Of a DNA stretch of 64,000 bases, positions 1 to 64,000 are shown in pieces (position 1 is the stretch's first letter; each line of letters begins with the position of its first letter). The stretch spans positions 27,466,001 to 27,530,000 of the forward strand of contig NC_059436.1 of NCBI RefSeq assembly GCF_021028975.2, given 5' to 3'. The notes under the pieces were generated by a model, which made no database searches, was not told the DNA's origin, and saw nothing but the letters and a program-made list of their open reading frames with translations. The DNA is from Sphaerodactylus townsendi. Lineage: Eukaryota. The translations under genes and the position numbers were made by a program.

Positions 1-80
1 AGGCTTCATGTGGAAGAGCAGAGAGACAAATTCAATTTACCAGATTAGAGCCCACCACTCTTAACCATTATACCATGCTT
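1..80 (-). mobile_element. tRNA-derived SINE head, cut by the window edge
   Basis: ccagattagag...ctcttaaccattatacc is the reverse complement of the head seen at 4503. Confidence 0.6.
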
Positions 81-2055
81 GGTGTTCAGATAAAAAGGTG
101 GCCATCCCTGTTTTGAATGATCATCTGAACGTGTTAGTGCCATTCCAAATAACCGGTACAGAACCTCAGTCCTCAACTAGATTGTATAGTGTAAGTGTTC
201 ACGTGAATAGTCCTTTTAAAATGGTGCTTCTTGCGTACAAAAAAATGTTGGAAATTATATCCTACTCACCTTTCCCAAGTGATGTACGTTAAATGGGTAT
301 TGTTAATCAAACCATTATTAAATCGAGACAATACTATTATAGTCAAATCCCTCAAGACTAGATACATGACATGACATTCCTAATTCAGTATTCCTATTAG
401 ATGGGCTAGTTTTCATGGAAATTCAGGAGCTAAACCCACTGGAACAATCAGTACATCTTTGTCCAATAACAGTTTTGGTTTGGCTGATTGAAATGACATT
501 GTAGCCAGCTTTTGAGTGGCACAGAACATTTTGTCAGCCAAAGAACAGAACATCTGCTGAAATACAGCCTGCACTTAACATCACATTTATGAGTTTCAAA
601 GGATGGTAATAAATAATAATTTATTATTATGTTGTTATCCCTGTAGTATTTGGGGGGGGGGGGCATGCCATTTGAATGTTGTGCTTCCTGCACCAAAATT
701 TCTTGGGGCCACAACTTTCACAATCTTGCTGCACTAACTAGTCAAGCATTTCATCTGAAACATTTGGAATTGCAGCTGCTATATTAAGAAGCAATTCCAT
801 CTGCGGTGTACGTGTGTGAGGACTCACTTAAGACAGGCTTTTGACAATTCTGCCTTCAGAGAACCATTTCCAAATCGACACATCTGCCAGTGAACTCCTA
901 TGTATCTACCATGGAACTCTAGTGCAAGAGCCCGTAACAGATAAATTGCAAATTATCAGTAGGTTATAGGCTGCTGAGGGTTTGCTTGTGCAGCCCCTAC
1001 AAAATCCATAATAAGATCATGAGAAGGAATGTTCTTGCAAAACCAAACAGACACAGGAAGGCTCTGTCAACTCACTTGATATTCTTATATTCACGAATAT
1101 TTATAACAATATTTTAGACATGAGAGATATTTCTGTTACTCAGAATGAGCTCTTACTGAAAAGTTTGCAGACGTTTACTGTGGCGCATTGGGCTGGAGCC
1201 CATGGAAGAAAGCCCCCCCCCCCCACACAAAGGATGAGGCTATTTTTATTGCTCCCCTCCCCCCACCCCCACAGCTGAACTCCCCTGCCACTCTGCTCTT
1301 AGAGGTCTCCTGTCTACCAAGAGCAGCATTTGGAGGGGGAGGGAAGTCCCCCTCTGTGCACAGAATTTGGTGGGATCCAGGCCACTGTGTCCCAGAGTAT
1401 TCTGCATAGTGGATCAGACTGGGCCTCTCTGTAGACCCATCTGAAAGGGCATCACTGCTTCAAAAACACCCATAACTGTCCCATAATTGCTCCATGCAGG
1501 GGAAAGGTGGTGGGCAAGCTGCTTCTAAGGAAATTTGACCACTGTTAGTGCCTTCTCATGAAGGAGGCTCATGAAGGAGGCTCTCTGGGGCACCCTAGAA
1601 TAGAGTTGGAAAACAACTTTCCTTTACAGAATACAGATGAACTATTTAAGATTTCTCAGTTTCACTGAGTGACACATCCCCCTAAATGAGTTCGTTTTCT
1701 GCACAAAATCTCAGTTACAGTCTCCATATATTTCACCTAAATTACCTAACAAGCTTCCAAAGCTCCTACGGAGGGGCGTCTTAGGACAGCAAAGACCACA
1801 ACATGCAATCCTCCAATAGTCTGAGTCATCCCCTATCTCTGCCATCAGTGTCTATACTTGACCTACAGGCCATCTGACAAAAAGCAAGGTGCCCCAATTT
1901 CCGATGATCCCTGACAAGAGTAAAGCGTGGGGGTAGGAGGTGAAGGTACCACAAGATCTGAAAATGTCTTAGTAGCCGAAACATACTCTGCCTTGCCCAG
2001 GGCTGGAGAAGGAGGTTTCTTTGCTGTTTGAAGGCACTGCATGGACTCCTGGCAG

Positions 2056-3150
2056 TCAGGCATTGGTTCCTCCACTTTGGAGTGAGGCCTTGGAGATCTC
2101 AGTGCTGACAGTGGAGAGGGGGAAACTCTCATACTTGTCCTTCTCACTATTGCAGCTGCAGCGATACAGCAAGGCCTTGACCTCCTTCTGGAAATTGCTG
2201 TTGAGGAACCCGTAAATGATGGGATTGATGCAAGTAGAAGCCATGGCTGTGAGATGACAGAGAGAGAAGATGAAGTTGTGGTAGCACACAGAGATTTTCT
2301 CGTGGTCCCAGTCATAGAGGGCATTGAAGACCGTGAGGGGAAGCCAACAAGCGGCAAAAGCAACAACGATGCAGGCCAACATGATGTTGACCCTCTTGTG
2401 GCTAGTGGCCCGGGAGCCGTCCTTGGCCCGTTCCACCATGTCCTTGCGGCGTTGAAGACGTAAGAAGATGCGGAAATAGCAGGCCATGATCAGGATTAGA
2501 GGCAGGCAGTACTGGAAAAGGAAGAGGAAGATGGTGTAGGCCAGGCGGTGATGGTTGGATGGCCAGCTCTCGATGCAGATCATGTGGTCATCAAAGTTAC
2601 CAAAGGAGAGGTTGAGGTTCTGAAAGGGTTGGGTCAGTATGTTAAAGGAGAGAAAGGGCAATGAAATGAAGCAGGCTACTACCCAGGTAAGGGCTACTGC
2701 AAGATAGGCATGGTTCGCTGCTGGCTTCCACCCGGTAGGGTTGATAATGAGCTGGTGCCTCTCCAGGGCAATCCAGACAAGGGAGAGGATGGAGACAGTG
2801 ACAGAAATGCACTGGACGAAGGGGCTGGCCTTGCAGAGCACTTCTCCTAGGATCCAGCGGTCCATCAAGGTGTAAATGACAGTGATGGGCATGCAGACAA
2901 GCGACATGAGGATGTCAGAGCAGGAGAGGTTGGCAATGAAGATATTGGTGACATTCCTCATCTCCTTTTGTTGGATGATGACGCAGACTAGGCAGAGGTT
3001 CCCAATCAGCCCCACAGCTATGAGTGTGCTGTAGGCCACTATCAGGAAGGTGCCATTCCCCACAGAGTCACTGCTGCACACTTCTGTTTCCTCCAGCCGA
3101 CTCAATAGCTCAGACAAGTTCAAGTACAGGAGATTCCTCAGCTGGCCCAT
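2056..3150 (-). CDS. NPY8R: Neuropeptide Y receptor, Y1 subfamily, Y8-type (364 aa, single coding exon)
   Basis: Intact 7TM ORF with Kozak gccATGg and an in-frame TGA upstream. Class A motifs GN, LSxSD, ERH (as in Y1-subfamily receptors), CWLP and NPIIY; Asp6.59 (ALYDWD); C-tail [12 protein letters not shown]. Segments [41 protein letters not shown] and [17 protein letters not shown] match teleost Y8 as I recall it. No coding intron, unlike Y1. Confidence 0.88.
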
Positions 3151-3579
3151 GGCACTTTCCTCTCCTGCAAGAGTAGGAGGGCAGTTCTTCTCTGGAGTCG
3201 GCTGTGAACAATGCTGGCAGTGGCTGTATAGCTTTGCTGAACGTCCACGTTGTTGTGCTCACCCCGGAACCGGCCCTGCATCAAGGAAGAAGATGCACAG
3301 GGATTAGGAGACATTTGCAGAACTTTCTGCGCACATATATTTTATTTATTTATTTGTTCTACTTGATATACTGCCCAACCCCCGAAGGGCTCTATTGGTC
3401 TTGTGCTTAAATGATCCCACCCTATCTTAGAGGCTCGAGGTTAACTGAGAATACCGCTCTGTAAGTGGAGTTACACCTATCCGCTGATTACCATTTATGG
3501 TAAAGACACATTTTGGCTGCAATCCTGAGAACACTATCCTGACAGTAAGGCCCAGTGAAAAAAATAGGATTTGCTTCTA

Positions 3580-3911
3580 AGAAGAATAAGAGGAGGAGAA
3601 AGAAGAGGAGGAGGAAGAGGAGGAGGAGTTGGATTTATATCCCACCTTTCTCTCCTGTAAGGAGACTCAAGGTGGCTTACAAGCTCCTTTCCCTTCCTCT
3701 CCCCACAACAGACACCTTGTGAGGTCGGTGGGGCTGAGAGAGTTCCGAAGAACTGTGACTAGTCCAAGGTCACCGAGCAGGAATGCAGGAGTGCAGAAAC
3801 ACATCTGGTTCACCAGATAAGCCTCCGCCACTCAGATGGAGGAGTGGGGAATCCAACCCGCTTTTCCAGATTAGAAACCACCAGCTCTTAACCACTACGC
3901 CACGCTGGCCA
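3580..3911 (-). mobile_element. Full-length tRNA-derived SINE (Squam3-like) with simple-repeat tail
   Basis: Pol III A/B boxes; roughly 90% identical by eye to the copy at 4503-4797; (GAA/GAG)n tail at 3580-3628. Confidence 0.8.
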
Positions 3912-4091
3912 GCTCCTTCATCCTGCTTAGGCTTGTTCCCTTTAAGAGCAGGTTCTTCCCCCTCAGTGAAGCACAGTCCCCATTCATTTCAATGGCTCAG
4001 TCAATTGTTCTGCTGATTTATGAACTTTTTCCAGACAAGACTATTTTTTCCCTTTTACCCAATAGAGTTGCGCTCGTTATGCATCCGTGAG

Positions 4092-4356
4092 AACCAGAGT
4101 GGTGTAGTGGTTAACGAGTCGGACTAGGAACCTGAGAAACCAAGGTTCAAATCCCCACTCACGCCACTGAAGCTTGCAGGGTACCTTTGGGCCAGCCACA
4201 CAATCTCACCCTGATCCTGGCTAGTATATGGATGGCAAAGCGCCAAGGAACACCATGGTCGTGATTTGGAGGCAGGCAATGGCAAACCACCTCTGAACAG
4301 TCTCTGGCCTTTAACACCCTCAGGGTTGCCATCACTCAGCTGAGACTTGACAGCAA
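4092..4356 (+). mobile_element. Composite SINE: tRNA head + 5S-like segment + Sauria/RTE-type tail
   Basis: gtggtgtagtggttaa..ggttcaaatccc; then cctggctagtatatggatgg (5S-like); then ggcaatggcaaaccacctctg..gggttgccat..gacttgacagca. Confidence 0.6.
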
Positions 4357-4502
4357 AAAAACCCCCCAGGCATCCATATTCTATAGCTCTGTAAACAGTT
4401 GCTCTCCTGTGATTAATATCTGTTGTCGTGGCTCCTGATATTAGTCCTGCACGAAGGGCTGTCATAAAAGGTATATCATGTTTTTTGCAACAATACTTAG
4501 TC

Positions 4503-4797
4503 ACTGGTGTAGTGGTTAAGAGCAAGTGGATTCTAATCTAATCTGGAGAACCGGGTTTGATTCCCCACTCCTCCACCTGAGTGACAGAGGCTTATCTGGT
4601 GAACCAGATGTGTTTCTGCACTCCTACATTCCTACTGGGTGATTGTGGGCTAGTCACAGTTCTTCAGAACTCTCTCAGCCCCACCTATCTCGCAAGGTGT
4701 CTGTTGTGGGAAGAGGAAGGGAAAGGAGTTTGTAAGCCACCTTGAGTCTCCTTACAGGAGAGAAAGGTGGGATATAAATCCAAACTCCTTTTCTTCT
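4503..4797 (+). mobile_element. Full-length tRNA-derived SINE (Squam3-like)
   Basis: tggtgtagtggttaagagc..gggtttgattcccc..ggatataaatccaaactc; inverted partner of 3580-3911. Confidence 0.8.
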
Positions 4798-6199
4798 CCC
4801 CACCCCATCCAACACATCAGCTGTGATGATAATACAGTTCTACTAATAGCTGATGAAGCTAAAATCTCATGATTTGTTCATTTAAAAAAAGAATCTTACA
4901 GGTGGGACTAGATTTTCTTAATAATGCAATGCAGATGCCTTCCAAATAAGTCCACAAAAGATAACATCAAAGATAACATTAGTTTGCTAGCCTGCCTGCT
5001 TTGTGAGAGGCATTCATACAGCTGCAAGGGGACTCTTTCACTTACCAGGAAAGTTCTTGCTGCCTTGGACAGGTGCTGATAGCCAGGAGCAAGCTGAACC
5101 TGGGCTTGGTAGAATCGCCAGAGGCTAGGACGTGGCTGGTAGCAGTGCTCGGCTGCTACTGGCATGGGCGGAGGTGACCAGCGAGCCTATGTGTCATCAT
5201 CACTACCATAGCCCAGACCTGAATTAAGCAATCAGCACTTTAGGGACCACTCAACTCAGCCTACTCCTGGGCTGTTTGAATCCACCCCTGTATTTACTTG
5301 CAGCGCATCAGACCCCTGCAAGAAAAAACAGAATAAACTCCCTTCCTGTCTGTACCTTCTGTATCTGGTCACTTGGAGGAGTTCCTTATTCTTCATCACA
5401 GGTGAGCAGCTCTTTACAAAGCTACATACTATGGAGACATAAATGTCACAGGTAGCTACTGTGTGGTCCACTCCTCAGCAGCAAGTCGCACCAGCTCTGT
5501 CCTCTCCACAGACCTTTGCGCCTGCTGCCTTGAATGCAGTTTTGAGAGTACTTATTAATTCTAGCAGCACCGTTGCCTCCTCACCAGTGAAATACAGGAT
5601 GCTCCCGAATTATTATTCTTTTAAGAGAGCGAAGTCCAACAAAATTCCCCCCTTTTCCTGCCTCCACCGTTTTTGGGAGCTTTTGCACCCCTCCCCCCCC
5701 TCCAGCACTGCAGTTCACACCCCACCCTTTGAAGCTGCAAAGGACTTTTCCTCCATCCTCTTGTAGGATGATGACTCTAGCTGCTTCGAACAGGCAAAGG
5801 AAAGGGTGAAAGGGCGCAAAGTACAATTTCGGCTTGGCACCGTCTTGTAACTGACTGGCCTTGGAGTTCACTGCTGGGCGGCAGGTTTCTTTCTCTCCAC
5901 CCCATGGCCTCTACCAACCAGTGCCCAGATGGGTATGTTGCTGTGTGGCAGACCTCTTGACACGTACGTTTTCTGGAGTTGGTCTCAATTCCTCAGCTCA
6001 GCACCCGTTTTAGGACTGGAAGAAACTGGGGCACCCCCGGGGCGGGGCGGGGGGGGGGGTTGGCAACACGGAAAACGCATATTACATAACTTACAGAGAT
6101 GTTGCCACAAGGGGAAAAGTGGGAATGGCACTGATCCCTCAAACGGATGGGCAGATGAGATGGATGGACGAAAGCCAGGGCTCAGGACAGGTAGATGGT

Positions 6200-6930
6200 G
6201 CGCACCTCCCCAAACACACACGCACGCACACACGCCCCCCCCCCTCACCTAAGATCCAGCACTGGTTCCTAGCCCAGAGCGTGACATCAGGTCCAGACCT
6301 CGCTCTCTCGTCCTCCCTGCAAGACGGATCTGCTCGGAATGCTGTTGGCGCGGCTGCTTCTCCCGCACACCTTCCCGGTGCACGTGAGCGCGTCTGCCAG
6401 GTCCGGGTCCCTCCTTCTGCTTTTTCTTCCACGCCCCCTGCAGCTCCGGATTGGGGAGAAGGGGAGAGGGGGGCAGCAGAAGAAATGCCTTCAGAATGAA
6501 CAGGAAAGCCCCCCCCCCCCCTTCAGTCCTTCCCGCAGCTCCGCCCCTGGGCGGAGAGTGGGCCGGCTGGGGCTTCCACGGCGCCAGGCGCTCGGCTCCT
6601 GCAGAGGGGGGCGTTTGGCGCACGTGGGTACCGCTCCCGTCTCCCGCGACGCCAGGCGCCCGCGGGGAGCGCACGTGAAATGGAGAGGAGGGGGCGGAGT
6701 GGCTGCCTCATGCGGGGGCGGGGGCGGGGGCGCCCCAGATCCAGGCCGGCACATCGCAGTGGGCGCGCGGCGCGAATGGTGACTGGCCCCGGGTGCGCAA
6801 GTGAGCCCCTTGGTGGCCCAGGGAGGGGACATTTTTGCACCGAACAAGATGCTGCAAAATCCTCCTCGCGCTTCGCAAGGCGAGAGAGCGCAGTCTCCTT
6901 TGGAGAGGCATCTAGAGTGGCGCGGGAGCT
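6200..6930. promoter_or_regulatory. CpG island, likely NPY8R promoter
   Basis: Dense CpG and GC content; GC boxes near 6691-6730; CACGTG at 6381, 6621 and 6672; TGACATCA at 6282. Confidence 0.7.
6249..6600 (-). other. NPY8R: Probable untranslated exon 1 of the NPY receptor gene (5' end approximate)
   Basis: Strong donor TAG|GTGAGG at 6249/6248 inside the CpG island. Candidate acceptor tcttcttccttgatgcag|G at 3276/3275, alternative at 3165/3164. Confidence 0.5.
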
Positions 6931-7509
6931 CCTTTCTCTGGTGCAGTTCCATCCATACCGCGATACTCTGTGTTTGGGTATGAATGCTTGTGCTCCTAGT
7001 TATTCCCGTGGTCTCCCCACATCATTCCCTTCGGGGTGTCTCTCTGCAGTGGTCCCTCTGCCGTTATGTTCTGCTCACCTGGGCCCTTTGCTTGTCTCCC
7101 TCCCTCCCTGTGGCTTGCACATGGCAGCTCCTGGGCGAAGTTGCTTGCAGGTGTTTCACACAGAGATGCTCATTACTCCGTGACGCCTGGCAGTTCACAC
7201 GTGCATCCCTATGGCATGATTCCTCCTTGCTGGACCGACTCATGGAGGGATGCCCTGGGAAGACAGCCGGGCAGCTCTGGCTGCAGAAGCGCGCTTTGGA
7301 AGGCTCGTGGCTATCACTGGACGTTTGGTACCAGCTTCAGCCTCTCCCCCTGAACTTAAAAGGCACTTGTCTTTAGTTGAATGGTCCCGTTTCTTGTCTG
7401 AAATGATGCAGATTGGCATTAAAAGTGTAATGACTCATTCAGAGGCGTCAACTTCTGTGATCCTTGCTGATATCAATGAAAGTAGCTTGGAAGACAGCAG
7501 AGGGAAAGA

Positions 7510-7740
7510 ATAGATTAATAAAAGAACAGAGTTGGAAGGGACCCCAAGGGCCATCAAGTCCAACCCCCTGCAATGCAGGAACACATAATCAAAGCACTCT
7601 GAGTCCTGACAGGTGGCCATCCAACCTCTCTTTTAAAACCTCCAAAGAAGGAGACTCTACCAGAGGTAGTGCATTCCACTGTTGAACAGTCCTTCCTTTT
7701 AGGAAGCTTTTCCTGATGTTTATGTGGAGTTAGGTACTTG
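7510..7740 (-). mobile_element. CR1 LINE 3' end
   Basis: agagttggaagggacc..gccatcaagtccaacccc..ttccactgttgaacag..aggaagcttttcctgatgtt is a typical antisense CR1 terminus. Confidence 0.75.
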
Positions 7741-8105
7741 CTTCTCCCTCCCACCTATTGCCTTCCCCGTTGAAACTACAGCCCCTGCAATTGTAAAAGA
7801 AAAAAGGTACCAGGGAAAAGGGGGCCTGGGACTATGCATGCATGCTGCCCCAAATGTTGCACATGTGCAGACGGCCTTTCGCTTGCTTAATGTTCTTGTG
7901 TTTGCAACTGAAATGTGCAAACTGTCTCCACTGAAAAATGTTACTTTTGTGGTGAGGTGCAGCAACAGGAAAGCTCTTTCTGCAATTTTCTTGGTCTTCA
8001 GTGGGTGTTTTCAGCATGCAGAGAATGCAGTTGCTGATAAATCAGCAGTCCTGCAGGCCATGGGCAAAGAACATTCAAAAGTGATAAGTCTGAACACTTC
8101 TGCAG

Positions 8106-8276
8106 TGGAGTGTTGGGGGTTTCTGGGCTGTATGGCCGTGCTCCAGTAGCATTTTCTCCGGACGCTTCGCCTGCATCTGAAACATCAGGAGAAAATGCTA
8201 CTGGAACACAGCCATACAGCCCAGACACCCCACAACACTCCAGTGATTCTGGCCGTGAAAGCCTTCGACAATACAT
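8106..8276. mobile_element. Penelope-like element remnant forming a ~63-bp inverted repeat
   Basis: Arms 8106-8168 and 8179-8242 are reverse complements; tail gtgattctggccgtgaaagccttcgacaataca. Confidence 0.65.
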
Positions 8277-9070
8277 TTCTGCAGTGCTTTAGCGTGTTCA
8301 GTCCAATGCACGTATATTATCTCAGCCACAAGAACTCCATAATGTGAGTCAGTATTACTGCCCCCATATTGCTAACAAGCAGTTGAGGCATTGTTTAGAA
8401 GGAGGCAATAGTTATTTGGGGATTTGGAGAAGGTGGTTCAAAGGAGGGGCTGCTAATCATGGTGTGAATGTTCATCTCATCTCACGTTCTGTCAGGATTG
8501 TGCAGGCTTTGGTATTGTTTAACTTTCTACGCTCTTTTAAAACTATTATTTGCCTCAAACATAAGGTGGTTCCAGCCTTTGACCTTTCTGTGCTTTTGAA
8601 GGATTTTCCCCCCACATTCAGTTGCTAGCAGAATTGAAATGGTAGTTGTACATGGCATTTAATGTAGTTCTACATATCCAGTAAAAATCTGTCACTGTGG
8701 GAAGGGTTCTGTTATACATCTATGTTGAAGTAAGTCTCCTTCAGTGTCAGCAAAGATTCCGCTTCGTCCCCTGCAATTTTTCTTTCACTATTTGGTTTTG
8801 AGGACAGTTGTGAATCAGTGATTTATTAACAGTCCTGGTATCCCTTGACCAGACAGAGGATTAGATATAAGGAGGGGTATTTATTTATTTTTGCTTTGTA
8901 GTTAGTCTAACTGTCTGCTAACTGTCGGTATATTTTATTTTATTTTTCATTATCAGGATTGCCTGATCGCAAAGCAACAATATTGTTTGCTTAAAAAAAA
9001 TTATCAGGGGCTTTGGCTGTTGGTCGTACTTGAGCTTACATTCCCCTTCTCCATTATGAACGGATAAGCT

Positions 9071-9230
9071 TGTGTGGGTGTGTAAAGTGCCGTCACCACG
9101 TTGCAGCCGACTTATGGCAACCCCAACAGGGGGCTTTCAAGGCAAGTGGGAAGCAGACGTGCTTTTCCAGTGAGTTCCTCTACAAAGTCTTCCTTGGTGG
9201 CTGCCCTTCCAAGCACTCGCCCTGCTTGCT
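9071..9230 (-). mobile_element. 5S-derived SINE with Sauria/RTE-type tail (degenerate)
   Basis: Minus strand reads aagcagggcgagtgcttggaagggcagccacc..ggggttgccataagtcggctg..gacggcactttacaca. Confidence 0.55.
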
Positions 9231-10477
9231 TATTTACTTTTTGTTTATTTGTTTATAATTTGGATGTATTAAACTGCCTACCTCCCAAAAGGCTCTGGGC
9301 AGTGTACAATAAAAACTTCACTTAAAATACAACATAAAATCTCTTTAAAAGAGATTTGCATTTTTAATCAGTTTGTATTTGATTTGGCACAGCGATCGAA
9401 TAATAATATAGAAAAAAGACAAAGCTCCACCATCAATGTAGAAACAGCTGAGACTTGCGTTGGTGCTAGCATATCCATCCAAGGAAGCTGGAAGCATGGA
9501 GTTGCCAGGTTTGTCCTGAAGTTTCAAGATTTTTAGTTACTTCTTATGGGTTCCAGAAGGAGGAACAGCATTTTGTAGTTAGGGGACAAAATCAGAGGCA
9601 AGCTTCGTGCATGATTTTTGACATCTACCCCATAATTCATGTCTGAATCAAGCTTCACCCAAGTAAAGTCAGACTCTTCCCTTGACTGTCCTTTGTGCTA
9701 ACCAGGTGCACATAAGTTTTGCCTGTAGCTTACCAGTCTCCACTTCTGATCTGCTTGTCGTTCCCAATTTCTGCTTTTCAATTCTGCATATTGGAGAAGA
9801 TAGTGGGGCGTGAGTCATCACATTTCTGACAACTTTGGTTTTTTTAGGGGGGGGCAGCAGTTTAGGGAAGAAGCACAAGAAGGGGGTGTTTAACTCCTTT
9901 GCTGATTTCCGGGTCTAAATCACACCTCCAACACAGCTATTTTTTAAAATATAGGTGCCATACATATGTTCTTAGTAGGGGGGTGTTCACTATGACAACA
10001 CTCCTTGGCATCTATATCAAGTATTCAAAGCACTTCACCAGCGTTATCTTAATAGAGTTGCTAAGCCTTTGCAAGCCACAGTTCCTGTCCCTAACAGTCA
10101 TTTGATGTGCAGACATTAGAAAGAGATGATGCTTATCTTAGTGCCACAAAAAGCTGATTGTGGCAGATAATGGTCGATAATGGTCACCTGTAGAAGGGAA
10201 AGCTGGACCAGTCCCCCCACCCCCCACCGGTAAGATGGCATACCAGTTCCTAGTACTCTTTACATTAGCCCTGCCTAATATTATTATCCACTCAAGGTAG
10301 GGGCATGGGGAATAAGAGCAATTTGTTCTAAGGCAGTCGGCATAAGTTTGAGAAACCCCACCTTTGCATCCTTGGAATCCAGGTAAGGTTGCCATGGAAA
10401 TAGAGTCCTGTTAATAGAGTTTTAGTATGCCGTTTAGGCTTTTCATGGCATGAAGGTAAGTAATATAACCTGATAAC

Positions 10478-10669
10478 CAGTGGTGGGATCCAAAAATTTT
10501 AATAACAGGTTCCGATGGTGGTGGGATTCAAACAGTGGCGCTGTCGCACACATGCGCCTCCAGTTCCTATTGGGCAGGGAGGTTGCTTTAGTAACCCCTT
10601 CTCGGCACTCAGAAAAAATTAGTAACCACTTCTAGAGAAGTGGTGAGAACTGGTTGGATCCCACCTCTG
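10478..10669. mobile_element. hAT MITE
   Basis: TIR CAGTGGTGGGATCCA / TGGATCCCACCTCTG; perfect 8-bp TSD CTGATAAC. Confidence 0.85.
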
Positions 10670-11238
10670 CTGATAACTGCTATTAGTCAAACTGATGTCA
10701 AAGGGACCGCTAGTTTAAAGGATGGCAAACCTAGACCACATGAAAGTGAGCAAGGAGCCACACTTGGAGAAGGAAGCTGCATCCACCAGCTGACTAGCAT
10801 GGAGCCAGAGATATGGAAGGAATTTCCTGCCATTCTCTTTGTGGGAGGAAGCCCAGCAGGTAAAGGATGCAGCTTGGCCGGGAAATACATCGCCAGCTGG
10901 AGGCTTGGGAAATTTCTTTAGGGGGACTTTGTCTTCCAAGAAGCCAGGAGGAAGCACAAGCAGTATGCTAATGAGAGACCATATCAAGTTCTTCTGCAAA
11001 GGGATAGATTTAATAGCTTTGAAGGAAATAGACCTAAGGTCTCCCATAGATAGTTTGTGAGCTGCCAATAGCTCACCAGCTGCAGCAGACTAGAAGCCCC
11101 AGCATCCTCTAGAAGACCCAGGAAAAGATCATTTACAGATCTTCCCTATTTTGTGTGGGTGTGTGGGTGGGTGGGTGGGGGGAGTGTTGTTCCTTGACTG
11201 GTCAGCTGATGGATTTGTTTTTGGTGCTCTTCCTAGAA

Positions 11239-11571
11239 CAGGGATGGTGAACCTTTTAGAGACTGAGTGCCAGGGGCGGAGCAAGGGAAAACTCTGTCCA
11301 GGACACATGTGCGCCCTGTGCCCCTGCCAGGCCCTTGTCTGTCCCCGCCCTGCCCTGGAACGTCCCTGGAACACTCCAAAACACACCCGTTACACCCCTG
11401 AAATGCCCTTGCCATGCCCCGCTCGGGCATGTGCCCAGTGCATCGCGCACCCCTCACCCCCTTGGCACTATGCCACTGCCGAGTGGCCAAACTAGGGCAA
11501 CAGCATGTGTGCCCACAAAGAGGGCTCTGAGTGCCACCTCTGGCACATGTGCCGTAGGTTTGCCACCACTG
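11239..11571. mobile_element. hAT non-autonomous element (related to 59007-59516)
   Basis: TIR CAGGGATGGTGAACCT / AGGTTTGCCACCACTG; TSD tcctagaa/tcctagtc. Confidence 0.75.
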
Positions 11572-12218
11572 TCCTAGTCCATGTTCTGTTTCGAAGACAG
11601 AACAAAACTTGTTATCATGCCTGGTGAGGAGGAAGTAACTCAGGATATTTTTTCATTACTCAAAAGTAGCTGTAATTTAAGAAAAAAGTTGACAACCCCT
11701 GAAATAGAGTCTGTTGTTCATCCAGAGTTTGGAGGGTCAAGCAAGAAAGCTGTGTTTCCTGAGAACATAAAGCGGCCTTTTGTGGCATCTGTGGTAGCTT
11801 TGACTCTAATGCTATACATTGGTAAATAAGCCAAAGGGAGAGCATTATTTGTGTTCCCAGAAACCAGAAGGAAGCATGAAATTTAGTGGGTGGGAACCCA
11901 CATTAATCATTGGGGTTGAGGGTTAAGTCATCCTTGTTTGTTTGTTTTCTGAAGCTATTAGTATTCTAGAACGTTATTGTAATAATGAAAACAAAAAAAT
12001 TAAACAAAGACATTCCCGCCTTTGTGAGAGCTTATATTGATTCAGTGATATGTTATCTCAGATTTCTTTCATTCTCTTAAGAGTTGGATCATATGCAAAT
12101 CAAAATCAGTGAGTTAACTGATTAAAAGGCAGATGATTAACCAGTTAAATATTATGTAATCGGTTCATGCCCCTAATCTAGATTGGGGCCCAGAGTGTTG
12201 AGCTTTGTGAATTTCATT

Positions 12219-12251
12219 GGGTGGGGTGGGGTGGGGTGGGGTGGGGGGGGG
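12219..12251 (+). repeat. (GGGGT)n tract, G-quadruplex capable
   Basis: gggtggggtggggtggggtggggtgggggggg. Confidence 0.8.
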
Positions 12252-12769
12252 TAGATGTATAGAAAAGAGACCAATGTCTAGGCTCCTGGCCCTGAGTTGT
12301 ATAGGGGCAGGTTCCCCCAATCTGAATATTGTCCCCAGGTGCAAGCCTTCCCTGTTTCCTATCTCAGTGGGATGGCTCTTCTTCACTGCTATAGTCAGAG
12401 AAGCACAATGTTATGGCTTCCTCCTCAGGCTGGACTTGGCAACAGATTCTTCAGAGGATGTCCGGAATGAACTTGAGGCCACCCAGGGGGAAAACCAGGG
12501 GGCTCAGGGAATGCTCAACCCCACTGGACCAGACCCAGAGCCTCTGGACCCCAAGGATTCAGTTGAAGGACCTGCCCTTGAAGCTTTAGGTGATGTTGCC
12601 AACATGCCAGAGTCCAGGGCAGCCAGCCTCCTGCTTTATAGGGCGAGACTCTAAACTCCCCCCAACAAGAGTGACAAAGTTGACAGGCCTGCAAGGAGGT
12701 TACTCATCAACAAAGAAGCATGAGACTAGCAGCCCAGTTCCAGCTACTGAACCAGATCACTACCTAAGT

Positions 12770-12948
12770 CAGTGGTTCTCAACCTTCCTAATGCCGCGAC
12801 CCTTTAATACAGTTCCTCATGTTGTGGTGACCCCCAGCCCTATCCATTTTACAGATGGAGAACACTGATGCAGAGAGTCTTAGGCGACCCCTGTGAAAGG
12901 GTCATTCGACCACCAAAGGGGTCACGACCCACAGGTTGAGAACCACTG
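12770..12948 (-). mobile_element. SPIN-type (URR1-like) hAT MITE
   Basis: TIR CAGTGGTTCTCAACCT; TSD acctaagt/atctaaat (6/8); same family as 42039 and 50046. Confidence 0.85.
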
Positions 12949-14117
12949 ATCTAAATGAATATAGTATTTTGCAGGATTAGGGCTCAACTAAACCTTTGTC
13001 AGATAAATCCCAGGACCAGGTGGGGGCTCTTGCTCTCCAGTATATTTAAGCCTTGGGCTAAACAGAGGTCCTTGCTAGTTCAGTTTGTACGGTTAACTTG
13101 CTTTCATGTCACCTGTGAGCATGGACCCACAACCCAACTACTGGAGCTGCTTCAAGCTCTTGTGTTGTAACCGTAACAAAGTACCTCAGTGAGGGGGAAA
13201 TTTCCCTTCCTTTAGATGGCCTGAACTTCACAATCTGGTAACCATAGATGTGCAATCGATCTCAGTGTGGAGAGCACATGTTACACCACAAGTGGATCTG
13301 ACTAAATCCGGACTTCTCCTTCGCATGTACCCCAACCATCATAATAACATGCAATTTTTTTGCTAGTTCATAATAAACACAGATCTTACCACAGAACTGT
13401 GTCAGAGAGGAAAGTGCTGCTGTTCTGGAAGGAAAAAGGTTAATGCATTTGTAACACAAACCGGCAGAGGATAACTTCATTTCATCCGTCAATGAGCTAA
13501 ATATCAAGATACCAGTTACATGAATTAGCTGGAAAAACGTCATATACTGATATAGAAAGAATGGGCTAATTTAAATGTGCGTGAGTTTTTAATCCTCTTT
13601 AATTGAAGAAAATTTATGTGTTTTCTCCCTTTGATAGAATGAGTCACGCTAGATTTGTTCCCTTTTTGTTCCCTTTTTGTCTCATTCATTAGCATGGTAA
13701 ATGCAGTTTTCAAAATGGCCTGGCCAGATTCGATCAACGATCCTACTGGTCAGTATCTTGCTTCCACACAAGCAATCATTGGCTCCCACAATTCCAAATC
13801 AGGTATCAAACCCCCAGCTAGTGGACTTTCGTGAAGGTAGCCTTGGCAGTATTGGTTTCATTGCCACATCTTTGAGGCTGCAATAGCTCATTACAGGTTC
13901 ACCGCTGTCAATAAAACTTACAATCCATTTCCAGTGGTTTGTGTCCAAAGGGATGGATGTTTCCTGCCACCTTTGATGACATCAGAAATTTCCTGCCTGA
14001 AATTGCTGTATAACTTTTTCTATGTCACTGCACTGACTTGTTTGGGGACCTTCTCCCATATTTCTAGTTAGAAGCTCAAGGAGAAACACTTGAAGAAGAA
14101 GCAAAAGGACCCTAGAG

Positions 14118-14247
14118 CAGGGTGTCGAACTTATTTGTTACGAGGGTCAGAGATAACCTAACTGTGACTTGGTTAGGCCGAGACTTCAGCTCCCCACCGT
14201 CTCGTGGGCCCGATAAGCCCTCTCAGGCTTCTTGTTTGACACCCTTG
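14118..14247. mobile_element. hAT MITE
   Basis: cagggtgtcgaac / gtttgacacccttg; TSD ccctagag/ctctagag. Confidence 0.65.
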
Positions 14248-17200
14248 CTCTAGAGCCGTGAAACTGGATGGTTGTGCCCTAGCATTCTCTCCAGCATGGC
14301 AAAGTTTTCTGTAGCAACTTTTCAGATCTTGCGCTGCAGCCTACAAAATGCAACCCCTCTCAGAAACCACTGGGGTTCCTTTCTTTTATAGTAACTACTT
14401 CACACATATGTATCACAGTATTCAAAGTGCCTCACAAACATCACCAATATATTCATTATAGTTTACATGGGCAGTTCCCAAAATTGGATACAGTGAACTC
14501 CATCAGAAAGCTGCTAATGCCAAATCAAATAGCAAACTACTCCTTCTGTCCTCTATAGTGAACGTCTGTCGCTGTTACTGTTTACACAGAACCCATATTG
14601 GCAAGAACATTTTGAAAGCAGATAGTCAAAGAAGCTGTGCACTTTCTCTCTCTCTCTCCTAATTTCCTAAAGTACCTTTAGATCTCACTAGATTATGGCT
14701 GACATTGTATGCAAGGCAGATCATTTCAAATGTGTTAGCAAACTGAAAAAGAAATCTTTGTAGATATGCTGCAACTCAGAAGGATCAAGCATCACTTCTC
14801 TGGGTCTGTACAAAACTAGACCAACTACAGCCTCTTACATACAATCTCAAGAGTGATGAAAGAGCATTTTATATCTGAAATGCCATAACTGAAACATATC
14901 CATGATAATGAGCTTGCAGCTGGTCTTTCCCCATGCTGCCCAGACTTGCAGGACCAAGTCTAATGTGTCTGCTTTCACCATCCCCACTTCTTCCCCATGC
15001 TAAAGCCCTGGAATCTCATGGCAAATTGGACTTTGCATTAAAATACATAGACTTCTTACAGGTCATGCCTTCCCCACCATTTAAAACCATCTCCCTCTTT
15101 TACCTGTGTGTGTGTGTATCTGCAACCCAAGAATAACATTTCATACTATTGGCCAAGTGGGCTCTGGCATCACCAAAGCTTGTGCTACTTAAATGGGTTT
15201 GTTAGAAGATATCACTGGACTCTTTGCTGCAATTGCTACAATAGAGCAACTGGGCTTCGCTTTTGGAATAGATGCTTTAGGTGTGTGGATGTCTCTGGGA
15301 AAATAAGCCTCGAATAGACCCCATCTGGCACCAACAGGCTTTGCAGACTGCACATGCTTTTTAGAACATTTTTGTGGGAAGACATCTGGCATCCCAGATT
15401 TGCTGGGAACTTGGGTCCTTGGCACGGCATGATTGCCTGCTTGGAGGGCAGGCCTGATCTGCAAGAACGGGAAGGGATATACAAAGGCCCAGGAATGAGA
15501 GACTGGGTGGCTGTTTCTCTGTAGAAACCCAAGCTCTTTTCAGTTCCAGAGTGGAGGGCTGGCAACTGCTGTATCTGCTGTTTCACTAGGAGGAAAGTCA
15601 AAAGAGACCAAAGGCAAGACACAGCGTTTCAAAATCTGACACCCCCCGCACACACACACACACACAAATATCCTTACTTGTGCTTTATTTAGATATTTTC
15701 AGCAATGCAATATCCTAAATCAATAAATATATCCTAGAAGTCTCTGCAGCACATTAAGGGTTCCTCAGCAGACATCAGTGTGCACTGGGTCCCCTCACAA
15801 CTGATAGCTAGCTTGAGTACTGATGAACTAAAATTCACTTTGGGCTTGCTTATACATGACTTTCCCCCCAGGGTCCGCCCTGGGCCATGTGATCAATGTG
15901 TCCTTGCTCAATTCCCAGGTGTGCAGGGCTCAATTCAGACAGGATTGCAATGTCCAAGGAGAGGGCGCTTTGGCCGCCTCCCACCCTGCCCCATGGCATT
16001 TCTCTGACCTGAAATGACCCTGGGAGTAACCAGTACTAGGAGGTGTAAAAGGTCAGTGGATTCTGTGTTGTATTTGCCCCTTTGGGGGCTCAGTGTGCCC
16101 TGACGGGGTACACAAAGGGTTCCTTAGTATGGCAAATAGAACACCTTCAGGGCTGCTTTGGGTTGAGAAAACAGCAGTTAGGGGTGGGTGAACGGAAGCC
16201 CCTTTTGCTGGCATGCTGCAGTAGATTGAAGTACAAGGATCAATTCATGCGGTGGCTGTGACAAATGCCGCTCTTTCTTTCTGCTATGCTGTTTCCAGGG
16301 AGAATAAACAATTCCTATGCAGCACGCAACGATGCTGATTGCTGTTCCTTTCCACCTGCGTCATTAAGGGCACACAGGCTGGGTTCTTGGTAAGTTTAAG
16401 AGAAGAGGAGGGTTGAGTACCCCCGTGCTGTTCCACAAATGGGCTAGAATTCTGGCCGTGTTTGGCCTTGGGTGGGGGTGGGTGGGGTGTCTGCCAAGTA
16501 ATCAGTAATGGGTGTGTGTAAACCAGCAAATTCTGCAGACTCCATTCACCCATAACCTGCCAAGCCATACCCCAACCCTGCACATTCATTCACAGTCCAT
16601 CTGAAATCAACCAGATCCTGCCTCGGCTGCACCCCCTCACCACCTGAAGCAGTACTTTGAAGGATTTATTACTGTTACTCACAATAGCGCCATTTCTGTA
16701 CATGGTGCACTATAGAAATAATTCCTAAACAGTGGGACAAGAGAGAATTGCTACTGTACCACAAGAGATGCACAAATTAAACTAAAATGTCCTGAGATTG
16801 TTTTTGTTGATTGTTACTTATAGGAATTTTATGTTTGATTTTAGGCTTTATGCCATTGTAAGCCACCCTGAGCCCTTTGGGGCTAGGGCAGGGTATAAAT
16901 ATAAAAATAAATAAATAAAATAATTCAAATGCACATCTGCCCAAAGATGAGGCTGCCTGTTATGGCTCCACATGCATGTCTGAACTGGTATCTTTCTAAT
17001 CAGCCTCCACAATAATTCTGCTACTGTTAGTTTGCCTTGGGGGTGACTGCAGAATTATTTTACTCTTGCTGTAGAGGCAGCAGAAGTACAATCCCCCACC
17101 TCGAAGAGACTATCAGTTGCATCTCTGCATGAATCACTGGTCAGCGTTGTCTTCCTTTCAGTCAGAAGACATGCCCAGAATATTAATTTATGCATGAAGA

Positions 17201-20009
17201 CAAAGTGTGTGTGGCCAGGAAATCAAGGTTCTGTGCCTGCAACCCCCTCCCCCTCCATAAAGCTAACAGTAGTTTCAGGGACAGGGTAGGTATAGGATCA
17301 GGAAAATGATACCAGGGAAAGGGTTAAACACCCTTTTCCCTGCAGATTCACTCAAGCAAAAACAAAAGGGTCAGGGAGTCCAATTGCACAACCCACACCT
17401 GTGTAATTTGGCCGCTGGTCTGGTCTATGGCCTGTTTTCAGCACAGTTTTGTTCTTCTTTCTTGTGCGTGAGGGGAGTTTATGTAACATTTCTATCCACA
17501 GCTAATGAGAACAAAACACATCTCCATTTCCAGAGGGGGAAGGCAATCTGATTGTGGTGTGAAAATTGCCTCTCAGCAGGTGGATCAACCTGGCATAATT
17601 CACTCAGCTTCTCACCCATCCTTGGTTTGTTTTCCGAAGGCATCCTTAAATCTCAAGAATCCACCCTCCCATCTCTTCACCCTGCAAGGAAACCAGGCAC
17701 AAAGAAGAGGGTTTTTTCCTGCATGGACATCTAAAGAGATACCAAACTACTATGTCTTTTCCATGCAAAGCTCCCAAGAATTCTTCTCAACTGGGGCAGA
17801 GCGGATGTCTGTGGTGCTGAGAACTCCCTTACCCATAAAGGCTGGGAACTCAAGCCAGAGTGCGTTGGAAGAATGCCTACTTCTAATAACAAATAATATT
17901 GACATTCCAACAGTGCTTTGGAATGTTCAGACCTTTTCACATACATACTCTTGGCACCTTTACAACAAAACCTGTAAACCAGACCAATATTATGACTGCT
18001 GTGGTGGCATCAAAGAGGTGGTGTATGTGTCAGGCTGACCAAGGGCCAATTCACATATTATGAAGTGTATTTTCATCAGTGGTGCTTGGAGAGTTTCCTG
18101 CTGAGAACTTACTTCCTGGACAATTGTAGACCTGATTTGGGCTGAAATGGGCTCAGGGATTCACCGTTCGCCTGTTGGGGAAACTTCTATGGTCATTGAT
18201 GTAAGTTTCCCCCGTGGGGCGAATAGTATGTTCCTGGCGCCATTTCTGCTTGAGGAAACACTGCCGTCCTGATCTGAATGTGGCTCCTGTTCATCTGAGA
18301 AATGAGTTCCTTGCGTTGAATTTCAGGTGCACACCTCCAGCAGCAGGAGTCACACATCCACCATTTCACTTTTTAATGTGTGACTTAAACCTAAACTCTG
18401 AGTGATTTACCTGAGCAAACCTCGAGATGATTTGAAAATAGGACTACCTGAGCCAAAGGTCAATCTCTTAGTCACTCTTCCACATCAGCTCACAATGGTG
18501 GTCCCTCATCCTGTTTGGGACCAGTGTGCACAGGTCCCAGGGAGCAGAAAGGGAGCCTGTTTTTCAAGTGAACTATGAATGGATGAACAACATTGAACAC
18601 TGGCAGCTCTCCCCTTTACCCACAGGATAGATCAGGCATCTCAAAGTGGAGGCCTGGCCCAGTTTTGTGACTGACTCATCACCTTTTCCCAAGAGCAAGA
18701 GCCAGTCTGCAATGGTTTTTTTGCGCCTGAGGCAGAAAATCCACATCAATCCCCTCCAATTTCACTAATAAGCATGGGCCATAAGCCCATGTGTGTGGGC
18801 GTGTGCACACGTGTGCATGTGTCTTCTGAAGGCTCTTTGGAATGAATTTGTAGCTGCGAAACTGTGGGGAAATTCTGAGAGGATGATGAAGAGAAGGTGC
18901 TCTCTGTGTGTGGGTGGGATGATGGAGAGGGGTGAACAGGATGACTCAGTCCTGAACCAAACCACAGGGAATTGTCACTTAGCAACTGTTTAGATCGAGG
19001 ATGCCGAAAGTGGGTTGCATTGCTGAAAATATCTAAATAAAGCACAAATAAGGATATTTGTGTGTGTGCGTGTGTGTGTGTGTGGGGGTGTCAGTGGGCA
19101 GCACCACGTGAGGGAAAAAATCTGGAAATAGAATGGGGGAAGAGGGGTCCCAAGGGGTGGGGGAGCTAATTACACGAATCAGGAAATGGCAGCACAAGGG
19201 TGAGTCAGGGTCGCCTCATCCGAGCAGAAAGATGGGAGGGCTATCCCATGTTGACGTGCAAGCTGGCAGCTATGCATCCGTAAGGCCTGTCTTGCCAGAT
19301 CTGATCCAGAGGCCCACCTAACCCAGCAGTCTGTTTTCCAGAATAGTCAGCCAGATCCTTGTGGAAGTGCATCAGGAGAAAGAACTCTGCTCCAAATTCC
19401 CGCTGCCCTGTGACTTCATGCTCATTCTGGCCTAAGGTCACTGGGTAGTGACACTGCCTGCATCTCAGCAAGAACACCAGTCAGCAAAGATCAGCCCGGC
19501 CCCATTTGGTTCTAATCTCTACTCCACTGAAGGCAGAGCCTGTGTCTCTTTTTCTTTTATGTACAGTGCTTGCCACCACCCTTGTCGATTCGGTTTCAAT
19601 GGACATAAATGGTTTGGGGGAGGCAATTTTTTTGTCTGAAAAGTTGGCTGAAACATAACTGGTAAGTAAGAGGTAGAAGTTGGGGGGAACAACAGAGAGA
19701 TTACTGGGGGGCAAACATGCATGGGAATTCTACTCCTAATCCAGTTCTTTTTCTTCTGGTCACGTTGGAAAGTCCAGTGAAATTAACCTACTAGTGGTTA
19801 TCACTGCATCTGTTGCCTACATACAATGCTTGTAAAATTATGGGCTCTGGATAAGATAGACCCTTGGTCTGACATAGCCAGGCAATTCTGACAAAATTTG
19901 CATCTAAATACCTCTCCCCCTTTGCCCCCTTTCCCTTCTGCTGATGGAAGGGTGCTGTGTACCTTAAAACCTTGAACATTTCCAATTTAATTACTGCACT
20001 TTGCACCAA

Positions 20010-20850
20010 GTAGGGCTGCCCTTGATGGTGCTCTGGAAACTTCAGGTTGTTCCGAATGCAGCTACCTGGCTGTTGATCAGTTCACCATGGCTTGTACACA
20101 CCCAGCCCATTTAGTGGCAACAGGTTTTTGATTGGTTTCCTGGTCAAATTCAAGGTGCTGGTATTAAAGCCCTAAGTGATCATCGGGGACCAACAAACCT
20201 AAAGGAGCACTTCTCCTGTGATGACCCCCGCTGTGACTTTGTTCTGCCACCTGCGGACTTTGGTGATGTCCGGCACCTGGGCACTTGATTTACCCACTTG
20301 AGTACAACAAGAGTAAGAACCTTTTCCTTTGTGACTAGTGTTGCCCATGTCCAGGTGGTAGCAGGGGACCTCCTGCTTTCACAACTGACCTCCAGGCAAC
20401 AGAGATCCGTTCACCTGGAAAAAAACAGCTGCTTTGCAGAGGTGGACTCTATGGCATTATATACCAATGAAGTCCTTTCCCTCCCAAATCCTGCTTTCTC
20501 AGGCTCCACTCCCCAAATTTCCAAGTATTTCCCACCCTGGAGCTGGCAACTTTAATTGTAGCTCTAACCTGGAGGAATACTTGGTCTGAAGAGGCTCATG
20601 TCCTGCATTCCACAGCACGCAAGATGGAGTTATTCCACTAGGGGTTTGACTAAGGTAATTTCTGTGGACTCTACCATCAATGCTGTTGATTTTTAATGCC
20701 AAAGATGCTGTGTGCTGCTGAGTTTTTAATCGGATCTTATTAAAATTATGATTTTATTATTGCAACTGCAGTGCTGCTGTTAGCTGCTCTGAGCCCCTTT
20801 CTGGGACAGGGGGCAGGAAAAAAAGATAATGCAATTAATTAATTAATACA
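20010..20850 (+). mobile_element. L2-type LINE 3' fragment interrupted by a MITE
   Basis: gggctgccctt..aaacttcagg..gaatgcagc..caaattcaaggtgctggtatt; AT-rich tail near 20750-20850. Confidence 0.55.
20336..20554. mobile_element. MITE with TAGGGTTGCC-type TIR
   Basis: tagtgttgcc / ggcaacttta; reverse-oriented relative at 30832-31049. Confidence 0.6.
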
Positions 20851-21954
20851 ATTATTTTCTTATAAGGAAAATGGTAAAGTTTAGGCCACCAGCACCATCT
20901 TGAGGCCAGACAAGAACTGATAGGTTAATTTTCCCTAAAGAAGATAGGGCTACTTTTCACCAAAACGTTGTCAATATCTGTAATCACTTTAACTCTTATC
21001 AGTTGCCAGATTCAGAGGTAGATATTTTCCACATCCAAAGGCTGTGTGTGGGGTGGGGGTGTGGGGGTGTGTGTGGGGGTGTGGGGTAACTGATTTGGTG
21101 CATCCCTTACACATTTCGCTGCTCTGGCAGGAACCCAAATGGCAAAATCTCTTTATCAAAATGTGTGGGGCACACTCCATCAGGAAGCCCTGCTGCATAA
21201 ACTTCACTGGGATGAGAAAGAGCTATGCAAAGACATGCTCTTTCAATTAGTTTCATTTGGGGGAATAATTGTAAAGTGCTTTATTACTGTAACTGTATCC
21301 TCCTACAATGAAGTCAATTTAATACAAAGGTATTACAAAGGTACACTAAATGATGGGCGTTATCTGGAGCAAATTGTACTATGATCTGATGCTGTAGGAA
21401 ATTCAATAATATTGTAAGGATCTTGTCGTCGCCTCACTGGCAGAGCTCTTTGGACCCCTTGGTATACCGAGGGCATAGGATATCTGGAGCTATGAAGCAG
21501 GAGGGAATGATGACTTGAGTGCCAGTGGCAGAAATCACCTTGCAGATCTGATCCGACACTGGGGAGAGCCCACTATCAGGCCTACCGTGGGTCGGTGGTG
21601 GTGGTGAAGGTGCATTTCCTCACTCTCATTGCGTCCACAAGTAGCCATCCAGCAGTTATTTAGGGTGGTTAACGGCTTGCTGTTCTTCACTCGGAGGACT
21701 GTGCCTGGGGTGTTGTGATGATTTTGCGGGGCAGTTTTGGGATAAAGTTGCTCAGATCCTCATGGGATTGGACTTTACCATTGGACAGCATTCTGTAGAG
21801 GTGTCTGGTTAAGTTTTATTGGGTCAATTTCAGTTTTTGAGGTACAAGAATGTGAATTAAGTTGTTTGTAGGGATGGGGTCCACTACTAGTCCCCTGGAC
21901 ACTTGTCTGACTGATAAAGCTAGTTGGGGGTGCAGGGGCTCGCCTAGTGAGTTC

Positions 21955-22727
21955 AGGAGGTGGTATTCCCCAGGGCTCAGTTCTGTTCCCTACACTATTC
22001 AACATCTACATGAAGTCACTAGGTGAGGTCATCAGGGGGTTTGGAGCAAAGTGTCATCAATATGCGGATTTCACCCAACTCTATTTCTTCATTTCATCAG
22101 TCAGGAAAGGAACTCTGTGTGCTGGACTATTGCCTGGAAACAGTTATGGGCTGGATCCAGACGAGCCAGAGGTTCTGTGTGTTTCAGGCTCCCAATTCAC
22201 TTCCAGGCCCAGTTCTGCACATTGATGTTGACATGCAAAGCTCTAAATAGCTTGGGCCCTGCCTATGTGAAGGAATGCCTATGCTCATATGTACCTGCCT
22301 GATCATTAGGGGAGGTGCTTCTGATGGTTCCTCCTCCTGCTGAGGTGCAGGAGGGAGTGGCATGCAAGAGAACTTTCTCCATGACTCCTCACAGGATTTG
22401 GAATAATCTCCCCTCAGATATTCACCATGCGCCTACTCTTTATGGGTTTAGGTGCATGGTGAAGGCCTTCCTCTTTGTCCAGACATTTGGTTAGCCTCTC
22501 TAGAAACCCTCTCTGCAGATGCTAGTCTGGGGGACGTGGGTGGGAGAGTGAGATTGGGGTTATTTTAATCTAATTTTTACTGTTGTCTTGTTATATTTTA
22601 TTCATTATGTTTTTATTGTGGGTTTATTTATTTTAACCTGTGTGATCTGCCTAAAGAGACTAGTATGTGGTTGTGGATAAGTATTTATAAATAAATGAAT
22701 AAATAAATAAATAAATAAATAAATAAA
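21955..22727 (+). mobile_element. L2/CR1-clade LINE remnant with RT motifs, internally deleted
   Basis: GIPQGSVLFPTLFNIYM...HQYADFTQLY corresponds to the RT PQG and YADD motifs; ends in (AAAT)n at about 22686-22726. Confidence 0.75.
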
Positions 22728-23755
22728 CAGTATTCAGTCCCATATTTTTCCATCCTGGTTGAGGTTCTGGGATAATCTGGTCTGTTACAAATATATACTT
22801 TTAATTGTTAGCAGACCACAGTGATATGGAAACCCCAAAGACAGCAATGTCCAGAGACAGAAAGAAGTTTGTACATTCTAAATCACCATGCACATACTGA
22901 CCTCGGCTAATTGCAGTGTTGCTGAGATTCCAGTTCCCTGTCCTTTGAAGCACTGCATTGCATATTGTTGGCTTAAAGACTAGGGTGGATGATCTCTCAC
23001 CAGTGTTATCCAATGGGGAGACTGTTGAAATGTCATGCATCCTGCACTTGGCAAAGGTACACAAGATTAGGGAGAGACTTGGATCATGTGCAGAATCGAC
23101 ACGTGAGCCATCAAAGTCTGGCCCAGTTCTTCTGTAAACAACTGCACAGTTTCTGTCAATTCAAAACCAGTATTGCATGAATGGAACATTTAACCAAAAT
23201 GCCCAGCTTAAAACACACCTCCATGGAGCCAGGTAGGCAGCCCTTCATTATTTATTAACCATTTGAAAATACCAATGAATGTCCATGCACTGGGCTGTTA
23301 CCCAGTTTCCACCCTTTGACGTAGCAAAATGGTTAATGTTGGACCTAGCTCCAGAAGAAGCCCAGCCCTGCTGGATTAGATCAAGATCTACTATTCTTCT
23401 TCCAGCAAGAGATTAAGGGAGGTGAGGTCCTTGCTCTTTAGTTTGTCCAACAACTTTTATTCAGAGGTTATTGCCTCTGGCTATAGGTTCCACTGCATTC
23501 ATAGCTAGCAACCATGGCCAGACCTACCCTCCATGGATTTGTCCAAATGCTTTATAACGAGGCATTTAAGCCAGGAATCCCCATGATGATGCAGAATTTA
23601 AGAGTATACTAGGGTAGATTTTGAAATGATCAGGCTTGAAGCTCTCTGATTATTTGAGCTTTCCCCCCTCAGCCTGACCAGTAATGTAGACTTGTTGGTT
23701 GTCTGCAAAACATTACTTTTGGCCTCCTCAGAGGAAAGGAATACATGCTTTAAAT

Positions 23756-23870
23756 CAGGGGTGTCCAACCTTGGTCCTCCAAATGTTCATGGACTTCAAT
23801 TCCTATCAACTCCTGCCTGATGGGAATCATAGTCCACAAACATCTGGAGGGCCAGGGTTGGACAACCCTG
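23756..23870. mobile_element. Palindromic hAT-type MITE
   Basis: caggggtgtccaacc / ggttggacaaccctg; same core as 27143 and 34964. Confidence 0.65.
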
Positions 23871-24172
23871 CTCTACAACAATGAAGTGAACATCTCCTTT
23901 GAATCCTTTTTGGTTTGTCAATGACAGTCAGCATGGGAAAGAAGAATGGTCTGTAGAGATCTGGGTTCAAATCCTCATCAGCCATGAAGCTCATTACCTA
24001 AGCTACTTTTTTTCCCAATCTAACCTATCTTGTTAAGTGAAACAACCTCAGTGCAGACTGCCCTGCGCTCTTAAAGGTACAGATCAAGGAACAGGATTCT
24101 TGAAGGAAGACAGTAAAGCAGAACTATTAATTCCAAGTTGTGAACATGATGCTTACAACTTAAGTCTTATGG

Positions 24173-24178
24173 TTTATT
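24173..24178 (-). promoter_or_regulatory. Candidate polyadenylation signal of MARCH5-like
   Basis: AATAAA on the minus strand about 290 nt after the stop codon. Confidence 0.45.
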
Positions 24179-24463
24179 TAAACTTTAACTTATAAAGAGC
24201 CTGAGGACAAAACCCACACAAAATTAACAGTGAATGCAGAAGGGAAACTAGAAAGAACAGGGCTATTGTGCCAACTCCATATAAGCCACCAGCATGAAGG
24301 GAATTGCTCTCAGAGTAGACTTTAGCAATACTCTCCATTCAGTCCAGTCTAAAACTACCCCCCTTCCCCGGACACAACTGGCCAAACTCACACTGCTTGT
24401 CAGTGCTTCGCTTTGGGACTGGAGCTGAGCAGATGGCAAGCCTATGAGAGCTTAGTTCCCACC

Positions 24464-24634
24464 CTAGCTGAGCCCTGCTTCACTGCCACTGTCTTCGTCG
24501 AGCTGAGTCAATCCCTTCTCCGCATCCCCTTTCTCCACATAGTTGAGGATACGCCGGTTGGCTTGGATCAAGTACTGTTGCTGGCGGAAGTAGACTTTGA
24601 GGGCACCTTTGATGGCGACAAAAGCAATGCCTCC
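24464..24634 (-). CDS. MARCHF5L: MARCH5-like exon 6 (to stop)
   Basis: (t)nggcag|; encodes GGIAFVAIKGALKVYFRQQQYL...EAGLS*. Confidence 0.92.
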   Translation of the reverse strand, partial: GGIAFVAIKGALKVYFRQQQYLIQANRRILNYVEKGDAEKGLTQLDEDSGSEAGLS

Positions 24635-27600
24635 CTGCCAAAAAAAAAAAGAGGAAGAGGGCGGAGTTGAAGTTGACAGCCCCAAATGATCCCTCCTGCC
24701 CCCTTTCCCCATGAGATAGGCACTGGGTAACGACATCATCCAAGTGGTCAAATGCCATCTACTCCAAATGGAAGCAGCCTGTCAAAGAACCTGGCAAGTG
24801 GCAACTTATTCATTACGACATTGAGAGCTGAACTTGGGGATTTCTATTTGGCAGGCAGGCACTCTATCCCAGGGCTATGGCCTTCCACATGGACCTCCAG
24901 GCCAACGAGTTGAGGGTATCCTGGCACCGTGGCTACAATTAATCTTTCGCAGTCAAGCCAAAACATTATACCCCCCATCCTTCCCCCATCTCATTCCTCA
25001 CCAGGATGGTACGCTGTAGGCTGGAGTTCACTCTGCGGAACATGAGCCTGCCAACTAGATTAGCAATGGTAGGGAACACCAGAGCTCCACACAGCGTGCG
25101 CGAGATGGACAGGTGGTCATTCTGGTAGCGGGACTCAGCCAGTGGTGCCTGCACAATGGGACGACTGACTCCTGAATACAGAAGAGAAAAAGATCAGGGT
25201 GTTTTAGAACTAGAACTAGGACGCCTGTGCTTTGCCTCCCATACCCAAGGTGATCCAATACTTGCCCTTTCAGCTTTTCTGAGCTGGATTACTTCCATGC
25301 TCACTACACAGCTTGGAACACCTTAAGAGCCGAGCTCTCACTCCCACCAAAACATAGCAAGTCTGCTCCTTCTGAGAATTCTGAATTTCCACTCTTACAG
25401 GCAGAGGAAGCTAGAGAGGACCACAAGCGCGGCCACAGAAATGGGTGCTCTGGCTATCTCTCTCCATCCATTCTTTATCTCCACTGCTGTCCCTTAATTT
25501 TGCCATTGCTTCTCCCCTTCCCATGGAACATTAATCACTAAGGAAAGAGAAAAGTAGAGACAAACAGCAGAACTAGAAAGGAGGTGAGGGACTCCTCTTT
25601 CTTTGTTTATCTAACTGTGATTCCCTCCTGCTTTCTCTGCTTGTTCTTTGGAATTATCAACCAGCAGAGCTGGTTGCTCTCACAAGGAGAGCACAGCTTG
25701 CCGCCCAGCTCTAATTCTTTTTCTCCTTTCTTCTTGTTTGTTACAGGTGGGCAGGTGCATGATTCCATAAACGACCAGTAAAATTAGTGGTCACTAAATT
25801 CAGCCATTCTATGAATTCCACCTGTCATTAAAACAGAAGCACCTGTAAGATCCTAGCAGTTGCAGTTGCCAAGATGTGTGAGCTATGCCAGACAACACCT
25901 CAGCAGTCAAGCAGGTTACTGAACAAAGCCTTCCAGTCCTTGGAGGATTTCCTGCCGTCCTCCCACTGTATCAGCGGTGAATGAGCATCCAAGCTTCATC
26001 GTTCTTCCAACCCTCTGATTCAAAGCAAGATGCCCAGATCAGGATCTGCTGGCAGGTAGGTAGACTCACCTGGGACCAAAGCCTGCAGAGCCTGCAGTTT
26101 GCTGGAGTACTTCCGCCAGACCCGCAGCACGTAGTCTTCCCAACGGATCATCTTGCCCAGGACCAGCATGACAGGGATGGTGGGAAGTCCCATGAGCAAG
26201 AAAAGAGGGTCTGCCCTCTCCATCACATCCAACCCCTTTTTATGGCCAACAACCTATAAAAAGAAGAGAAGGTCAATAGAAGTGGCCAACTTCCACTTCT
26301 GTCAGTTAGGAGAATGACATTTCATTCATACTGTACAAACCTTAAGACTCTCAATACAGTTTTCAAGCACAGTCTAATTTCAAGTCAGGGAACAAGATTC
26401 TCTCCAAATTGCTTTACAGTCTCCCCCAAACAATGCATTATTAAGTGACATCATCACAGAGCATGGTGCTTCGTAGAATAGCACAAACAAGGCAGATCCT
26501 GAACCAAGCAGTGTAAAGGCCAAGTCCTCATCATGCTCCTTCTTCCAAGAGAAGAATTAAAGACAAGAGAGCAAGTCCTTGGCTGAGCTACAATTTAATT
26601 GCATCACCTAGATAGTATTTTATCAACATCTAAAGATCTAATGAGCAGTCTCAACTTGCTCCAATGATTTAAAGAGTCCCCAGACTCAGCAAGATTACCA
26701 TCAGCCTGAATATCCACTGCTCTTGTTAGGTTTGGCTTTCAGAAATTAACCCAGTGCAACTGGAAAAAGATACATTTTGATAAAAACAATCTCCTTTTTT
26801 TATTACTTGCAGATTGAAGCTTGCAACCCCTCTAAACTTTCTTCGCAAGGAATCAGATTAAGATCTTGCCAGTTAACACACAAGAGTATATGCACGTGCA
26901 CACATACATTCTTTCCAGAAACCCTCGCATTACCTGCATCACAGTAACTGCCCCATAGGTAACTGCTGACCAGTATAATGTTCCCACCACAATGCCAGCT
27001 GCAGCAAAGGGGCTCACTTTGGATAAAATCCGGTCCACTTGCTGCAAGAAATAGACCAAGGGTCCTAGGAGTGGGAAATAACAAATATTAGCGCAAGCTT
27101 CTAACTTTCCTGTAATGGTCCAAGATGAAAGTAGCTTTAAGCCACAGGTGTCAAACTCGTGGCCCTCCAGATGTTATGGACTACAGTTCCCATCATCCCC
27201 TGCCAGCATGAGCAATTGGCCATGCTGGCAGGGGATGATGGGAACTGTAGTCCATAACATCTGGAGGGCTGCGAGTTTGAGCAAACAAGGTTCTTTGACA
27301 GCTAAACAGTGCTTGAATTCTAGGTTAACTTGCAAACTCAGCAAGAAAAGAGTAGTGATATCCTAGCTACTGATACATACCCAGTTTGGGGAAGACGATG
27401 TGATATTCTGTGCCACATTGTGGGCAGCTCACTCTGCCTGTGCTGTTGCCTTTCTGCTTCTCATCCAGCCAGCGCTGGAGGCAGGCCTGGTGGATCCATT
27501 TGGTAGAGCCTTTGCAACGGCAAGGACAGACCCACTCAGCAGACCGGTCATCCCCCTCTGTAGCAAAACAGACCCAGCAGTGCCTGAGAAAAGAAGACCA

Positions 27601-29841
27601 GAGAAGGAGTGAACACAAACCATCAAAAGGAATCTGTCTATTCCAGGGTTCTGCAATCTGTGGCTCTCCAGATGTTCATGGACTACAATTCCCATCAGCC
27701 CCTGCCAGCATGGCGCTATTCTATTGGCTTATGGTGTTGCTAAGATTTATCACTGAGAAGGCTTCCCAAGTGAAGGGGGACATTTTTAAAGCATTCCTTC
27801 CACGTAGCTGAATAATGACAAAATAAAGACGTTGAGATGGACCATTAGGGACTCACTCTTGTCTGAGGCACGGAGACAGGCAGGCCATTGGAAGTGGGAG
27901 GCAGCAGAGTATCTCATGATATCAAAGGAGGAACTCAGGGAGGTAAGAAGACACTTGGAACAGGCTATGAATTTCCTCTGGTGCTTCTTACAGTGGTAAA
28001 GGTAAGCAGATCTCAGCCCTGACAGTATCTGAATAGGAGTCCCGAGTAAGCTTCCCAAAAGGCGCAGAACAAAGCATCATAAATAAATGAAATTGTCGTG
28101 TATAAATTAATTACTTTTAAACATTGGGAACACCTGCATGCACTGACACTTCTGTTGTGACAGCTGAAGGGAAATTCATACTTTCCCCGCTGATGGAACT
28201 TCTGTGTCCAAAGAAAAAGTCAGCATGCAATTGATCACAAAAAGACTCCCACAAGCCAACAATTGCTAATTACATATTTAGCATAATGCAGGAGCAGTAC
28301 ATAAGCATGAACAAGCTATTTAGCCCAGGTTGGCCACTAACATTGTTGTCAAGGCCAAGTCAGAAATTTTGTCAAGCCCAGGTAACTAAGCTGGGGATGC
28401 CCCCCTGCCCAATTACCGATCATGAACCTGAGTTCTAGCCCAGTTATTCATCTGCCACAAACGGCAACTCTGTATGCTTCAGGCTAGCCTAGGTATGTAA
28501 AAGTTCAGAATAACAGTAGTACCTATCCTGTCATCCAGGCAGTGATTGGGAGAACCCATATTTAGAGATAGCCTAAATGTTTCTGAAGATTTGATTTTTC
28601 AGAATCTATTTCTGTGATTAATCATCAAGTGACAGTGTATTCCACTGACAACTTCCATGTTTGTCTCTACATCTGAAACCCATTGATCAGACATTGCAAG
28701 TTTATACAATGGGAGAGAGGAGGGAGAATGATTTTGCCCTGAAATTTCTCCATACCAAAGATCAGTGTGTTCAGATGTCAAGAGGCAGCCAGATTTAAAA
28801 TAGAAGCTGCCGCCCCTTGAGGTCTGGTATCTTCCTCAGCATTTAGTCAGCCCTTATTTCATTTCAGGGTCCACTCTTGATTTTTAAATCCTACTACATC
28901 ACAATCTTGTTGGAGCCAATTAATTTCCTCTGGACTGTGTAAAGTATCAGTCCCAACCACATTTGTGAGCAAATATAGTAGAGATACTTAGTTTAGGTCT
29001 CACCTTCAACATAAACCCACTAAGTAGTTATCAGGCGAGCTACACTTTCAGCTATACCCCAGAACCTATATGCAATTGGAGGATAATTATATTGACCTAC
29101 CTTACAGGGTTACTACAATGATTAGTGAGATAATACACCTGAAGTACTTCAAACACACAAAAATTATTTCATAAAAGCCGTGTAAATCATTGTTCTGGAA
29201 CCCGGGTATTGCAGTTTGAGTTCCAGAACAGGCCGTGGAAATATGCCTGAGGCACAGGTGTAACAACGGCACACCCAGCATACCCAGATTATACTACACA
29301 CAATTTTCTAAGCGCCCAAATGTTTTGTACTCATGATCTCCACAATCTTTTCAACAGTGCTGTTAGATAGGTCAGTATTTCTTCCCATGTTGCAGATTGT
29401 GTAGGTGTGTGTGTGGGGGTGTGTAACACAGAGGCAGCAGGACCTGCTTGAAGTCACCTAGCAAACTTTTGGTGTAGGAAACATTAAAATGGGGGCTTCA
29501 GGGTCACCAGCTCGCTCTGGAAAGCTTTGTCATTAGACACCTGAGAGCAATAAATATGGACTTCTTCGAAGTACGACTCTTTCTTCACTGAAAGAACCCT
29601 TGCATGCCCCTTCCAAGGACGCGGGACGTCTTTAACACAAACAATCAAGGCGAAAATGAAACGGAGGCAGCCGTTTTTAGAAGAGTCCAAATAAGTTTCT
29701 AGCATGCATCATTTCCCAAGACACACACACATGTTTGCTCCTACAACCAACCAACCCCCCTTTTACTGATATGACATTTAATATGCAAACCAACACACTT
29801 TACCTCTCCCATGATTCTCCGGCTGCGCCTCCCTCTGCCAT
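24464..29841 (-). CDS. MARCHF5L: MARCH5-like RING-CH E3 ubiquitin ligase (march5l-type paralogue), 298 aa; join(29804-29841,27381-27583,26934-27064,26070-26253,25002-25171,24464-24634)
   Basis: Six GT-AG exons (38, 203, 131, 184, 170, 171 nt) keep frame. RING-CH CWVC..CRC..H..C..CPQC followed by MARCH5-type TM segments. Residues HCWVC, WIHQ, WLDEKQKGNS, YFLQQVDR and YWSAVTY differ from mammalian MARCHF5 and match fish march5l as recalled. Confidence 0.9.
25002..25171 (-). CDS. MARCHF5L: MARCH5-like exon 5
   Basis: gtattcag| ... |gtgagg; encodes DHLSISRTLCGALVFPTIA...LQRTIL. Confidence 0.92.
26070..26253 (-). CDS. MARCHF5L: MARCH5-like exon 4
   Basis: tttatag| ... |gtgagt; encodes VVGHK...ERADPLFLLMGLPTIPV...ALVP. 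Confidence 0.93.
26934..27064 (-). CDS. MARCHF5L: MARCH5-like exon 3
   Basis: ctcctag| ... |gtaatg; encodes GPLVYFLQQVDR...AVTVMQ. Confidence 0.93.
27143..27280. mobile_element. Palindromic MITE (right TIR truncated)
   Basis: Arms ccctccagatgttatggactacagttcccatcatcccctgccagcatg and its reverse complement. Confidence 0.8.
27381..27583 (-). CDS. MARCHF5L: MARCH5-like exon 2 (RING-CH domain)
   Basis: ttttctcag| ... |gtatgt; encodes HCWVCFATE...YHIVFPKL. Confidence 0.93.
27644..27712. mobile_element. Half copy of the palindromic MITE
   Basis: ctccagatgttcatggactacaattcccatcagcccctgccagcatgg. Confidence 0.65.
29804..29841 (-). CDS. MARCHF5L: MARCH5-like exon 1 (MAEGGAAGESWER)
   Basis: ATG in a CpG-rich region; donor AG|gtaaag; phase 2 fits exon 2. 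Confidence 0.78.
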
Positions 29842-30200
29842 AGGCGCTGCTGTTACTGCTACCGCTCGTATGGATCAGATCCTTCCCACGCAAGAATCAA
29901 CCCTAGAGCTCGGCGCAAAAGACGCGGGTTAACAGATGACAGCGGCGCCAGGACACCGTGCAGAGTCCATGGCTACACACGAACGCCTGTTTACAAACCC
30001 ACCGCCAGACTACCCGGACTCCGTTCGTTGCAACTGCTGGTCCAGGAAGGTCCCTTGACTTGCAAGATGCGCTGCGTTTAAGGCGCCCTCTCTGCTTCCG
30101 GGTCCTCTTAAAGGCACAGGCGAACTTTTTTGCCGAGGTGCTTACAAAAGTACTGTAAACAACTTCCTCTCGCCTAGGAGCTTCAGACACTCGTGCTTCC
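29810..30200 (-). promoter_or_regulatory. CpG-rich promoter/5'UTR of MARCH5-like
   Basis: Local CpG enrichment around exon 1; ETS-type CTTCCGG near 30095. Confidence 0.55.
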
Positions 30201-30749
30201 CTTTTGCTTTTAAACTGCTGCAAACGAAAAGGTAGAAACAGTTAATGCAAGGACAAACTTCGCCTGCTAGAATTCTGCCTGCCTTTTATTATCATTGTTT
30301 TGTGCCTTTTCTGTGCAGGGATCTCCCTACTGAGCCAGGGATCCGAGTTTCTCACAGGGATTACCAGTCGCTGTGCAGGAATTTCCTGATTTTCCACGTT
30401 GGCTGCAGAGAGACTGCTTCTTATTTCCCCTTTTTATTTTGCACTGTACTTAGTAGGAAACAAGGAACGTGAAAAGTTGTTTGAAAATCCTAAATGCAGG
30501 TGTATTAAGATAAGGTCATAGAATTACAGGGGTGTATCTTAGCCTGATCACACTATTAATCTCTTCACTGATGAGACTGCAGCTATGTTTTCCAATCATG
30601 CATCATCATCTCCTCTTTCAGAGATCTGATATCCCAGCTCCTTACTGAGAATACCAGTTTTTTCCTGGTTATGCACCTAGGAGCTGTTCAGAGTCTACCT
30701 AGACAGCATGTTGGGAGTTCAATGTCAGAAGCTGCCTGAATCGTTTTGA

Positions 30750-31155
30750 AAGAAGAGTCCTGTGAACTTTAAAGACTAACACATTTTATTCCAGCACAGA
30801 CATTTGGGGCATTAGAACCCTCTTCTGTGGGTAGGATTGCCTGCTATGGGTTGGGAAATACCTAGAGATTTGGAGGGCAGATCTTGGGGAGGGTGGGATT
30901 TGAGTGCGGAAGGACTTCAATGGAGTATAATGCTGTAGAGTCCAATCTTCAAAACAGTCATCTACTCTAGGGGAACTGGTCTTGACCATCTGGAGATCAA
31001 TTGCAACAGTTGGAAATCTCCAGGTGCTTCCTGGAGGTTGGCAACCTTATCTATGAGACTACTTACACCATCTCAGCTACTCATAGCAGCTGAAAAAGTA
31101 GGCTTCGATCCATAGAAGTTTATTCTGGGATAAAAATAAGTCACCACTGGACTTA
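30750..31155. mobile_element. Degenerate Penelope-like inverted termini with a nested MITE at 30832-31049
   Basis: agagtcctgtgaactttaaagactaacacattttattcc on the left and ctgaaaaagtaggc..ccactggactt on the right; insert bounded by taggattgcc / ggcaacctta. Confidence 0.5.
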
Positions 31156-34007
31156 TTTTAATTTTTAATTTTTAAAAAGATCGTTATAGCAGGAACACAA
31201 AATTATTATAATTAAAGAATGTAATGAGCAATGACTTTGGCTGCAAAATGAAAAAAAAAGAGAAGTGCTTGGCACTTCTTTCAAACAAGAATGGATAATT
31301 GAGGAATAGCCCTCTGCAGAAGCACACAAAGTAACCATAGGGAATGAAGCATAAGGAAAAGAAGAAAAATGAGTGGGTCAGTGCTCCAGAGAAACACTGA
31401 AGAAGCTAGTGTTGTAACTGTGTTTTAAATTTTAAGAGATCAGATCTGGAGAACAAATAAGAACGAATAACAGGAAAAACACTAATATCCAAAGCTACTC
31501 AATTCCAGTATCTAGTCTCTTTATTAACAGCCCAATCCAGAGGACGGAACCAAATGGCATCTTGGAGGCAGTGGGAACCCATGCCAGTGAGTTTGCCCAC
31601 CCCACTGGCAAAAAAGGCAGCTAAATTGGCAGAGACATCAAACATGGTGGCAGGTGGTACTGCACAGTTTTGAGGCACTCAAACCCAGAAGGGTCCTCTA
31701 CTGAAACTGGTGGGGTAGAGGCATTCCTAGGGGGGGAGCCAACTTTAGTCAGCTGCCATTAGGGTTTGAACCCAAGAACCCCACCCCCCCTGACTACAGA
31801 CTTGTGCCACTGGAAAGTGTGGCATAAGTCCTTTTCTCCAATGGGGCTTCTTCGGGTGGCAGGTTTTTTTTTTCAGTTTTGCCTCCTTTCTGTGCTGTGC
31901 CCTTTGGCTCTCCCCATTGGGTTGTTAATCTGAATGAATAAATAATAGCAATTCTAGATTAAGTGGCTAGCATGGAAGTACTCTGTTGTAGCTTTCCAGT
32001 TTGTTTGTTTTTTGCCACAGTTCTTCAATGTGTATTATCCTGAACCAAAACAGAAATGTAGATTGACACTGAGAGAAACTATAGTTCCCCTACATTCACT
32101 ATTATTATCAATGTAAACTGAGATATAATATAAATTTTGACAATGTGGGAGTGAAGAACGGGATGTTGATAAGCCCTGGCAAAAAAAAGAAGCAACTATA
32201 GACTATTTAGCTCCCTTCCACACTCTCTGAGTAAAGTCTGCACACATCTTCCAGTTATACTGGGCCCACTTCCTATGTGCATACTGTGAGAAAATGAAAT
32301 TTTATTTCATAAACACACCATATTTGGAAATTTATCTGTTGTTGCTGAATATCTGAATTGGACAGCCATATAAATTGGCTTAAATACTCCTTAATTTGTC
32401 AGGTTTTCTGTCCCACCAACCTGTTTCAATACCAGGATTCATAATACAAGGGTCCCAGAAAATGTAAAATAGTATAACTAGTCACACATCTGGAATTCAT
32501 TGGGCTGGAAAATTGGGCTGAGAGATTCACCAAAGGTCATCCGATAAACTGTGTGGCTGGCAGAGCAGGAATTTGAGAGTGTGTTCCTAACATCTACATC
32601 TGTACTCCAGACATTGCATAATTTTGTGTATCTGAGTTGCTGTGAATCAAGTTTTAGTCCCATTTAAGTAAGATAAAGTGGCTTAAATTGAAATACTTGG
32701 GTAGATGAATTGCAGACTATTTGCAAATATTACATTCTTTTAAAAACAGAATGGCAAAGGTTTTGTGTCCCATCCTCCAAAGTCCACAAGAGAGGGAAAA
32801 CATTCTAATCTTGTCTCAATATACACTCCCAATAATCAAACAAAGGTAATTTTAATGCTTCCCTTTTCATTCCTATACAGTACATATTTCATTTGACTGG
32901 GGCTGGTATGTACATTCTGATTGCAAAGTTAAAAGGTCACAATAAATTGCAAGCTAAATACATACTGAAATCACTATAACCAGTGTGTTATAGCAGACAG
33001 TGTTGAACTTGGACCTGGGTTCAAATCCTTGCTCAGCATAACATACCCCACAAGGTTGCTGTGAAGGTAAAATGAGGTAGAACCATTTAAGCTGCCCTGA
33101 ACACCTTATAGTGGAATACAAAAAGGATAACTGGATTAGAGAAGACATTGGAGGGAAGAGGAATAAACCCTCCAGCATTACTCATAAATCCTCAGCCCTC
33201 ATCTTAGACTTCAACTAAGCCCAAGGTGGTGCAATTATATGCATCAGTGTATATTCTTGCCCTGTTAACCTTGCCTCTGAATCTCCCTCTCCATTTCAAT
33301 TTACATTGTAAACTCCTTGGACCGTGTTCTCTTTTATGCCCATGCTGTCCTGGCCAGTGGGGTGGGATGGCAGCTAAAAGTTTGTTATATTAGCTTTTGT
33401 ACAGTTTCTGTGGCTTCCAGTTTATTTCCAGCTCCAAGATGGACTTAGAGTTTACATATAGGAACTTGAGCTCACAGTTACAGCAGTTAAAAGGAGATTC
33501 CCCCTCACCCCCCATGATAATTTAAACAGGACATTACACGCTCCTAGAAGTGCAGGAAGGCTGTTCTGTTCTCTAGGGCTTTTTATGGCGTGCAAGTTGC
33601 AAGCATTTTCTTAAGTTGCCTGGGTACTGTGCATGTTTTAAAATTTGGAATTGCATGGTGTCATGAGCCGCAAAGTAAAGGCGGGGGAATAAATATTTAA
33701 TTTAAAAAGAGAGATTTGAATTTTTGAACACTCTACCTTGAGCAACACAGCATCTCAGGTAGGGAGGGCAGGAAGGATTTTGAAGAACTACCGGTACCAC
33801 TTTGAGTGGGGCAGCAGCCATCTAATATTACACCAGAAATGTTCTTGCCCTATGAAGAAGCTCACTGAGTTAAATGAAAACTGCAGTCTCAAACAAACAC
33901 AAGTTTTAACCGGCGCATCAGTGTAGGCAACCAGCCTCTCCCAAGCTACTGCAGCTATTGAAGCCCCCAGGTAAGCATTTTAAAGGGCAGAAAGACCGCT
34001 TCACTTT

Positions 34008-34129
34008 GGCCCCTTCTTTACATGCAGAATAATGCACTTTCAATGCACTGTGCAGAATAGCAAAATCCACTTGCAAACAATTGTGAAAGTGGACTGAAAG
34101 TGCATTATTCTGCATGTGCGAAAGGGGCC
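34008..34129. mobile_element. Harbinger-type palindromic MITE just upstream of the ACTR1B CpG island
   Basis: ggccccttc..catgcagaataatgcactttca / tgaaagtgcattattctgcatg..ggggcc; sister copy at 36944. Confidence 0.75.
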
Positions 34130-34616
34130 CCAGACTAAATTATCATTCAAGCTAACAGCCCGGCGTACCCATCTCCCATCATACCGGACTGGACTCAAAG
34201 CGAGGCCTCTGCACCTTTAAGAGCCGAGCTATGACATCACCCCGTTTCCTCCTCGACCTCGGTGTTCGCACCACTAACCTTGATTCGGAAGACCCACCTC
34301 CAAGAGCCCTGCGGACCAATAAGCGACAGCTGTCAAACCGGGAGCCGCGCCCCTGGCTAGGCGCTCCCGGCCTGAAGCCGGCTGTCACTCAGAAGGCTAG
34401 GCGCGATGCGATTGGTTGAGCGCCGAAGAGCCTGCCTTGGCTCTGCCCTTCTCCGTGGCGAAGGAAAAGGGCAGGCTAGGTTGCGCGGGGTTGGGTGGTG
34501 GTTGCCGGGCCGCAGGGAAGCCATCGCGGCGGCAGTGCGGCGTCCAGAAGGAGGGGGCGGCTGTTGGCAGCTGCGCGACTTCGGCCCGGCCAGGCTCAGC
34601 GGGGGCGGCCCCGGCC

Positions 34617-52710
<18,094 letters not shown>

Positions 52711-55324
52711 GGTGGGGGTGGGGCGGCGGCAGCAAAGCACTTGGGCGACTCATCCTGATTGTGTCTTTTCTCTCTTAACCCTTTCCTGTCCAGGGCTATT
52801 CCCTCCTTGTTGGTCGGGGCCAATCCCTGCCTTCCTCCTGGGCCTCATGCTTACCTGTCTTAGTGCCCTGTCCAATGCATGTCGCTAGCATGTGCCCCTT
52901 GGGTGGGAGGCACAGCTGTATTTTTGAGGCCTTGGTTGTGGTGGAGAATGGCAGTGGCCCCAGCCAGGAAAGGAACTCAAAGCTCCATTCCTTTTCCTGG
53001 TCTGTCCCGTAGGAATAGCACCATGGGATCTGTAATGCTGGTGCTCTTTGTACCAGTGGTAGGAAGAGCAGAGGTAAGACAGAGGTTTGCATGGTCTTCA
53101 GTTTGATGGAGAACTCTTGGAAAGCTGCAACTGGTAAAGAAGAATACTGAATGGATAAACGTGGCTGCCTGTGGCAGCTGCATTGACCACTTAAGCCGTA
53201 GCATGGGAATTGCCCTAAACCCAGCATATATATCTCTCTCTGCCTGTTGAATCTGAAAATATCCTTTCTTATGAGGCTGACAGCTGTCCACGCTGAGCAT
53301 TCTTCAGTTGGCCTGCAAGTAGGATCTGACTTCCGGCCATTTGAGTGCTGTTAGTGCCAAGGTTCTCAATGGCAGCTGAAGAACTACATTAGCATAAGCC
53401 CCCGCCTCTCCCCTCCATCTTTAGAGGCTCCTGTCTGTCATAGAAAATCATGGAATCATTTAGTTTCTAGAAGGACATCAAGGGGATAATCATCATGAAA
53501 GAGAAGGGACTGGTACCATGGTGGACCCTGTACTTAAACAAAGCGTCACTAGGGGTACAGGGCAAAAGTGTTCTTTTCTGTCCACCGGTCTAGCCACAAA
53601 GGGCCCTCATGCTGTTTACATTTCATTAGCTGATCTAGGCCTGTGACATTTCAGAGGGGGAGTTCTCTGGTGGACAGGTAAACTCTGCGTAGCTGCCAAA
53701 CTGGCTGCTGGGCCTAGCCAAACATTTCCGATGCATTGCCTTTGTTTCCCTCACGCCCCGAGAGTTAAGGAGCATTACTACTGAGACATATCTGTGTTGG
53801 GGTAAAAGAGAGAAGGCAACTGTGGTGATTCCCCCCTTCCCACCCACATCCACACACCTTTTTGCCTTTCTCTGAGAACGGTTTCTCGGACCAACGGCAC
53901 TTATTTGGTTAATGTGAGGCTGGTTGTGATGGTGGCAGTCTTGCTTACTAGGGACTGAACACCAAGGACACTCTGCCACGCCACCACTGCTTCATCTTTT
54001 TAGGCACTTCGTTTGCAAAGCTGGCCGGTGGGGGTGGGGGTCCTGTGGCAAACGAGCTTGTGTGACTGACCAGGGGCAGATAAAGTGGCAGGGGAAGTTC
54101 AGCTCCTGTTGCCCACATAACATTAGATCCAAACTGGCAACTCCCCCCTCCCTTCCACTTGAAAAGTGAAGAAGGCATATATAAACAACCCCATCGCTAT
54201 CACTGTGGCAGTTCACTTGGATCCTGGTTTAAGGAAGAAAGTTTCCCTTTCTGCTGTTGGGAGCAACCGAGATGCTTTCTCTGTTCCTGTCAAAGCTTGC
54301 CCCATATCAGTAATTTCCTCCCAGGCCGTTTGGGTGGTGCCTTCTTGGTCAGTGACGACCATGGCCATTGGCCCCAAGAGGCAGATTTCTCCTAATATTT
54401 TTAAAAAATACATCCTAGGCCCTGCTGGACAACTGGAGAATTAGGTAAGGGTTAGGGTTGCAATACAGTGTAGGGGTTCCATGATAGCCAAAGCAGACAG
54501 CCGGGGAGAGGATGAGAAGCTACCTGCCTTCTGACTTTAGGTGCATTATGGCAATGCTATTTAGCCTTGGACTGGAAAGGGTTAATTTTTTTAAAAAAAG
54601 AATGGAACACATTAATTTAAAAGAACCCCCTGCTAACGGGTGAGACTGTATCCCTTAAGGGGCAGTGGCTCTTGCTCCTCCAAGCGTGTGTGTATATTGG
54701 CTTCTTCATGTTACCTTATCCACCACCTAGATCAATCTATACCAAATGGAGGCAAGTGCAGGCACCCAGCACCCACCCCTCCACCTCTCCGGACTGCAAA
54801 TGTACAATAATTTAACACAGTTGCCTGTATTTTTATTTTGTAAATTCATTATAGTAACTATAAATTAACAAACAGAAGCTTCGTATTTGTTATCTGTACA
54901 GCAACTAGCGATAGAGGAAGCACAGTTCAGTTGGGTCCTGCCTAACATTGTATGAATTGACTCAGTAATACATGTATTATAAGCATGATGTGTGTGATGT
55001 TCAAAAGAAGGTAGAGATAAAGGGACATGCAGCCATGGACGAGAAAAGCCTGGCTTTTGAATACGGGAGACCGTGACTAATTGTGTTGCCTTTGTTTTGT
55101 TCCTTATTTCCCGCTGTTCGTAAGTTCTTCAGCAGTAGTTTGTGGGTCCGAAAGGCTAAGCAAGCTTAAGACAAACACTGCCCAAGCTTTCGTGGTATCT
55201 GATCTAGAAGGATGGGGGACGGAACTGCAGTTTTCATACCTGGCAGCAGCAATGCAGACAGGAGAACTACTGTAGCATTTAGGAAGAACTTTTAACCTTC
55301 GTGCTGCTATCAGGTTCAAGTTAA

Positions 55325-55458
55325 GTGGATTCCACACAGCAGATTTAGAACGAGTTGCAATCGTTACAAATGAATTTGTTTCCCGTTAATAAAAAGGGGG
55401 AAACGAGTTCATTTCTAACGATTTCAACTTGTTAGAAATATGCTGTGCGGAATGAGCC
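55325..55458. mobile_element. Palindromic Harbinger-like MITE
   Basis: attccacacagca..gaatttgtttccc pairs with gggaaacgagttc..tgctgtgcggaat. Confidence 0.65.
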
Positions 55459-56821
55459 ATAGAGGTCACTGACCTAGGCAGCAACACATTAAGCACTTGT
55501 TTAGTTCTCATGCTTCCAGTTGTTGTTGAAGATACACAGACAAACGTGGCTCCTTCATCCGATCCTTCAGTACCATGGCTAAGAGAATAAGGGGTTTTCT
55601 TTCAGAAATGCAGGTCTACCATTTCGGTTTGTCCTTGTCTGGTACAGCTGCAGAAGGATGATGCACGACACTTTCTTATGTCAGCCGAGGCATATAAACT
55701 AAGTGGGCATCTATAAGATAACCAGAAATCCTCAGTAGCCAGGATAACACAAGCATTTCATTGTCAGTTAAGGATCTGACCTTGTTAGAACATACAAGCT
55801 GGGAGATGTGTCCGGTCTTGCAAGGGCACCTCATTTCCACTTCCCCATAGCGCCTCCTTTTCTTGAATTTTCCACTCCTTTCCACCCACTAGGCAACCTC
55901 ACCTTTATCTGCATTGTGTTCAGCTTTTCCTTTTGGCAGCCTGAACATGAGGAAAATATGGCCCATGTCAGCGGCCCATTTTTTCTGCAAGCCTCAGTCA
56001 TGTTTCTGCTTTATACAAAGATTTGTTTTGTCTATGAATCCAGTTGCTCGCTGTGAAGTATTTCTACAGTTGACCATGAGAATTAGATATACTGATTGTT
56101 GCTAGTTCTCTCAATGACTTTTTTTATTGCCAAAAGGAAGAGAATGCTATATGCTTGAATTTAGTGACTATTGTCATTTAGCACAGCCTTCCGTACAACT
56201 TAAAGTTAAGGTCTATGTTGAACAGATGCTATTCTATGAAACAGCAAACTTAACTGACTATATAATGAGCCCTTGCATATTCTGCATGGGCCAGCTCTAT
56301 CACAGCAAGGTATTTCTTAGCTCTGCAAGGTTAATGTAAATGACCATCTTTTTGTATGGTAGTGCAGCTAAATCTTAGCTTTGATAGCAGCATTCCTCTG
56401 CTGTCCAGAAAAAGCCTGCAGGCACAATCAGTCTCAGAGCACCATAGATCCAGTTTGTTAGAGTGAATGTACAGCGACACAAAGGAAGCTATTTCCAGAA
56501 GGCCCAACCCCTGAAAGCAAGATGAATTAAAGCTTCAGACTGAAGTCACTCTCCATCCCAGCACAGAAACATCTGTTGGCCTAGCTGAAACCCAAGAGGA
56601 GTTTCTGACATAGAGTTCTTTAATGAGGTAGGGGGAAGCACTTCCTTCATTATATGTTTATCCTCTCATTTATGTGTGTGTCTTAATTGGGAGAGGAGGG
56701 AAACAGGGTGGAGGTGTGCCTTTCCAAATGCTTATTGTTCCTATCCTTTCATCGCAAGTCTCAATGCTGGTTTTAGAAACAAATAGGAATACTAAATACA
56801 TAAAAGGAGTCAAAAGATGAC

Positions 56822-56827
56822 TTTATT
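56822..56827 (-). promoter_or_regulatory. COX5B polyadenylation signal
   Basis: AATAAA on the minus strand about 70 nt after the stop codon. Confidence 0.75.
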
Positions 56828-56895
56828 AGGTATACAGAACATGTTACATTCCTTCACAACTACAAATGAACCACTCTGCAGGCTTTAAACTCAAA

Positions 56896-57005
56896 TTATG
56901 GCAGCTCATGTGGAACTAGCTTATAATAAGACCCACAAGAAGGGCAGCGTTGGGCTTCTCCCTTGTGCAGCCAGAACCAGATCACGGTACTGTTGTCTTC
57001 TTCAC
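56896..57005 (-). CDS. COX5B: COX5B exon 4 (to stop)
   Basis: [36 protein letters not shown]. Confidence 0.94.
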
Positions 57006-60000
57006 CTGCATTGTGGGGAAGTAACAGAAGATTAGATAGCGGCTACATGGGGAAAGAACTGTTAAAATAGACACAGTTTTGGAAGAGTGCTCTTGATTCT
57101 AAATGTGCCTTTGAATCTCAAAGTTTATGTAAACAATGATAGCCATTTAACTAACTGGCAGAAGTGATCATGGAGTTTTTCAGGTCAGTGAACAACCTAG
57201 AGCAGCTCTGCTAATAGCCCCATATCACTAGCAAACAAGGCTGTGTTCTAGGCAATAATACAAGTTTTCTTAAAATTTTATGATCACTCACTGGTTCTAG
57301 ATAGCCAGGTAAGATGCTTTTATGGCGTGATATAGTTTTGTGTACTGACCTTTGTGTGCTGGCAGGTGAACCTTACAACATGGAGCATAATTAACTTTTG
57401 CAGAGGCTACACTGCAGGTAGTATTCCTTGTGGCATTTCACAACCATATTCCTTTTTCCAAGGGAAAGCCTTCCAGACCCCAAAAGACTGCTCTTTTCCT
57501 CAACTGTGATTTCACAGGGTGACCACAGAGACACGATTCCCTTGAAATGATGTAACTACCAATCGTCACCATTAAGTGCTAAAAATACTTTGTTTACCCA
57601 AGGAGATACTTACAGATGCAGCCCACAAGCCGCTTCTCATTGATGGAAGGGACTATGTTGGGCTCTTCCTTTGTCCCAGGATAGTGTGGTGGTGGAAGAG
57701 TGCTGTATGGATCCTACAGCGAACAGGGAAGAATAAGACTGAAGAGCAATGGATAAAAAGCTAGACATCCAGAACAGGTACACCAAGGTTTCAGCAATGT
57801 ACTAATCTTCCTCTCCACTCTCAAGTTCTTAGCAGAAGATCAACCTCCAGCTTCAGACCTCAAATCTTCCTTCTGAGTCATCACACTCCAACAACAGCAC
57901 TTAGTTGGTACTTTTCTGTCATTAGCATTCTGGGTCAATATAAAAACCTAAGTGAGTCATACCCTGGCCAGCCTCGCTGCACTACAATCAGCTGCTAGTT
58001 TTTCTGATCCTGAATTAACAAAACAGGACAAGGCAACACTTCTGTTTTTTGGTTAAAGACTATGAAAGTCAGTTGGCTACTATTTACTTAAACATGCATA
58101 TGGGATGGCTGTCATTTTTCTTCCTTGCCCCATATCAGTAATTTCCTCACCAGCCCTTTCTCCATAGCTTTCATGATTTTTCTCTCCAGTCCTGTAGCCT
58201 GTTCTTCATCAGTTGGGATACCTGGGGCAGAGAAGGACAATGACTCAAAGGGCAGTTTGAGATGGAAGACCTTACTAGTCTCCTCCGCCACAAATACAAA
58301 GATGATCTTATCCATGCTTTACACACATCCGCACAAGTAATTAAAATGATCTGAGCACCACTGAACAGTCTCAGCACCCAAAACTGAATCCCAGTACTAG
58401 GCACACAGCCCAATATAAAGGTAGACACAGGAATATCTGTAGGCCTGATACCCATTTTACTATTTAATCTTAAGATACAGCACTAGATGCAACATTACAC
58501 AGAGCTCAAGGAAAGATTTGCCAGTGCCTTTCCCTCTGTACTTCAGAGAGGCATGTAGAACAGGACTGCAAGTCAGTAACACAGCTGTAGTATTTCAACA
58601 CCTTTAAAATATTTTATATACAACACATTTCAAGAGAATATCTTAATGTTGTATTCACTTGGGCTTACAGCCAGGGTTTTATATTCTCATTCTTTTACTG
58701 GTTCTAGATCTTTTCACGTGCTTTTGGAGATTTAATCCTTGAAACACTGATTTTAGGATGGTTTCTTGTTCACTTCCCCAGAAGCTATGAGAGACAGCAT
58801 ACAAAATATCTAATGATAAGCACCAACTATAATACTGGCATATGTACCAGTATGTATACTTTACCTTATGTAAGGAGTCAGTTACGAATAGCCTAAAACT
58901 ATTGCTAGTCCAGGCTAAAAAAACTAGTCAAAGAATACAGTTCTGGATCTGAAGATGAGTTCTAGCCTTACTCCAACCATGGATATACCGCATGAAAGAC
59001 CTAGGACAGTGGTGGCGAACCTATGGCACGCGTACCAGAGGCAGCACTCAGAGCCCTATTTGTGGGCATGTGCAAACAGAGTGCCTCCCCCCCACATCTA
59101 GGCTAGGCTGGGCTGCTGGGCTCGATTATTAGCATTAAACCTAAGACTTTGTTTTGGGGAAGCAGTGTAGGTAACCCTGTTAAGTGGTGTTAAACCCCAC
59201 TGATTTTCATGCGAAGAACTAAAGCGCGATCCTTTACCTGGGAGTAAGCTTGGGTGCTGGCAATGGGGCTTGCTTCTAAGTAAACCTTCCAAGGGTCGTG
59301 ATTCACCCGTTGGAAGAGTTGCACGGTTGCTTCAAAGCAAAGTCACCGACTACAACCAAGCTTACTCCTGAGTAAAGCACGGTTCAGAGCCAACCGTTTT
59401 TTCTAAACTAAAACCTCAGTATCCAGGTTAAATGGCCGTGTTGGCACTTTGCGATAAATACGTGGGTTTTGGGTTGCAATTTGGGCACTCGGTCTTGAAA
59501 AGGTTCGCCATTGCTGACCTAGGAGATGGTCTTTCAAGTAAAAAATCAAACGCTGCTGCTGCTAAACTCTTCCTAACTCAGGATCTGCTCTCCCATTTCA
59601 TCTTTGCCAGATAATAGGCTTTCCTTGAAAAATCACATTACTTCTGCACAACAGTAGCACATTACTAGTATAAAATAAATGAATAGTAGTAATCAGCAGT
59701 AAGAACAGTGGCTCTTGGAAGCACCAGGGCTGTCTTGCATTTTATAGGCCCTCAGGGAAAGCAGGGTGTGAAAGACATACACAATTGCAGAGGAGACTGT
59801 GATACTAAATCAGAGGTAAATGCCAATGTCCATTTGTTGTTATAAAAATGAACATTAATATTGTTTATTATCTTTAGTAAAACATATGTTAAATGTCCAA
59901 TAACAAATATTTATAGTTTGGTATAGTATTTATTTATTTATTTATTGACAAGTCACAAGATAAATAGATGAGCACAGGGCCCCTGTGCTCATGGGGGCCC

Positions 60001-61007
60001 CAGGCAACTACCCAGCATGCCCATGCATTAAGATGGCTCTGGCTGGGAAGCACGATACCAAGACATAACTGTAATTATTATTATTCAGTGAACGCTCTCC
60101 TGCCCACTACAATTTCAAATACATTCTCAATTCACTTAACAAAACCAGCATAAACAATGACTATACAGGAAGAGAAAGGAGTGATTTACATCACATAATC
60201 CCGATGCTGCATGTGAAGGAAAGCATCCATCACACTGAAAACACTGGGCATAGTAGATCACAAAGAGAACTTGGGGAATAGACCCCTCTTACATGGTACT
60301 ACTACTTCCATCCTCCTAATAAGCATGGAACTTCCACATTAACAGACACTGATCTCAGAGTAATGTGAGAAGATCGTGCTCTCTTCCACTTGAGGCAATA
60401 TGAACCGATTATAGTTGCAACCTTTTCGCTGACAAATTTCTACATCATACCAACAACGTATTCAATAAATCGGGCCAGTGAAGCCATCTAAAACTGCATA
60501 TATATACAAGATTCCCCTCTGTGATTGATTTTCAGAACACAGTCTTCTATCTATCGCAAGCCAGCTAACTTAATACTTTATATAGCGGCTTTAAAATTCT
60601 TTACCTTAGGGACAAGCCTAGTCTACTTTGCTTTAATAAACCCTACCTAGGATTCCCAACATTTTATTTCGAGAACGTTAAGAATGCCTTTTTAGATCAT
60701 GCCTAGCCTATTAAAAGTGCAACATGTAGCGAGCATGTGGAAACTCCACTAAAGCAGCCAAGTGGTCGCTGCTGGACGGCAGCTGTCACCCACTCCCGGT
60801 CCTACAAAAGCAAAACCCCGTCACTGAGCCTGCCCAGCTACAAGACCTCCAGGCGCCATTTAAGGGCAGCCCAAGCTCACCTCCAGTTTTCAAAGAGTAA
60901 GAGGCCCCCGATTGACGCAGAGGACCAAAGCTCATCGAGCCGAGGGCATTTCGGCCCTCGCTTAAGCCCCGAAGGGCAGCGCACACCCGCAGTAACCTTG
61001 ACGCCAT
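56896..61007 (-). CDS. COX5B: Cytochrome c oxidase subunit 5B precursor, 135 aa; join(60881-61007,58151-58221,57614-57713,56896-57005)
   Basis: Presequence MASRLLR...; [13 protein letters not shown]; zinc ligands GCICEED and QRCPSCG; four GT-AG exons sum to 408 nt. Confidence 0.95.
57614..57713 (-). CDS. COX5B: COX5B exon 3
   Basis: [33 protein letters not shown]; |gtaagt. Confidence 0.94.
58151..58221 (-). CDS. COX5B: COX5B exon 2
   Basis: [24 protein letters not shown]; |gtgagg. Confidence 0.94.
59007..59516. mobile_element. hAT non-autonomous element in COX5B intron 1
   Basis: TIR CAGTGGTGGCGAACCT / AGGTTCGCCATTGCTG; perfect TSD ACCTAGGA. Confidence 0.88.
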
Positions 61008-61620
61008 AGCAGCCCCGCAGGAGCAAACGGGAGCACTGAGAGGAAGCAGACGTCCCTGGCAACACTTCTTCCGCCTTCCGAACCGGAACTTCCTGTCACT
61101 TGACCGCGCTTCTTCAACTTTCAAAGAGCGGACGTCAATGTTGTAGAGGTCCGAACGGGCTTAAGAGTAACTCCTCAGCCTGCACTTCCGGTGAAAGTTG
61201 AGCCGCCACCCTTGACTATGCTATTTCTCTTTAGACTTCGAGAGACGTCGCTGTATCCTTTGGCAGATTCATAGTGAGCCCTCCTCCACCTCCCCCAGGT
61301 TTTAATTGGAAGAGAGAGCGGAATACTAGATCTCAAACGAGTGATCTGCGGGCCACCGCCGGCAGATTTGATTCTTCTTCCTCCGTAGAGCGGAAGTGCG
61401 GATTAGTGGGGCTGCTCTGACGTACGGTCTGTATGGCGCCCTCCCCCTCAGAGGCTATGTACACCTCACGTGACTACAGCTGTCTTCTCTGAGGCTTTTG
61501 TAGGGGAGCTGGGGCGAGGACTTACTGGAAGGGCTTTATTTATGCGTTTGGCTGGCAAGAGGCAATATTTGGCTATCTACAACTGTACCGCTGCGTCTGC
61601 AAATCTGTGCGTGTTTACTT
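60760..61620. promoter_or_regulatory. CpG-rich COX5B promoter with clustered ETS/GABP sites
   Basis: CTTCCG/CCGGAA at 61068, 61075, 61083 and 61185; GCGGAAGTG at 61390; TCACGTGA near 61466. GABP (NRF-2) is a known regulator of mammalian COX5B. Confidence 0.65.
60881..61007 (-). CDS. COX5B: COX5B exon 1 (mitochondrial presequence)
   Basis: [14 protein letters not shown]...SLKTG; donor G|gtgagc. Confidence 0.88.
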
Positions 61621-61954
61621 GGGAATAAGCCCCATGAACCCATAATTTCGGTTAGTAAAGGTACCTGGGACCGGGCTCTGTGTTTTAAAAAGTACACAGG
61701 CACATCATGTAAACATGTATCATAGGGTTTTGTTGGCATGTTTGGTTTGATGTCTGCCAGTGTAAAATCTCTCCAGGCACTTTTAATGAAATCTTGGTCT
61801 AGTTAGAAGCAGGGAAAGATCTGATGTTTCCATGACTTTGATTCACATGTAATCTAAAAACCATATGACGGTTCTGTCTGAACAGCATACAAAAATGTTT
61901 CTCGGAAAGCGTATTTTCCTGGTTTTAATCACAAAATACCTTAACTGTGGTGCT

Positions 61955-62170
61955 GGAAAATGCTACCAAGTCATAAGTTGATTTATGGTGACCCTGTAGG
62001 GTTTTCTAGGCAAAAGACATTTGGAGTTGGTTTGCTATTGCTGAGCATGAGAGAACTCTGATGGCGTAGTTACTGGCCCAAGATTACCCAGCAGGATTCA
62101 TGTGGAGGAGTGAGGAATCGAACACAGTTCTTCAGCTTAGACTCTGCTGCTCTTAACCAGTACACCAGGC
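61955..62170 (-). mobile_element. SINE with tRNA head and Sauria/RTE-type tail
   Basis: Head as in the 4503 family (ctcttaaccagtacacc on +); tail ttatggtgaccctgtagggttttctaggcaa..tggtttgctattgc. Confidence 0.6.
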
Positions 62171-62474
62171 TTGATTACCAAGTTGTAAAACTTGGAGCTT
62201 CTCTCAGTGTTGTGCTTCTCTCTGTTTACCAGGGTTAAGCAAGAGTTCAGCAGCACCTAAACATTTTAACAAACATCATCACTGCATAAGGTTTTGTTAA
62301 TCAGAGCTTACTTCCTCAAATGCATAGGAAAGTCCATCCAAAGCCATTCAATTTGTACTTGAGACTTAAAGCAGCAGAAAATGCGTGGGGGTGGGGGACT
62401 GCAGAGAAGTTGCACTGAAAAGCGTAATACAAGTAATTAAAGTGTATACATTCCAGACCAAACTTGTTGAATCT

Positions 62475-63134
62475 AAGAGCCACATAGCATAAACTTCAGG
62501 TGTTTGAGAGTCACAAGACATGAACAAATATTACACACGTTTTTATTGTTACGTGCACATTTTGTTCAAACCATTTATATAAATACTAATAAATATATTT
62601 ATGTAATAATAATTATTAATATATGTTACTTCGTTAACATTAAATGAGACTGCCAAAAATAAAAACAAGAGAGGTAAGAATACTGCTAATGATATTTCTT
62701 TGGCTAAGGCTGTAAATATCTGGTCACAACATGGAGAAAAATATGTATATTAGAGATAGATACTGACTATTACTGGATAAAAATATGTAAGTTAGAGATA
62801 GATACTGGCTATTACTTCTAGTGGAAATATTGTGCTTCTTTGCTGTGAATTGTTTAAAATCCAGCTGATATGTTGTCAAGACTATATGAATTACAGGGGT
62901 TACAGGGCTTTGGGCACTTCCTCCTGTGACTCCCTGTACCCAAACTCTTACTGCTTCTTCCATCCTCTGTGCCCCATAGCAAAGTGCAGCAGCATGGCCA
63001 GGGGCAAGGATACACCCTGGGAGTCGTCAGGAGAGGGGGGAACCAACTCAACCAACCAGCCTCCTGGGCCATGAGCCACACATTATGTGGGAAAGAGTCA
63101 CATGTGGCTCATGAGCCATGGTTCGGCCACCCTG
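62475..63134. mobile_element. Old hAT (Charlie-like) remnant containing a 42-bp-period duplication at 62737-62816
   Basis: aagagccaca at the left; gaaagagtcacatgtggctcatgagccatggttcggccaccctg at the right. Confidence 0.45.
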
Positions 63135-63315
63135 ATGTAGACCAATAGTATTGCTCAATATAAAGTTGTTTGGATGTTCTTATTATTGGGGAGGGGAGGC
63201 TTGGTTTATAATTTCATATTAGATTCTGATAAAGTAGTGCTGGATGAGTTACTCTCAGATCTATTTCCTATAGGATTGGGGAGCAAGCCAGAATCATATT
63301 GTAAACCATTCTGAG

Positions 63316-63915
63316 CAGTGTTTCCCAACCTGTGGGTCAGGAGTCAGAAGTGGATTACAGGCCAACTCCCGTCCTTTGCATCCTTTTCTTCCTTTCCTCC
63401 TTGCTAACTTTTCACATTCCCCTCTCTCCATCCCTCTTTATGATAATAATGGTGGGTTGGTAGTAGCTGAGAGGGAGGTTAGAGAGTGGGCGGTGGGCGG
63501 TGTGGGGGGGAGCTCTTAGGAAAAACCAGAGAAGCCTCACTGCCCTCTACCTGCTGTTGAACATGTATTGCATGGAGCCCCTTATTGCCAACCTCTTCAT
63601 TATCATTTACACATACCTCCTCAACTCAGTGCCCCTCTCATCAGTGCACCCCTCAAAACTCCAGCTCTGATCCAGCTGGCAGAGGAGGAGGAAATGAATT
63701 CCCATTGGCTTGGAGTCCACAGTAGGAGCAGTGGCAGAGTATTATGTGAGTAGTATTGTTTTTAGGCACTATAGAAAATGGAATGGTTGAATAAGTGGAT
63801 GCCATGATTCTAGTTTGCCTAGGGCACCCAAACCTTGGGTCACCCATGGATGAGTCAACATACAAAGTATATTTGGATTTGTGGGTCACCATATCAAAAA
63901 GGTTGGGAACCACTT
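63316..63915. mobile_element. hAT non-autonomous element
   Basis: cagtgtttcccaacct / aggttgggaaccact. Confidence 0.55.
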
Positions 63916-64000
63916 GTTTGGAGGATCATATGGGTGAAAAACAGGGAAAGCCAGCGATTAAGGTGGCAGACTAGTACCTGGGAAAGCCAGGGTTGAATGC

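Follow-up and report, generated by a model that had tools for sequence, protein, structure and literature searches.

Besides Y1, Y4 and Y6, the Y1 subfamily of NPY receptors comprises a fourth receptor, Y8, which arose in the early vertebrate genome doublings. Y8 receptors of anamniotes include those of Callorhinchus milii, Latimeria, Xenopus tropicalis and zebrafish, which has Y8a (Yc) and Y8b (Yb). The two zebrafish receptors bind NPY and both PYYs with Ki values of 0.13-0.5 nM (PMC3598007). For amniotes, published accounts either dismiss Y8 or leave its presence undecided (PMC3591787), and an avian review from 2022 confined it to frogs and teleosts. A 2019 Ensembl-based GPCR survey contains, in its supplementary count table only, an NPY8R count of 1 for coelacanth, amphibian and reptiles and a blank for birds and mammals; we read this entry from the column order and checked it against the NPY6R and NPY7R rows. 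Searching the open-access literature for npy8, NPY8R and Y8-receptor, we found no description of a reptile Y8.

Here, we analyzed a 64,000-nt stretch of the genome of the gecko Sphaerodactylus townsendi, referred to below as the window. It contains the following gene, which we identified from its ORF, its Pfam domain, its place in the tree and its omega:

2056..3150, minus strand: NPY receptor Y8 orthologue, complete single-exon CDS (364 aa plus stop)

Our reading, to which we give a probability of about 0.88, is that this gene is gecko NPY8R and that it is a working gene with an intronless CDS and a presumed Gi/o-coupled function. It falls in the same clade as the anamniote Y8 receptors named above and is 68-72% identical to them over nearly the full length. 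They share an intronless CDS, the same Cys pairs, a Y1-like pocket and the motifs NLSCSD (TM2), GN-x-TFL-x-VAYS (TM1 entry) and FPLSTV (tail). The gecko receptor differs from them in being 3-10 residues shorter, in having Asn at position 5.32 where they have Glu, and in coming from an amniote.

An intact gene of the Y8 clade

In the ORF listing, the gene begins with ATG and runs for 364 aa with zero internal stops. The only other ORF of at least 100 aa within 2056..3150 is an out-of-frame overlap of 167 aa, also on the minus strand. The product matches Pfam 7tm_1 over residues 50-313 (E 8.5e-58). Its PDB matches are led by human NPY1R (2e-120) and NPY4R (3e-116), with Y2R at 5e-54 and QRFPR and PrRPR among the distant matches. 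Judged by its sequence, the protein is a rhodopsin-like GPCR of the NPY receptor Y1 subfamily, closer to that subfamily than to Y2. Its predicted fold is certain because of the 2e-120 match to a solved Y1R.

Receptors of the Y1 subfamily have TM3-ECL2 and N-terminus-ECL3 disulfide pairs, sequons in the N-terminus and ECL2, and Cys in the cytoplasmic tail (PMC3591787). All of these are present in gecko Y8, as the usual Cys106/Cys192 pair, as Cys25 (N-terminus) and Cys289 (ECL3), as N11 (NLS), N32 (NGT) and N180 (NLS, ECL2), and as Cys331/Cys333, which are candidates for palmitoylation. There are further sequons at N66 (ICL1) and N74 (TM2), where glycosylation is not expected. Asp6.59 is D280 in the motif YDWDH, aligned to the FDW D of Y1. 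ERH replaces DRY, and NPIIY is present. Residues 340-343 are YESF, followed by a Ser/Thr-rich tail, and the start context is GCCATGG, with a purine at -3 and G at +4. The initial annotation had described an uninterrupted 364-aa Y1-subfamily receptor with a strong Kozak context, glycosylation sites at N11, N32 and in ECL2, N-terminal and ECL3 cysteines, Asp6.59, YESF and a Ser/Thr tail. The ORF, Pfam domain and PDB ranking agree on the receptor, and every one of these features was recovered. A coding intron is absent, as both gecko Y8 and 7 other reptile Y8 loci consist of a single ORF. Y1 alone has a coding intron, those of pufferfish Y8a being secondary (PMC3591787; Larsson 2008).

In a protein search, the closest matches to gecko Y8 were from squamates (81-87% identity), tuatara (81%) and turtles (67-78%). 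Amphibians (71-75%) and coelacanth and lungfish (70-71%) came next, and the matches after these lobe-fins were fish and shark proteins that their sources name Y8, Y8a or Y8b. We built two maximum likelihood trees, a quick one of 113 rows with SH-aLRT support and a careful one of 62 rows under LG+C20+F+G4, for which supports are given as UFBoot/SH-aLRT. The Y4, Y6 and Y1 seeds and the NPF-receptor outgroups came from a 50%-identity representative search, which is too coarse for subtypes. Searches from bat Y4 and mouse Y6 recovered the true Y4, Y6 and Y1 of the same reptiles, of birds and of alligators.

In the quick tree, the reptile group (SH-aLRT 99) was sister to amphibian Y8 (98) within a Y8 clade supported at 100. 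In the careful tree, the gecko protein paired with that of the gecko Heteronotia (100/99) inside squamate Y8 (100/99) and reptile Y8 (100/99). The reptile group was again sister to amphibian Y8, with tetrapod Y8 at 100/98, and the Y8 clade including the reptiles had 94/100, its UFBoot of 94 lying just below the threshold of 95. This clade comprises coelacanth (Latimeria), lungfish, amphibian, reptile, ray-finned (Y8a/Y8b) and cartilaginous fish sequences, including a Callorhinchus sequence that UniRef names Y8. Outside it, Y1 (100/99) and Y6 (100/99) formed a joint clade at 100/100 without the gecko gene, and Y4 had 88/86; each of these three clades contains squamate members of its own. The initial annotation had called the gene Y8 from sequence and proposed an ML tree of Y1, Y4, Y6 and Y8 as the check. 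The protein sits within the Y8 clade and does not group with Y4, Y6 or Y1.

Could the gene nevertheless be Y4, or a copy of Y4 that arose by duplication within reptiles ('NPY4R-2-like')? NPY4R is the name that RefSeq most often gives reptile Y8, and NCBI calls many orthologues 'type 4-2-like' or 'type 4-like'. Like gecko Y8, NPY4R (human 7x9c; Tiliqua P0383) belongs to the Y1 subfamily and has a similar length and an intronless CDS, the human Y4R match in PDB is near that of Y1R (3e-116 vs 2e-120), and the Y4 clade itself is supported only at 88/86. However, a true Y4 coexists with Y8 in Tiliqua, Anolis, Sphenodon, Pelodiscus, Pelusios and several geckos, and these reptile Y4 proteins group with bird, alligator and mammal Y4, in a clade separate from reptile Y8. 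In Tiliqua, Y1 (P0516), Y4 (P0383), Y6 (P0431) and Y8 (P0001) lie on four chromosome-scale contigs of 90, 242, 272 and 28 Mb, respectively. The geckos Eublepharis, Paroedura and Heteronotia also have true Y4 and Y8 on separate contigs, and coexistence of the paralogues was seen in part in these three and in Anolis, Sphenodon and Pelodiscus. Forcing the reptile group and Y4 into one clade was rejected (delta lnL 75, p-AU 0.0005). Finally, position 6.58 is aromatic in the gecko protein, as in Y1 and Y8, unlike the acidic residue of Y4 (E in human). Y4 identity is contradicted by the AU test, the separate Y4 genes and the aromatic 6.58 taken together, and we regard it as very improbable. We put the chance that the gene is a mislabelled Y1 or Y6 orthologue or paralogue slightly lower again. 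RefSeq names such as 'type 1-like' and even 'type 1' speak for this possibility, as does the rank of human Y1R as the top solved match. Both trees contradict it, since Y1 and Y6 have squamates of their own and their joint clade excludes the gecko gene, which also lacks the coding intron that Y1 has.

Purifying selection, ligand pocket and predicted function

Among seven squamate Y8 genes, NG86 dN/dS ranged from 0.07 to 0.12. This ratio, which had been proposed as a check on the gene across squamates, is thus far from 1. Between squamates and turtle Y8, where dS nears saturation, it was about 0.2. A GY+F3X4 codon model gave a tree-wide omega of 0.068 for Y8, and fixing omega at 1 cost 462 lnL units (likelihood ratio test, 2 delta lnL = 924). 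For the gecko window's own branch, three-point arithmetic on pairwise distances gave an omega of about 0.12. Reptile Y8 is under strong purifying selection. Compared with the ORF in the window, that of a sister species has 7 substitutions, of which 5 are synonymous and 2 non-synonymous (N334S and V104A), and no indel. The A>G change behind Val104Ala, at window position 2840 (codon 104), occurs not only in the sister species (X4) but also in one run from the gecko's own species (X3); a polymorphism that is shared or ancestral is the probable explanation.

All 28 reptile Y8 orthologues that we examined have Y2.64, Q3.32, R5.35, N6.55, an aromatic residue at 6.58 and D6.59 in the pocket, and ERH and NPxxY are present in these 28 and in the window protein. 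Q3.32, N6.55 and D6.59 have roles in the ligand pocket, and ERH and NPxxY are activation motifs (PMC9067930). In human Y1R, the aromatic 6.58, together with an acidic 5.32 and R5.35, holds Tyr1 of NPY, and in human Y4R position 6.58 is E and position 5.32 is A (PMC9067930). In our alignment, Y4 has E at 6.58 in Otolemur and D in Tiliqua. By these residues, the pocket of reptile Y8 looks Y1-like, not Y4-like, and full-length NPY or PYY should therefore be needed as the ligand. Human NPY1R (7vgx, 5zbq, 7x9a) is the best solved relative of gecko Y8, matching over residues 36-360 at E 2e-120. It shares the six pocket residues, ERH, NPxxY and a YxxPhi tail with the gecko protein, and these common features suggest full-length NPY/PYY recognition and Gi coupling. 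Human NPY1R differs in being another paralogue, the Y1 clade standing apart at 100/99, and in having F199-D200 in ECL2 where gecko Y8 has Ile-Glu. NPY4R of mammals differs in preferring PP.

One pocket position varies among reptiles. Codon 199 (window 2554-2556) encodes Asn at 5.32 in geckos, and Asn is also found in the snakes Naja and Crotalus, whereas 5.32 is Asp or Glu in other squamates, in tuatara, turtle, amphibian, coelacanth and shark Y8, and in Y1. Because the residue at 5.32 of human Y1R forms a salt bridge with the N-terminus of NPY (PMC9067930), the ligand affinity of gecko Y8 could be different.

Is the gene on its way to being lost, as it was in mammals and archosaurs? A receptor that is intact by sequence yet silent or redundant would be compatible with the long terminal branch of the window protein, which at 0.076 is about ten times that of Heteronotia (0.0065), and with the N in place of D or E at 5.32 of geckos. 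We consider such a relic improbable, as the omega of the gecko's own branch is still about 0.12, the ORF of the sister species is intact with synonymous and non-synonymous changes at 5:2, all motif residues are kept, and the gene is intact across every squamate family sampled. We find it scarcely credible that the gene stems from an assembly error or from contaminating DNA of another vertebrate, and several observations contradict this. In four whole-genome runs, which come from two related organisms, single contigs span positions 1600-3379 at a depth equal to that of the flanks. Collinearity of the Y8 flanks with three further gecko genomes extends over more than 10 kb, and protein identity to the orthologues of other geckos is 92-94%.

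How might this receptor work? By analogy with the characterized fish Y8, the gecko receptor most likely has high affinity for full-length NPY and PYY. It is most likely Gi/o-coupled and would lower cAMP, a coupling that we assume from the family. The YESF motif, which fits YxxPhi, and the Ser/Thr tail suggest arrestin-dependent internalization as in Y1. A wider but doubtful possibility is that Y8 forms a non-redundant NPY/PYY arm in ectothermic sauropsids and that its two independent losses, on the mammalian and archosaur stems, were tied to a rewiring of energy balance in lineages with endothermy in their history. This same reading would place the archosaur-stem loss after the split from turtles. 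If it were true, reptile Y8 would mediate feeding, fasting or metabolic depression, and mammals and birds would handle that function through other Y receptors or not at all.

Distribution and names of Y8 in amniotes

Y8 orthologues are annotated in more than 40 squamates, in tuatara and in four turtles. Intact annotated orthologues are found in geckos, skinks, cordylids, lacertids, teiids, an amphisbaenian, anguimorphs, iguanians and about 15 snakes. The protein encoded in the window is itself in the databases (P0520 in NCBI, UniRef and nr; on a 59.3-Mb contig) and clusters at 90% with 364-aa proteins from five other geckos (Paroedura, Gekko, Heteronotia, Eublepharis and Euleptes), to which it is 92-94% identical. 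The database names of reptile Y8 are Y1, Y1-like, Y4-like and Y4-2-like, all of them wrong or vague, and the expectation that automated annotation would mislabel the gene as Y1-like or Y4-like was borne out.

No bird, crocodilian or mammal protein was among the best 120 matches to gecko Y8 in annotated proteins, although birds and alligators do yield Y1, Y4 and Y6 there. Most likely, Y8 was kept in lepidosaurs and turtles and was lost separately on the mammalian and archosaur stems, as its presence in lepidosaurs and turtles and its absence from archosaur and mammal proteomes imply at least two losses. The initial annotation had proposed that squamates retain Y8 and that birds and mammals lost it separately, and the annotated proteins agree, with Y8 present in lepidosaurs and turtles and absent from those of birds, crocodilians and mammals.

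What does this change? Reptile Y8 already exists in databases and in one supplementary table without a published description, so our result is mostly a correction of annotation and of textbook accounts, and reptile Y8 reveals no new kind of molecule or mechanism. In the corrected distribution, Y8 is retained by Lepidosauria and Testudines and is absent from the proteomes of archosaurs and mammals. Y8 survived into amniotes, where it is strongly constrained in lepidosaurs and present in turtles. Moreover, the misleading RefSeq and UniProt names in more than 40 reptile genomes can corrupt orthology-based inference on Y1 and Y4. Geckos, anoles and turtles are amniote models for a receptor that is missing from mammals.

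The turtle sequences show peculiarities of their own. Y8 of Pelusios (P0008), Carettochelys (P0015) and Pelodiscus (P0009) has long branches and was flagged for odd amino-acid composition. In Pelusios, the N11 and N32 sequons are missing and the tail Tyr is replaced by S; in Carettochelys, the Asp of ECL1 is replaced by G and the tail Tyr by D. From these sequences, constraint on Y8 may be relaxed in turtles.

Neighbouring genes and flanking elements

Three other genes were recognized in the window, from exons and ORF motifs:

~24969..27675, minus strand: MARCH5-like (RING-CH) gene, four recognized exons
42959..45411, plus strand: ARP1 (centractin) gene, read as ACTR1B, three recognized exons
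56899..57042, minus strand: final coding exon of COX5B, in convergent orientation to ARP1 (PDB match to COX5B, 1e-19)

The exons of the MARCH5-like gene are at 27370-27675, 26856-27173, 26023-26253 and 24969-25193, the first of these encoding the RING-CH domain and matching MARCH-type RING domains in PDB. The ARP1 exons match Arp1/alpha-centractin (4.5e-40) ahead of actins (2.5e-28) in PDB, which has only the alpha form; we provisionally take the gene to be ACTR1B (beta) rather than ACTR1A (alpha) from individual residues and from its COX5B neighbour. The Y8 call had also drawn on a position beside ACTR1B and COX5B. Exons of ARP1 and COX5B are indeed present, but they lie 40-54 kb away with the MARCH5-like gene between, and the assignment of ARP1 to the beta form is provisional. 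In human, ACTR1B and COX5B are adjacent and convergent on 2q11, and their paralogues MARCH5 and ACTR1A are on Hsa10 together with NPY4R. Parts of Hsa8 and Hsa2 make up the fourth member of the human NPY-receptor paralogon, the one that lacks a receptor (Larsson 2008). This arrangement fits the argument from synteny, which we regard as suggestive.

The ±10 kb flanks of Y8 contained no recognizable neighbours in Tiliqua, Podarcis, Thamnophis, Dermochelys, Eublepharis, Paroedura, Heteronotia, Gasterosteus and Takifugu, and tblastn of the window's ARP1, COX5B and MARCH5-like exons against these nine flanks gave no match. Within 10 kb of Callorhinchus Y8 there are two neighbours, neither of them shared with the gecko window:

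L005 1-228 and 20351-21104: neighbours of Callorhinchus Y8, an UNC5-type netrin-receptor gene and the gene of a 500-aa 7TM receptor (GPCR)

Genes of these two family kinds are expected in the NPY-receptor paralogon.

Two further observations concern the ARP1 side of the window. A CpG island at about 34000-35200 (GC 0.59, o/e 0.66) lies between the MARCH5-like gene on the minus strand and ARP1 on the plus strand and is a candidate bidirectional promoter. In addition, a run of 184 N at 46716-46899 lies downstream of the three ARP1 exons, probably still inside the ARP1 gene.

Closer to Y8, the following elements flank the coding sequence:

3151..3180, minus strand: 5' UTR of 14 nt, then upstream an acceptor-like pyrimidine tract and AG (CCTCCTACTCTTGCAG/G)
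1245..2055, minus strand: candidate 3' UTR
6000..7250 (about), no strand assigned: CpG island (GC 0.63, CpG o/e 0.65, 80 CpG), 2.9-4.1 kb upstream of the ATG
7510..7728, no strand assigned: deeply conserved non-coding block of about 220 nt, just 5' of the CpG island (blastn)

The acceptor-like motif is also found at -14 in three other geckos, and a pyrimidine tract and AG are found at similar distances in Tiliqua, Podarcis and Thamnophis (a skink, a lacertid and a snake). Because this tract and AG are conserved 14 nt before the ATG, gecko Y8 likely has an intron in its 5' UTR, with a first exon predicted near the CpG island. On the other side of the gene, the first AATAAA is about 806 nt past the stop, and collinear conservation with other geckos runs through the whole of the putative 3' UTR.

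The initial annotation had credited the gene with its own CpG island. An island does exist 2.9-4.1 kb upstream, but the ORF itself is not one (GC 0.52, CpG o/e 0.31), and its ownership by Y8 is something we infer. The island is a candidate for the promoter and first non-coding exon of Y8, from which the gene would be expressed. An ORF motif scan for ARP1-, COX5B- and MARCH5-type exons only found none between the island and the 3' end of the MARCH5-like gene. The conserved block beyond the island aligns with Podarcis (76% identity, 225 nt) and with the turtle Dermochelys (78%, 76 nt), and in both species the counterpart lies at the matching position upstream of Y8. A second non-coding block at 10767-10976, about 7.7 kb upstream of the Y8 ATG, is 74% identical to Tiliqua and 73% to Podarcis and may be a distal regulatory element. 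Positions 3570-4950, which fall within the putative intron of the 5' UTR, carry very high-copy interspersed repeats, with a summed contig depth of 10^5-10^7 vs about 20-80 in the flanks, hundreds of repeat-type joints and a (CCT)n run near 4789.
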